Shown: positions 1-50,682 of the stretch, in pieces | Position numbering within the stretch: position 1 is the stretch's first letter | How the letters are laid out: every line of letters begins with the position of its first letter | Assembly: GCA_039028495.1 (NCBI GenBank) | Contig: JBCCHY010000002.1 | Coordinates: 1 to 50,682, forward strand | Reading direction: 5' to 3' | DNA: 50,682 nucleotides | Source of the DNA: Patescibacteria group bacterium | GTDB lineage: Bacteria > Patescibacteriota > Saccharimonadia > Saccharimonadales > VXPC01 | Made by a program: the position numbers and the translations under genes | The notes under the pieces: model-generated | What the model saw: only the letters and a program-made list of their open reading frames with translations | Told to the model about the DNA's origin: nothing | The model's database searches: none

Positions 1-1
1 G

Positions 2-811
2 ACCAAAAAAACCTCTCCAAAAACACCAAAAGTTAGCATCGTAATCCCGGCATATAACGAAGAGTCAATGATAGCGGGGTGTCTTGACGTATTAATACCT
101 CAACTAAAAAGAGGTGATGAAGTGATAGTTGTTGATAACAACTCGACCGACAAAACCGTAAAGATTGCCAAAAAATATAAAGTACGTGTTCTGAAAGAAA
201 GCCGCCAAGGCCAAGTATTCGCCCAAGACACAGGGTTTGCAGCTGCCAAGAACGAGATAATTGCACGTATTGATGCTGATACTTTTGTTATGCCTGAGTG
301 GCTAGAGGCTATTAGGAGTTCTTTTAAAGAACGAGATGTTATTGCTGCTACTGGCATGGTTTTACCAAGAGAAAGTTATTTCAAAAAGGGTCCTGTGCTA
401 ATTACGCGTCTTGCCTATGAGTCCCAAAGGTTAATGATGGGTAGTTACCTGACATTTGGTAGCAACTGCGCATTTAGAAAGACGGCCTGGAAGGCCATTA
501 GAAACCAGCAGATGATGCGCTCTGACATATGGGAAGATGTCGATATGGGTATCCTGCTTAGTAGGAGGGGCCGTGTACATTTTATTAAGGAGCCTCTGGC
601 AACGATTTCAGTCCGTAGGTTAACTGGCAGCCCCTTAACAACCTACCCCTATCTATTTCGTTTAACAAAGACGTATTGGCTATGGGGTAAAAAAATCGCT
701 GCTGTTTTTAGCGTGCTTGAGAGAGCTGTATTGATAGCCCTGGGTGTGCCATTCATCATGATTGAAGCTATGCTGTCAATAGTTTTTGGGCTTTTCAGGA
801 GGTCTCGTTAA
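2..811 (+). CDS. Family 2 glycosyltransferase; the 5' end runs off the window
   Basis: The frame is open to the left edge. In-frame codons upstream of the listed ATG read KVSIVIPAYNEE, the canonical GT2 N-terminus. VIVVDNNSTD and a DAD motif follow, with a C-terminal hydrophobic segment. Confidence 0.8.
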   Translation, partial: TKKTSPKTPKVSIVIPAYNEESMIAGCLDVLIPQLKRGDEVIVVDNNSTDKTVKIAKKYKVRVLKESRQGQVFAQDTGFAAAKNEIIARIDADTFVMPEWLEAIRSSFKERDVIAATGMVLPRESYFKKGPVLITRLAYESQRLMMGSYLTFGSNCAFRKTAWKAIRNQQMMRSDIWEDVDMGILLSRRGRVHFIKEPLATISVRRLTGSPLTTYPYLFRLTKTYWLWGKKIAAVFSVLERAVLIALGVPFIMIEAMLSIVFGLFRRSR

Positions 812-1337
812 CACATTCTGCATGAAGGCCTATCTGGCGCTCTTGTGCCTGTTCGGCGGCCGTTCTGAACTCGTCTAGCCTAGAATGCGGGAAGTTATTG
901 TAGAACGGGCTATAGCCATTCTTGACGAGCTCTAGATTAACATCTAGGCCATCGGACTTGCGCTCAACAAATCGCAGTAGTCGCTCGTAACGATCTCGAT
1001 TTGTACTGAGTGGGTCCGCTTTTAGAACCACCCTCTCCCCGTCTAGTAGATCCCGGACGTAATCGGTTGCTTCGAACCCATAGCACTCGATATTCGTATC
1101 ATTGCCTCCTGTCTCTGGCGTATCTACGCCTATAAGACGTACTTTTTGCTCGCGGCCGTCCATTTTGACACCGATAGTGTCGCCGTCATACACAGATAGC
1201 ACTGGGTAGCTACCCTGGTTCCGCAGTTGCTTGTTAACAACAAAGTCCCCAATGTCTTTTACGAGCAGTACGACTATTGTTGTCATTATTGCAATCGCTA
1301 GGTATCTAAGGAGTTCTTTCAGTAGTCTCTTGATCAT
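795..1337 (-). CDS. Membrane-anchored staphylococcal-nuclease-like (SNase/thermonuclease) protein
   Basis: It has an N-terminal TM helix. VYDGDTIGV...VRLIGVDTPE is the SNase Ca-binding/catalytic signature. A downstream R/E-rich core is present. Confidence 0.75.
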   Translation of the reverse strand: MIKRLLKELLRYLAIAIMTTIVVLLVKDIGDFVVNKQLRNQGSYPVLSVYDGDTIGVKMDGREQKVRLIGVDTPETGGNDTNIECYGFEATDYVRDLLDGERVVLKADPLSTNRDRYERLLRFVERKSDGLDVNLELVKNGYSPFYNNFPHSRLDEFRTAAEQAQERQIGLHAECVNETS

Positions 1338-1361
1338 ACGAATTGAGTATACACAACCCTT

Positions 1362-2708
1362 ATGTTTTTCCGGCGTTATGACATGCGTGTATCATATAGC
1401 TTAAGTTTGGAGGGTAATAGTCTGGTGAGTGCAGTACGCGCAGAGACCGTCGGTGGGGCTGAGGATAAGTACGCACACGTACCAGAAGAGTTTAGACCGA
1501 AAGTTTACGGTGTCCACAATATAATGCCCTTGAGAGTGGGCGACGTGATAATGGTTGCTCAGTCGAGGAATGCCCCTAATAGAGTGCGCACCAGTTTGGG
1601 CGAGTCAATCGAAGAGATTGGTTTACTCAATAACCCTGATATTGCAAGAGTAGAAGAAGTTGGCTTTAAAGAGTACGTTGAGTTTGTAAACCGTATATGG
1701 GGAGCCGAGCATAGACCAGATGACTACTCGCCTGCCTCGGATGGTATGTACTATTTAGTGATAGCTGGGCATACAAGAACAGGTACTATATGGGATCTGG
1801 CTGAGCGCCATAGTGCATATGCACTAGAACATGGATATCAAATTGACCCTGCTGATACAGTGATAGAGTGCAAGATCTATGATGCCCCAGACCCAGCAAC
1901 GATACTGAGCATTCAGCTTGACGAGAATTTGCATGAAAGAGTGCCTGAAGAACGCAACGCTGTTGCAATTGTAGAGTCGTATTACTTTGGTTTAGAGCAA
2001 GGTAGATGGTCCGACGAGAAAGGATTTGTCGCAGCTGCTGAGGGCAAGTTTACGCCAAGACAGCTAGAAAAAGCACTTCTCTTTGCGCAGCTACCTTCAG
2101 AGTATAGGGACGCTGTTTTAGCAAACGGAATTCCATATGCGGTGGCAGTAGAGGTTTCCTCGCTAGCTATTGATCACAGAAGCTATGTTCTACAGGACCA
2201 TCATGGAGTTGAAGATGTATCTGAGCTAGAAGAAGAGCTGCACCAAGATGTGATTCGTATTTGTGACTATTTTATTGGCCGCGAAATAGCTCTCGCGCTT
2301 GAAAAGGGCAAGAGGATGAATATTTCTGCTTACAGAAAAAGATGCCAAGGATTTAGAGCTTCGTGGGGGGCAGCATTAAATAAGGCAGAAATTGATGATG
2401 GCAATCAACTGTTCAAACTTGATATGGCTGCAGAGCAGTTAAGGCTGTGGGAGGCAGCAAAGCTAAAAGCATATAATGATTTTCGTACGGCTGTTAGTAG
2501 GTTTAATAACATTGCTAGTGAACGGAGCGCCGCTGTTATGAGTGCGCACCTTTCTGTACTCGAAAGAACTGGTAAGTCAGAAGACGTAGCTCAAGTTCTG
2601 GAGGGGCTAAAAGACCAGTACGGTGAATTTGCCTCAAGAATTGCTGTTTCAGGGGTAGTTAGTGCAAATGGCGTAAGAGACAGTCATCAAGAATCCCTGC
2701 TAGCCTAG
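1362..2708 (+). CDS. ParB/sulfiredoxin-fold (ParB-like nuclease domain) protein with a long uncharacterised C-terminal helical region
   Basis: The N-terminal third reads IMPLRVGDV...NPNR...SIEEIGLLNNP...YYLVIAGHTRT, which fits the ParB N-domain pattern (GxxR box). The remaining ~300 aa have no recognisable motif. The start is uncertain (1362 or 1383). Confidence 0.5.
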   Translation: MFFRRYDMRVSYSLSLEGNSLVSAVRAETVGGAEDKYAHVPEEFRPKVYGVHNIMPLRVGDVIMVAQSRNAPNRVRTSLGESIEEIGLLNNPDIARVEEVGFKEYVEFVNRIWGAEHRPDDYSPASDGMYYLVIAGHTRTGTIWDLAERHSAYALEHGYQIDPADTVIECKIYDAPDPATILSIQLDENLHERVPEERNAVAIVESYYFGLEQGRWSDEKGFVAAAEGKFTPRQLEKALLFAQLPSEYRDAVLANGIPYAVAVEVSSLAIDHRSYVLQDHHGVEDVSELEEELHQDVIRICDYFIGREIALALEKGKRMNISAYRKRCQGFRASWGAALNKAEIDDGNQLFKLDMAAEQLRLWEAAKLKAYNDFRTAVSRFNNIASERSAAVMSAHLSVLERTGKSEDVAQVLEGLKDQYGEFASRIAVSGVVSANGVRDSHQESLLA

Positions 2709-2760
2709 ACCATTATCGTGCATGAACAGTTCAGTGGCTTTACTAAATTACGCAGTCGCT

Positions 2761-3357
2761 TTAGTAGTCGATGCCGATTTTGGCTAGGACTCCGTCGTCG
2801 TAGTGATGTTTGAGTTTAGCCATCTCTGTGACTATATCAGCATGTTCGACGAGCTTTTCCGGGAAGTTCCTGCCGGTTAGACATAGCGATACGCCTTGCT
2901 GCCTGGCAGTCGATATTAGGTCAGCTAGCGCGCCCTCTGGTAGTAGCCCGTCGTGAACTGCATTATTGATCTCGTCACAGATGACGACGTCGTAACTCGA
3001 TTGGATAGCTTCTTCCGCTTTGGTCAGTGTATCTTTAGCGGCTTGCTTATGCTGCTTTTCGGTTATTTCCTTGGCTGACATGTCACCGGCGTTGTAGAAG
3101 CCCTTGCCGCCTTTGTAGAAAAGCAGTCTATCCCCGTAGGTTTTTTCTATCTCGGCTATAAACTGATGTTCACTCACCTGCCAGTGTTTTATGAACTGAA
3201 GAAAAGCGACCGACTTACCTGCACCGAGAGCTCTTACTAGCAGGCCAAGGCTAGCGCTTGTTTTGCCCTTGCCCTCCCCTGTATAGACAACAATGGTTGC
3301 GTTAGATGAGCTTGTATTCACGTAGGTAGCCGTCAATCCCTTGGCGGTCAAAACCAA
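2761..3357 (-). CDS. cobO: ATP:cob(I)alamin adenosyltransferase, CobO/BtuR family
   Basis: VVYTGEGKGKTSASLGLLVRALGAG...FLQFIK is a P-loop typical of CobA/CobO/BtuR. DEINNA and the HHYD tail are also present. The TTG start overlaps the upstream gene. Confidence 0.75.
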   Translation of the reverse strand: MVLTAKGLTATYVNTSSSNATIVVYTGEGKGKTSASLGLLVRALGAGKSVAFLQFIKHWQVSEHQFIAEIEKTYGDRLLFYKGGKGFYNAGDMSAKEITEKQHKQAAKDTLTKAEEAIQSSYDVVICDEINNAVHDGLLPEGALADLISTARQQGVSLCLTGRNFPEKLVEHADIVTEMAKLKHHYDDGVLAKIGIDY

Positions 3358-3565
3358 TCACCAGGTCTTTGCCGCCGAACATGGTTACAGGTACTCCTGC
3401 TTGGCCTGTTTTTTCTCGTAACCACATGGCAGCATCAGGCTCTTCGTCAATATCTACGACGGTGAATTCTACACCCTTGTCGGATAGATATGCTTTGACC
3501 ATTTTACAAAAGCCACACCACTGTGCGCTGAATACTTTTACTTGTATATTTTCATCCGTGTCCAT
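3302..3565 (-). CDS. Glutaredoxin/NrdH-like small redox protein
   Basis: It is 87 aa, with a VFSAQWCGFCK CxxC active site in a thioredoxin fold, and GVPV...G downstream. Confidence 0.8.
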   Translation of the reverse strand: MDTDENIQVKVFSAQWCGFCKMVKAYLSDKGVEFTVVDIDEEPDAAMWLREKTGQAGVPVTMFGGKDLVIGFDRQGIDGYLREYKLI

Positions 3566-3567
3566 AA

Positions 3568-3894
3568 CTACTCCTTTGAATGTGGTTTGCCGAGCCCGGC
3601 TATTACGAGAAACAACGTTAGTGCAAAGCCGATGCTGATAATTATCGCCCCCATATTAGGTAGGTATTCGTAGAAAAATACACCGAGCACAAAATGTGCG
3701 AGCGCGATCATTAGTAGTTCGTGGGCTCTGCGCAACTTGAGCGCGTAAGAACAAACAGCATGCACCGCCACAACTACTCCAATCCACAAGAGAAGCGCAT
3801 TGAGGGGCTCACCAAAATAATGAGACACAGAGCTGATTGCACCAGAGTGCTCCTCTCCTGCATGGGCTAATATGTGTAGTGTGATATCAAACAT
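3568..3894 (-). CDS. Small integral membrane protein (3 predicted TM), unknown function
   Basis: It has hydrophobic segments and a His-rich N-terminus (HILAHAGEEHSG). Its stop lies 3 nt upstream of the Grx start, consistent with an operon. Confidence 0.55.
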   Translation of the reverse strand: MFDITLHILAHAGEEHSGAISSVSHYFGEPLNALLLWIGVVVAVHAVCSYALKLRRAHELLMIALAHFVLGVFFYEYLPNMGAIIISIGFALTLFLVIAGLGKPHSKE

Positions 3895-3951
3895 AAGCTA
3901 TACAAAGTATACCAGTCGCTTGAGTTAAGTACATATGACGGCGGCGTGCTG

Positions 3952-3957
3952 TAGAAT
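3952..3957 (+). promoter_or_regulatory. -10 box TAGAAT lying 6 nt upstream of the ATG at 3964 (leaderless geometry)
   Basis: The sequence reads tgTAGAATggctctATG, with no Shine-Dalgarno. Confidence 0.45.
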
Positions 3958-3963
3958 GGCTCT

Positions 3964-4578
3964 ATGCTAAAAAACTATACATTTAAATTTGTAGCTGTGT
4001 TTTTACTAGGGTTCCTCTGGGCTGTTAGCCTGAGGTTTATGCTTGTTGGGCCTAACGTCACCCATTATCATGCAGATTTTGCTCTATACATTGACGGAGA
4101 GCGTGACCAGTTGGAGAGTTTTGTGTTCTACGAAGAAATAGCTGCATGCAGTGATGCCTATTCCAACAACCCGGCGTCTAGAGTCCACCTACACGACAAT
4201 ATCTCGACATTAGTGCATGTTCACGACGAAGCTGCAACCTGGAGTCATTTATTTAGCAATCTAGGCTATGGCCTAACGGAGAACACAGTTGAAACAGAAG
4301 CAGGAGTTCACAGCGATAACGACGCTAAGCAACTCCGGTTTGTCCTAAACGGCAAGATTGTTCGAGGCGTCGCTAACAGCACCATTGGTGATCTCGACCA
4401 GCTTGTCGTCGACTACAGTAATGACTCTGAAGAAGTTTTGTTATCTAGGTATACAGAGCTGCAGGGTCTGGCGCAAGCTGCAGAAGCCAACACCAAGTCA
4501 GATCCATCTACTTGTTCTGGACAAACTGCGGACGAAGGTTTCTTTGATAGACTGAAACGCACCATAGGCGTGAACTAA
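3964..4578 (+). CDS. Membrane-anchored hypothetical protein with paired His motifs
   Basis: It has an N-terminal TM helix and the motifs HYHADF, VHLHD and VHVHD, which suggest metal binding. No family was recognised. Confidence 0.5.
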   Translation: MLKNYTFKFVAVFLLGFLWAVSLRFMLVGPNVTHYHADFALYIDGERDQLESFVFYEEIAACSDAYSNNPASRVHLHDNISTLVHVHDEAATWSHLFSNLGYGLTENTVETEAGVHSDNDAKQLRFVLNGKIVRGVANSTIGDLDQLVVDYSNDSEEVLLSRYTELQGLAQAAEANTKSDPSTCSGQTADEGFFDRLKRTIGVN

Positions 4579-4724
4579 TTAATAGGGCTCCCAGAAACCC
4601 TGACGGTGCCCTATCCAAAACAACTGGTCTTATATCTGTTTCGCTTAGAAAACCATCATGGTTTGTGAGAGTCCTATTAGTTCGATAACGACATTAGTCT
4701 CTAGCCAATAGCACAAACTTGTTA

Positions 4725-4733
4725 TGCTATAAT
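4725..4733 (+). promoter_or_regulatory. Extended -10 promoter TGcTATAAT for the aquaporin gene
   Basis: TGCTATAAT lies 30 nt upstream of the ATG. A strong AAGGAGG SD sits at 4750-4756. Confidence 0.5.
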
Positions 4734-4763
4734 TATGAGCAGACTTATTAAGGAGGGTCTAAA

Positions 4764-5381
4764 ATGACAAATAAACAAATGGCCAGCTTTGTAGCTGAGC
4801 TGGTGGGGACATTCATATTGGCATCAGTTGCCTTTTCTGTTGGTGGAGCAGGAGCGGTAGGTGTCGTTATCGTCGGTCTAACGTTGATGGTGCTCGTCAA
4901 CATGATGGGCGGCATTTCAGGTGCGCATGTGAACCCAGCCGTCACAGCTGGCATGTTAGCGCTGCGTAAGATTAAACTACCAGACGCTGTCATGTACGTT
5001 GTCGCACAAGGTCTAGGAGCGCTTGGCGCCTGGCTAATGTACGAGTACCTCACAGGTCGCGATGTAGCTAGCATCGATGCTGATTTTTCAAATGAGCTAT
5101 TCGTAGCTGAGATACTCGGTATGGCCGTATTCGGTATGGGTATTGCTGCTGCAGTACGCAACAAACTGACAGGTGCGCAAGCAGCTGTAACAATCGGTTT
5201 CAGCCTAATGCTTGGTATTGTTGTCGCAAGTGTCGCAAGCGGAGCTGGGACAATCAACCCGGCGATTGCACTCGGTATGCAGGACTTGTCAGTTGAAAAA
5301 CTGGTCGGTCCGATACTAGGTAGCGTTGTAGGTATGTCAGTCTATATGTGGCTGGCTGATACAGCTGCCAAAAAAAGCTAG
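4764..5381 (+). CDS. MIP-family channel (aquaporin/aquaglyceroporin)
   Basis: Two NPA boxes are present (HVNPAVT and INPAIA) with six hydrophobic segments. It is 205 aa. Confidence 0.9.
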   Translation: MTNKQMASFVAELVGTFILASVAFSVGGAGAVGVVIVGLTLMVLVNMMGGISGAHVNPAVTAGMLALRKIKLPDAVMYVVAQGLGALGAWLMYEYLTGRDVASIDADFSNELFVAEILGMAVFGMGIAAAVRNKLTGAQAAVTIGFSLMLGIVVASVASGAGTINPAIALGMQDLSVEKLVGPILGSVVGMSVYMWLADTAAKKS

Positions 5382-5422
5382 ACTTTTCGCTTACACACAG
5401 TAGTTAGCTATTAGTACTAGCA

Positions 5423-5456
5423 GAGACCTCGGAAAGAGCAGCCGGGGTCTCTTTTT
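5423..5456 (+). terminator. Intrinsic terminator downstream of the aquaporin gene
   Basis: The stem gagacctcgg/ccggggtctc (10 bp, one G-U) has a 9-nt loop and is followed by TTTTT. Confidence 0.7.
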
Positions 5457-5496
5457 CGCCCTCCTGAATCTCAAGTTACTATAAAATAGGTGTATT

Positions 5497-6171
5497 GTGA
5501 GAAATTTGGTCATTGGTATTGTTCTCGTTATGGTCACTAGCGGGTTTGTTGTTCTAGGCGTCAGCTTGCCCGGATTTTTTCGTGATGCAGAGCAGGCCTC
5601 ACCTACTCCAGTAGCCCAGACGGTCAACAGATTTGCCAAGCTAACGGCGAATGGCGACCCTGTACCTACTGATGCACGTGAAGATGTGGTTGTGACCGTG
5701 ACATTCTTTGACTCAGGTGAGGAGACGAACAGATCTGTACTAGACTATGCTACTAGCGGCAACTGGAGAATCTCTGACACGACACCTGATGGCAGATTGT
5801 CGTCTAGCACCATGCAGGTCGACGGTCGATACTATCTGCTTAGCGACATTGATCTGGTATGGGATGAAGTACCTGAGAGTGCAGCCGGGGTTGATCCAGA
5901 AGAAATCAGTAATTATGTACTGAACGATGAACAGTTAGATTTTTTTAACAGAGCCTCCGTTCAGCTTGAAGATGAACTGTGTAGTGGTAGCAGATGTTCC
6001 GTTTGGGAGTCGCAGACGTCTGATGGCCAGGATACGATTATCATCAGGGTCCTAAAAGATACGAGAAAGATCTATGACGTTAGCGGGATCACAACTAGCG
6101 GGAACTTTATCGCTACATATTCGTACCAGGACGTTAATTTGAGCGTACCCGAGAGCGCACGGCTCTTGTAA
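5497..6171 (+). CDS. Secreted or membrane-anchored hypothetical protein
   Basis: It has a GTG start, an N-terminal TM/signal anchor and an acidic, Ser/Asp-rich ectodomain. No motif was recognised. Confidence 0.5.
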   Translation: MRNLVIGIVLVMVTSGFVVLGVSLPGFFRDAEQASPTPVAQTVNRFAKLTANGDPVPTDAREDVVVTVTFFDSGEETNRSVLDYATSGNWRISDTTPDGRLSSSTMQVDGRYYLLSDIDLVWDEVPESAAGVDPEEISNYVLNDEQLDFFNRASVQLEDELCSGSRCSVWESQTSDGQDTIIIRVLKDTRKIYDVSGITTSGNFIATYSYQDVNLSVPESARLL

Positions 6172-6607
6172 CACCTAGTACTATAGTGAAAACTACCGCT
6201 CCAATTGTATTCGCAAGTATATCCCAGTTGGTTTCGTGAGTGTTTATGCGGTAGTCAAACACTTCGACTAGAAATAGTTCCAGTAGCTCGTTAGCCGCTC
6301 CGAGAGCTGACACAATCCCAAATAGATACAGTAGGCTCACTAGATTAATGTCTAGTCTGAGGTGTTTTAGTAAGTAGAGCCATACAAATCCGCTAAATAG
6401 ACCTCCACCCACAATATGTGTCGTAAATGATGTGTCGACACCCTCAATAGTTGGTGAAGGCAGGAACCAAGAAATAGCAAACACCGCACTAGCTGCCACA
6501 AGTAGCCCAATCCCCGGTGATTTCTTGCCAGAGAGCTTGGTGACCAGTCTAGGGAGGCCTAGTATCAGTAGCGGTGGCAAGAATGCTATGAACCAATGGA
6601 ACAGCAT
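6134..6607 (-). CDS. VanZ-like integral membrane protein
   Basis: It is 157 aa with 4-5 TM segments. The C-terminal E..F....R.....NWDILANTIGAV pattern resembles the VanZ family. Confidence 0.4.
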   Translation of the reverse strand: MLFHWFIAFLPPLLILGLPRLVTKLSGKKSPGIGLLVAASAVFAISWFLPSPTIEGVDTSFTTHIVGGGLFSGFVWLYLLKHLRLDINLVSLLYLFGIVSALGAANELLELFLVEVFDYRINTHETNWDILANTIGAVVFTIVLGVTRAVRSRVRSN

Positions 6608-6609
6608 GT

Positions 6610-6912
6610 CTACCCTTCTTGGATCTCCGTGGTTTCGATTCCACTATCGAGATTTTGATAGAGGTATATGCTCAAGCCCACTACGGTACCGATTGCTAAG
6701 ATAGAAGATACTACCAGCCAAATTATAGGATTGCTTAGCTTGCTTGTTCTTGGGTTTATGATTCGTTCTAAGTCTTTGTCCTGGATGTTAAAGTCAGGTG
6801 CCTGTTCTGGCTGAGGTTCGGTTTTCTGAGGCGCCGCATTAGTAGGGTCTACAACAACACCTTCACCCGGTTGTACGACGATTCCTTCGGTTTTTTGCTC
6901 ATCCATAACCAT
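6610..6912 (-). CDS. Small single-pass membrane protein, Pro/Gln-rich N-terminus
   Basis: It is 100 aa with one C-terminal TM helix. Its stop is 3 nt from the downstream start. Confidence 0.45.
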   Translation of the reverse strand: MVMDEQKTEGIVVQPGEGVVVDPTNAAPQKTEPQPEQAPDFNIQDKDLERIINPRTSKLSNPIIWLVVSSILAIGTVVGLSIYLYQNLDSGIETTEIQEG

Positions 6913-6977
6913 AAGTGTATCACCTAGGTGAAAAAGTTTTCACTGATTTGACGCGTGATGCACTATAGGCTTGCAAC

Positions 6978-7787
6978 ATGAGTAAACCAGCACCACGAGT
7001 ATATGCAATGCCGACGGACATTCATGGTACTTTCGAAACAGATTATACAATCCGTAACACAGATGGTGATCCAGATGAACGAGGTCTAGCAGTTGCCCAG
7101 TACAGGGGCACTTGGGTAGTCAGAAACGCGCTGCTCATGCTTCATGAACTAACCGACTCTCTCCCTCCTAAGGAGATGAAATTCCCCACTAGAGTATATG
7201 GTGCGGCTACCCTTGTCTCTTGTGTAGAAGTACTAGGTAGTGGCCCGCGCGTTGGCTATAAAAACCTGAGACTCCCCTACCTCGCTACCCCACCTGCAGA
7301 GCGGCCGGGCAGAGATATGCTTTTGTCTGCAGCTGCAGGTAGACTAGAAATGGCTCAGCACGCGCTAGTCGATCTGATTCATGCGGATAGGTATAGCAGC
7401 AGGAGTGTTCGCAACGCTCGCAACCAAGTCAGCAGACTGCTCGGAGAAAGCAGTATGCAATTAGCAGGTGCCGATGTGGTTGCTTCGATTGCCTCGTGGG
7501 AGAGAGATGTGATCTCCCAGGGCGCCAATCTTGACTATGAGGATGACGCGGTAGCTCGGGCTATTCAGGTGATGGTCAAGAGGAGTGCGATGCTTAACCG
7601 CAAAAATGCCATTAACCTACACACAAGTGCGAGGCATCACCCTTCACTTCGGGCTATTGGTGACCCTTTGAGTCTAGTGAACAGATTTATTGATAATCAT
7701 ATGCCTCAGACCTTTCGTGATGCACATTCACGATTCGTCGCTCAGGGGCAGGACATATCTCTCGTCAAAGAAGAACGGGTCGCCTAG
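6978..7787 (+). CDS. Hypothetical protein (269 aa), no recognised domain
   Basis: It is a long intact ORF. Its 3' end overlaps the convergent gene by 60 nt. Confidence 0.5.
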   Translation: MSKPAPRVYAMPTDIHGTFETDYTIRNTDGDPDERGLAVAQYRGTWVVRNALLMLHELTDSLPPKEMKFPTRVYGAATLVSCVEVLGSGPRVGYKNLRLPYLATPPAERPGRDMLLSAAAGRLEMAQHALVDLIHADRYSSRSVRNARNQVSRLLGESSMQLAGADVVASIASWERDVISQGANLDYEDDAVARAIQVMVKRSAMLNRKNAINLHTSARHHPSLRAIGDPLSLVNRFIDNHMPQTFRDAHSRFVAQGQDISLVKEERVA

Positions 7788-8411
7788 CTTAATCTTATTT
7801 GCGATTAACGATACCCCCGGCATCATAGCTGTGTCTTCGAAATCCGGATCTTGGTACCATTCATAACTAGCTCTCTTACCTTCTTTGAGAGTGTCCCTAC
7901 TGCTGCATGCTGCAGTGATGATAGTCATGTGAATAAAGCTTTCGAGAGACTCGTCATCATATGTACGAAAGTAGCCAGAGCCTACGGTACTCACATCAGA
8001 TATATCGACACCCAGACGCTCTTTTATCTGTTTTTTGACTGTAATCTCGATCAGCTCTTTTGGATTGGGTGTGATGTTAATAAATCCTGTTTTACCGAGT
8101 AGTGGATGTAGTTTTCGGGTTGCCAGTAGCCAGTGACTATCATTGCGTACACAGACAGTTAGAACTGACCTGGCAAGCGCTAGCCTGTCTCTCAGTGAAT
8201 GGTATATGCCGGCTGCTGAGCGTTTACCCTCTGAAGTTAGCTCGTATGATCCAGAACTATTTTTCTGGACTAGCTTGGATACGATTACTTGCTTTAGGTG
8301 GTACGTGAACAGCTTGTTCTCTACCCCGTCGGGCTTTAGCTCACTGAAGGTTGCACTGTGCAAACTAGCCAGTCTATAGACGATTTCTTTCTGTATGTGG
8401 TGAGTTAACAT
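7728..8411 (-). CDS. Winged-helix (MarR-like) N-terminal domain fused to a degenerate Nudix-like domain
   Basis: The N-terminus reads IVYRLASLHSATFSELKP...KLFTYHLKQVIVSKLVQK (wHTH-like). A central G-x5-N...KKQIKERLGV resembles a Nudix box that has lost the REx2EE residues. The start was moved to ATG 8411 because a TATAAT box (8426..8421) abuts the listed GTG. Confidence 0.4.
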   Translation of the reverse strand: MLTHHIQKEIVYRLASLHSATFSELKPDGVENKLFTYHLKQVIVSKLVQKNSSGSYELTSEGKRSAAGIYHSLRDRLALARSVLTVCVRNDSHWLLATRKLHPLLGKTGFINITPNPKELIEITVKKQIKERLGVDISDVSTVGSGYFRTYDDESLESFIHMTIITAACSSRDTLKEGKRASYEWYQDPDFEDTAMMPGVSLIANKIKLGDPFFFDERYVLPLSDES

Positions 8412-8420
8412 GACCTGCAC

Positions 8421-8426
8421 ATTATA
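8421..8426 (-). promoter_or_regulatory. -10 box TATAAT lying 9 nt upstream of ATG 8411 (near-leaderless)
   Basis: The minus strand reads ggTATATAATgtgcaggtcATG. Confidence 0.4.
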
Positions 8427-8439
8427 TACCTGAATCTCA

Positions 8440-8448
8440 TGATATAAT
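8440..8448 (+). promoter_or_regulatory. Extended -10 promoter TGaTATAAT for the OmpA-like gene
   Basis: TGATATAAT lies 28 nt upstream of ATG 8477. An AAGGGG SD lies between them. Confidence 0.5.
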
Positions 8449-8476
8449 CGCTTAAGCTAAAACAAAGGGGTTATTA

Positions 8477-9040
8477 ATGAAGGCAAAGGTACTAAGTTTG
8501 CCAGTAGTTTTACTCGCAACGCTTGGATGGTTTGCGGCTTCAGCATACTGGTATACCTGTAATACGCAAGATATATGTGGGGACGCTAGCGAGACTAGCT
8601 CTGAGTCGGTAGCAAATGAAGCAGATCAGGCAAATACCGTTGAGCAACCAGGGCTGACAGTAGCTGATGAGCCCGAGCCTACCGAACCTGTGTATGACGA
8701 AGCGCTGACCGCTACAGCCTACTTTAACCCCGATGCTGCGACGTTTACGAGCTTTGAATGGCAGCTGGATCTAAATGAGATGGTACGAACAGGTCTAGAA
8801 GGCGATGCTAGCTACACAATCACTGGCTACACTGCTGGTGGTTCCGGTGAGAACGCTCGTCGGCTAAGTCTAGAGCGGGCTAATGCACTACTCGACTACA
8901 TGGTTGAGTCAGGTGTAAATGCAGACGACGTAACAATCGCAATAAAAGCCGGCGAAGATGCTGTTGCGGACAACGCAGATGAAGCTGGGCGAGTACAAAA
9001 CCGCCGAGCTGTAGTCACATTTAACAAAATCGAGGAATAG
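8477..9040 (+). CDS. OmpA/MotB-domain (peptidoglycan-binding) protein with an N-terminal anchor
   Basis: The C-terminus reads NARRLSLERANALLDYMVESGV...GRVQNRRAVVTF, the OmpA C-terminal-like signature. An N-terminal signal/TM segment is present. Confidence 0.7.
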   Translation: MKAKVLSLPVVLLATLGWFAASAYWYTCNTQDICGDASETSSESVANEADQANTVEQPGLTVADEPEPTEPVYDEALTATAYFNPDAATFTSFEWQLDLNEMVRTGLEGDASYTITGYTAGGSGENARRLSLERANALLDYMVESGVNADDVTIAIKAGEDAVADNADEAGRVQNRRAVVTFNKIEE

Positions 9041-9050
9041 GAGTAAACAC

Positions 9051-9497
9051 ATGATTTTTTTTGCACAAGTAAGCGCTTTTGAAGATCTAAATATCAAAGA
9101 CAAAGATACAGCAGTCTGGGAAATAATCATTATGCTGGCAGTTGCGTATCTACTAGGGTTCTTTACCTATTGGCTTATCAATAAGTATGAAGGTAGTGTC
9201 GCTAGTGGACCAGCTGAAGCTTCACCTAAAAAGCGCAAAGTAGCTGCAACAATGAGTATTAAGGAAGACCTCACGATCATCGAGGGTATAGGCCCGAAGA
9301 TACAAGAGATTCTGCACGCCGCAGGCGTCCGCTCGTATAGCGATCTTGCCGGCTCAGGCACTACAAAGCTCAAAAACATTCTAGAGGACGCAGGTTCTCG
9401 CTACCGCATGCACGATCCGGCTTCTTGGCCAAGGCAAGCAAAGTTAGCGGCCAGTGGCAAGATGGAAGAGCTAGAGAAGCTAAAAAAGCAGCTGTAA
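9051..9497 (+). CDS. Membrane protein with a C-terminal helix-hairpin-helix (DUF4332-like) domain
   Basis: It has one TM helix. The motif LTIIEGIGPKIQEILHAAGVRSYSDLA...RMHDPASWPRQAKLAA is a widespread HhH module. Confidence 0.55.
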   Translation: MIFFAQVSAFEDLNIKDKDTAVWEIIIMLAVAYLLGFFTYWLINKYEGSVASGPAEASPKKRKVAATMSIKEDLTIIEGIGPKIQEILHAAGVRSYSDLAGSGTTKLKNILEDAGSRYRMHDPASWPRQAKLAASGKMEELEKLKKQL

Positions 9498-9503
9498 CCT
9501 AAC

Positions 9504-10379
9504 CTATTTAGCCCAGGAGAGGATTTTGTCGCGAGCGTTTTGTCTGTAATCTTTGAGTTCTTTGTACTCGTCAAAGAAAAGTACTTTTTTGTCTTTTTCT
9601 AACTCACTAGAGGGGTCTGGTAGATCCCCGGTCACGTAAACCATGAAGCTTTCGCTAAAGTCCTCGGCGACATTGGTGGTTGCGTATTCTGTGACGTAGC
9701 TGTCAGAGTTCTGCTGAAAGTATTCGGCTGCTTCATCTTCTGTACGGTCTTCGCCGGGGTCAAGTTGGGCATTCCAAAAGGTTCGGTTGAACCTATTTAG
9801 GTACGAGTTAAACGCCAAACAGCCCTCCTCCAGTATTAGTGTGCGGCATGATTCAGTGATACCTTCTTGTTCAGATTCTGTAGTAGTCTGGCTATCCGTG
9901 AGTGAAATGATATGCCCATACTCATGAACGATTGTTGGGATTAACTCTGTGAATTCAGTAACGCTGATGTAGTTTATCGAGTAGACCCATTCACCATTGT
10001 CATTATCGAGTGCCGCAACGGATGCTAGAGTGCCATCCTCTTCATCAAAATATACCTCGAATTCAACAATAGACTCTAGATCTTGATCTGACGGTGCTAG
10101 ATCAGAGACTATTTCGTATAAGCTCTGGTCTGCTGGGTGCAACTCTGGGTCTGGGGTTCTGGTCTCGTCGAAGGTATAGATAATTTTCTGCTCATCAGGG
10201 TACTCTGGTTCATTGGACTCGAACACGATTTGTCTCGCCCGCATGCCGTCCTCTAGTGTTATAGAAGGCTCGGTGTTCGTAGTAGCACTCTGCGTCGACG
10301 TGTCCGAACCAGATCCGGACATGAATATGAATACTAGGCCTGCCGCGATGAAGATGTAGCCAAGGTTCCGACGTTTCAT
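9504..10379 (-). CDS. Secreted putative zinc metallopeptidase (HExxH)
   Basis: It has a signal anchor and the zincin motif TIVHEYGHII, plus a downstream E-rich segment (AEDFSESF). Confidence 0.55.
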   Translation of the reverse strand: MKRRNLGYIFIAAGLVFIFMSGSGSDTSTQSATTNTEPSITLEDGMRARQIVFESNEPEYPDEQKIIYTFDETRTPDPELHPADQSLYEIVSDLAPSDQDLESIVEFEVYFDEEDGTLASVAALDNDNGEWVYSINYISVTEFTELIPTIVHEYGHIISLTDSQTTTESEQEGITESCRTLILEEGCLAFNSYLNRFNRTFWNAQLDPGEDRTEDEAAEYFQQNSDSYVTEYATTNVAEDFSESFMVYVTGDLPDPSSELEKDKKVLFFDEYKELKDYRQNARDKILSWAK

Positions 10380-10386
10380 AACGATA

Positions 10387-10395
10387 AATATATCA
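10387..10395 (-). promoter_or_regulatory. Extended -10 TGaTATATT lying 7 nt upstream of ATG 10379
   Basis: The minus strand reads TGATATATTtatcgttATG. The TGA is the stop codon of the helicase gene. Confidence 0.35.
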
Positions 10396-13300
10396 TGACT
10401 TTGTCAGTAAATCCTCTATGAACTGTAGAGAGCCCTTTAGGTCGCGTGTATATGTGTCTACTTCGGGAAGATCGTAGGCCATGATCATGCTCCAGATGAC
10501 CGTGATCAGTTTTTTTATTTCATCTTCTTTTTTATCATCGTACTCTATTACGAGTGGAGGGACCGCTCGACCATCTTTGTCAGGCTCCACGAATTCTAGT
10601 CTAGCTTCAGTTAAACGGTAGTCTCTATATTTGTCAGATCCTTCTACCAGTATTTTGTAGAAGTAGAGCTGCTGTTCATATTTTAGAAGCTTCAGGTCGC
10701 GTGTCCATTTGCGGTATGGTTTGCCTGTTTTGTAGTCGGCGATTTTGATAGTTTTTTGTTTGTGATCAATTTCCATACGGTCAATCTTCCCCGACAAGAC
10801 GGCAGGCCCAACAGTAACGCCGTGACTATAAAAATTAACCTCCGTTTCTGCATTATCCGACCATTCCTTTGCTGCTCGCTCTAGGTAGCTATTCAAACTA
10901 GCCGTGCCTTGGTCCGTGTACCTCTGGAGCTCAGGTGCCGTTAGTAGTCTACTACCCAGATCACGCACGAAATACCCAATCGTCTCGTCAGTGGTTGGTG
11001 GTTTGCCTGATGACAGCCTGTGTTGATACCACTCCAGCGCGTTGTGGATTGACGTGCCGTACTCTCCTGGACCAGATGGCGCCTGCGGGAATCTGAGTAG
11101 GGTGTTGAGCGCAAAACTCTCAGGTCCCCCATACTCGAGATCCACAAAACTATTTAGATGGGTTGGACTCAAGCGGTATTTTGCTAGACGAGGCGCAAGC
11201 AATGAAAGTAGGCTTGATGACACCTGAAGGTGTCGATTCGACCAGTGGTAGAGTATGGATTCCTGGGCATTGACTGCCGAGCCTGTTTCTTCTTTATGGC
11301 TTTCATCGAGGACACCGTGTAGGAACGACAGAGAGGTTGTCTGTTTTCCAGTCATGTTTACTCTATGAGAGCTAATATGCAGACCAATTTTTGCCCTGGT
11401 CACTGCAACGTACAATATGCGCAGACGTTCGTCATGATCCGCACCTGTGTAGCGGATGTGGGCGAGATTCGGCGGTAGGCTGAGTTTATTGCTCGCGCCT
11501 CTGGCACCTCCTCCCCATGTCTGCTCGTCTGCGTTTATTAGAAACACATGTTCAAATTCTAACCCCTTTGCCTTATACACTGTCATGAGCTGGACTGATT
11601 TGGGGTGTGATTCAACAGCATGTTTATATGTCATACGCATGTCCGCTGCACGGTACATATCCGTTATCTCAATGAAATCTTGTATCTGTAGAGATCTGTC
11701 AGTATTTGTCTGACGATCTCTAATAGCTTCTCTGATAGTGCTAAGACTAGAGATTATTTCGTAGTACATGTCTGGACTACTACGTTCTGCTTCTGGGGCT
11801 AGGTAGTGTTTCTTGTATGGGCTCGTGTACTTTTCACCGTCAATTTCGATGGGTTGATTACCAATTAAATAGTCAAGCATATGTTCAAGCGAATGGCTGT
11901 CAATCATGCTGCTTAGAGTGAGCAAGAACTTTACAGGTGTTGCTAAGTCATCTTCGTCGATGGCTAGCTCCAGCCAGTTGCTATCTCGATCACAGCTCCA
12001 GTTAATGTGCCATATTGAATCAACAGGAATGCCCCAGTAGGTTTCACTAAGGACTACTGGGGCCAGCTGGTTGATTATCACTGTGCCCATTTCGCGAATG
12101 GCCAGCAGCAATCTACATACGTTAACGGTATGTGTAATATGTGGAGATTCGAGTACATTTTCTTGTCTCTCATAAGCTATGGGGATCCCGAGACCATGGA
12201 GATAGGGCGCAATGGCAACCAGGTCTCTGTGTCTAGGGCTGAGGACTACAATTTGTTCTGGTGATACCCCATCGTTAATGAGCGCGCTTACACTGTCTGC
12301 GACACCTGCGTATTCGTCTATCTGTGTATTATAGCTTGTTCTCTCAGGCGCTTGAACAGGTTGTTTTAGTCCAGCTGTTAGGTCCTTGCTGACATATTCC
12401 AGGTTGTCAGATAGCCTAGTGTGGATCTGTTCACTCAGCGCACCCGCTAGCTCCAGGATAGGCTTGCCTGAGCGGTAATTTGTTGTCAGTGGAATAATGC
12501 GTGTGTTTTTGTAGGTGTGTATGTACTTGAGCATGTTGCTGGATTTGGCGCCCTGGAATGCATAGATTGCTTGGTCGTCATCGCCTACAGCCATTATATT
12601 CGGCGACTCATCTGTGTCTCTACTGGCAATCAGCTCGACGAGTTTGAACTGTGATGCATTTGTGTCCTGGAACTCGTCTAGGAGTATGTACTGGTATTGC
12701 TCTTGTAGATTAAAACGAAGCTCACTACTGGTTTCTAGGGCTTCGATACTGCGCAGGATCATGTCATCAAAGTCGTAGAGATTACGATCAGACAACGCTT
12801 GGTTATAGGCGCTGTATATTCTACTGAGAGAAAGTAGTCTGCCGACGTGTTTTTGGTCAGTCAGCGTATGGTTACCTTCTGCATTTTTAGGGAGCCACTT
12901 TGTTTTCCATGAGGTCAGCGGTGTTGAGCTGCTAGTTTCGCTTGACTCGACATAAGCTAGAGATAGTTCGGTGACTGCTTGCTCTAGCAGATCACCTTTT
13001 AGTTTTGACAGAGATTCGAGTAAGTCGTCAAATTGAGCTGAGCGCTGTTCTTTTTTGCGTGAGAATCCCCCTGCTGAGTTAACTACTCTGTCGATGACGG
13101 TTTGAGCAGTGTCTATCTGCGCCTGGTTATGCTCGGCAGTAGTACTGAGGTCATCGGGAGTCATATTGGCGCGCTTGAGGTCACTGATAGTCGACAAAAC
13201 ACTTTTCACGTAGTAGCGAGAACCTATTAGGGGGTCATTAAAATCCAGATCGTCAACTATCTGTTCTATGATCTGGATCTGCGTTAGCTCATCTATGGGC

Positions 13301-13638
13301 CGCTCTAGGAGCACGTCTTCACTTCGGTTAACTGCTAACTTTTGAAAGTATTCGGCGTGATTTTTGATAATATCCGCCCCAAGAGCATGATACGTACTGA
13401 TATGAACCTTGTATGCATCTTGGCCGATTAGACCAACAAGTCTCTCGCGCATGTTACTGGCGGCTGCGTCTGTAAATGTTAAACAGAGTATATTGCTGGG
13501 GCTGTTATCATGCTGCAGTATGTTGGCTACACGCGCACTGAGCAGCTGTGTTTTACCGGTCCCAGGACCAGCCAGTACGAGCAAAGGTCCATAAATATGG
13601 TCAACTGCTTCCTGCTGTGCTTTATTGAGCTTGATCAC
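10393..13638 (-). CDS. UvrD/PcrA/AddA-type SF1 helicase fused to a C-terminal PD-(D/E)xK (RecB/Cas4-like) nuclease domain
   Basis: The helicase motifs present are Walker A LAGPGTGKT, LLDEFQDTN, AVGDDDQAIY, TNYRS and YVAVTRAK. The C-terminus reads GKIDRMEID...IADYKTGKP, a PD-ExK core. It uses a GTG start. Confidence 0.85.
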   Translation of the reverse strand: MIKLNKAQQEAVDHIYGPLLVLAGPGTGKTQLLSARVANILQHDNSPSNILCLTFTDAAASNMRERLVGLIGQDAYKVHISTYHALGADIIKNHAEYFQKLAVNRSEDVLLERPIDELTQIQIIEQIVDDLDFNDPLIGSRYYVKSVLSTISDLKRANMTPDDLSTTAEHNQAQIDTAQTVIDRVVNSAGGFSRKKEQRSAQFDDLLESLSKLKGDLLEQAVTELSLAYVESSETSSSTPLTSWKTKWLPKNAEGNHTLTDQKHVGRLLSLSRIYSAYNQALSDRNLYDFDDMILRSIEALETSSELRFNLQEQYQYILLDEFQDTNASQFKLVELIASRDTDESPNIMAVGDDDQAIYAFQGAKSSNMLKYIHTYKNTRIIPLTTNYRSGKPILELAGALSEQIHTRLSDNLEYVSKDLTAGLKQPVQAPERTSYNTQIDEYAGVADSVSALINDGVSPEQIVVLSPRHRDLVAIAPYLHGLGIPIAYERQENVLESPHITHTVNVCRLLLAIREMGTVIINQLAPVVLSETYWGIPVDSIWHINWSCDRDSNWLELAIDEDDLATPVKFLLTLSSMIDSHSLEHMLDYLIGNQPIEIDGEKYTSPYKKHYLAPEAERSSPDMYYEIISSLSTIREAIRDRQTNTDRSLQIQDFIEITDMYRAADMRMTYKHAVESHPKSVQLMTVYKAKGLEFEHVFLINADEQTWGGGARGASNKLSLPPNLAHIRYTGADHDERLRILYVAVTRAKIGLHISSHRVNMTGKQTTSLSFLHGVLDESHKEETGSAVNAQESILYHWSNRHLQVSSSLLSLLAPRLAKYRLSPTHLNSFVDLEYGGPESFALNTLLRFPQAPSGPGEYGTSIHNALEWYQHRLSSGKPPTTDETIGYFVRDLGSRLLTAPELQRYTDQGTASLNSYLERAAKEWSDNAETEVNFYSHGVTVGPAVLSGKIDRMEIDHKQKTIKIADYKTGKPYRKWTRDLKLLKYEQQLYFYKILVEGSDKYRDYRLTEARLEFVEPDKDGRAVPPLVIEYDDKKEDEIKKLITVIWSMIMAYDLPEVDTYTRDLKGSLQFIEDLLTKS

Positions 13639-13645
13639 GAACTAT

Positions 13646-13651
13646 ATTATA
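13646..13651 (-). promoter_or_regulatory. -10 box TATAAT lying 7 nt upstream of the helicase GTG start
   Basis: The minus strand reads gcgTATAATatagttcGTG. It lies in a 39-bp divergent intergenic region. Confidence 0.4.
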
Positions 13652-13662
13652 CGCTGTTCTAT

Positions 13663-13671
13663 TGGTATGAT
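13663..13671 (+). promoter_or_regulatory. Extended -10 TGgTATGAT lying 6 nt upstream of GTG 13678
   Basis: The sequence reads TGGTATGATtgagtaGTG. Confidence 0.4.
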
Positions 13672-13677
13672 TGAGTA

Positions 13678-14289
13678 GTGGCAGAAGCAAAAATACTAGA
13701 GTTTTTCAAACAAAATGATGAAATCATGTTTGGTTTGCTATCCAGATTAAGCGCCCTACCCTCTTTCGCTGCAATTCCAAAAAAGAAACGGCTAGGGCGA
13801 CTAATGCGGACGATTGTAGGTCAGCAGTTATCTGTTAAGGCTGCTGCAACTATCTGGGCGCGCGTAGAGAAGCTAGTTGGTAAAAACATTAGCGGTACAT
13901 CATTTGATGACATAAGCGACGAACAGCTACGTGAGGCAGGTTTAAGCTACCAAAAGATCGGCTACATTAGGTCAATTATAAAAAGCCTTAAAGACGGTGA
14001 TGTATCACTGGATAATCTAGATGAAATGTCTGACGAGCAAGCTACCTCTGAGCTAACAAAGCTTAAGGGAATAGGCGTCTGGTCAGCAGAGATGTTCCTC
14101 ATGTCTGCTCTAGGCCGTACGGACATATTCAGCACTGGCGATCTTGGGCTAGTGACGGCAGTTGATCGGCACTACGGCTGTGATCGCAAAGATATCGCAA
14201 CAATCCAGCAGATTGCACAGACTTGGGCTCCATACAGATCGTATGCCTCGATAGCCCTGTGGAGGTCACTCGATAATGAGCCAAACTAA
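13678..14289 (+). CDS. HhH-GPD DNA glycosylase (3-methyladenine DNA glycosylase II, AlkA-like)
   Basis: Motifs present are IVGQQLSVKAAATIWARV, LKGIGVWSAEMFLM (the HhH-GPD loop) and a catalytic Asp context (GDLGL). Confidence 0.75.
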   Translation: MAEAKILEFFKQNDEIMFGLLSRLSALPSFAAIPKKKRLGRLMRTIVGQQLSVKAAATIWARVEKLVGKNISGTSFDDISDEQLREAGLSYQKIGYIRSIIKSLKDGDVSLDNLDEMSDEQATSELTKLKGIGVWSAEMFLMSALGRTDIFSTGDLGLVTAVDRHYGCDRKDIATIQQIAQTWAPYRSYASIALWRSLDNEPN

Positions 14290-15271
14290 CTACAGGGGTT
14301 TGGAATTCGACCTACCTACAGAGCTAATCGCCCAGTCACCTGCAGTGCCGCGCGATAGTGCCAAGCTACTTGTATATGATCGTGGACAGCAGAGCATCAC
14401 TCACGATATATTCAGTAACATTGCAGCTTATTTACAGCCAGAAACCTCTCTGGTAATGAATAACACCAAGGTTGATCATTGTAGGTGGCTTTTTGATGAA
14501 AACAAAATAGAGATATTCGTACTAGAAAAGCTGGATGATCACCGCGTAGTTGCTATGGTCAGACCGGGCAAAAGGTTCAAATTGGGTCAGACGACTCAGC
14601 TTACCGAGAGTATTTCTGCCCGCACCCTGGCAATTAACGAAGATGGCCATAGGACGTTAGAGCTGAGCCTTCCCCATGATCACCCTGAGCTATTGGCGCA
14701 TGAGCATGTACCCTTGCCCCCATACATCACTCAGAATGACGAGCTAGCAGAGGAATACCAAACAGTTTACGCCAAGCATTCTGGGTCAAAGGCCGCTCCG
14801 ACAGCTGGTCTACATTTCACAAAGGACTTGCTAGCAGAGATCGGTGAAAGTAATGAGCTAATCGAGCTCGAGCTTGAGGTAGGCTTAGGCACATTCGCGC
14901 CACTCACTGATGAGAATTTTGAATCCCAGACACTGCACAAGGAGCGTTACAACGTCGACGCATCAGCTGCTAAATCGCTGAACCAATCCCGTCATATAAC
15001 AGCTGTCGGCACCACTAGCCTGCGTACACTAGAGTCGATTACTTTTGATGGCTCTGCGAAGTTTGGAGACACGGACATTTTCATCATGCCTGGCTACGAA
15101 TTTAGGAATGTGGATTCTTTAATAACCAATTTTCACCTGCCGGGTACGTCTTTATTATTACTTGTAGAAGCATTTATCGGCGATCGAGCTGAGACTGAGA
15201 GGATATACCAGGAAGCAATCTCAAGATCTTACCGGTTCTACTCCTTCGGTGACGCCATGCTCATACTCTGA
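14276..15271 (+). CDS. queA: S-adenosylmethionine:tRNA ribosyltransferase-isomerase
   Basis: The N-terminus reads FDLPTELIAQSPAVPRDSAKLLV. Also present are LPPYI, APTAGLHFT, AVGTTSLRTLES and a SFGDAMLI tail. Confidence 0.85.
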   Translation: MSQTNYRGLEFDLPTELIAQSPAVPRDSAKLLVYDRGQQSITHDIFSNIAAYLQPETSLVMNNTKVDHCRWLFDENKIEIFVLEKLDDHRVVAMVRPGKRFKLGQTTQLTESISARTLAINEDGHRTLELSLPHDHPELLAHEHVPLPPYITQNDELAEEYQTVYAKHSGSKAAPTAGLHFTKDLLAEIGESNELIELELEVGLGTFAPLTDENFESQTLHKERYNVDASAAKSLNQSRHITAVGTTSLRTLESITFDGSAKFGDTDIFIMPGYEFRNVDSLITNFHLPGTSLLLLVEAFIGDRAETERIYQEAISRSYRFYSFGDAMLIL

Positions 15272-15909
15272 GCTTTTTCGAGCATGGCTGGCATTGTTTC
15301 GAGCTTTTCCAGACAGTCGCTAATCATTTTTTTTGGTAGTTTACTGACAGTTCTTATCCCCAGTAGTTTCCTAGCCTCGCTAACGGGCTCTCCTCTTAAG
15401 AAACTCACGTATCTTGCAGAATAGCAGTCCATCAATGTACCACTGAAGGCATCGATATAATGAAGCTGGTCACCTAGTCTATTGCGGCGTCTATCTGTTG
15501 GTTTTTCCTTCCATTTGCGGTAGGGTTCTAGAATTCTATCGTCATAGCAGCGGTCAATAGAAAGCAGTGCGAATAGGTGCGTGGATACGTCGTGGACGGC
15601 CATCCCCTTCCTGTAATCAAGCATTATTGCACCGCCCTCCCAGGCTTCAAAGAATCGTTCGGCATCAAGAAGCCCACCGGTGTCTACGACTGTTCTGAGG
15701 CCTGTGCTTGCGAACATCCTGTTAAACCCTAGATCATTTGGTGCTGAGTATGATAATTGCTCGTTGCACATGGACACTTGTATGCCTGCTGCACGCGCTA
15801 GTTTACTCCCAGTTTCGGTAAGGAGGTTGTCAACACCATCAATCACCTGATGGTGTTTATCCGTGTCGTATACAAATCTATCTCGGCGCAAAGATGGCTG
15901 ATTTCTCAT
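15238..15909 (-). CDS. Hypothetical protein (223 aa), no recognised domain
   Basis: It is an intact ORF that overlaps the queA 3' end convergently by 34 nt. A TATAAT box lies 7 nt upstream of its ATG. Confidence 0.45.
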   Translation of the reverse strand: MRNQPSLRRDRFVYDTDKHHQVIDGVDNLLTETGSKLARAAGIQVSMCNEQLSYSAPNDLGFNRMFASTGLRTVVDTGGLLDAERFFEAWEGGAIMLDYRKGMAVHDVSTHLFALLSIDRCYDDRILEPYRKWKEKPTDRRRNRLGDQLHYIDAFSGTLMDCYSARYVSFLRGEPVSEARKLLGIRTVSKLPKKMISDCLEKLETMPAMLEKAQSMSMASPKE

Positions 15910-15916
15910 ATGTCAT

Positions 15917-15922
15917 ATTATA
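15917..15922 (-). promoter_or_regulatory. -10 box TATAAT lying 7 nt upstream of ATG 15909
   Basis: The minus strand reads ttaTATAATatgacatATG. Confidence 0.4.
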
Positions 15923-15936
15923 TAATAAAATAGTAT

Positions 15937-16860
15937 TTAAAGCCAGCGCTTTTTACGGAAGATGAGCATTGTTATAACAACAAGTCCCATAGATATTGCG
16001 AGTATGACAGTAAATGCATGCTTACTACCCATGTGAGGGAGTTCTACATTCATGCCATACAGTCCACTGATAAGCGTCGGGACCATCAGGAATATAGTGA
16101 TACTGGTGAGACGCTTGAATATTTTATTTAGATTGTTGGTAGCTATAGTCGTGTAGGCTCCGCGGATATTCTGCATTGTTTTAAGGCGTGATTTACTGAG
16201 GTCAATCAGCTCGTTAGTCGATAGCTGAAGGTCTTCGACGAGCTCGCGGTCATCTTCATGTAGCTTGAAATACCTACCTCTAGCAAGTGCATCGAGCACG
16301 ATGCCATAGGGCTGCAGAGCTGCTAAGAACTCGTTCAGGTCTTCTTCGAGATCGATAAAGAACAGGATTTCGTCATTGTTAATGATGGTCTTTTCACTAA
16401 GGCGTGCACGGGTACTAAAGATCTTTTTTGTAATAGAGTTTATGTAGCTACGGTATCCTTTGTTGATCTCGCTCAGTATCATTAATATCAATTTGGCACG
16501 TTGTGTAGTGATTGTTGCTTCATCGCCAAACAGCTTGTCGACTTCTTGTACATGTTTTCTTGATAGTGTTACAAGATAACTCGAGGTTACGACTATAAGT
16601 AACGGTTCAGTGCTGGTTAATGAGCCTGATGGTTCGCAGTAGCGAGTGTATATATATGTTGCACCATCTTCACGTTCAATACGTGGAGCTTCGTATAGGT
16701 CAATACCGTCTGTCATCAAGCCCTCGTCCAGCTTAAGCTCCCGAGCAAAATCCTCGACCTCATGTATGTCGTGGCTGACAATGTTTATCCAGGAGCCTCG
16801 TACGGGCTTATCTAGCTCTTTGGTTGCATGATCTCGTTGGCCCCTATGGATAATCTGCAT
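15937..16860 (-). CDS. corA: CorA-family Mg2+/Co2+ transporter
   Basis: The C-terminal YGMNV (GMN) motif lies between two TM helices. It is ~300 aa. Confidence 0.85.
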   Translation of the reverse strand: MQIIHRGQRDHATKELDKPVRGSWINIVSHDIHEVEDFARELKLDEGLMTDGIDLYEAPRIEREDGATYIYTRYCEPSGSLTSTEPLLIVVTSSYLVTLSRKHVQEVDKLFGDEATITTQRAKLILMILSEINKGYRSYINSITKKIFSTRARLSEKTIINNDEILFFIDLEEDLNEFLAALQPYGIVLDALARGRYFKLHEDDRELVEDLQLSTNELIDLSKSRLKTMQNIRGAYTTIATNNLNKIFKRLTSITIFLMVPTLISGLYGMNVELPHMGSKHAFTVILAISMGLVVITMLIFRKKRWL

Positions 16861-16861
16861 C

Positions 16862-18502
16862 CTACTGCCCGATATATATGATTATTTGCTGGCCGCTCAG
16901 TTGTAAGCTGCTAGGTATGACTCGCCAGGCACCTTCGCCTAGGTCTTCTGCCGGAGTCGATAGATTAACTTGGCCTAATTCATCTGTTTTCAGGCCATCA
17001 AAGACCACTTGCGCTCCGGTTGTTATCTCGGTCGCGACGAGAGATAGCTCATCTCCGCTAGGGCTACTGGCAACGAACTCAATGGCGCCTGACGCTGCTA
17101 TAGGGTTGGCCGGATCAGTACCTGAAGACACTTCTACCATGGGTTCATCTACCACCCTTTGGTCTATCTGGCTGAATAGCTGGGCAGACAGCAGGAGCTC
17201 CTGGGCGTTAACTGAGCCATGGCCATACTCTGGGTTAAATATATCTAGCGATGCAGATGAGCGCAGTAGCTGATGGACCTGCGCTGAACTAAAGTCACCA
17301 GTACTCAGCAGCAGCCCGATCACCCCGCTTGTGATTGGCGCAGCAAATGAAGTGCCGCTAATATTTGATGCGTATCTGGAGGTGGGGTTGCTTGCACTCC
17401 AGCTAGTTGAGTTTTCTACAAGTAAACCGGGCGCAACTACATCTAGCTCTGGGCCGTAGCCAGAGAAGCTAGCCCGTAGTCCGGAGCTGTTTACCGCGCC
17501 GACAGCAATAGCCTGGTCATAGACACTTGGATAGGTCATTCTACCCGGTGCTGGAAGCTGTTCACAGAACGAATATGCGAGTGAGGCACAGTTGCCTGAG
17601 GCGACAACTACGATTACATCGTTCGCGTAGGCATATGATATAGCGGCTTCCATGGCTGGATCGTGACCAGCACCGCCTAGGCTGAGATTTATGACGTTTG
17701 CTCCATTATCAACGGCGTACTCTATGGCAGCTACGATGTCGCTGGTATAGCCTATCCCCCGGTCTGAGAGTGTTTGTAGGGGCATAATCTGTGCTGACCA
17801 GTCAACTCCGGCTATGCCGATGCTGTTGTTACTGGCTGCACCGATCAGTCCTGAAACAAGTGTTCCGTGTGTGACTCCATCGCCGTTTGGGTCTGTTTCT
17901 CCTGCTGCCGGGCTGTTGTCCCCACTATAGAAGTCCCAGCCCCGCCAGTCATCAATGTAACCGTTATCGTCATCGTCGCAATTATTGGTCTGCTTATCAG
18001 CTGGTTGCCCATCCCAGCATAGATCGGCTGGAGTTGTCTGACCAGACTCCTGGTTGTTTATGAACCAGCCTCCGGACAGATCTTGATGGTCAAACGCAAA
18101 GCCACTGTCGATGACGGCGATCACAACATCTTGATTACCTGTAGTGATATCCCAGGCCTGTGGGACGGCAGTAGCTGAGAGGTGCCATGCTGGATACAGC
18201 GGATCATTTGTGTCAATCAGGGCAATGTATTCTTGCTCTTCTACGTCAATCCGTGCCAGGATATCACTACTACTGGGGATTTTTTCAGGAGGCTCCTTGA
18301 CTGGAGGCTGGCTGCTGGACACGCCACTGGCGACAATTGTCGTAAAATCTATCTGCTCCGCAGGTGTGTTCAGGCTGAGTGGGTGGAGCTGTGTATTTCT
18401 GTCCGGCTGTGTATCAGGTTCTGGCAATGTAGCAATGTATAAGCCAACCCCCACAACTAACGTGAGTGCGATTAACTGTAGTAGCCCAATGTGCTTATGC
18501 AT
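16862..18502 (-). CDS. Secreted subtilisin-like serine protease (peptidase S8)
   Basis: The catalytic triad contexts are VIAVIDSGF (Asp), HGTLVSGLIG (His) and GTSFAAPITSG (Ser). It has an N-terminal signal anchor. Confidence 0.85.
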   Translation of the reverse strand: MHKHIGLLQLIALTLVVGVGLYIATLPEPDTQPDRNTQLHPLSLNTPAEQIDFTTIVASGVSSSQPPVKEPPEKIPSSSDILARIDVEEQEYIALIDTNDPLYPAWHLSATAVPQAWDITTGNQDVVIAVIDSGFAFDHQDLSGGWFINNQESGQTTPADLCWDGQPADKQTNNCDDDDNGYIDDWRGWDFYSGDNSPAAGETDPNGDGVTHGTLVSGLIGAASNNSIGIAGVDWSAQIMPLQTLSDRGIGYTSDIVAAIEYAVDNGANVINLSLGGAGHDPAMEAAISYAYANDVIVVVASGNCASLAYSFCEQLPAPGRMTYPSVYDQAIAVGAVNSSGLRASFSGYGPELDVVAPGLLVENSTSWSASNPTSRYASNISGTSFAAPITSGVIGLLLSTGDFSSAQVHQLLRSSASLDIFNPEYGHGSVNAQELLLSAQLFSQIDQRVVDEPMVEVSSGTDPANPIAASGAIEFVASSPSGDELSLVATEITTGAQVVFDGLKTDELGQVNLSTPAEDLGEGAWRVIPSSLQLSGQQIIIYIGQ

Positions 18503-18509
18503 ATATTAA

Positions 18510-18518
18510 AGTGTACCA
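18510..18518 (-). promoter_or_regulatory. Extended -10 TGgTACACT lying 7 nt upstream of ATG 18502
   Basis: The minus strand reads TGGTACACTttaatatATG. Confidence 0.35.
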
Positions 18519-18568
18519 CTAGAGGGCAAGAAACCCCTACTCCTGGTCCAAGAGCTAGTCCCAATTTC

Positions 18569-20092
18569 TTAAGGATTAAGCAAATAGTAATCATAGCGTA
18601 CTTCTAGAGTGTACGGTGATCCTAATGTACTCGTGGCGGCTTCATCAAGTAGCTGCAAAGTGGCTTCATCAAGCACAAAGCCCGAAGCAGCAGTTACAGG
18701 TACTACGACTGTCTCTTCGCTAATGACTACTTGCCCAATCTGGGCTTCTAACTGATTGCTGTCGAGGATTTGCTGGTAGCTTTGAGTTAGACCCTTGTCT
18801 GGTGAGCTAACTATTTTGTATGTAGGCTGCAAGCTAACGGAAACGACTTCATCTAGGCTGCCAGCTAGGAACTCTTCTGCTTCTACTAGGCTGGTCGGTG
18901 TTAGTACTGCTGATAGGTTGCCGCTGAGAGTAGGCTGCAGAACCCACTGGCCATCATCCTCGGACGCTGTTGTTGCGAGAACGGTCAGTGGATCACTGAG
19001 ACGTAGCATGTATTGCTCCAGAAGTGATTCTAGACTGATTGCGGTGTCGTCACTTTTCTCGTCAGCTTCGTTAGTCACAACAGCAATGGTCTGCACGTTG
19101 AGCTTTAGGCTGACCGGTCTGTTAATATCTGACTCCAGATTTTTGGCTAACCTGTCCTGGTCCTGGATAGTGATGGTTTCGGTGATTGGTAAAAACAAGT
19201 CTGCTTCTACTTCGAGCGTGTTTTTGCCGTCTATTTCCTCTAGGCTGGTCTGGATGTTACGGACACTGCCACTTTCGTTTTTTGCCCGGACGAAACTATC
19301 TAGCTGCGACTGCACTACAGAATATGAAGATGTTTCCAGGGAGTATTTATTAAGCAGCTGGTAGAGAGGCACTGCAGTCAGTAGGAGAGATAGGGCCATT
19401 ATCACAAATGCTTTCGGCGCCATGCGCAGTTTCCTACGCCAGGAGTAGTGTATAAGTATAAAGAATACGCCCGCAATCAGCGTTATAGACAGCGCGTTGG
19501 TGAGCAGCAGCAAGAAGCTACCGCTTACGATTGATGACTCTCCGAGAGCAAGGCTGATCCCTAGCACGCATAGTGGTGGTGTCAAAGACAGGGCGACAGC
19601 CACACCTGCGACTGAGTCCGAGATATTTTTCCGGACAAGCGCTAGTGTTCCAATACCCCCTGCAGTAAGGGCAACGACAGCGTCGAGCAGTGTTGGCTGT
19701 GATCTGGCTATGATTTCTGCGTTGATAACTTTGAGCGGCGAAAGGATTGTTAAAGCGTAGGCGAGGAGCACGCCGATAACTATCGATACGGCCAGGAGTA
19801 TTAGATTGGCCCAGATACGCTTGCGGTTCCCTAGAGATGCACCATCTGCTAGACCAAACATTGGCCAGGTCAGTGGAGAAATGATCATGCTACCGATCAC
19901 GATTGCAGAGGCGTTCATGAGTAGACCCAGTGTAGCTATAATGATGCTTGCAACCAGCAGCATGAAATAGGATGTTGTGGGTCTAGAGAATGATCTGATC
20001 TTAGTCTCAAGCAGCTCCTCACTAATCATGCTACGTTTGGAAAACAAGCGGTTGATTAGTTTTTCGGCCGGGTTTAGACGTCTATAGCCCAT
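18569..20092 (-). CDS. DUF389-family integral membrane protein with a large C-terminal extracytoplasmic domain
   Basis: The N-terminal half has multiple TM helices in the Gly/Ala-rich pattern typical of DUF389 (TIGR00341-like). The C-terminal ~270 aa are soluble. Confidence 0.5.
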   Translation of the reverse strand: MGYRRLNPAEKLINRLFSKRSMISEELLETKIRSFSRPTTSYFMLLVASIIIATLGLLMNASAIVIGSMIISPLTWPMFGLADGASLGNRKRIWANLILLAVSIVIGVLLAYALTILSPLKVINAEIIARSQPTLLDAVVALTAGGIGTLALVRKNISDSVAGVAVALSLTPPLCVLGISLALGESSIVSGSFLLLLTNALSITLIAGVFFILIHYSWRRKLRMAPKAFVIMALSLLLTAVPLYQLLNKYSLETSSYSVVQSQLDSFVRAKNESGSVRNIQTSLEEIDGKNTLEVEADLFLPITETITIQDQDRLAKNLESDINRPVSLKLNVQTIAVVTNEADEKSDDTAISLESLLEQYMLRLSDPLTVLATTASEDDGQWVLQPTLSGNLSAVLTPTSLVEAEEFLAGSLDEVVSVSLQPTYKIVSSPDKGLTQSYQQILDSNQLEAQIGQVVISEETVVVPVTAASGFVLDEATLQLLDEAATSTLGSPYTLEVRYDYYLLNP

Positions 20093-20098
20093 GTTAAA

Positions 20099-20380
20099 TT
20101 ATTTCTTTCTGCGACGACCTGTATGGGATACGTATTTGTTAGCGACAACACCTAAAAATGAGATCGCAATCGCAACGCCAAACAAGATGTAGACAGACGT
20201 GAAGAGTCTGCTGCCATCAGTTGTCGGGGCGAGATCCCCATAGCCGACTGTTGTTAGGGTCACCACTGAGAAGTAGAAGCTCTGTACCCAGCTCCAGTCT
20301 TCTAGTGCATGGTACGTTAGTGTACCTAGCAAAAGCAGCCCAGCAAACGATGTTAGTAGTACCCACGATCGTATGTTCAT
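20099..20380 (-). CDS. Minimal two-TM potassium channel (pore-only, ~93 aa)
   Basis: The selectivity filter TLTTVGYGD is flanked by two TM helices. The start was taken at the internal ATG (MNIRSW), because the upstream part of the listed ORF overlaps the kinase gene. Confidence 0.75.
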   Translation of the reverse strand: MNIRSWVLLTSFAGLLLLGTLTYHALEDWSWVQSFYFSVVTLTTVGYGDLAPTTDGSRLFTSVYILFGVAIAISFLGVVANKYVSHTGRRRKK

Positions 20381-20438
20381 TATGACATCATAGTAACACT
20401 TATGCTTTTTAGTATCCAATGAGCTGCCTAGCCAACGA

Positions 20439-21464
20439 TTAAGACGGAAGTTTAATCGTAAAGGTTGACCCTTTGCCTTTTGCTGATGATACGGATATTT
20501 CGCCTCCCATGGTCGCGACCATCTGGTGAGCAAGAGATAGCCCTAGACCAAAGCCGTCTGTACTCCTAGAGCTATCACCGCGGTAAAATCTCTCGAATAT
20601 GCGTGACTGCTCTTCTTTACTAATCCCCCTACCCTTATCCGTAATGCTGATTGATGCCACTCTAGAGTGTTTTTTGGTGATAATTTGGACGTTTGATTTA
20701 TCGTCACTGTATTTGACAGCATTCTCGATAATGATTACTAGAGTTTCTTGGAGCAGATCTTTATCTGCCTTAGCTGAAAGACCAGTCTTTGGAGCCGAGA
20801 TTTTAATTGATTTTAGTTTTGCTTGAGGCCTAACTGTTTCGATTGCTTTTTTGATTACATCCTGTAGATTGGTGGGTTTGATCGACACGTTAGGCTGACT
20901 ACCTCTGGCTAGTTTTAGCAGGTTATCAGACAATATGCCCATGCGTTTCAGCTCACTCAAGTTACTGCGTAGGATGTCGATGGCCTCTGATTTTTTGAGC
21001 TTAGGGTCGCGCAGGGCTACTTCTATCTCTGTCTGCATTGAGGTTATTGGTGTCCTGAGCTCGTGTGAGGCGTCGGCAGTAAATCTCACTACTGTGCCGT
21101 GGGCCTCTTCAATTGGCTCAAGTGTCCTCTTGGCTAGCAAGTAGCTCAAAAGAACTGATCCTCCGAGGATGACAATATTAACTAGCACTAGCCGTGACTT
21201 AACTCGGTTCTTTGACTCTTCTAGCTCCTCAAGCTGCTCATCTATCCAATCAGTTCGCTCGTCTAGTAGCGCCCGTAGATTGGGTCTCTGGCGGATTATG
21301 TTTATCTGGGTGTTAAAGTTTAACTCCATTTCGCGAACTGACACTTGGTAGAGACCAATACTGAAGATGAGGCTAACAGTCATCAGTATGACTGTATATA
21401 TTAGCGTTAGTCTTGTCAGAGCAGAGCTGACAAGACTAGAAAGGTTTTGTCTGGCCGAAAACAT
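20439..21464 (-). CDS. Sensor histidine kinase (HisKA + HATPase_c), two TM
   Basis: The H-box is FTADASHELRTPIT. The N, G1 and G2 boxes are IIENAVKYS, DKGRGI and GFGLGLS. The start was taken at MFSARQ (21464). Confidence 0.85.
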   Translation of the reverse strand: MFSARQNLSSLVSSALTRLTLIYTVILMTVSLIFSIGLYQVSVREMELNFNTQINIIRQRPNLRALLDERTDWIDEQLEELEESKNRVKSRLVLVNIVILGGSVLLSYLLAKRTLEPIEEAHGTVVRFTADASHELRTPITSMQTEIEVALRDPKLKKSEAIDILRSNLSELKRMGILSDNLLKLARGSQPNVSIKPTNLQDVIKKAIETVRPQAKLKSIKISAPKTGLSAKADKDLLQETLVIIIENAVKYSDDKSNVQIITKKHSRVASISITDKGRGISKEEQSRIFERFYRGDSSRSTDGFGLGLSLAHQMVATMGGEISVSSAKGKGSTFTIKLPS

Positions 21465-22125
21465 AACCAAATCCTCTCTTTGTCTTGATGAGATCGGGCA
21501 GATGTTTGAACGGTTTGTCGATTTTGTTACGCAGATAGCCAACGTAGGCCTCGACAGTATTTGGTAAGATGTCAGCATCGTAATCCCAAACGTGTTGGAT
21601 AATGTGGTCCTTACTCATAACCCGTCCTGGATTGCGGATGAAATACTCTAGTAGAGCGAATTCCTTTTGTGTTAGTTCCACGGTTTGCTCACCCACAAGC
21701 GCAGTGAATGATTCCGTATCAAGGCTGAGATGCTCGTATGACAGCTCGGATTGCAGAGTTTCATTGGGCCGTCTGAGCAGCGCTCTGACTCTGGCGAGAA
21801 GCTCCTCAAAAGCAAATGGTTTGACTAAATAGTCGTCAGCACCTGCGTCTAGCCCGTCTACTCTGTCTGAAACTGTGTCTTTAGCCGTCAAAAAGAGCAC
21901 TGGTGTTTTGATATCCTGCTCGCGAAGTGCTTTTAGTATGCCAGTTCCGTCATAGTCACCCGGCATCATTCGGTCTAGAATTATAAGATCGTACTCCTCT
22001 GTAGTAGCGTATGCATAACCGTCATCGCCGTCGTAGACCGCATCGACAGCATAAGACTCTTGCTCGAGCCCCTTTTTGATAGCATTGGCGATCTTTCGCT
22101 CGTCTTCAACAATCAATATCCGCAT
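21436..22125 (-). CDS. OmpR-family response regulator
   Basis: The receiver domain has MRILIVEDE...DLIILD..MP and a conserved K in the LVKPF context. The C-terminal winged helix has LT.KEFALLEYF and RGFGY. Confidence 0.9.
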   Translation of the reverse strand: MRILIVEDERKIANAIKKGLEQESYAVDAVYDGDDGYAYATTEEYDLIILDRMMPGDYDGTGILKALREQDIKTPVLFLTAKDTVSDRVDGLDAGADDYLVKPFAFEELLARVRALLRRPNETLQSELSYEHLSLDTESFTALVGEQTVELTQKEFALLEYFIRNPGRVMSKDHIIQHVWDYDADILPNTVEAYVGYLRNKIDKPFKHLPDLIKTKRGFGYVFGQTKPF

Positions 22126-22131
22126 AATCTT

Positions 22132-22137
22132 ATTATA
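22132..22137 (-). promoter_or_regulatory. -10 box TATAAT lying 6 nt upstream of the response-regulator ATG
   Basis: The minus strand reads cagTATAATaagattATG, with no SD. Confidence 0.45.
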
Positions 22138-22166
22138 CTGCTACAGCTGAGAATATACTGAAGTTT

Positions 22167-23222
22167 CTATGTCGTCGATGCTTCTCTCACGATACCGTCA
22201 GCTGCTATTTCGAGCATTCGATCTACTACATCACTATGCTTCATGGCACTACTCAAACCTAGCCATCTCCTAGTTACGCCAGGAGCTGGCCATGAGTTAA
22301 TCTCTAAACAGTAGTAATTAGCTCTAGAGGGTTGAAAATCAAATCCCATTAGCAAAGCTAAACTGGGCCCTATGGTCCTGGCGGCCTCAACAGTAGTCTC
22401 TTGCAGGTGCTCTGGTAGTGACTGGTCAGTGATCGAGAGACCGGCCAGTATGTCTTGTTCAAGGGGCGTAGGAGAGTAATCTGATGGCAATATGCCGTTA
22501 ACTTTCAATAGAATTTCACCGCAGTTTGACTCCGAATACGATCTAAACTCTCTTGAACCAAGGTAATATTCACTAGTCGGGTCGGCGAGCAGGGCCCATG
22601 CGTCTGTATCGCTGCTATCTCCAGACGAACTCGTTATTGGGGACGTCTCTGCAAGCATATTGTAGACCACCGCTGCTCCGAGTAGCTCACCTGCGGCTGT
22701 TGCTACGACTCTGATATTTGTCGCGACTTCTGAGACAACTGGCTCGATAAATGGCTGCAGCCTCCAGATACGACCATCAAATGGGTGATTATCAAAGTAT
22801 GCTGCAGCAGTCTGCTTCTGAACATCTGTTTCTAGTAAAAATTTATTGATGCCTCTGTCTTCACGCACACTTTTTAGTACCAGGGCCCCAGCCGAGCTCA
22901 ATAGCTCTCGGTTAACTACGAGCTCGGGCAGTGCGTGGATGCCTTCGATAGCTTCTGCTGCTATATGAGGGTAGGATTGGCCTTCTCGATCTCTGTTTGT
23001 TATAAAGTGCAAGTTCCGCAGACCTAAGGTATCTGGGGTGAGTTCTGACTGAATAAAGTCTATACCCCTAGGGGCTAGAATTTGGCCGATGCGACTATGC
23101 CAAAACATAGCATCCATCATCTCTTGTTTAGCGGTGTCTAAGTCAATCAATCCGTCATAGCAGAGATTGTCTATTAGCCTTAACTTGGAAGGTGTCTCAG
23201 TATCAAAAACAACAGGTCTCAT
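22167..23222 (-). CDS. ATP-grasp-like protein, unknown substrate
   Basis: The C-terminal half reads NIRVVATAAGELLGAAVVY ... LMGFDFQP...YYCLEINSWPAPG, which resembles the ATP-grasp central and C-terminal subdomains. The start was set at ATG 23222 because TGTATAAT occupies the first listed codons. Confidence 0.45.
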   Translation of the reverse strand: MRPVVFDTETPSKLRLIDNLCYDGLIDLDTAKQEMMDAMFWHSRIGQILAPRGIDFIQSELTPDTLGLRNLHFITNRDREGQSYPHIAAEAIEGIHALPELVVNRELLSSAGALVLKSVREDRGINKFLLETDVQKQTAAAYFDNHPFDGRIWRLQPFIEPVVSEVATNIRVVATAAGELLGAAVVYNMLAETSPITSSSGDSSDTDAWALLADPTSEYYLGSREFRSYSESNCGEILLKVNGILPSDYSPTPLEQDILAGLSITDQSLPEHLQETTVEAARTIGPSLALLMGFDFQPSRANYYCLEINSWPAPGVTRRWLGLSSAMKHSDVVDRMLEIAADGIVREASTT

Positions 23223-23228
23223 ATGCAT

Positions 23229-23234
23229 ATTATA
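23229..23234 (-). promoter_or_regulatory. -10 box TATAAT lying 6 nt upstream of ATG 23222
   Basis: The minus strand reads tTGTATAATatgcatATGaga. Confidence 0.4.
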
Positions 23235-23246
23235 CAATGAAACAGT

Positions 23247-23786
23247 TTATAAGTCTATTTCTACTACCTCACAGTTGCCTATATGGGTGGACATTGCTCT
23301 ATATGGGTGGATTTTCTTATGTCTGTAGACAATGGCCTGAAATGTATGAACATGCGCTACTACCAGAATCGTGTCGTTTGCGTGTCTTTGCCTCATCTCT
23401 TCGATAAACGACCAGACCCTATCACCTGATTCTAGTACTGATTCGTGATCTTTGTATTTTGCCTTTAGCTTGTTCCATTTCATGAGTAGCCACATATAGT
23501 ATTGTAGAACTAGTTTGCCGTGCATACCTGTTTGGAACTCGTTTAGTCGTGGGTCTATAACGAGCTTTGTTTTCTTGCCCTGCAGTAATATCTTAGCCGT
23601 TTGCTGAGTACGTACGAGTTCACTGCAGTAGGCAGCATCGAATTTGCGCTCAGAAAGTTCTTTCGATGCTTCTTTGGCTTGTTCTATCCCCTTGTCTGTA
23701 AGGTGACTGGGTGGATCATTGTTCTCATTAAGGCGCATTACTTTATTGTGATCTGAATGTCCATGCCTCACAAAAACTACCTTCAT
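23247..23786 (-). CDS. Histidine phosphatase superfamily (phosphoglycerate-mutase-like) protein
   Basis: It has the N-terminal VFVRHGHSDHN (RHG motif), LTDKGIEQA, and a second His in VVAHVHTF. Confidence 0.75.
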   Translation of the reverse strand: MKVVFVRHGHSDHNKVMRLNENNDPPSHLTDKGIEQAKEASKELSERKFDAAYCSELVRTQQTAKILLQGKKTKLVIDPRLNEFQTGMHGKLVLQYYMWLLMKWNKLKAKYKDHESVLESGDRVWSFIEEMRQRHANDTILVVAHVHTFQAIVYRHKKIHPYRAMSTHIGNCEVVEIDL

Positions 23787-23792
23787 CTAGTA

Positions 23793-23801
23793 ATACTACC
23801 A
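23793..23801 (-). promoter_or_regulatory. Extended -10 TGgTAGTAT lying 6 nt upstream of ATG 23786
   Basis: The minus strand reads TGGTAGTATtactagATG. Confidence 0.4.
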
Positions 23802-23830
23802 GCTGCACAGAGCTACGGCTACCGTTCAAA

Positions 23831-23870
23831 CTGGCGTAAAAACGAGACGATCGTCTCATTTTTACGCCAG
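23831..23870. repeat. 40-nt near-perfect palindrome
   Basis: The sequence is ctggcgtaaaaaCgagacgatcgtctcAtttttacgccag. It forms 12 bp, one C/A mismatch and 5-7 bp around a GATC centre. Confidence 0.8.
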
Positions 23871-23886
23871 TAGAGGTAGCTTAACT

Positions 23887-23914
23887 AAAAACCCCTCACC
23901 TATATGGTGAGGGG
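23887..23914 (-). terminator. Intrinsic terminator for the 23990..24529 gene
   Basis: The stem cccctcacc/ggtgagggg (9 bp) has a 5-nt loop and is followed on the minus strand by TTTTT. Confidence 0.75.
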
Positions 23915-23989
23915 AAAAGGAGTGTGGTTACTCAGCTAGTAGGTTTGGTGGGGATGACCTACTAGCCTTTTGCCGGGGTCTGCGAGATG

Positions 23990-24529
23990 TTATGAGGTCT
24001 CTGCGCTTACCTGGTCAGAGTCTTCGCTGGTTTCTTCTGTTGAGTCATCAGCGTTATCGGAACGGTCAGTATGTTTATGTCCAAACTTCCCTCCCTTACG
24101 ACCAGACCTCTCTGGCTTGATTTCGTCTAAATCAATACCTTGGTCCTCGGCCCAAGTCTCGAAATCTTCACGCATCTGTTCTAGCTCGTCTCGAATCTCT
24201 TCCCTGGATAGGTCAGAATTCTTGAGCTCGTCCTTAGCATCTCTCAGTTCAGAGATCTTAGTCTCTAGAGCTTCGAGTTGCTCCTGCGTTATTACACCTT
24301 CTTGAACTAAGCTTTCCAGATGTTGGCTCTTACGCTCCTGTCTGTCTGCTTTCCGTTCTGCTCGGTGCTCATCGAGCACTTCTTGTACCTCTGAACTGCT
24401 GACATTGAATCTAGCAGCTAATCGATCTGCCAGAGTCTCGCCGTCCGAGTTTGCGCTTACTGCATTGACACCGGCTAGGCCGGCAACACCGACAGTTGCT
24501 ACTGCGGCTGCGAGAAGCATTTTTCGCAT
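23990..24529 (-). CDS. Secreted, highly charged coiled-coil protein, unknown function
   Basis: The signal peptide is MRKMLLAAAVATVGVAGLAGVNAVSA. The body is rich in E/D/R/K with a heptad-like character. An AGAGG SD lies 7 nt upstream of ATG 24529. Confidence 0.6.
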   Translation of the reverse strand: MRKMLLAAAVATVGVAGLAGVNAVSANSDGETLADRLAARFNVSSSEVQEVLDEHRAERKADRQERKSQHLESLVQEGVITQEQLEALETKISELRDAKDELKNSDLSREEIRDELEQMREDFETWAEDQGIDLDEIKPERSGRKGGKFGHKHTDRSDNADDSTEETSEDSDQVSAETS

Positions 24530-24760
24530 ATGTACCTCTTTCTGCACGGGTTACGTGCCTAAGTTATCCCGCTTCTTGATACTGATTTCTCTCTTCGGAT
24601 CAGCCTACCCTCTATTATGACTTTTTGGCTTGGTGACCTGATTTGCTTTCTCGTATCGAAGCTAACAAGAGTCTATACAATCATTCTGAAATGAACCTGA
24701 GAAGGCTCGATAGTAAAGTCCTCTCGTCTATTGAGCACAGTAGTTGAACATTAGGGGGAG

Positions 24761-25399
24761 CTAGTTACTCTCTGGGTCTTGGAAGAAACCATTAACATTT
24801 TCAAACGTACGCCATCTAGATATGAGCGCGTCGGTCTTATCATAAGCTAGATTCCCGTACAGCGATTTTACTTCCAAGCATCTGTCCGCATCCTTAAGTG
24901 TAAAGAAACTATGAGCTGCAGTCCCGTTTTCGCCTACTATGATTCTTTTGTAGGGCTCGAATGGGTAATTTGTAGCATTACCTGGTGTTATCAAATGATT
25001 AGGCCGAGCGGTTGGGTGACCTGCAAAGACTGTACCTGCCATTGACCCGCTAAAGCTGTGACAGTTGTATTCATAATCAGGGGGTATCCGTGGCCCAAGC
25101 GGTATCCCCAGGAAAGATCTAGTGCTAGTGATTCTTTTCGGTAGCTTCCTCCTGGAGCTTTCTACAGCGAACGCGCCAAAGAATCTTAATAATCTGTGGC
25201 CGTACACATCAGGAAGCTCCAACTCAAATTCGGTTATGTCGCTTATTTCGAATGGCTCAACCGTTTTTGATCCTCCGCTATCTAGTATAGTTTGGCCACC
25301 GTTTTCTTGGTTGAAGCCAACTATTCTCAAGTAGTTGTGATCTTGTCGATTACCTGCCCGTGTATGTCTTGATACAACTGTGAGTGCCTCTAGCTTCAT
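24761..25399 (-). CDS. Hypothetical protein with a possible Cys/His hydrolase motif
   Basis: EYNCHSFSG is followed ~50 aa later by GTAAHSFF, which resembles the NlpC/P60-, CHAP- or PPPDE-type Cys...His arrangement. ATG 25399 overlaps the upstream stop (ATGA). Confidence 0.3.
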   Translation of the reverse strand: MKLEALTVVSRHTRAGNRQDHNYLRIVGFNQENGGQTILDSGGSKTVEPFEISDITEFELELPDVYGHRLLRFFGAFAVESSRRKLPKRITSTRSFLGIPLGPRIPPDYEYNCHSFSGSMAGTVFAGHPTARPNHLITPGNATNYPFEPYKRIIVGENGTAAHSFFTLKDADRCLEVKSLYGNLAYDKTDALISRWRTFENVNGFFQDPESN

Positions 25400-25794
25400 G
25401 AGATGTATCCGTATATGCAGAGTGTTGTTATGGCTGTTGATAGTAGATGCCATATAGAATGGTTGATATGGTATTCGCCGATTGATCTTTCATAGTAGTA
25501 CCATGCTAGTAGCGCGAGCACCATCGCTGCCGTAAAGATCGGGAATGAGGTCGTATGACCAAGCATATAGAAGTTAGTCAGTATTAGTAGCCTGGCGCCT
25601 GCTTTATCAATTTTCTGGTAGTTTTGTTCATCGTATAGGTGATAGAGTGTCGATAGAGCCGTGGCAAGAGCAATAACGAGGGCTGCTGCATATAACTTAT
25701 ACTGCAGAGCAGTTACAACTGGAATTAGAAAACTGAGGGTCGATAGCGTTGTATAGACCCTGGCAATTGGCCAAATTTTCAGTGCTTGAACCAT
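25396..25794 (-). CDS. Small integral membrane protein (4 TM), unknown function
   Basis: It is 132 aa, hydrophobic, with conserved-looking His residues (YHLYDEQ, HSIWHLLS). It is translationally coupled to the downstream gene. Confidence 0.5.
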   Translation of the reverse strand: MVQALKIWPIARVYTTLSTLSFLIPVVTALQYKLYAAALVIALATALSTLYHLYDEQNYQKIDKAGARLLILTNFYMLGHTTSFPIFTAAMVLALLAWYYYERSIGEYHINHSIWHLLSTAITTLCIYGYIS

Positions 25795-25800
25795 AACTAT

Positions 25801-25809
25801 ATTATATCA
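25801..25809 (-). promoter_or_regulatory. Extended -10 TGaTATAAT lying 6 nt upstream of ATG 25794
   Basis: The minus strand reads TGATATAATatagttATG. Confidence 0.45.
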
Positions 25810-25841
25810 TATAATATTATAATTGTACAGATTTAGAGAAG

Positions 25842-27065
25842 TTATTTTTCTACAAAGGTAATGGCAAAGCCAGTTGTATTGCTGCGGCCTGTGCGTCCTA
25901 TGCGATGGGTGTAGTCTTCGTAGCTGCCCGGAGTGTCATAGTTGATGACGTGTGTTATGCCATCGACGTCGATACCTCTGGCCGCAACGTCTGTCGCAAC
26001 CAGGATGCTTATCTCGTCTTTTTTAAGCTTGTCTAGGGCGCGTTTACGCTGGTTCTGCGACTTGTCCCCATGGATCGCATCTGATTTGAACCCGCGCTCG
26101 CGTAGGTCCCTGCTCAGGCGATCACTGAATCTTTTTGTATCGCAGAAAATAAGTGTTTTGCCGACCCCTTCGCCTATCAGCAGATCGTGTAGGAGGTCTA
26201 TTTTCTCGTCTTTGTGCCCGTAGTATTGGACATCTTGCTCGACATTGTCGCTCGTGTTCCCTGTTGTAGCCTGTATTTTGATTGGATCGCTCGAGAACTG
26301 ACCTATTAATGATTCAATCTGCGGCTGCATAGTTGCTGAAAAGAATAATGACTGTCTATCGTCTGGGGTGCTTGAGAGTATGGAGCGTATGTCGTTGACA
26401 AAGCCCATATCTAGCATTCGGTCAACTTCGTCCAGTACGGCTATGTCGCTATCATGTAGTTGCAGGCTACCCCGCTCTAGATGGTCCATTATCCTACCTG
26501 GAGTTCCAATTACTAGGTGGTGGTTTCTACTCAGATCTCGCAGCTGTGGCTTGATGTTAACACCGCCAATGAGCAGTGCATCGTATATACCTAGACCTTT
26601 ACTAATGCGGCGCGCTTCTTCTTGTATCTGCTGAGCTAGCTCCCTAGTTGGGGCTATGACGATCGCCTTTTTAGCGCGGTTTGTGAGGAGTTTGTTAATC
26701 GTTGGGATTAAAAACGCCATTGTTTTACCAGTGCCGGTGTTAGCGAGGCCAACTAGGTCTTTGCCAGACATGGCATGCGGAATCGCTTGGTCCTGGATTT
26801 TAGTAGGTTTCTTGATACCGTTTTGTAGCAGGTTGTTCTTTAGGCCCTGGTGGACCTTTAGGTTTTCATAGGAATTGTCGCTGACGTATGTAGTTTGTTG
26901 AAGTGGCTTAGCCTTCTTAACAAACCTCTTGGGGTCTATGTAGGCCTTTTTGGGTCCTTTTTTATTGAAGCTCTGGACTCTGCCATTACGACGAAAGCCG
27001 GAGCTTTGTTTCTTTGCGCCGAACGCACTTCTGTTACCCCGCCTGGGGGCTTGTCTATTTCTCAT
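25842..27065 (-). CDS. DEAD-box ATP-dependent RNA helicase
   Basis: It has a Q-motif context plus motif I ANTGTGKT, PTRELA, motif II DEVD, SAT and HRIGRTGR. The N-terminal tail is basic. Confidence 0.9.
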   Translation of the reverse strand: MRNRQAPRRGNRSAFGAKKQSSGFRRNGRVQSFNKKGPKKAYIDPKRFVKKAKPLQQTTYVSDNSYENLKVHQGLKNNLLQNGIKKPTKIQDQAIPHAMSGKDLVGLANTGTGKTMAFLIPTINKLLTNRAKKAIVIAPTRELAQQIQEEARRISKGLGIYDALLIGGVNIKPQLRDLSRNHHLVIGTPGRIMDHLERGSLQLHDSDIAVLDEVDRMLDMGFVNDIRSILSSTPDDRQSLFFSATMQPQIESLIGQFSSDPIKIQATTGNTSDNVEQDVQYYGHKDEKIDLLHDLLIGEGVGKTLIFCDTKRFSDRLSRDLRERGFKSDAIHGDKSQNQRKRALDKLKKDEISILVATDVAARGIDVDGITHVINYDTPGSYEDYTHRIGRTGRSNTTGFAITFVEK

Positions 27066-27198
27066 ATTATTCTTTCCTGGTTTTTTTGGTATGGAATGCT
27101 TATGTTAAGAAGCTCTTCCAACGAAAACCTGGCTCACCAGTTAAAGAGTTTCTCTTAAGTCGTAGACTACTCTATCATGAATTCAGATATTTACAAGC

Positions 27199-28503
27199 TT
27201 AAGTAGTAAGAAGCTGACGTTTGAGTGCCTCGTAGTCGGCAGGTATTTCGGTGACCGATTCAGGCAGGTGCGATACACGTCCAATGAGCTCGGCTGTGTC
27301 GACTACTATATCTGCTCTTTCCATAACACCCGGGAACTTCTCGGGTGCTGCAGTAGATACGATCAGATCATTGTCTGTAGGGTCTCTTTCTGACGCGTGC
27401 CAGGCCACTGCTGTATGTGGATCGAGGACGTACCCATGTTGTTCGTGAACATTTCTGATCGCTGTGATTACGTCGTGGTTGGTAGTTGCCCCGGTGGCCA
27501 CGATTTTCTCGGCCGGTGTATCTTTCCTTTTGTCTCGATTGCCAATGCGCTCATCTATCTCTAGGCCCGATTTTTCGACTGCTCTCAGAAGGCGTGGTAA
27601 GTTGTTGGGGCGTGACACGTCCATAGCGCTTGAGTAGGTTGACATAGAGCCAAAATCCGCTCTGTTTTGAGCAACATGGTTATGGAATGTTGCATTTCGA
27701 TTGTTAGCGACTACCACAGAACTAATCGGTATACCCATAGCTTCAGCCATAACACAAGCCGTCACATTACCCATGTTACCTGTTGGTACAACTATTCTGT
27801 GGGTTTCACCTGTCTGGGCGTGCGCATATGCGTAGTAGATGATTTGAGGTAGCAAGCGGCCGATGTTTATTGAATTCGCGCTCGTGAGGTTTAGCTCCTG
27901 TAATTCAGGGTCATCGAACGCCAGCTTTACCATGTCCTGACAGTCGTCAAACGATCCACTCACCCTATATGTAGTTACGTTAGCGTGGGTATGGGTTAGC
28001 TGCTGCTCCTGGACATCACTTACGCGTCCATTTGGATACAGTACTACCATGTTTGTCCGATCAGCATTACCGAAACCATGAGCCATTGCGCCGCCGGTAT
28101 CACCCGATGTTGCGGTCAAGATCGTGCAGGTATCACCGGAGCTTGTGTAGTGAGCCATAAAGCCTGACAGGTATCTGGCCGCGACGTCTTTAAACGCAGC
28201 TGTTGGACCATGAAATAGCTCGAGCACCTTTTTGTCGCCGACATCGACTATATCTATCGGGAAGTTCGAGGCGTTTTCAACTATTCGGTCTAACTGATCA
28301 TCTGTCATCTCACTATGATCTATAAAGGGCCGTAGTACTAGCTTCGCGACATCATGTAGCGCAGCTCCCTTGATGTTTATGCTGGCAAAGATTTCAGGAA
28401 TTGATTCTGGAACGTATAGTGAGCGGTCTGGAGGGAGCCCCTGTAGTACTGCTTCGCCGAAGCTAACTGTAGTGTCTGGTGTTTGTATGCTGTGATATCT
28501 CAT
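27199..28503 (-). CDS. thrC: Threonine synthase
   Basis: ELFHGPTAAFKDVA contains the PLP lysine context. TATSGDTGGA and the long-form ThrC architecture (434 aa) are also present. Confidence 0.85.
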   Translation of the reverse strand: MRYHSIQTPDTTVSFGEAVLQGLPPDRSLYVPESIPEIFASINIKGAALHDVAKLVLRPFIDHSEMTDDQLDRIVENASNFPIDIVDVGDKKVLELFHGPTAAFKDVAARYLSGFMAHYTSSGDTCTILTATSGDTGGAMAHGFGNADRTNMVVLYPNGRVSDVQEQQLTHTHANVTTYRVSGSFDDCQDMVKLAFDDPELQELNLTSANSINIGRLLPQIIYYAYAHAQTGETHRIVVPTGNMGNVTACVMAEAMGIPISSVVVANNRNATFHNHVAQNRADFGSMSTYSSAMDVSRPNNLPRLLRAVEKSGLEIDERIGNRDKRKDTPAEKIVATGATTNHDVITAIRNVHEQHGYVLDPHTAVAWHASERDPTDNDLIVSTAAPEKFPGVMERADIVVDTAELIGRVSHLPESVTEIPADYEALKRQLLTT

Positions 28504-28577
28504 GGCCCTAGACTATCACGCAGTACTAACATGTCTAAGCATGTCCGTGATCAATAGATTTACAGATCCCTTTGGGG

Positions 28578-28583
28578 TAGAAT
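28578..28583 (+). promoter_or_regulatory. -10 box TAGAAT upstream of the tRNA-like fragment / tRNA-Gln transcription unit
   Basis: In ggTAGAATatttgggcATTCGGAG, the predicted TSS at ~28590 lies just upstream of the 5' tRNA-fragment copy. Confidence 0.35.
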
Positions 28584-28591
28584 ATTTGGGC

Positions 28592-28623
28592 ATTCGGAGA
28601 TCGTCTAATGGTAGGTCCTGGGT
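28592..28623 (+). pseudogene. Truncated 5' copy of tRNA-Gln (acceptor 5' strand, D-arm and anticodon-stem 5' strand only)
   Basis: Positions 28592-28615 are 24/24 identical to 28773-28796 (ATTCGGAGATCGTCTAATGGTAGG). The next 8 nt are similar with one deletion. No matching anticodon 3' strand, T-arm or acceptor 3' strand follows. Confidence 0.7.
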
Positions 28624-28774
28624 GAGATATGCCAGTGGCATATCGCAAGGAGACTTTCTTCATCAAGCTTGCTTGATAGAACGAAATCTCGGGCCCGCGG
28701 GACGTGGGTTGGTCCTTTAGGACCAAAACTTGTATTCTCTCGAGGATTGTCGTGTAAAATAAACCAAATTATAT

Positions 28775-28848
28775 TCGGAGATCGTCTAATGGTAGGACAC
28801 TGGGTTTTGGTCCCAGCAATCTAGGTTCGATCCCTAGTCTCCGAGCCA
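28775..28848 (+). tRNA. tRNA-Gln (anticodon UUG), CCA encoded
   Basis: Hand-folded cloverleaf. The acceptor is TCGGAGA/TCTCCGA (U1-A72, as in bacterial tRNA-Gln). The D-arm is GTCT-AATGGTA-GGAC. The anticodon arm is CTGGG-TTTTGGT-CCCAG. The variable loop is CAAT. The T-arm is CTAGG-TTCGATC-CCTAG. The discriminator is G, followed by CCA. Confidence 0.9.
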
Positions 28849-28888
28849 AATCTAAGAGGCCGACATTCATGTCGGTTCTTTAGATTTT
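28849..28888 (+). terminator. Hairpin plus T-run downstream of tRNA-Gln
   Basis: The core stem is ccgaca/tgtcgg with loop ttca. It extends imperfectly (aatctaagagg/ttctttagatt) and ends in TTTT. Confidence 0.6.
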
Positions 28889-28889
28889 G

Positions 28890-28916
28890 TAGAGACTAAA
28901 GGGATCGAACCCTTGG
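28890..28916 (-). pseudogene. Inverted partial copy of the tRNA-Gln 3' half (T-arm plus acceptor 3' strand)
   Basis: The minus strand reads AAGGGTTCGATCCCTTTAGTCTCTAC, compared with the tRNA's CTAGGTTCGATCCCTAGTCTCCGAG. No D-arm or anticodon arm can be folded upstream of it. Confidence 0.6.
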
Positions 28917-29080
28917 GTCGGAGACTGCCAGTGGCAGTCGACGTTTTCCTTGCTTGACCGACGAGCATTTTTAGTCCAGTGGACTGAAAATGTTGCCGAG
29001 GAGTAATATATGCTTATTCTCTAGTCTCCGGTATAAGCTTACGCTTGTTGTTTGACTGGTTGATGTTACTATTGCCTTGT

Positions 29081-30244
29081 ATGACAAGTAAGCGGAATAC
29101 TGATATATTAACGCTCTTTGAAGAGGATATGAGTTCTGAAGGACGGGTCCAGGCATTTGAACGAGCTGCAGAACAAGCCAGAGACTCCTTGGGTAAGATA
29201 GCAACACCAGAAAGTGTTGAAGCTATCAATGCCAGCTTCAGACTGCGGTTTATATTCAATTCCCACGGAGATGAGGTCCATGCTGCTCAGTCAACAGCCG
29301 AGGCGGCAGGATCTTTTATCACATTCGTTGAGAATGCAAATGACCGGGAGGTTGCAGATAGTGATGCTTTTGCAGGTTCGGTAAAGAGCGCTTTTGACCT
29401 TAGGTTCAATGGTGCTCAACCTTTTAAGCCAGCCTTTGTACCTGGTCAGACAAACATGTGGGCATACTGGAGGGATCGAGGCCTCCTTGGCCACGGGAGT
29501 ATAATCGCTCCTGTGGATATAAGAGCTTACTCCTATAGACTCCTTAATGCGTTGCTGGGTAGTGACTACAACGAGGGGTTCCTTAACAGCAGACTTACAC
29601 CAGAAGCCCTGCGGGGACAGCCACTTGATGAACTAATAGAAGATAGGGCGCTCCATGGGGCGTTAGTCATGCATTCTAACGCAGTGAGAGAGCTGACAAG
29701 TACTAGGCAAATTCTTGGGACTCTATTACAGATCCAAAAAACGGAGGCTGGTGATAACGCATTTAGAGATAATCAATCGGATCATATTAGGGCGTTGGCG
29801 AACGCTGCCAGAGTTGAATCATCAGTCCTGCCAAGTAGCGTTATTTATGGTACGGCTCATCAAGGGATGGTAGATATTTATCAAGAGCTGAACATTCAGC
29901 ATGATGTAGTTTTCCCAGGTGCCAGATACGAACCTCCATTAATAGATCAATTCTTTGGGGCGCATACAAAAGGCCCCAGCGAAACAGAATTACATAGATA
30001 TGCATCTCAGTTAGTGCTGGAGAACATTCTCTGGAATGCTGTTTTTTCAAACCTAGTCTTGGAACATGGCTACATAACCGCTGCACATACTCCTGACTTA
30101 TGGAAGGTTATTAATGGACTTGCTAGCGAAGAGGCTACTCTTGCTGATCTTGAGGCTATACATGCAGACTTCAGGCAGAATCCTGTCTCTGCATTAAGGC
30201 TGATTGAATCTGCAGGTGTAGAGTTCATAAAAGTTGGTGCTTAA
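29081..30244 (+). CDS. Hypothetical protein (~387 aa), no recognised domain
   Basis: It is a long intact ORF. The listed TTG start at 29045 is doubtful: TGtTACTAT (29064-29072) lies 8 nt upstream of ATG 29081. Confidence 0.5.
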   Translation: MTSKRNTDILTLFEEDMSSEGRVQAFERAAEQARDSLGKIATPESVEAINASFRLRFIFNSHGDEVHAAQSTAEAAGSFITFVENANDREVADSDAFAGSVKSAFDLRFNGAQPFKPAFVPGQTNMWAYWRDRGLLGHGSIIAPVDIRAYSYRLLNALLGSDYNEGFLNSRLTPEALRGQPLDELIEDRALHGALVMHSNAVRELTSTRQILGTLLQIQKTEAGDNAFRDNQSDHIRALANAARVESSVLPSSVIYGTAHQGMVDIYQELNIQHDVVFPGARYEPPLIDQFFGAHTKGPSETELHRYASQLVLENILWNAVFSNLVLEHGYITAAHTPDLWKVINGLASEEATLADLEAIHADFRQNPVSALRLIESAGVEFIKVGA

Positions 30245-30271
30245 AGTGCCTATCTGCGGCAGTCTACCTAG

Positions 30272-30277
30272 TATAAT
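30272..30277 (+). promoter_or_regulatory. -10 box TATAAT lying 6 nt upstream of ATG 30284
   Basis: The sequence reads ctagTATAATaaccacATG, with no SD. Confidence 0.45.
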
Positions 30278-30283
30278 AACCAC

Positions 30284-30640
30284 ATGCTCACTAAAGCCGC
30301 ATCTTCCCTACTGTTCCTAGCCACACTGGGTCTTGTCGTTGCTGAAATATTTAGCCCAGGCGTATGCCCAGACTACCCGCTTATTGGTGTACCAGCATGC
30401 TATGTAATGGTTGTACTGTTTGGTCTCATTACATTCTTGGTATTTACAAAGTATAACTACTCGAGACACCTGTTCTACCCAGCGTGGCTTATAGCCTTCA
30501 TCTCTTCACTGTATTTCTCTTACGGAGAGTTAGCCAATATCCAGGACTGTCCACGTGCGTTTGGGATACCAATCCCTCTTTGTTTTCTTGTGCCACCATC
30601 TTTGGCCCTCATCCTTTGGCTAAAGAAGAATCATAAGTAG
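30284..30640 (+). CDS. Small integral membrane protein (4 TM), Cys-containing loops
   Basis: It is 118 aa and hydrophobic, with conserved-looking Cys residues (GVCPDYP, PACY, QDCPRAF, PLCF). Confidence 0.5.
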   Translation: MLTKAASSLLFLATLGLVVAEIFSPGVCPDYPLIGVPACYVMVVLFGLITFLVFTKYNYSRHLFYPAWLIAFISSLYFSYGELANIQDCPRAFGIPIPLCFLVPPSLALILWLKKNHK

Positions 30641-30682
30641 TCTTAAGTACTCCGCTCTTCCCTCTGAGCTAAACGAGGAGCT

Positions 30683-31702
30683 TTAGTAACCACGAAGCTG
30701 TCTTGTGACCTTCTGCATCATATCTGTGTATTCATCGAGGCTCGGATTAGCCTGCAGGGCTCGCAGCTGAAATGCAATCTGAGGGTCTGCCGTATAATCC
30801 CATACCTCTCCCGCTAAGCAGTCCTCTAGGTATAGGTCGTTTGTTGGCGTGCATAAGGCTACAACCCCTTCTTGTCTGACTAGCCATGAGATAGCGAGTC
30901 TGGCTAGATTATGCCCGGATGCTTGACAGTCAAGATCGAGATAGTGCAATCGATCACTTATTAGCTGTCCGATATTTGCAAGCGAGCCTCTTTGTGCATC
31001 AATGCCTCTTAGCTCAGCCCGTATCCTTGAAACTAGTTTGGTAGTTAGTGCTCCTTTGAGCAGTGGGCTATGAGCCATTACCGCGATACCCTCTTCTTGG
31101 GCTAGCTGTATGTCACCCAGGTCCGGGTAAACCAGGTTGTATGCTGGCTGAATCGCAGCTGGCCGCGGGAGATCGTGTCTATCGCAGGTCTCCAAAAATA
31201 GCTCCAGCTGCTCCCCAGTGTAGTTAGACAGGCCATATTCAATAATCTTACCGGCTGCTTTTAGCTCTAGCATCAGCTGTGCGTGATCGACGGATTCAAC
31301 ATTGGGGTCAAATGCGTGCAAGTAGTAAAGATCTATATAACCAACGTCGGAGCCCATTACTTCCAAACTCCTATCAACATGTCTACGCACTCGGTCTGGA
31401 TCTGTATTGTATCGTCTGCCGGACCTATTCCATTCACCCTGTTGCTTAGCTGTCGTGCCTAGACCTGTTTTTGTCGCTATAATGACCTCTTCTCTGGGAA
31501 AGACCCCAAATGATACAGCTCGTCCCAAGTGAAGCTCGGTTCCATAATTATCAGAAGTATCAAAGTGATTGATACCTGCTCCGTACGCCTTAGTAAAAGA
31601 CGTAATCGCATCATGTGTATCCAATTTGTCTGCAAGGTGATACGTGCCGTAGCCAATCACACTCGAAGGAACTTGTATCTCGCCTATTTGTACTGTTCTC
31701 AT
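30683..31702 (-). CDS. Aldo/keto reductase family oxidoreductase
   Basis: Motifs present are GYGTYHL, GINHFDTSDNYG and IATKTG, with the LYYLH (His) and SNY contexts. Confidence 0.8.
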   Translation of the reverse strand: MRTVQIGEIQVPSSVIGYGTYHLADKLDTHDAITSFTKAYGAGINHFDTSDNYGTELHLGRAVSFGVFPREEVIIATKTGLGTTAKQQGEWNRSGRRYNTDPDRVRRHVDRSLEVMGSDVGYIDLYYLHAFDPNVESVDHAQLMLELKAAGKIIEYGLSNYTGEQLELFLETCDRHDLPRPAAIQPAYNLVYPDLGDIQLAQEEGIAVMAHSPLLKGALTTKLVSRIRAELRGIDAQRGSLANIGQLISDRLHYLDLDCQASGHNLARLAISWLVRQEGVVALCTPTNDLYLEDCLAGEVWDYTADPQIAFQLRALQANPSLDEYTDMMQKVTRQLRGY

Positions 31703-31766
31703 TAAGAACACAGTATACGCCTGTCGTCAATAATATGAAAATATTAGTATTAAGATCATGCAGGGG

Positions 31767-31775
31767 TGTTAGAAT
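31767..31775 (+). promoter_or_regulatory. Extended -10 TGtTAGAAT lying 6 nt upstream of ATG 31782
   Basis: The sequence reads TGTTAGAATaagcctATG. Confidence 0.45.
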
Positions 31776-31781
31776 AAGCCT

Positions 31782-32186
31782 ATGAGAAAGTTAAGAAAAG
31801 TTGGCCTACTGTCAATATTTAGTACGCCAATAACATACATTCCGGCCTATGCATTGGTGGCAACACTCGTCGGTGAAGATCGTCTAGAGGGGCCAGAGTC
31901 TTCGCCAGTACTTGGTGGGCTAACGCTACTGCTACCTACTCTTGTCGGAGGCGTTCTCATTGCTATGGATGTCTGGAAGAAGCCTAAGTCAGAAACGGCT
32001 GACCGTATAGCTTCAGGTCTAGGTTTGGGCCTAGGGTTTACCTTTTTCTTGGTCGGGATCGTAAGTCTGTTGGTAGCAGCTAATGCCTCTGATGCTAGTA
32101 TCGGGGCTGGAATTCTGGTCCCACTTGGTCTGGTCATAATTCTCTTCTACGTGTTTAAAAAGTGGGCACTTAGCAAAAATAGCTAA
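31782..32186 (+). CDS. Small integral membrane protein (4 TM)
   Basis: It is 134 aa, with hydrophobic, Gly/Leu-rich helices. Confidence 0.5.
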   Translation: MRKLRKVGLLSIFSTPITYIPAYALVATLVGEDRLEGPESSPVLGGLTLLLPTLVGGVLIAMDVWKKPKSETADRIASGLGLGLGFTFFLVGIVSLLVAANASDASIGAGILVPLGLVIILFYVFKKWALSKNS

Positions 32187-32207
32187 GACCCAACTGTATG
32201 CGGTTCT

Positions 32208-32576
32208 TTACTTTTTGGCAGTACTGTAGTTTCGTAGCATCCAAATTAGTCCTGGCATGTGGCGCATCCAGCCCCAGCAGGCAATTGCTGCAAAGAAGCA
32301 AACAACGAATATAGCCCCAAGTAGAGTTATGCTGCCCCGTTTTGGAATGAATGCAAGGTACAAAAGCACAATGGTTGGCACAATCGTAACCATTATATTT
32401 AGTAGGATGCTCCATAAAATTTCCGCAATTCGTAAAAAACGACCGAAGCTCAAATACTCTTCTGCGCTTGAATGAATCCAGGGGCGGTCAAATACCAACC
32501 TTTCCTCTGGTCTATAGTCTCCACGCCAGAAGCGTGCCGTGTCACTAATTAGGGTTTGCTTAAGTCTATTTAGCAT
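32208..32576 (-). CDS. Small membrane protein translationally coupled to the COG0523 GTPase
   Basis: It is 122 aa with 2-3 TM helices. Its ATG overlaps the upstream TGA (TGATG). Confidence 0.5.
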   Translation of the reverse strand: MLNRLKQTLISDTARFWRGDYRPEERLVFDRPWIHSSAEEYLSFGRFLRIAEILWSILLNIMVTIVPTIVLLYLAFIPKRGSITLLGAIFVVCFFAAIACWGWMRHMPGLIWMLRNYSTAKK

Positions 32577-33592
32577 CAGCGGTATTTAAAGATGTCCATT
32601 AGCGTGTCTTGGTTGATGTCAGTTGGGTTTTTATCGACTAGCTGATCGAGCTGTTTCTGAACGCCGTCTTTTTCTAGATCCAGCCCAATCACTACTATGT
32701 GAGTCCCAGGCGTCTCACCATAATGCCACTCGTCGAGCTTGAGCTGGTAGCGGGTGCCGACTGACTGAAAGATGAACTTTTGCTCGGCACCTTTCATACC
32801 GAAGTATATGATGCCTTTGGCTCTGAATATATTGGTATCGAGAGATCCAGCCCAATCTTCAAATATTTTTGGATTTAGGGGTTCAGTAGGGTTAAATGAT
32901 ATTGATTCGAATTTGTCATGCAGGTGTTGGTGGTCATGATCATGGTGGTCGTGATGGTGCGCATCCCCGAGCTCTAGCTGTGTTGCAGATACTTTTTCTG
33001 GTAGGTCCAGTAGCAAGCGGAAGTCTACTTTGCCCTGTTCTGACTCAATAATACGAGCCTTGTCATTGACCATCGCTATACCGGCTCGTATTTCGTCTAG
33101 CTTTTGTTCGTCTATGAGATCGATTTTGTTGATAATGACGATATCAGATATTTGTAGATCTCCGACTGCTTTGCCGTGGGCTTTATTGTTTTTTTCAAAG
33201 TTTTCGGCATCGACAACTGATACGAGCGTATCGAAGTGAGCGTACTCGTTTTTCATGAGCCGCAGCATGGTGGCTAGCTCGGCTGGCTCGGCGAGGCCTG
33301 AGGCCTCGATAATAATGTAGTCTAGCGTGCTGCCGCGGTGAGCTAGCTTACTGATGGCATCGTCCAATTCGCCTTCGTCCACGCTACAGCAGATACAGCC
33401 ATTACTGAGGTCAAGCTGTTCGTCTGTCTGGGCGCTGACCAGCATGGCGTCGATGTTTATCTCCCCGAAGTCATTGACGATTACACCTACTTTTAGGCCC
33501 TGTTTGTTACTGAGTAAATGGTTCAAGAGTGTCGTCTTGCCTGAACCCAGGAATCCTGTCAGCAGCAGTATAGGTATAGAGTTTGTTCTCAT
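32576..33592 (-). CDS. COG0523 (CobW/YjiA/ZigA-like) G3E-family metallochaperone GTPase with a His-rich insert
   Basis: Motifs present are the P-loop LLTGFLGSGKTTLL, the metal-binding motif GCICCS, EASGLAEP and INKIDL. The His-rich stretch is DAHHHDHHDHDHQHLHD. The start was taken at MRTNS (33592). Confidence 0.85.
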   Translation of the reverse strand: MRTNSIPILLLTGFLGSGKTTLLNHLLSNKQGLKVGVIVNDFGEINIDAMLVSAQTDEQLDLSNGCICCSVDEGELDDAISKLAHRGSTLDYIIIEASGLAEPAELATMLRLMKNEYAHFDTLVSVVDAENFEKNNKAHGKAVGDLQISDIVIINKIDLIDEQKLDEIRAGIAMVNDKARIIESEQGKVDFRLLLDLPEKVSATQLELGDAHHHDHHDHDHQHLHDKFESISFNPTEPLNPKIFEDWAGSLDTNIFRAKGIIYFGMKGAEQKFIFQSVGTRYQLKLDEWHYGETPGTHIVVIGLDLEKDGVQKQLDQLVDKNPTDINQDTLMDIFKYR

Positions 33593-33609
33593 AGAGCCTA
33601 TTATACTAC

Positions 33610-33772
33610 TACCCGAATCCCAAAATATAACCCACCATATAAACCACACGCTGACACATTTCACCAGTTCACCCCCTACAAGGTAGCTTCCGGCTACCTT
33701 GTAGGGATCTCACAGCCAAAGTGTATTCAGCGTGAGGCTGATCTGATAGGGTTCTATTTCATGATTCGGGTA
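33610..33772. repeat. 163-bp nested imperfect palindrome in the divergent intergenic region
   Basis: The outer arms are tacccgaatc (33610-19) and gattcgggta (33763-72). The middle arms are cacgctga (33647-54) and tcagcgtg (33727-34). The inner arms are ccctacaaggtagc (33674-87) and gctaccttgtaggg (33693-706). All three pairs are symmetric about ~33690, with additional partial pairing (aaatataaccc / gggttctattt). Confidence 0.8.
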
Positions 33773-33793
33773 CTATCAGCTTGAGTTCAGATG

Positions 33794-33802
33794 TGCGATA
33801 AT
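33794..33802 (+). promoter_or_regulatory. Extended -10 TGcGATAAT lying 6 nt upstream of ATG 33809
   Basis: The sequence TGCGATAATtacgctATG argues that the permease starts at 33809, not 33791. Confidence 0.4.
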
Positions 33803-33808
33803 TACGCT

Positions 33809-34870
33809 ATGAGTTTACTAAACAAAAAGATGAGTGTGGAATTCGACGTAGCCATGGTTATCCGTACAACCGTGCTGGTCGTAGCTATCTTGCTTATTAT
33901 CAATGTGATTAGTGATCTGGCGTCAACCATTGGATTGGTGATAACAGCAGCCTTTCTGGCAGTTGCAGTAAACCCGGTTGTTAGCAGAATAGCTGGTATG
34001 TTGCCCAGCAAAAGTCGGACCAAAGCGACTGGAGCATCATTTGTGCTAGTGATGCTGTTTTTAATAGGGTTTTTTACCATTACGATTCCGCCGATCGCAT
34101 CACAAGTGAGCGACTTTGCTACAGACCTACCTGCCACGGTGGAAGAGTTCAAAAACCAAGATAACTTCCTAGCCAATGCAGTAGAGCGCTACGAGCTAGA
34201 TGCTGATATATCACAAGCCGCCCGGGACATTGCATCACGAGTCGGCAGTGGTGATGGGGTACTAAACACAGTGAGTGCACTGACCTCCACTGTCTATAGG
34301 GTGGTGGCTGTATTGATCATGACATTCATGATGTTGGTTGAGGGCCCTGGACTGATCAAGAGGTTCTGGGCGCTGACAGATCGTAAAAAACTAGCTAAAC
34401 GAAAACAGCTAGCATCTCAGATTAACGAAGTTATAACAGACTATGTTAACGGGCAGCTGATAATTGCTACTATTGCCGCATCAGTCTCTTTGATCGTGAT
34501 GGTGGTTCTCGGCGTAGAGAACGCTCTGGCTATGGCCGGTATCGTTGGTATGCTGGGGCTTATCCCCCTCATTGGCGCTACATTGGCAGCAGCTATTGTC
34601 GTGCTCTCAACCGTGCTGGTAAGTGTTAAACTAGCTATCGTGATGGCTATTTACTTTATCATCTACCAGCAGATAGAGAACGCCACGATTCAGCCGTATA
34701 TACAGGGCAAGCGCAGCCCACTGTCGGCTCTGATGGTGTTTATATCGGCACTTGTAGGTGCGAATATTGCCGGACTACTCGGTGCGTTCCTGGCGATCCC
34801 ATTTGCTGGCAGCCTAAAAGTTATCTTTGATGACTATATTGAGAGCAACCAGCCAAAATCCAAAGCATAG
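33809..34870 (+). CDS. AI-2E family transporter (PerM/YhhT, UPF0118)
   Basis: It has ~8 TM helices. The central loop has the FWALTDRKK-type segment. The C-terminus reads QQIENATIQPYIQG...LSAL..F..L.G....G..GA.LA.P, as is typical of the family. Confidence 0.7.
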   Translation: MSLLNKKMSVEFDVAMVIRTTVLVVAILLIINVISDLASTIGLVITAAFLAVAVNPVVSRIAGMLPSKSRTKATGASFVLVMLFLIGFFTITIPPIASQVSDFATDLPATVEEFKNQDNFLANAVERYELDADISQAARDIASRVGSGDGVLNTVSALTSTVYRVVAVLIMTFMMLVEGPGLIKRFWALTDRKKLAKRKQLASQINEVITDYVNGQLIIATIAASVSLIVMVVLGVENALAMAGIVGMLGLIPLIGATLAAAIVVLSTVLVSVKLAIVMAIYFIIYQQIENATIQPYIQGKRSPLSALMVFISALVGANIAGLLGAFLAIPFAGSLKVIFDDYIESNQPKSKA

Positions 34871-34887
34871 TCACCTATCTATATTGA

Positions 34888-34896
34888 TGGTATAAT
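34888..34896 (+). promoter_or_regulatory. Extended -10 TGgTATAAT lying 6 nt upstream of ATG 34903
   Basis: The sequence reads TGGTATAATatactaATG, with no SD. Confidence 0.5.
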
Positions 34897-34902
34897 ATAC
34901 TA

Positions 34903-35661
34903 ATGAGAGTTTCACTTGCGAACAGAGACGCTTCTGTCATGGTTGATTTAGACACTGACGGGGCTCATGTAACTTGCTTTACCCACAAAGATACCGACGT
35001 ACTAGTACCTAGACCTCCAAGAGCAGGAAACAAGATACGATCAGGCATGTTTATAGCGGATCCCTTTGGCCCTGATTCACCAGCAGCAACAAGCAAACAT
35101 GGCCCGCTTAGACACCAGCCATGGGAGGTAGCAGAGTTGAGACATTATGCCGTTGAGGCCGGAGAGCCATACGCAGATAAAGCCGTTTTAACAACTACGG
35201 ACCGGGGCGTACATGTGCGCGCGAGTTATCGTGTTGAAGAGATGCGCAGCGGTAGCGCTGTATTGTCTGCTAGACTAGCACTAACAAACACACTAGATAA
35301 ACCTGTGCGTAGAACTCCGGGGTACCACCCATATTTGATGGTCAGCCCTGATTATCCTCAGCCCATATTGAATATACTAGGCATAGACCAGGGCAGATTA
35401 GATGAGCCACAAATCATAGATCTAAGCACTCGCAAGAGGGGCGTTGAGCTACAAACACCGGAAGGGTTTATTAACGTAGTGTCGTATGACGGCAGTTTGC
35501 CTCAGTACTGCTTTTGGTCAGACGGTGTGTCTCTATGCGTAGAGCCAACGTCTCATGGGGCTGCAAATAGCAAGCCGGGCAGGCCTTCTAAAAACCAATA
35601 TATTGAGCCAGGCGAAACACGTCGCTTTATGATGTCTATATTCCACAGCATTCGTGAATAG
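34903..35661 (+). CDS. Aldose 1-epimerase-family protein (hexose-6-phosphate mutarotase-like)
   Basis: KHGPLRHQPWEV (the HGfaR..W pattern), GYHPYL and LCVEPTSHG fit the mutarotase-superfamily catalytic His/Glu contexts. Confidence 0.55.
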   Translation: MRVSLANRDASVMVDLDTDGAHVTCFTHKDTDVLVPRPPRAGNKIRSGMFIADPFGPDSPAATSKHGPLRHQPWEVAELRHYAVEAGEPYADKAVLTTTDRGVHVRASYRVEEMRSGSAVLSARLALTNTLDKPVRRTPGYHPYLMVSPDYPQPILNILGIDQGRLDEPQIIDLSTRKRGVELQTPEGFINVVSYDGSLPQYCFWSDGVSLCVEPTSHGAANSKPGRPSKNQYIEPGETRRFMMSIFHSIRE

Positions 35662-35662
35662 T

Positions 35663-37060
35663 TTATATAGCTCTAGACCAAGTTTGGCCATGTGGACCAT
35701 CGTTGAGTGTGATCCCCTGGCTTGCTAGCTGATCTCTGATCTGGTCACTGGCAGTCCAGTCTTTTTCTCCCCTGGCTATTCGACGTTTTGCTACTAGCTC
35801 TTTCTGTTCGTCTGTTATGTCGTCCCTGAGTAGGTCAATGCCGAATATATCCCTAAACCGCTCCAGAGTTCTTTGGAACATTTGGTGGTAGCCTGACTTC
35901 ATGCCGTCTTTATCAATGAGACTAAATAACTTCTCTATCTCTGCCAGGGCCTTGGGCGTATCTAGATCATTAAACAGATGTTCAGCGAACCGGTCCGTTA
36001 TCTCGTAGGTAATATTCTGGTCGTCCGTATCGGGTTCGCCTGGCTGGACCTGCCAGCGCAGGTCAGATGCTTTGCGCCACCTATCCAATCTGGTTTGAGC
36101 CGCATCTAGCGCGTCCCAGCTGAAATCAAGCGTGCTTCTGTAGTGACTCTGAATGACGACTAGACGGAAAACAGTAGGATCATAACCTTTGTCCTCTATT
36201 TGTCTGAGAGTATAGAAATTGCCTTTGCTTTTGCTCATTTTCTGACCGTCTACTAGCAGATGTTCGTTATGGAAGAATATAGTGCTCATGCAACCACTGC
36301 ACAGAATAGAGGATTGAGCGATCTCGTTCTCGTGATGTGGAAATTTTAAGTCTATCCCGCCGGTATGAATATCAATTGGTGTTCCGAGGGAGGCTTCTAT
36401 CATAGCTGAGCACTCTATGTGCCAGCCAGGGCGACCGGTTAGGTCTCTGCCCTCATAGTTAAACCCCCAAGATGGTTCGTTTGGCTTAGCGAGTTTCCAC
36501 AGCGCGAAGTCGCCTGCCCCGTCGTATTCATCATCATGTATACGGCTGCGTGAAGCGTCAGGATCGATGTTTGTGAGTCGACCGTATATGTTGCCTGCTG
36601 AGCTGTACTCACTGATCGAGAAGTAAACACCATCATCGGCTACATATGCCAGGTTTTTATCTAAAAGGTCAGTTACCAGACGCAGCATATCATCTATATG
36701 ATCTGTAGCAGAGACATGCCTGAAACTCGTGGCATGTATTTTTGTCATGTCATCAAGAAAGACAGCAGTATATTTATCTGCCAGTGATTTCAGCGCATCC
36801 ATGGGCTCATGATCTGGGTACTGCGTCTGGCTGTCACGGATCATTTTGTCGTCAACGTCTGTTATGTTCATGACGGCGTCAACATTTAGGCCAAGATCGC
36901 GCAGAAGACGCACAAGTAGGTCCGCATAGATGAATGCGGTTAGATTGCCTATTTGTAGATCGTTGTAAACTGTAGGGCCACATGCATAGATTTTGACGTT
37001 GTCTGGGTCATTTGGTCTAAAGTCTTCGAGTTTTTTAGAGAGAGAGTTGTATAGTTTCAT
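35663..37060 (-). CDS. cysS: Cysteinyl-tRNA synthetase
   Basis: It is a class I aaRS with a YACGPTVY...IGN (HIGH-like) motif, WHIECS, FPHHENE and KMSKSKGN. Confidence 0.9.
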   Translation of the reverse strand: MKLYNSLSKKLEDFRPNDPDNVKIYACGPTVYNDLQIGNLTAFIYADLLVRLLRDLGLNVDAVMNITDVDDKMIRDSQTQYPDHEPMDALKSLADKYTAVFLDDMTKIHATSFRHVSATDHIDDMLRLVTDLLDKNLAYVADDGVYFSISEYSSAGNIYGRLTNIDPDASRSRIHDDEYDGAGDFALWKLAKPNEPSWGFNYEGRDLTGRPGWHIECSAMIEASLGTPIDIHTGGIDLKFPHHENEIAQSSILCSGCMSTIFFHNEHLLVDGQKMSKSKGNFYTLRQIEDKGYDPTVFRLVVIQSHYRSTLDFSWDALDAAQTRLDRWRKASDLRWQVQPGEPDTDDQNITYEITDRFAEHLFNDLDTPKALAEIEKLFSLIDKDGMKSGYHQMFQRTLERFRDIFGIDLLRDDITDEQKELVAKRRIARGEKDWTASDQIRDQLASQGITLNDGPHGQTWSRAI

Positions 37061-37148
37061 TCCTAGCTATTCCTGTTTAGATGGAGTTTATGTCTAATTG
37101 GAGGCTAACAACAACATATAAAATTCATAAGAAGCATAATAGCATATA

Positions 37149-38171
37149 TTACTGCTCAAGCTGGTCAAGGAGTTCGTGGGCTTTGTTTAGCACGTCTTTT
37201 TTGATCTGATCAAAATCGAGATCTGACCCTTCCCATTTAGCCCCACTTGCGTAAGGATGCCCCCCACCACCGAAGTGCTCAGCCAGCTGATCAGCGATCA
37301 AGAAACCTTTGCTGGAGCGTATACGGGCTGTAACTCGGCTTATCTTGTCACCTTGGCTGTATGTTTTAAAACCTACTCCGAGTTTCACTCCTCGTACCAT
37401 GCGCATTTCATCAAGAATAATTGTGGGGTTGTATTGTCCGCCGTATTTTTTGATCTCGTCATGAGGGATCGTGATATGGGCTATGGCTCCGTCCTCACTA
37501 AACACAATTCGCTGCAGCAGCTGACCCCTGTAGGCAACTATGTCTCGTTCTGTTTTGATCTCTTCGAGTCTACGTGCATTGAGCTCGCTCAGGTCTACTC
37601 CTCTCGCCACAAGATCAGCAAGCATCTGTAGGGGCCCTGGCTTACCGGTCAGTGCTTCGCTGGTCAGCCCTAGGGTGTCGCTGAGCGTACTAATGGTTAT
37701 GTATTCGGCAGCTTGTAAGTTGATCGGCAGGTCTAGTTCTGTTGCTAGGTTGTATATAACCTGGCCGGTCGAGACACAAGCTGGGTCATTATAGTCCAGA
37801 TTGGCAAAGTCTATATCTGTTTCGGTCCCGTGGTGATCGAGAATAACCAGACGCTTAGCTTTAAGTGTAGCGAGATCGGTATCTGTCAGGTTATGTAGCA
37901 GTCTGCTATAGCTGTTATCGACCATAATAGCTACGTCGTATGAGCTGGGGAATACGTCCCTAACTCTCGACCAGCCAGACATGTGCTTCAGATAGTCCGG
38001 GACATTAATTGAGCAGTACATATATGTAGATTTACCCATTTCACCGAGGATTTCTTCAAGCGCGAGGGATGAGGCAAGGCTATCGCCATCAGGATTATCC
38101 GCTTGCAGTATCAACACGTTATCAGAAGTGCTGAGTAGGTCGAGTAGTTGAGCCGGGTCACTCATGTTCAC
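37149..38171 (-). CDS. DHH/DHHA1 phosphoesterase (NrnA-like oligoribonuclease/pAp phosphatase)
   Basis: Motifs present are ADNPDGDSLAS, ILDHHGT (the DHH motif) and GGGGHPYASG (DHHA1). Confidence 0.75.
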   Translation of the reverse strand: MNMSDPAQLLDLLSTSDNVLILQADNPDGDSLASSLALEEILGEMGKSTYMYCSINVPDYLKHMSGWSRVRDVFPSSYDVAIMVDNSYSRLLHNLTDTDLATLKAKRLVILDHHGTETDIDFANLDYNDPACVSTGQVIYNLATELDLPINLQAAEYITISTLSDTLGLTSEALTGKPGPLQMLADLVARGVDLSELNARRLEEIKTERDIVAYRGQLLQRIVFSEDGAIAHITIPHDEIKKYGGQYNPTIILDEMRMVRGVKLGVGFKTYSQGDKISRVTARIRSSKGFLIADQLAEHFGGGGHPYASGAKWEGSDLDFDQIKKDVLNKAHELLDQLEQ

Positions 38172-38779
38172 TAGAACTCTCGTCTTCCCTCTAGGGCTCT
38201 AGAGAGTGTCAGTTGGTCGGCATACTCTAGGTCTACTCCAATAGGCAGGCCTTGGGCTAGTCTAGTGAGCTTGACATCAACGCCTTCGAGCGTTGATTGG
38301 ACTAGCATTGCTGTTGATTCCCCTTCTACGCTCGCGTTTGTAGCTAGAATAACCTCGACCACTTTGTCATCCACAATACGTTCCTTGAGCTCGGCAATTT
38401 TGAGGCTTTCTGGCCCAACACCATCAATTGGGCTTAATAGCCCACCGAGGACATGATAAGTGCCAGTGTAGGATTTAGTTGATTCAATGGCTAGGATATC
38501 AAAGGGCTCTGCGACGACCATAACGAGTGTTTTATCGCGTCGTGGATCTGTGTAGAGCTCGGATAGCTCGTCGTCGCTACCTATAATTGCAAAGGTTTTT
38601 TTACAGTAGCCTATGCTGTCATGTAGGTCAGCGAGGGCGCCAGCGAGTAGCTTGGCATTTCTAGGCTGGCCCTTGAGTAGTGAGTATGCGTAGCGTTCAG
38701 CACTGCGTTCTCCTACCCCGGGCAAGACCCGCAAGGCTTCGATGAGTTTAGTTACTGATTTCGGCAGTATCCTGGCCAT
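38171..38779 (-). CDS. recR: Recombination protein RecR (Cys4 zinc finger not conserved)
   Basis: It has the HhH motif LRVLPGVGERSAERYA, the Toprim segment VMVVAEPFDILAIE..YTGTYHVLGG and EVILATNASVEGESTA. Only one Cys sits where CxxC...CxxC is expected. Confidence 0.85.
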   Translation of the reverse strand: MARILPKSVTKLIEALRVLPGVGERSAERYAYSLLKGQPRNAKLLAGALADLHDSIGYCKKTFAIIGSDDELSELYTDPRRDKTLVMVVAEPFDILAIESTKSYTGTYHVLGGLLSPIDGVGPESLKIAELKERIVDDKVVEVILATNASVEGESTAMLVQSTLEGVDVKLTRLAQGLPIGVDLEYADQLTLSRALEGRREF

Positions 38780-38996
38780 ATTGTGCAGTCCTGTTTTTAA
38801 TTATCCTTTGCGCTCTGTGGCGCCTGTAGACGTTTGCTATCTTCTGGGCGGTTCGTGCGACTGGGTTGTCGTCATGGAAGCCCAAGAATGTATCTGGGTA
38901 GAGTCTTAGTGCTCTATCAACGACGTATTGTGCACTAACCTCCCCGATACGTTCCTCGGGTACCATTAGGGCTCTCTCTAGCGATTCTTTGCTCAA
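38748..38996 (-). CDS. Possible small protein (82 aa, TTG start) between ybaB and recR
   Basis: This ORF fills an otherwise 220-nt gap and overlaps the recR start by 32 nt. It has no motif or SD, so it may be non-coding. Confidence 0.25.
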   Translation of the reverse strand: MSKESLERALMVPEERIGEVSAQYVVDRALRLYPDTFLGFHDDNPVARTAQKIANVYRRHRAQRIIKNRTAQYGQDTAEISN

Positions 38997-38999
38997 AGC

Positions 39000-39293
39000 T
39001 TAGAGACCAAGATTCCCCAGCTGCCCCATTAGAGGCTGCATTTTCTCTGCAGCTAGTTTTTGGCTCTCAGCGATTGCTTCTTTGACGGCGTCTTCTACCC
39101 AGCCTTCTAGTTCGCCTATGTCAGTTAGGTCAACTGCATCCGGATCAATGTGAATCTTTTTTATCTTTTGTTCACCCGTGATTTCAACAACGACTGCTCC
39201 GTCTCCACCCTCTATTTCTAGAACTTTTTTCTTGAGTTCTTTCTGTACTTTTTTGACCTGCATCAGTAGCTTGGCCTGGTCCATCTTGCCCAT
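39000..39293 (-). CDS. ybaB: YbaB/EbfC nucleoid-associated protein
   Basis: It is 97 aa. The QVKKVQKEL...GGDGAVVVEITG...I..I.IDP pattern fits the family, as does its position between dnaX and recR. Confidence 0.85.
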   Translation of the reverse strand: MGKMDQAKLLMQVKKVQKELKKKVLEIEGGDGAVVVEITGEQKIKKIHIDPDAVDLTDIGELEGWVEDAVKEAIAESQKLAAEKMQPLMGQLGNLGL

Positions 39294-39335
39294 GTGGAAT
39301 CTCCCTGTATATTTCGCCTCTTATTTTAGCATCTA

Positions 39336-40544
39336 TTAGCGAGGTCGTGAATCGAATGCTTCGGCTGTTTCTGGGGAGCCCGGCCAGGCGACGTAGTACC
39401 TGTTGAGCTGATAGAGTGAACTGGTAGTTACGAGTATAGCGAGTACGAGAGCAGCTAAGATATGCGTTAGCGGGTTACGCGGGAAGACCTTGTTCCATAT
39501 CTGCAGAAACTCCTGGGCCCCACTGATGATAAAGATCGCGATGATTGGCATCATAGCAGCAAAGCCAGCGTATTCAACACCGCCATTAAGGATGAGTAGA
39601 ATTAGTGTTAAAAATAGAGTTCCAAACAGTATCAGGCTGCGTCTTCCGCCGAAGTTTCGCTCATGGTGATAAACCCCTAAAGTGAACATGACGACTCCGA
39701 ATATATCTAGTAGCGGTAAGTCACCAAGCCATTTTGCTGGGTTAAGCGGTGCTCGCCAGAATATAGCTGCTAGTGTGTCGACAAAACCGTTTAGCAAGTC
39801 ACCTGGCGTGGGGACTGATCCCGGGATGCCGAGGATAGCAGCAGTCTGGTCGTAGTTCTGCACCAGACCAACGATTACGAAACTCACGAGCACGATGATA
39901 GTCGTAATGAATATGTAGAGCTGGTTCTTTTTAAGCATCTTTGGCAAAGACTTCCATCTCAGTAGTCCCACAAGGCCGATCAGGATTACGAGCATAGGCA
40001 GCACAGGTAGAAAAACGGCAGACAATAGCAACAGGGCTAGCACTACTCCTGGGAGAAGTTTTTTGGGTCTGTTGATTAGCCAGAGAGCGACCGCCCAGAT
40101 GCTAATCAGAGTTGCTGGGATCAGTATGTCCGGCTCACCACTGCGAGCAGTCTGGAGGAACCAACTGTTAGCGATGAATATTGTAGTCCCGACTATGGCG
40201 ACATTAGAGCTAAACCAACGCCTGATCATCAAGAATAGGCTGAATGTAGCTGTGAAGCCGAGCCCCGCGCTCACTAAACGAGCTGCCAGTACTGGATCAC
40301 TGATGACGGTGCGCATGACATAGACAAGCATGTAATACGGCCAGAACAGGATATCGCTAAATAGACCAGGTAGTGTATCTGTGATCGCAATAGTTGTTGC
40401 TTCTGCGGGTGATTGCCCAGGGAGTAGCCCATTTAGGCGGTAAAGTAGCAGGAATAGGCAGACAGCTAGAAAGATGCTGACACTCACCTCTAGCGGCCAT
40501 TCTCTTTTGACCACCCCCCATAGTTTAGAAAGTTTTACTTTCAT
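39336..40544 (-). CDS. Polytopic membrane protein (about 10-11 TM), possibly a GT-C/ArnT-like glycosyltransferase
   Basis: The hydrophobic architecture alone is reminiscent of GT39/GT83. No catalytic motif was confirmed. Confidence 0.35.
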   Translation of the reverse strand: MKVKLSKLWGVVKREWPLEVSVSIFLAVCLFLLLYRLNGLLPGQSPAEATTIAITDTLPGLFSDILFWPYYMLVYVMRTVISDPVLAARLVSAGLGFTATFSLFLMIRRWFSSNVAIVGTTIFIANSWFLQTARSGEPDILIPATLISIWAVALWLINRPKKLLPGVVLALLLLSAVFLPVLPMLVILIGLVGLLRWKSLPKMLKKNQLYIFITTIIVLVSFVIVGLVQNYDQTAAILGIPGSVPTPGDLLNGFVDTLAAIFWRAPLNPAKWLGDLPLLDIFGVVMFTLGVYHHERNFGGRRSLILFGTLFLTLILLILNGGVEYAGFAAMMPIIAIFIISGAQEFLQIWNKVFPRNPLTHILAALVLAILVTTSSLYQLNRYYVAWPGSPETAEAFDSRPR

Positions 40545-40602
40545 TATTCACTAACTATAGCATGTAGGGTTGTGCCAAAAAGAGCGTGAGCTAGACGTAG
40601 TC

Positions 40603-41973
40603 TCATGCTCCATCCTCAAAGGGGTCTGATGGTTGGGATTGTTTGCGAGATAAACTACGGTAGCGCTGCTTGTTTTTATCAAAGAACAGCTCGACTGTAC
40701 CTGTTGGTCCATTACGATGTTTTTTAATCATGATATCGAGGATGCCTGGTTTTTCGGTTGTTTCTTCATTGTAATATTCATCTCTGTATAGGAAAGCGAC
40801 GACGTCGGCGTCCTGCTCAATTGATCCGGATTCACGTAGATCAGATAGTTGTGGGTGCGCTGGGCTGCGTGACTCCACACTACGACTCAGCTGGCTCAGT
40901 GCTATGACCGGCACGTTTAGCTCACGCGCAATGAGCTTTAGGCCACGGCTTATCTCGGATATCTCCTGTACCCTATTGCCTTCTGCTGCGTAGCGTGTAC
41001 CACCGCTCATCAGCTGGAGGTAGTCAACGACGATTAGGCCTAACTGTCTAGTATGCATTTCACGCCGTGCTTTTGTACGGAGCTCACTGACAGTCAGCCC
41101 GGCCGAATCATCGATATAGAGCGGTGCTTCACCAAGAGTACCCATGGCTTCACCGAGTTTTTCGAAGTCCTTGTCACTCAGGTTCCCGGTGCGGATATTC
41201 CAAGCGTCAACACCTGATTCGACACTGAGTAGTCTGTCAACCAGCTGCTCCTTGCCCATCTCTAGAGAAAAATACAGTACAGGTAGCTGTGATTTAACAG
41301 TGATGTTGTAGGCGAGATTCAATGCAAAAGCGGTCTTACCCATGGCTGGACGGGCAGCTAGTATGAATAGGTCGCTACGTTGAAAGCCTGCCAGCATGTT
41401 GTCGAGGTCTTTGAACCCAGATGGGACACCGCGTATTTTACCCTTGTCTCTATGTAGCTCGTCCAAACGCTCGAAGCTAGCCGCTAGGACACTTTCTATA
41501 CTAGACACGTCCTGCTGAACATGGGTCTGACTGACGTTAAAGAGCTCTGACTCTGCTGATTCGATGACTTCTGAGATATCTTTTGACTCATCATAGCCAA
41601 GGGTAACGAGCTCCTCACTAACCTTTATCAGTCGTCTACGTGTGGATTTACTAGCGACAATCTCTGCGTATTCGACAACGTGGGCGGCGGTCGGCACCAT
41701 ATTGGTGAGTTCTGCAAGGTATGAGGCCCCGCCAACCTGGTCAAGTAGACCGTCCTCTTTGAGCTGGTTACTAACTGTAAGGACGTCGATAGGTCTATGC
41801 TTGTTGAACAGTTTGGTGATGGACTCATAGATGTTGCTGTGCCGCTCATCATAGAAATCTTCTTTATAGACTATGTCAGCGACACGTACGATAGCGTCGC
41901 TATCTACGAATATAGAGCCCAGCAGACTGGCTTCTGCATCGAGATTCTGCGGGGGAATTTTAGGATCTGCCAT
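40603..41973 (-). CDS. dnaB: Replicative DNA helicase DnaB
   Basis: It has PPQNLDAEASLLGS at the N-terminus, Walker A ARPAMGKTAFAL, DYLQLM, SQLSR and the RESGSIEQDAD motif. Confidence 0.92.
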   Translation of the reverse strand: MADPKIPPQNLDAEASLLGSIFVDSDAIVRVADIVYKEDFYDERHSNIYESITKLFNKHRPIDVLTVSNQLKEDGLLDQVGGASYLAELTNMVPTAAHVVEYAEIVASKSTRRRLIKVSEELVTLGYDESKDISEVIESAESELFNVSQTHVQQDVSSIESVLAASFERLDELHRDKGKIRGVPSGFKDLDNMLAGFQRSDLFILAARPAMGKTAFALNLAYNITVKSQLPVLYFSLEMGKEQLVDRLLSVESGVDAWNIRTGNLSDKDFEKLGEAMGTLGEAPLYIDDSAGLTVSELRTKARREMHTRQLGLIVVDYLQLMSGGTRYAAEGNRVQEISEISRGLKLIARELNVPVIALSQLSRSVESRSPAHPQLSDLRESGSIEQDADVVAFLYRDEYYNEETTEKPGILDIMIKKHRNGPTGTVELFFDKNKQRYRSLSRKQSQPSDPFEDGA

Positions 41974-41975
41974 AG

Positions 41976-43508
41976 TTAAGACTCCAATACCTCAGCGCCA
42001 CCAAAGATCTCGCTGATTTCTTCAGGTGGCTGTTTGCCCGCCTGCTTTTTCGAAGGAGTAGATACCTCCTTAGGCTTTGGTTTGGCGGGTTTTTTCGGCT
42101 GGGCAGCGTCTTTTGCCAGGACTATTTCTAGACCATTATGCTCTATACCGAGCGAATCAAGCGAGGAAAGGATTAGCTCACGATTTGACTGGTCGCTGGC
42201 TCTTTTTTGGTGGAATGGGAATTTAAAAAGTAGACGCACCATACCGCCATCCGTGTCTAACTCGGCCATGCGCAAGATGGTATAGAGCGTATTCTTACTG
42301 TCCTTGATATGGCCTAGCACTCTTTGCCAGTCATCCTCGTCTATGGGGTCTGTTGATTTTGGTTTCTTTTTGGTTGTCTCTTTTTCTTTAGAATCAGCTT
42401 TTTTCTTTGTAGCCTTTGTCTTTTTTAGGCTTGGCTTTGGAGTTTTCAGTGGCTTGTCTGGTTGTTCTTGTTCTGGCGCTGTTGAGACGTCCGTTACGTC
42501 ATCACTTGGGGCAGTATCACGCGTAGGTTGCGAAACGACTGGTGAGCTAGTGAGGTTTTCTTCTGGGAGATTCTTGAGCAGTATGATCTCGAGCTCTACC
42601 TCTGGGTCCCTAGATTTGGAGACATTTAGCAGATCCCCAAGTAGTCCAATCATCTTTGCTTGGTTGCTGTGATTTGGCAGTTCTCGCCTGATACGATCGC
42701 TCAGCTGGGCAGCTAAGATCACAGGATCTGCCCCATCGATCATCAGGTTGCGGTAGTCAGTAATAGTGGTGGCGAAATCTCCTGACTCTAGGTTGGACAG
42801 CAGTAGTTTTACCTTAGCGTCATCAGGTAAGCCTAGAACGTTCCTGGTGTCTTCTGAAGTAACGTGTGAGCTCATAGAGCCGAGCTGGTCTAGTAGGCTG
42901 AGAGCGTCTCTGAAGGACCCCCCTGAGTGTTCCGCGATTATCTGTAGGGATTCGTCGTCTATTTTGATGCTTTCTGAGCTGGCAATGGATTTTAGATGAC
43001 CAACGAGTGTGTGATCATCCACGTATTTGAATGTGAAACGTTGACAGCGGCTGACAATTGTTTCAGGGACCTTGTTTAGCTCAGTGGTAGCTAAGATGAA
43101 TATGACGTGTTCTGGGGGCTCCTCAAGAGTCTTGAGGAGTGCATTGAACGCTTCACGTGTCAGCATATGGACTTCGTCGATAATGTAGACTTTGTACTTC
43201 AGCTGGGTTGGGGCGAGGTTGATTTTGTCACGTAGTTCTCGGATTTCGTCGATACGCCTGTTGCTGGCGGCGTCGATTTCGATGATATCTATGTGGAATT
43301 CGTCCAGGTTGTAATCGATCTCGTTTACTTCATGCGCCAGGATACGGGCCACGCTGGTCTTCCCCACGCCTCTGGGGCCGGTGAGTAGGTATGCATGGGC
43401 AATCGCCCCCTTTTTTAATGCTTTTGTAAGAGTACTAGATATATGATCCTGTCCGACGAGATCGGAGAATTTAGTAGATCGGTACTTTCTGTATAACACC
43501 TGTGCCAT
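41976..43508 (-). CDS. dnaX: DNA polymerase III subunit gamma/tau
   Basis: Motifs present are YRKYRS..F..LVGQ, GPRGVGKTS, IIDEVHML, SRCQRF and a Lys/Pro-rich linker. Confidence 0.92.
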   Translation of the reverse strand: MAQVLYRKYRSTKFSDLVGQDHISSTLTKALKKGAIAHAYLLTGPRGVGKTSVARILAHEVNEIDYNLDEFHIDIIEIDAASNRRIDEIRELRDKINLAPTQLKYKVYIIDEVHMLTREAFNALLKTLEEPPEHVIFILATTELNKVPETIVSRCQRFTFKYVDDHTLVGHLKSIASSESIKIDDESLQIIAEHSGGSFRDALSLLDQLGSMSSHVTSEDTRNVLGLPDDAKVKLLLSNLESGDFATTITDYRNLMIDGADPVILAAQLSDRIRRELPNHSNQAKMIGLLGDLLNVSKSRDPEVELEIILLKNLPEENLTSSPVVSQPTRDTAPSDDVTDVSTAPEQEQPDKPLKTPKPSLKKTKATKKKADSKEKETTKKKPKSTDPIDEDDWQRVLGHIKDSKNTLYTILRMAELDTDGGMVRLLFKFPFHQKRASDQSNRELILSSLDSLGIEHNGLEIVLAKDAAQPKKPAKPKPKEVSTPSKKQAGKQPPEEISEIFGGAEVLES

Positions 43509-43610
43509 TGAGATTAGTATATAGGAGTTAACAGGTATTCGTTAGCCTGTGGATCTCACTCACTCCACATCAGGGGTAGATTAGTGGAATGGTTGTGGGG
43601 AGGCTGTGGA

Positions 43611-44120
43611 TTACAGAGCGGCTTCGATTGCGGCCCATTCAGCTTCAGCGTCTTCTTCTGGGACGTTAACGCTTATCTGGTCGCCAGGCTTTGCCTTGAA
43701 GTATGTGACGCTAGCTAGTAGCACGCGGTACTTGCGCTCTGGTGTTTCTACAAAGTAATGCCCATCATCTTGGATCAGTGTGCCGACAATCTGTATCCGT
43801 GGGATCGGTCCGATCTGCTTGTACATGAATGCCCCGTCATCGGCGATTGTTAGCTTGAGGATGTCTCCCTGAACAAGTTTTGATTTGCTCGCATAGTTTG
43901 CAGGCACTGGGTATGTTTTACCGTCGCTGCCGACCATGTTTTGGCCATCAAAGACGCCTTCGATAACCTTGCCTATGTTCTCTTCTTTGTCCACGGTTAC
44001 CGCCTTTGGGTCATCCCCAACTAAACTCACAAGCAACTCTTTTGCTGCCGCCAAAGAGGTCTCAGCCTCTGCTATGAGTGATCGTAGGCGCTTTACCTGT
44101 TTCTCTGGTACATCTGCCAT
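43611..44120 (-). CDS. Hypothetical protein (~169 aa), no recognised domain
   Basis: It is an intact ORF. The ATG at 44120 (MADVPEK) is preferred over the listed GTG at 44153. Confidence 0.45.
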   Translation of the reverse strand: MADVPEKQVKRLRSLIAEAETSLAAAKELLVSLVGDDPKAVTVDKEENIGKVIEGVFDGQNMVGSDGKTYPVPANYASKSKLVQGDILKLTIADDGAFMYKQIGPIPRIQIVGTLIQDDGHYFVETPERKYRVLLASVTYFKAKPGDQISVNVPEEDAEAEWAAIEAAL

Positions 44121-44389
44121 TTTGTTTCTCGCATATTCCCTGTGTCGAACCACACACTTTTGTTTTTATCTGTATCTCACACTTAGTTCTGCTCTCACGT
44201 TAGCATATAGCACAAGGTTTCTCAACCATCAAGGGTATTCTTATCCACAAGTCCACTACAGCGTAAGTGTCGAGTAGTAGAACAGCGTGTAAGCAGGAGC
44301 TAGCTTGCACAACATATGGCAGTTGGCTACAAACCCATAAATACAACCAAGTTGTCACCAAGTATAAAAGGTACTATCATATGTTTATT

Positions 44390-44791
44390 ATGAAAAGTAT
44401 GAATGCACTACGACGAAACTTAATTTGTGCAGGGTTGCTTGTTTCAGCTTATATCTTGTCAGCATGCTCAGGCGGGCTAGACATAGAAGATCCGGAGTGG
44501 CGTCAGACTGTTGAGGAAACTATAGAGGTATTAGATAGAGGCCAAGCTCTGGATATCCCTCGTACACAGTACACAGATGATGAGTATTTAGTGCGTGTGG
44601 GTAGCATTGTTGGCGGAGAGCTAGTGTATTCTCCAGTTCCTTCTGAATGCATCGAGTACAGTATAAGTGTTACAGGGATTATCGGGGCGCTCTCAGCAGA
44701 GCAGCATGTCGCGGTTGTGAGAAATGCTGCACCTCTAGGCCCGGAGTTTTGCTCGGTTGACGATGTAGTTCTACTAGATGTAGCTGGCTAG
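44390..44791 (+). CDS. Putative lipoprotein
   Basis: MKSMNALRRNLICAGLLVSAYILSAC carries a lipobox (LSAC). The upstream part of the listed ORF lacks any signal. The start is 44381 or 44390. Confidence 0.55.
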   Translation: MKSMNALRRNLICAGLLVSAYILSACSGGLDIEDPEWRQTVEETIEVLDRGQALDIPRTQYTDDEYLVRVGSIVGGELVYSPVPSECIEYSISVTGIIGALSAEQHVAVVRNAAPLGPEFCSVDDVVLLDVAG

Positions 44792-44795
44792 GCTT

Positions 44796-45116
44796 TTAAG
44801 CCATGTCAGGCATTTCCGCTTTTTCGAATATGCGTAGTGGCATATCGGCACCTAGTGGGCTATCAGCCATGATCGCCTGTGCGGCTGCCATATCTGTTGC
44901 TTGGATCATCATGTACCCTTGTGCTGGCCACATGTCTGGCTTAATCTCGCTGTAGCCACCACTTGGTGTGCCTTCAACACCATTTGCCAGAGGTGATCCC
45001 ATATCTACTAGAGAGTCTTCGTTCTTAGCCATCCAAGTCTTCCAATCATCCATGCTGCCGCCCTCGCTTGGTGCCGCATCTGGTGCCGTAAAAGCTAGTA
45101 CTAAATAAGTTTTCAT
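44796..45116 (-). CDS. Small YCII/Dabb-fold-like protein
   Basis: It is ~106 aa and begins MKTYLVLAF. A GGAGG SD lies 5 nt upstream of ATG 45116; the listed TTG start lies inside that SD. Confidence 0.4.
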   Translation of the reverse strand: MKTYLVLAFTAPDAAPSEGGSMDDWKTWMAKNEDSLVDMGSPLANGVEGTPSGGYSEIKPDMWPAQGYMMIQATDMAAAQAIMADSPLGADMPLRIFEKAEMPDMA

Positions 45117-45190
45117 AAAATCCTCCAATTTATCTACCTATTCTATCAGGTCGACAAAATGGTAGATGAATCATAAATTAGTATCAAAAA

Positions 45191-45296
45191 AGTCTGGCGA
45201 TTTACTCGACCAGACTTTTTCTCTGCTATGTGGGATGGACAGTCGGAGCAGCTACTGCTGCTCCGCACGTTAGGAAGGGAAATCCTCCCTTCCTAA
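45191..45296 (-). terminator. Three consecutive strong hairpins downstream of rplL; the last carries a T-run
   Basis: The stems are ttaggaaggga/tcccttcctaa (11 bp, 45270-96), cggagcagc/gctgctccg (9 bp, 45244-65) and agtctgg.../...ccagact (45191-216). The last is flanked by A5 and T5, so it is bidirectional. Confidence 0.7.
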
Positions 45297-45310
45297 GGAG
45301 TAAGAGTTAG

Positions 45311-45691
45311 CTACGCTAGCTCTACGGTAGCTCCCGCTTCTTCAAGCTTAGCCTTGATCTCCTCTGCCTCGTCCTTGGCTACGCCTTCTTTGACTGCTTT
45401 TGGAGCTTCGTCAACGATTGCTTTAGCCTCACCTAGGCCTAGGCCAGTGATGTCTTTAACGGCTTTGATGACTGCTACTTTTTGCGCACCAGCGTCGTTT
45501 AGCATGACGTTGAATTCGCTTTTTTCTTCGCCACCACCATCTGCGTCACCGCCAGCAGCTGGGCCAGCTACTGCTACAGCTGCTGCTGCAGGTTCGATGC
45601 CGTGCTCTTCTTTGAGGTATTCGCTTAGTTCGTTTACTTCTAGTACTGTTAGGCCAACTAGTGAGTCAGCCAGTTTCTTAATATCTGCCAT
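45311..45691 (-). CDS. rplL: 50S ribosomal protein L7/L12
   Basis: It has an N-terminal dimerisation helix, an Ala/Gly hinge and a C-terminus reading [24 protein letters not shown]...[13 protein letters not shown]. Confidence 0.95.
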
Positions 45692-45702
45692 TCTTTATTC
45701 TC

Positions 45703-46227
45703 CTATGATTTACTTGCTTCGATTGCTTGCAACACGGCTGGTAGCTTGCCATTTACGGCGCTGACTACGTTTTTCGCTGGTGACTGTAGTATGTTGACTA
45801 CGCCAGCGATTAACTCGCTCTTGCTTGGTAGGTCAGCCAGGCGTGAGACGTCTTCAGCGGGCATGAACTCGCCTTCGACTGTAATACCACCGATGAATTC
45901 TAGTGGTGCCTCTGCCTCTTTGACAAATGATTTGACCGTTTGTGGTCCTGCTACTTCATCCTGGTCATTAAAGACGTAGAGAAGCATGTTGTTGAGCAGG
46001 CTTTTGTCGACGTCTTTTAGCCTATCGTCACCCTCTAGCGCTTTGATTACGAGACGGTTTTTGACGACTTTGATCGTACTACCCGTCTCTTCGGCTTTGC
46101 GTCTAAATGCCTGCATCTGTGCGACTGTCATACCTTCGTAGTTGGCAACAACAGTCATTTTTGATGACTCAAATAGCTCAGCGAGCTCTTTGATGATCTG
46201 TTCTTTATCGGTTCGGCTTAATGCCAT
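45703..46227 (-). CDS. rplJ: 50S ribosomal protein L10
   Basis: The sequence reads MALSRTDKEQII...VANYEGMTVAQMQAFRRK...KVVKNRL. An AAGGAG SD lies upstream of ATG 46227. Confidence 0.92.
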   Translation of the reverse strand: MALSRTDKEQIIKELAELFESSKMTVVANYEGMTVAQMQAFRRKAEETGSTIKVVKNRLVIKALEGDDRLKDVDKSLLNNMLLYVFNDQDEVAGPQTVKSFVKEAEAPLEFIGGITVEGEFMPAEDVSRLADLPSKSELIAGVVNILQSPAKNVVSAVNGKLPAVLQAIEASKS

Positions 46228-46294
46228 CCTATAACTCCTTAAAATGTATAGGTTAAAACGTTGATATCGACCTACCAATAAATCTTGGTAATCA

Positions 46295-46393
46295 CGCTAA
46301 CGTGCATGTACTACACCTAAAAGTTGTCACTAGTGAGGTGCCTCGGCGACAAATCAAGGATTACTCCAGTCGCTGTCTTTAGCTACGTTAGCG
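46295..46393 (-). promoter_or_regulatory. Structured 5' leader of rplJ (candidate L10-leader-type autoregulatory element)
   Basis: A 9-bp long-range helix (ACGTTAGCG 46385-93 with CGCTAACGT 46295-303) encloses two hairpins (cacct.../...aggtg and ggcgac.../...gtcgct). The family assignment is not verified. Confidence 0.35.
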
Positions 46394-46408
46394 TTATTTT
46401 ATCATCTT

Positions 46409-47452
46409 TCAAGCTATATTCAAAGATGGATGTCTAGTGGCAATATGGGGTGTTATTTTGGGGTAAATCCAGGTGTCTCTAAGCTGCTCGCTAATCTGCT
46501 GTGCATTTGTGTTCATGGTGAATCTGACACGATGCCCAAGTAGACAAGCATATTGTGCGGTAGCTAGACCGTAGTCTGCCTGTAGCTTACTGTGAACTGA
46601 AACGGCAGCATCATATGACGCCTCAAATATATCGTGCATATCTATATCGACTATTTCTTTTGGTACATCATAGCCGCTCATGGGGCTCAGAGTCTGCATC
46701 TGGACGCTCAAGGGCCCTGTACATAACAGATCTAGCAGATCACTCACCTCACAGGTTACCTCGATTTCATATCTGCAGTTAGTACGCACGGCTTTTTGCC
46801 AGGAGGTGTTTAAGGCATCGTCTAAACCAAGTGACTTCTCGGTGTATTTCATGCGAGCAATTTCTGCTTGTAGTGTGTGTCTGGGCAAATCAGAGATGCC
46901 AAACAGAACTGTTTCGATGAGACTGGATTCATTACGTGGCTCGGTGCCTAAGAAGCGGACGGACCTTGGTTCTATCTCGGGTGATTGTAGCGGAAGTTTT
47001 TGGAGGTGTGTCTGCATCAGGACATGTTCGGTGTCGTTTGGTAGCGCTTGAGTTAGTTCTTCAGCGTGCGACATCAATAGCCCGACCGGTAGGACTCGTA
47101 ATGCCCCACTTGGATCTTTCCCGGTGGAATATAGCTCTCTACTGATCTGGTAATACGCGCGTAGCTGACCAGCGATGTAAGCGATGTATTCTGTGCGGTC
47201 TCCTGACGTTAGGTTCTCGGGTATGTAGAAGTCGCTAGTACTAGATAAATTACCAAAGTAACCTGGCTCCAGCTGGCTGCCAGAGAAAACAATCTGCAGA
47301 GCTGGCCCCCGAGGAGTAGCATTGGCGGCCGGCACGAATGTTTTTGACTGTGCTCGTAGCTCGGCAATAGCGGATTCGAGCTCATCCAAACGAGATGAAT
47401 CGACTATGACTGACGTATCCCCACCCACAGGTTGCGACTGTGGTGTATCCAT
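46409..47452 (-). CDS. Hypothetical protein, possibly a degenerate ThyX-like fold
   Basis: PRHTLQAEIARMKY resembles the RHRxxSxxxxSxRY ThyX motif but lacks the second Arg and the Ser. The C-terminal AQYACLLGHRVRFTMNTNAQQISEQLRD resembles the ThyX ...Y.LP......MN.R.L.HF..LR segment. Confidence 0.3.
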   Translation of the reverse strand: MDTPQSQPVGGDTSVIVDSSRLDELESAIAELRAQSKTFVPAANATPRGPALQIVFSGSQLEPGYFGNLSSTSDFYIPENLTSGDRTEYIAYIAGQLRAYYQISRELYSTGKDPSGALRVLPVGLLMSHAEELTQALPNDTEHVLMQTHLQKLPLQSPEIEPRSVRFLGTEPRNESSLIETVLFGISDLPRHTLQAEIARMKYTEKSLGLDDALNTSWQKAVRTNCRYEIEVTCEVSDLLDLLCTGPLSVQMQTLSPMSGYDVPKEIVDIDMHDIFEASYDAAVSVHSKLQADYGLATAQYACLLGHRVRFTMNTNAQQISEQLRDTWIYPKITPHIATRHPSLNIA

Positions 47453-47543
47453 TATGTCTATATTGTATCAGAGGTGAGGTCAGCTCTCCACAGCGACGTA
47501 AGATTTGCTAGGCAAAGAGATGTTCACATCTAATGTGCGGCGG

Positions 47544-47990
47544 CTACACCTCTTGTAGATCGTCGAGGACGGCCTGGGTAGTCGGTTGGCCGGTCCATTT
47601 GCCGACTATAGAATTATCGGTGTCGTTGCGCACCTGTACTAGTGTGTGCTGCAGACGCACACCATACTTCTCTTTCAGCTCGTCCTCTGTATCATAGTCG
47701 ACTTTAATAAATGCTACGTCTGAAGGTATCTGGCCCTGGTTACGGGTTAAGCTGCCTTCTAGAGCTCTGCAAGTGCCGCACCAGCGAGCATGGAAGAAAT
47801 AGACTACTCGCTTGTCTTCAAAGCTAGTTAGATCGGCGCGGTACTCGTCATAGTCAATGAGTATTGATTCCTGCTGAGACACGGCTGCAGTGTCAGAGTC
47901 TGAAGAACTTCGGACAACGGTAAACACTCCAACACCGATCACTAGTAGTGGGAGTAAAATCCAGAGTACGTTTTTTACGGAGCTTTTCAC
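47544..47990 (-). CDS. Membrane-anchored thioredoxin-like thiol:disulfide oxidoreductase
   Basis: It has an N-terminal TM helix and FFHARWCGTCRAL (CxxC in a Trx context). It uses a GTG start, with TATACT 7 nt upstream. Confidence 0.75.
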   Translation of the reverse strand: MKSSVKNVLWILLPLLVIGVGVFTVVRSSSDSDTAAVSQQESILIDYDEYRADLTSFEDKRVVYFFHARWCGTCRALEGSLTRNQGQIPSDVAFIKVDYDTEDELKEKYGVRLQHTLVQVRNDTDNSIVGKWTGQPTTQAVLDDLQEV

Positions 47991-48093
47991 TATACATAGT
48001 ATAGCAAATCATTAGTCTGAGACAAGATTTCAGAGATGTGTGAGCTATCTGCACCAGGCGGCTTGGCTGACCTGGCTTGTTTGGGTTGTGGAT

Positions 48094-49077
48094 TTATAGG
48101 GCTATTTTTATGGAGGGGCCCATGCTGGTGGTTAGGTAAGCGCTGATTACGAAGTTGCCTTTGACGCTTGAAGGTTTGTTATTCTTAATACTCGTAATAA
48201 CTGCGTCTAGGTTCTGACCTATTTTCTCCGCGCCGAAGCTAACTTTTCCAACACTGAGATGAATGATGCCGGCTTCGTCGACACGGTACTCAACCTTACC
48301 TGCTTTTGCTTCAGATACGGCTTTTGCCACGTCTGCGTTAACTGTGCCGCTTTTTGGGCTTGGCATGAGACCTTTTGGTCCTAGAATGCGTGCGTATTTG
48401 CTGAGTCTAGCCATGACTTTAGGGCTAGCTATCAGGACGTCAAAGTTAATATCTTCTTTATCAAGCTGCTGGAGAAAATCATCATTCCCAGCGACATCGG
48501 CACCAGCATCTCTGGCTTTTTTGACATCGTCATCTTCACCAAAGACAGCTACACGAACGTCCTTGCCTGTGCCGGCTGGTAGAACAAGTGTTTCACGGAT
48601 ATTCTGATCAGCTTGACGAGGATCAACGTCGAGACGGACGTGTAGTTCCACAGAAGAGTCAAACGTGGTTGTAGAGGTTTGAACTGCTAGATCGACTGCT
48701 TCACTGACGGGGTAGACCTTTGATTTATCAATCTTTTTGTGGGCGTCTCGGTACTTTTTACTGCGGCGTTCTATGAGAGGGCGCGTTTTAGGAGCAGGAT
48801 TCTTTTTCTTGACCGGTTCTTCGGCTTCGTTATCTTTGCGCGCTTCTTTTTCAGCATCCGCTTCTGCTTCCTCTAGGGCTTTTTTGCTACGCTTACCGCT
48901 TTTTGCAAATGTTTCTCCGGTTGCTTCGACTTCAGCTGGGGCGGTTTGTTCGTCTGCGGGTGCAGCCTTGGTGCCTGCTGAAGCAATCGCCTCCTCTATC
49001 TGGGCGATAGTGTTCTTCACGCTTACGTCTAGGCCCATTTCTTTAGCGCGTGCTAGTAGATCGGCTTTCTTAGCCAT
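48094..49077 (-). CDS. rplA: 50S ribosomal protein L1 with a ~100-aa N-terminal extension
   Basis: The canonical L1 core starts near SKKYRDAHKKIDKSKVYPVSEAV and runs through VLPAGTGKDVRVAVF and LGPKGLMPSPKSGTV. The preceding ~100 aa include LLARAKEMGLDVSVKNTIAQIEEAI (a SAP/Rho-N-like helix pair) and an E/K/A-rich linker. Confidence 0.9.
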   Translation of the reverse strand: MAKKADLLARAKEMGLDVSVKNTIAQIEEAIASAGTKAAPADEQTAPAEVEATGETFAKSGKRSKKALEEAEADAEKEARKDNEAEEPVKKKNPAPKTRPLIERRSKKYRDAHKKIDKSKVYPVSEAVDLAVQTSTTTFDSSVELHVRLDVDPRQADQNIRETLVLPAGTGKDVRVAVFGEDDDVKKARDAGADVAGNDDFLQQLDKEDINFDVLIASPKVMARLSKYARILGPKGLMPSPKSGTVNADVAKAVSEAKAGKVEYRVDEAGIIHLSVGKVSFGAEKIGQNLDAVITSIKNNKPSSVKGNFVISAYLTTSMGPSIKIAL

Positions 49078-49175
49078 ATTTGTCTCTCTTCCTTGTATTT
49101 AGATGTGGTGCGTGCGGACAGTGTCCTCCCACAAATGTTATTTGTAATGCTATTTTACTACAAAAACAGTAGCAG

Positions 49176-49490
49176 TTAAAGCTCTATGACAACTTCGTCG
49201 TCAGCCAATTCATCTTCATCGTTGTCGGTAGATCGGTCATCTATGGCAGTGTCATCTGTGCCGACTGCTGCACCTGCGAGACTCAAGCTGTGAGCGCCCA
49301 TGATGGTTTGCAGGATCTGATTCTCTGCCTTTAGCTCGTAGATTAGTTCTGCCTCTTTGGCAACGAGTTCGTGCCAGATAGATAGTATGTCGTCCTTGCC
49401 TTTTCCGTGCAGGGACTCTAGGCGGTCCATGATCTCTTGCTTACGCTGATCTGCTGATTCACCTCTGTTTATCTCTCTGGCTCTACTCAT
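49176..49490 (-). CDS. Small acidic coiled-coil protein inserted between rplK and rplA
   Basis: It is 104 aa. A GGAG SD lies upstream. It has a helical centre and a D/E-rich tail, with no family recognised. Confidence 0.5.
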   Translation of the reverse strand: MSRAREINRGESADQRKQEIMDRLESLHGKGKDDILSIWHELVAKEAELIYELKAENQILQTIMGAHSLSLAGAAVGTDDTAIDDRSTDNDEDELADDEVVIEL

Positions 49491-49508
49491 TCTCTTTAGG
49501 CTCTCCGT

Positions 49509-49943
49509 CTAGTCAGCTATTTCTACACCCATACTGCGGGCTGTACCAGCGACCATCCTTTTTAGTGATTCTATTCTGTCGGTGTTCATATCAATAGCTT
49601 TTTTCTCTGCAATTTCGGTTAGTTGTGCTTGAGTGAGTTTTTTGTCTAGCTTTTCTTTGTTGGGCTCACCACTGCCCTTTTTGACACCTAGGGCTGCACG
49701 GATCAGCTCGTCAGTAGCTGCACCAACAATCCTCCAGGTCATACTGCGGTCTTCATGGATGAAGATGTGTACGGTTAGGTCCTCGCCCATGCGATCCTTG
49801 GTCTCATCGTTAAAAGGATTGATGAAATCCATCATGTTGACACCGTATTGACCGAGGGTGCTACCCACCGGTGGCGCGGCACTTGCTTGGCCACCTTTTA
49901 TTCTCATTTTGAGGGTCGCTGTTATTGGATTGCTATCTGACAT
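49509..49943 (-). CDS. rplK: 50S ribosomal protein L11
   Basis: Motifs present are GGQASAAPPVGSTLGQYGVNMMDF, GSGEPNK and the C-terminal AGTARSMG. Confidence 0.92.
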   Translation of the reverse strand: MSDSNPITATLKMRIKGGQASAAPPVGSTLGQYGVNMMDFINPFNDETKDRMGEDLTVHIFIHEDRSMTWRIVGAATDELIRAALGVKKGSGEPNKEKLDKKLTQAQLTEIAEKKAIDMNTDRIESLKRMVAGTARSMGVEIAD

Positions 49944-50205
49944 AATTTCTCCGGATTCCGTATCTATTCATGAGAGTGGTTATCTGCTCTAAGCCTGCAG
50001 CCAGAATTACTCCAGAGTACCTACATGTACACCTTCGAATCTGCGGTCGGCTTATAGCAAATAACCCTTGGCCCAGAATAGCTACTAGGGTGACTACTCT
50101 TTGGTAGTCGGTAAGTTGTTAACTAATGGCAAAGTAGTTTAGTTGAAGCTACTACTTTGACCTCAGTGCGTAACCTATAAATTCTAGACTAAAACGTTGT
50201 AATTT

Positions 50206-50604
50206 TCAATTCTTGATTTTTATGCCGTAGCTTGCAGCCAGCTCTTGAGAGAGTGTGATTAACTGATGTTGACTGAGTATGAAGTTGCGCATGTACTTGA
50301 ATCCGTCTATATCAGATATTTGGCAGTCACTCAGATCTAAGCTAGGTTTGACTGAAACACGAGTAAGGCTAATTGTTTCGAACGTGCATTGGTCGAAGTA
50401 GTTAGCTTTGGTGAGGCGGCTATCATCGAATTTGACATCGTTAAACAAGCAGTTAGTGAAATGCGTGTCTTTGATATCCATATCCATAAGGCTGACCAGT
50501 TGGAATTTGCAGTTTATAAAGGTGCACCCACGAAGGAGTACCTTGCTCATATCGACCCCCATGAAGCTACAACCGTTAAATGAGCGTCGACTCCCACTCG
50601 CCAA
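50206..50604 (-). CDS. Pentapeptide-repeat protein
   Basis: It carries tandem A(D/N)LxX-type quintets: FNGCSFMGVDMSKVLLRGCTFINCKFQLVSLMDMDIKDTHFTNCLFNDVKFDDSRLTKANYFDQCTFE. The start is uncertain (the listed start is TTG). Confidence 0.7.
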   Translation of the reverse strand: MASGSRRSFNGCSFMGVDMSKVLLRGCTFINCKFQLVSLMDMDIKDTHFTNCLFNDVKFDDSRLTKANYFDQCTFETISLTRVSVKPSLDLSDCQISDIDGFKYMRNFILSQHQLITLSQELAASYGIKIKN

Positions 50605-50682
50605 ATATATTCCCCTTTTTTGCTTCTAGTCGTGCCCAAAACACCTACTTCTGTAGCTACTAGCACTTTGAAAAACTCTAAA

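Follow-up and report, generated by a model that had tools for sequence, protein, structure and literature searches.

The tRNA-Gln locus and its flanking copies

The window, that is the whole 50.7-kb stretch of DNA analysed here, comes from a Saccharibacteria-like genome and contains a single tRNA recognised by ARAGORN, a tRNA-Gln(UUG). This gene lies between 28504 and 29083, where the window has its largest non-coding gap (about 580 nt), and alignment to homologues places the start of the downstream gene at ATG 29084. At the locus, ARAGORN and Rfam (the latter on both strands) recognise the tRNA alone. The features of the gap are listed below.

28559-28586, + strand: promoter-like site P1 (TTTACA-16-AATATT), sigma-70-like, found by consensus scan just 5' of the 5' copy
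28592-28623, + strand: direct copy of the tRNA-Gln 5' part (tRNA positions 1-31; local score 24)
28619-28759, + strand: hairpin-rich unit E_up, related to E_down as a diverged direct copy (alignment; fold z = -3.0)
28626-28644, + strand: E_up hairpin 1, GATATGCC-AGT-GGCATATC, with a CC-AGT-GG apex
28663-28678, + strand: E_up hairpin ATCAAGC-TT-GCTTGAT (sequence, fold)
28709-28726, + strand: E_up hairpin TTGGTCC-TTTA-GGACCAA, holding a copy of the tRNA anticodon-loop segment
28747-28775, + strand: promoter-like site P2 (TTGTCG-17-TATATT), found by consensus scan
28775-28848, + strand: intact tRNA-Gln(UUG) with encoded CCA (ARAGORN; Rfam RF00005, 60.8 bits)
28849-28886, + strand: terminator hairpin, core 28858-28877 (GGCCGACA-TTCA-TGTCGGTT), with T-rich tail; centre of a long palindrome
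28890-28926, - strand: inverted copy of the tRNA 3' part, just beyond the terminator (score 19, z = 7.8, from the reverse complement of 28886-28955 aligned to the tRNA)
28914-29036, + strand: E_down, second copy of the hairpin-rich unit (alignment, folds)
28923-28939, + strand: E_down hairpin GACTGCC-AGT-GGCAGTC, with a CCAGTGG apex
28951-28967, + strand: E_down hairpin (fold)
28973-28985, extendable to 28966-28992, + strand: E_down hairpin with apex CCAGTGG (fold)
29002-29030, + strand: degenerate direct copy of the tRNA 3' part, 21/29 identical (72%; score 13, P = 0.005)

The original prediction reported a perfect copy of the tRNA 5' end upstream of the gene, and this copy is present: 28592-28615 is identical at 24/24 positions to 28773-28796, which comprises two leader nucleotides and tRNA positions 1-22 (spacing 181 nt; within-window BLAST E = 1e-7; expectation from shuffles 0). 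Past 28615, TC replaces ACA (a 2-3-nt change). CTGGGT then runs to 28623 and corresponds to the 5' strand of the anticodon stem together with the first base of its loop, so that the copy reaches the anticodon loop. The TAGAAT hexamer noted ahead of the copy is likewise found at 28578-28583, inside P1, which we predict is probably the original tRNA promoter. The use of P2 for the full tRNA is doubtful because its -10 hexamer overlaps tRNA base 1. A further promoter-like match at 29081-29109 falls inside the downstream gene and is due to chance.

Beyond the 5' copy, four further stretches of 9 nt or more in the flanks match the tRNA exactly (10, 10, 12 and 9 nt). At least four such matches occur in 0 of 2000 dinucleotide shuffles (P = 0.0005 for at least three), and the other 506-nt segments of the window (n = 194) contain at most two. 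The nest of tRNA fragments around tRNA-Gln is thus real and far above chance. A contig from a separate public assembly (Logan SRR22824298, our locus L081) is 100% identical over 27000-28845, spanning the 5' copy and the insert that separates it from the gene; it ends at 28845, within the tRNA and just ahead of the palindrome.

Downstream of the gene, the inverted copy consists of an acceptor strand (28890-28897), an exact 12-nt T arm (28900-28911) and, at 28913-28926, a second inverted copy of the acceptor 3' strand, discriminator and CCA that matches AGTCTCCGAGCCAA at 13/14 positions. The TCGGAGA predicted at 28918 is there (28918-28924) and belongs to this inverted 3'-end copy. The inverted T-arm and acceptor copy and the palindrome centred on the terminator loop stand as first described, while the length of about 95 nt does not: RNAfold gives a single palindrome spanning 28798-28933 (-71 kcal/mol, z = -5.9). 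The core of the inverted copy (T arm plus acceptor) is solid. With its weaker extension towards 28950, the inverted copy could cover most of the tRNA. A full-length inverted pseudo-tRNA at 28886-28950 is kept as a suggestion only, as extending the match raises its score little, and comparable totals (about 16) arise by chance inside a conserved coding gene in other loci.

The hairpin-rich units on the two sides of the gene align with a score of 24 (z = 6.1 against dinucleotide shuffles), which none of 588 real-sequence controls reaches (maximum 20); 90 of the 113 ungapped columns are identical. Judged by this alignment, E_up and E_down are homologous, colinear and in direct orientation. The "180-nt insert" that could not be assigned to an RNA family by eye still has no Rfam match, and it can now be described as a diverged direct copy of the downstream region. 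Global MAFFT alignment of the upstream and tRNA units was uninformative, and local alignment was required.

All three CC-AGT-GG hairpins of the original prediction (28626-28644, 28923-28939 and 28973-28985) are present, and the homology of E_up and E_down makes two of the three homologous copies. Between the units, hairpin 1 shows two differences, a compensated change of one pair from A-T to C-G and a paired deletion, and pairing is perfect in both copies despite this divergence. The CCAGTGG heptamer occurs seven times in the window, three of them within 351 nt and all three of these on the + strand, where about 0.04 would be expected (P ~1e-5, by arithmetic from the shuffle mean). The E_up hairpin at 28709-28726 also includes a 10-nt inverted match at 28720-28729. 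The segments proposed to offer mutually exclusive pairings (GGTCC/GGACC and GAGACT/AGTCTC) are present in the sequence.

With respect to MITE- or REP-like criteria, E_down has an 8-bp terminal inverted repeat (CGGAGACT, 28919-28926; AGTCTCCG, 29023-29030), and there are just two E copies in the 50.7-kb window, both at the tRNA-Gln locus. Measured against real-sequence controls, the degenerate 3' direct copy scores near the 99th percentile. The final 10 nt of this copy, CTAGTCTCCG, are exact and lie 173 nt downstream of the tRNA; this direct repeat of the 3' acceptor segment had been recognised before and placed at 29031-29040, and its actual position is 29021-29030. The DNA bounded by the 10-nt repeat is a local duplicate and holds no cargo.

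Database searches and related tRNA loci

Rfam 15 returns only the tRNA (RF00005) on either strand, other hits lying far under the gathering score. In E-value mode nothing besides the tRNA falls below E 0.5, and the permissive hits to RNAI, a plant miRNA and an archaeal snoRNA (E 0.5-1.1) are noise. ARAGORN finds no tmRNA in the window, and a group I intron, a tmRNA, a T-box and small-protein ORFs are unsupported by Rfam, ARAGORN and Pfam. The small ORFs of the locus, including those of the 157-nt insert, have no Pfam match, in agreement with the earlier view that the ORFs at 28502-28720 (+) and 28535-28726 (-) are artefacts.

No integrase, recombinase, excisionase or cargo gene lies within about 8 kb on either side of tRNA-Gln, and Pfam assigns only housekeeping functions to the 20 neighbouring ORFs between 20.4 and 40.5 kb (thrC, DEAD helicase, aldo-keto reductase, CobW, CysRS, RecR and others). 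A tblastn search of the window with the GIY-YIG protein of a related locus (L191) gives no match at E up to 1, and the window contains no endonuclease or mobile-element gene. On viral contigs, the sole match to the tRNA 5' 22-mer is a phage tRNA array (L087), and the 3' 21-mer has no match. The hairpin motif GAGA-N1-2-TGCCAGTGGCA gives at least 120 matches on viral contigs, which reflect chance and show no similarity past the seed.

The E unit has no homologue among 120 related tRNA-Gln loci. The nearest relatives of the tRNA (87-90% identical) are bare genes with a terminator only, to which one locus (L185) adds a recognisable promoter. Homologues of the neighbouring 399-aa protein and of ThrC, from named Saccharibacteria, are at most 46-47% identical; they never adjoin a tRNA-Gln and show no synteny. 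A genome-collection scan with ThrC gives, among the matches listed, Flavobacteriia-type proteins only (about 35-40% identical).

We further note that flanking copies of a tRNA's own sequence are present at 17-23 of 120 metagenomic tRNA-Gln loci (about 15-20%) and at 5-15 of 81 loci of other tRNAs. At L121 the order is tRNA, terminator, inverted 3' part, hairpins and direct 3'-end copy, and L142, L143, L145 and L180 have some of these parts in common. Spacer units ending in a short tRNA 3'-end copy are tandemly repeated at L083, L139, L143 and L145. Similarly, an upstream 5' copy is followed by perfect hairpins at L107, L121, L134, L168 and L191; L180 has a 5' copy at -46, without perfect hairpins. 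The layout of the window, in which the 5' copy (28592-28623) is followed by hairpins (28626-28726) and a co-oriented tRNA (28775), is also seen at L191, L154, L168, L169, L107 and L121, and the first four of these have a GIY-YIG ORF (Pfam E = 5e-18) separating the 5' copy from the intact tRNA.

Other loci carry one tRNA inside another. At L092, L153 and L110 a 118-nt insertion with a complete tRNA-Gln splits a second tRNA-Gln; L091 is similar, but with a 184-nt insertion, and at all four loci ARAGORN recognises the outer tRNA once the insertion is removed. L180 has a complete tRNA nested in a degenerate outer tRNA. In the window, a brute-force splice test with ARAGORN restores no outer tRNA, no CCTGCCCGCC or GCAGGCGGG motif stands near the tRNA, the conserved ends of the nested insertions being absent, and the flanks of the tRNA are direct copies of each other, not complementary.

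A proposed history of the locus and its alternatives

We propose, with a probability of roughly 0.58, that the locus comprises one live tRNA-Gln and decayed partial copies of itself that arose by duplication and rearrangement at the DNA level, with no separate RNA gene. The ancestral unit would have consisted of tRNA-Gln, terminator, inverted tRNA 3' part and a hairpin-rich spacer, E, whose last stretch was a short direct copy of the tRNA 3' end, and this unit would have been duplicated in tandem. Through a 113-nt deletion between TGGGT microhomologies (one within the anticodon stem/loop, one immediately ahead of E), the upstream copy would then have lost its terminator and inverted fragment together with tRNA positions 33-74, which left P1, tRNA 1-31 and E_up directly upstream of the intact gene. 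TGGGT is found at 28619, 28801 and 28914, and a 113-nt deletion between the equivalents of 28801 and 28914 would account for the spacing of 181 nt between tRNA starts as against 295 nt between E starts. The inverted fragment is most simply viewed as a product of fold-back or template-switch synthesis that extended the palindrome centred on the terminator hairpin. Shared ancestry would largely explain the common CC-AGT-GG apex, two of the hairpins being the E_up and E_down versions of a single one.

The process was likely driven by repeated breakage of tRNA genes, or insertion at them, in these bacteria; at other loci such events appear to be associated with small GIY-YIG endonuclease cassettes and insertions carrying a replacement tRNA. 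Since the window has no endonuclease or mobile-element gene of its own, this driver is proposed by analogy. The history as a whole is a reconstruction rather than an observed series, because the best neighbour homologues are 46-47% identical and non-syntenic.

Two observations sit uneasily with a simple tandem duplication. The 5' copy is identical at 24/24 positions whereas E is about 80% identical in ungapped aligned columns (P ~0.8^24 = 0.005 if a single duplication gave rise to both), and gene conversion, selection or a later event is therefore needed in addition. The tandem model is also not clean because the junction at 28760-28772 is unlike the sequence after E_down. The tRNA fragments are probably non-functional. 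As one plausible exception, P1 may now act as promoter, and the 5' copy/E_up as a long leader that the intact tRNA loses. The paired hairpin 1 copies and the retention of about 500 nt in a streamlined genome would also fit a functional structure.

A broader and less likely reading is that the nest is a decayed member of an undescribed class of insertions targeting tRNA genes in uncultured (CPR-type) bacteria. Its cassettes would bring a replacement tRNA or the 5' part of one, some together with a small GIY-YIG endonuclease gene and perfect hairpins, and would leave the resident gene as flanking halves; intact members would be those in which a complete tRNA-Gln sits in the anticodon, T or D loop of a second, still perfect tRNA-Gln.

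Applied to the window, such a scheme would have a cassette with its own tRNA-Gln (or its 5' part) split the resident tRNA-Gln, an originally present homing-endonuclease gene being lost later. We regard this specific version as rather unlikely. The outermost pieces of the nest, a 5' half (28594-28623) and a 3' remnant (29002-29030), have the order and orientation of a split outer gene; the 118-nt insertions (L092, L153, L110) and the 184-nt one (L091) provide intact nested examples; the arrangement of 5' copy, hairpins, GIY-YIG gene and tRNA recurs at L191, L154, L168 and L169; and L180 is a degenerate nested case resembling the window. The window, however, yields no reconstituted outer tRNA and no trace of GIY-YIG, and the arms around the inner tRNA neither pair mutually nor bear the conserved CCTGCCCGCC...GCAGGCGGG ends. 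Moreover, the direct copies E_up and E_down are not predicted by insertion.

Less probable still is a functional RNA, in which the 5' copy, E_up and/or E_down would form a structured leader or trailer controlling the processing, folding or termination of tRNA-Gln (in one variant, the decoy 5' half would compete for the acceptor 3' strand), or in which E would be a small RNA on either strand. The flanks do fold more strongly than shuffles (upstream z = -3.0; downstream z = -4.3 on one strand and -4.9 on the other), but palindromes fold well on both strands and these scores therefore point to no transcript or strand; if transcribed, the long palindrome would destroy the cloverleaf. The perfect conservation of the 5' copy relative to E and the compensated change in hairpin 1 would suit function, as would the largest non-coding gap in a compact genome and the position of P1 ahead of the 5' copy, whereas P2 overlaps the tRNA start. 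Two copies, however, give almost no covariation power, and E has neither an Rfam match nor a homologue in the 120 related tRNA-Gln loci, while the nearest tRNA relatives are bare genes. The suggestion of an unknown small RNA is thus unsupported.

We consider it very unlikely that the fragments are classical att-site scars, that is attL/attR remnants of repeated integration and excision of a prophage or integrative element by a tyrosine or serine integrase. tRNA genes are frequent integration sites and fragments a frequent by-product (PMC9897764), a 10-nt direct 3'-end copy does lie 173 nt downstream, and there is an archaeal precedent for a 5' fragment 1.8 kb upstream of an intact gene with a recombinase element between (PMC3293823). 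Against this, integrase, excisionase and cargo are absent within about 8 kb either side, only 50-180 nt separate the fragments from the gene, preservation is best in the upstream copy, which is of the 5' end (the expected displaced part being the 3' one), one copy is inverted, the intervening DNA duplicates local sequence, and the tRNA 3' end is on no viral contig. Among the three original interpretations the att-site one still comes nearest, as the pieces are DNA-level copies of the tRNA gene, but its classical integrase picture does not fit. Finally, an assembly artefact, with mis-joined strain-variant reads or a collapsed repeat creating the fragments, is extremely unlikely: the window is apparently metagenome-derived and the independent contig stops at 28845, before the palindrome, but that contig has an identical 5' copy and E_up, the copies are diverged in a way that repeat collapse or chimeras do not produce, and the same grammar recurs in many unrelated assemblies.

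On the preferred reading, the region of about 580 nt is one tRNA gene plus the debris of duplication and rearrangement, and neither a new RNA nor small ORFs should therefore be annotated there. Duplication and insertion appear to strike tRNA genes repeatedly in these reduced genomes; the tRNA itself is kept intact, and halves and hairpins remain.

Comparison with known systems

Integrative elements reportedly leave tRNA gene fragments behind, and are said normally to displace the 3' part of the tRNA downstream. Fragments of tRNA genes derived from integrative genetic elements have been described (van der Gulik et al., 2023, PMC9897764). Like those of the window, they are partial direct-repeat copies next to an intact tRNA gene and by-products of events at the DNA level. 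The window differs in that it has no integrase or cargo, its copies lie tens to hundreds of nucleotides away rather than kilobases, its best copy is an upstream 5' end, and it adds an inverted copy and a duplicated spacer.

A 5' fragment upstream of an intact gene is also found at the tRNA-Thr locus of Caldiarchaeum subterraneum, where it was attributed to mobile-element insertion and recombination (Sugahara et al., 2012, PMC3293823). That locus is archaeal, with a recombinase in its 1.8-kb gap and introns in its intact gene; the gap in the window is 157 nt of hairpins with no ORF.

In E. coli tyrT, 178-bp repeats each contain the last ~19 nt of tRNA-Tyr and reflect local duplication, not a mobile element. 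The window resembles tyrT in that its downstream spacer terminates with a short stretch repeating the tRNA 3' end in direct orientation, and differs in having one unit downstream and the second upstream of the gene, plus inverted and 5' copies.

In fungal mitochondria, endonuclease insertions carry a replacement gene end. Phage T4 SegB is a free-standing GIY-YIG homing endonuclease in a tRNA gene cluster (PMC2330249). The related loci are SegB-like in that a small GIY-YIG gene lies directly upstream of the tRNA, with a displaced 5' copy further upstream; cleavage of tRNA-Gln DNA by its product is putative. A displaced 5' copy with hairpins is not described in the SegB literature, and the window, unlike SegB-type clusters, has no endonuclease gene.

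The rRNA genes of CPR bacteria harbour non-intron insertion sequences, some with GIY-YIG and many under 200 bp and devoid of ORFs (Tsurumaki et al., 2024, PMC11270868), which sit at the tops or bases of stem-loops (PMC11270868). These insertions share with the window the bacterial radiation and the association with structural RNA genes; that study concerns rRNA genes only and nowhere contains the word 'tRNA' (PMC11270868), and the pieces in the window flank the tRNA rather than interrupt it. Should the insertion-class reading hold, one would have to ask whether the outer tRNAs, once interrupted, remain in use. If the nested tRNA-in-tRNA loci and GIY-YIG cassettes are confirmed, they would extend the CPR rRNA-gene insertion sequences to tRNA genes and would offer a bacterial model of the origin of split or interrupted tRNA genes.

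Setting of the tRNA-Gln locus and its fragment nest

The window is a gene-dense, compact segment of prokaryotic chromosome with a GC content of about 47%. Its sole tRNA gene lies within its largest non-coding stretch (28504-29083), which is framed by two protein-coding genes:

27199-28503, minus strand: threonine synthase (long-form; Pfam), upstream flank
28775-28848, plus strand: tRNA-Gln(UUG) with encoded CCA (ARAGORN; Rfam tRNA, 60.8 bits)
29084-30244: conserved hypothetical protein, real start ATG 29084 by homologue alignment, downstream flank

The nearest homologues of both flanking proteins are only 46-47% identical in the collections searched, which contained no close relative of the host. 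Those that are named belong to Candidatus Saccharibacteria or Saccharimonadales, and the host is therefore a Saccharibacteria-like (CPR/Patescibacteria) bacterium. The 46-47% identity of the threonine synthase relatives suggests that the lineage is deep and that few of its relatives have been sequenced. A contig from a separate public assembly (L081, Logan SRR22824298) is identical to window positions 27000-28845, spanning the displaced tRNA 5' copy and the insert that follows it; this contig terminates at 28845, within the tRNA and right before a long palindrome, and its support thus covers the upstream half of the region. The second-largest stretch of the window without an ORF of at least 100 aa (38780-39335) has two shorter ORFs across it on the minus strand (38748-38996 and 39000-39293) and is probably coding.

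The fragment nest around tRNA-Gln is a real feature, and all six sequence items of the original prediction are present in the window, with one coordinate amended. The 24/24 duplicate of the tRNA 5' end lies at 28592-28615, with its counterpart 181 nt downstream. Past a 2-3-nt change this copy resumes through CTGGGT to 28623, which places its end in the anticodon loop. Beyond the terminator, the inverted repeat of the T arm and acceptor strand includes an exact 12-nt T-arm match at 28900-28911, while the acceptor 3' strand, discriminator and CCA are matched at 13 of 14 positions at 28913-28926 (z=7.8 for the alignment of the whole inverted fragment with the tRNA). A direct copy of the 3' segment, CTAGTCTCCG, does exist, but at 29021-29030, 10 nt to the left of where it had been placed. 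The three CC-AGT-GG hairpins are likewise found, and the small ORFs over the region, previously regarded as artefacts, are indeed without any family match. Besides the 5' copy, the flanks contain four further exact tRNA matches of at least 9 nt, a number reached in 0 of 2000 shuffles; other window segments contain at most two. CCAGTGG occurs at 7 sites in the window, 3 of them inside 351 nt, all on the plus strand. This match count and clustering indicate that the nest did not arise by chance.

Two related spacer units and a proposed history

Searches of Rfam on both strands return the tRNA alone when gathering thresholds apply, and a permissive run adds nothing but noise. The 180-nt insert, which had not been assignable to an RNA family by eye, can now be identified as a diverged copy of a downstream unit. 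Local alignment shows that E_up (28619-28759, after the 5' copy) is a diverged, colinear direct copy of E_down (28914-29036, after the inverted fragment). The alignment scores 24 and contains many indels; 90 of its 113 ungapped columns are identical. It stands at z=6.1 against dinucleotide shuffles and exceeds all 588 real-sequence controls (maximum 20). Both units open with TGGGT-(CG)-GAGA followed by a hairpin with a TGCCAGTGGCA core, share CTTGCTTGA in the middle, and close with the tRNA-3'-like TATTCTCT(C/-)(G)AG. It follows that two of the three CC-AGT-GG hairpins are a single hairpin present in both unit copies; between the copies its stem shows one compensated pair change and one paired deletion. 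The third hairpin belongs to E_down, where it faces another, dissimilar GC-rich hairpin region in E_up. Apart from one change, the shared apex is the reverse complement of ACACTGG in the tRNA, and it pairs with this segment in the long palindrome. We offer only as a suggestion that the motif itself may be tRNA-derived. No further copy of E was found elsewhere in the window, and none of the fetched loci has similarity to it except L081, itself identical to the window.

The best explanation, to which we assign a probability of about 0.6, is that the nest represents duplication and rearrangement scars round a single functional tRNA-Gln. TGGGT occurs at 28801 (tRNA anticodon stem/loop), 28914 (right before E_down) and 28619 (the junction of the 5' copy and E_up). 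A unit comprising tRNA, terminator, inverted fragment and E would have been duplicated in tandem, and the upstream copy would then have lost 113 nt between its two TGGGT sites, giving exactly the observed junction. Such a deletion would explain why the tRNA starts lie 181 nt apart but the E starts 295 nt apart. This history is weakened by the 13-nt junction at 28760-28772, which it leaves unaccounted for, by the lack of any observed intermediate, and by the far better preservation of the 5' copy (24/24) than of E (~80%). As this inequality has a P of ~0.005 if both are of the same age, it would take selection, a later event, or gene conversion templated by the neighbouring live gene to account for it. 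The inverted fragment adjoins the terminator, and it and the tRNA 3' part together make up one 136-nt palindrome. Palindromes of this kind arise by an established mutational mechanism, fold-back or template-switch synthesis at hairpins, which may have produced the inverted fragment at the terminator hairpin.

Self-derived debris and insertions at other tRNA loci

A 20-nt stretch from the 5' end of the tRNA, used as query against metagenome contigs, retrieved 120 tRNA-Gln loci, one match each, none with flanks in common with the window. Debris of the same kind recurs at other loci, built each time from the locus's own tRNA sequence: at 17 of the 120 by exact-match criteria and at 23 by local alignment (threshold, the 99th percentile of shuffles). 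Other tRNAs on the same contigs are also hit (5/81 by exact match and 15/81 by local alignment), and the process is thus not specific to tRNA-Gln.

In L121, a tRNA, terminator, inverted acceptor and T arm, hairpins and an 18-nt direct 3'-end copy follow in the same order as in the window. Tandem downstream units, each closing with the tRNA 3' end, are found in L139, L143, L145 and L083, and inverted degenerate tRNA copies in L142 and L180. The L083 units are located as follows:

L083 3038-3500 (CP064992.1, complete Candidatus Saccharibacteria genome): two tandem units downstream of tRNA-Asn

Each unit combines the 5' part of the T arm with a hairpin insert of ~60 nt and the closing 16-17 nt of the tRNA, CCA included; a terminator-like hairpin follows unit 1. 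As in the window, the protein encoded immediately downstream of this tRNA region is a homologue of the one at window positions 29084-30244. Perfect hairpins come after an upstream 5' copy in L107 (two tandem units), L121, L134, L168 and L191; in L180, the 5' copy at -46 lacks them. GC-rich hairpin inserts (~30-41 nt, often GGCGGG-ended) are seen in L121, L168, L108, L161 and L191/L154. Such short inserts sit within tRNA 5' copies or outer tRNA halves, in the D stem or the D loop; in L121 it is the D loop of the upstream 5' copy. A phage-like contig (L087 1711-4153; IMG/VR, IMGVR_UViG_3300025703_000011) carries an array of 17 tRNA genes, whose tRNA-Gln(CUG) has the same first 26 nt as the window tRNA-Gln and is 87% identical to it overall.

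Some loci combine a tRNA gene with an endonuclease gene or with a second tRNA. A GIY-YIG ORF (~80-85 aa) ends 0-40 nt upstream of a same-strand tRNA at six tRNA-Gln loci and one tRNA-Gly locus:

L191 828-1082, co-oriented: GIY-YIG ORF next to tRNA-Gln (Pfam PF01541, E=5e-18)
L154, L161, L179, L182, L168, co-oriented: GIY-YIG ORFs next to tRNA-Gln
L169 3866-4123, co-oriented: GIY-YIG ORF next to tRNA-Gly

L191, L154, L168 and L169 carry a displaced tRNA 5' copy (12-34 nt) and two GC-rich hairpins directly upstream of this ORF, and 10 of 13 GIY-YIG tblastn matches in the fetched loci fall less than 600 nt from a tRNA. In L092, L153 and L110, a second tRNA-Gln with the same anticodon is interrupted by an insertion of exactly 118 nt. 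This insertion holds a complete inner tRNA-Gln between conserved arms that pair with each other (CCTGCCCGCC...GCAGGCGGG), and reaches 27 nt beyond the inner tRNA on its upstream side and 19 nt on its downstream side. L092 and L153 carry it in the anticodon loop (36|37), and L110 in the T loop (56|57). In the analogous case of L091, the D loop contains an insertion of 184 nt. In silico removal of the insertion at these four loci restores a perfect outer cloverleaf called by ARAGORN, and the acceptor stem of the inner tRNA is not the same as that of the outer one. L180 shows this arrangement in degenerate form.

With a 5' half and a 3' remnant on the outside, the window looks similar to the degenerate end of the nested series, as it would if it were the remnant of a specific tRNA-targeting cassette. 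We rank this reading below plain local duplication because the window yields no restorable outer tRNA and lacks both the pairing arms and an endonuclease gene. A GIY-YIG query has no match in the window, and no integrase, transposase or endonuclease gene lies within ~8 kb on either side. Endonuclease-induced breakage as the cause is plausible but unproven.

Transcription of the locus and comparison with known systems

The original prediction also considered a structured tRNA precursor or a small RNA and held that bare tRNA-Gln genes in related genomes would speak against its reading. The closest tRNAs (L185, L163 and L165) are indeed encoded by plain genes with a terminator behind them and, in L185, a promoter that can be recognised, which argues against a conserved flanking RNA. 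The flanks fold more stably than shuffles on both strands (z -3.0 to -4.9); palindromes fold in this way, and the z-scores identify no transcript. One part of the earlier precursor idea remains attractive. A promoter-like site, P1 (28559-28586), precedes the 5' copy with tRNA-promoter geometry, and a second, P2 (28747-28775), overlaps tRNA base 1. This placement suggests that the live tRNA-Gln may be transcribed from the predicted P1 with a ~180-nt leader.

The more novel material lies in the related loci rather than in the window feature itself. Our literature search, of incomplete coverage and thus weak evidence, returned nothing specific on nested or interrupted tRNA genes in these bacteria. 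Fragments of tRNA genes are common by-products of element integration (PMC9897764), and in an archaeon a 5' fragment lies upstream of the intact tRNA with a recombinase element in between (PMC3293823). Phage tRNA clusters harbour free-standing GIY-YIG endonucleases (PMC2330249). The rRNA genes of CPR bacteria contain many non-intron insertions, some encoding GIY-YIG and some short and ORF-less, in a study that does not treat tRNA genes (PMC11270868). The hairpin inserts in tRNA copies resemble, at small scale, these short ORF-less rRNA-gene insertions.
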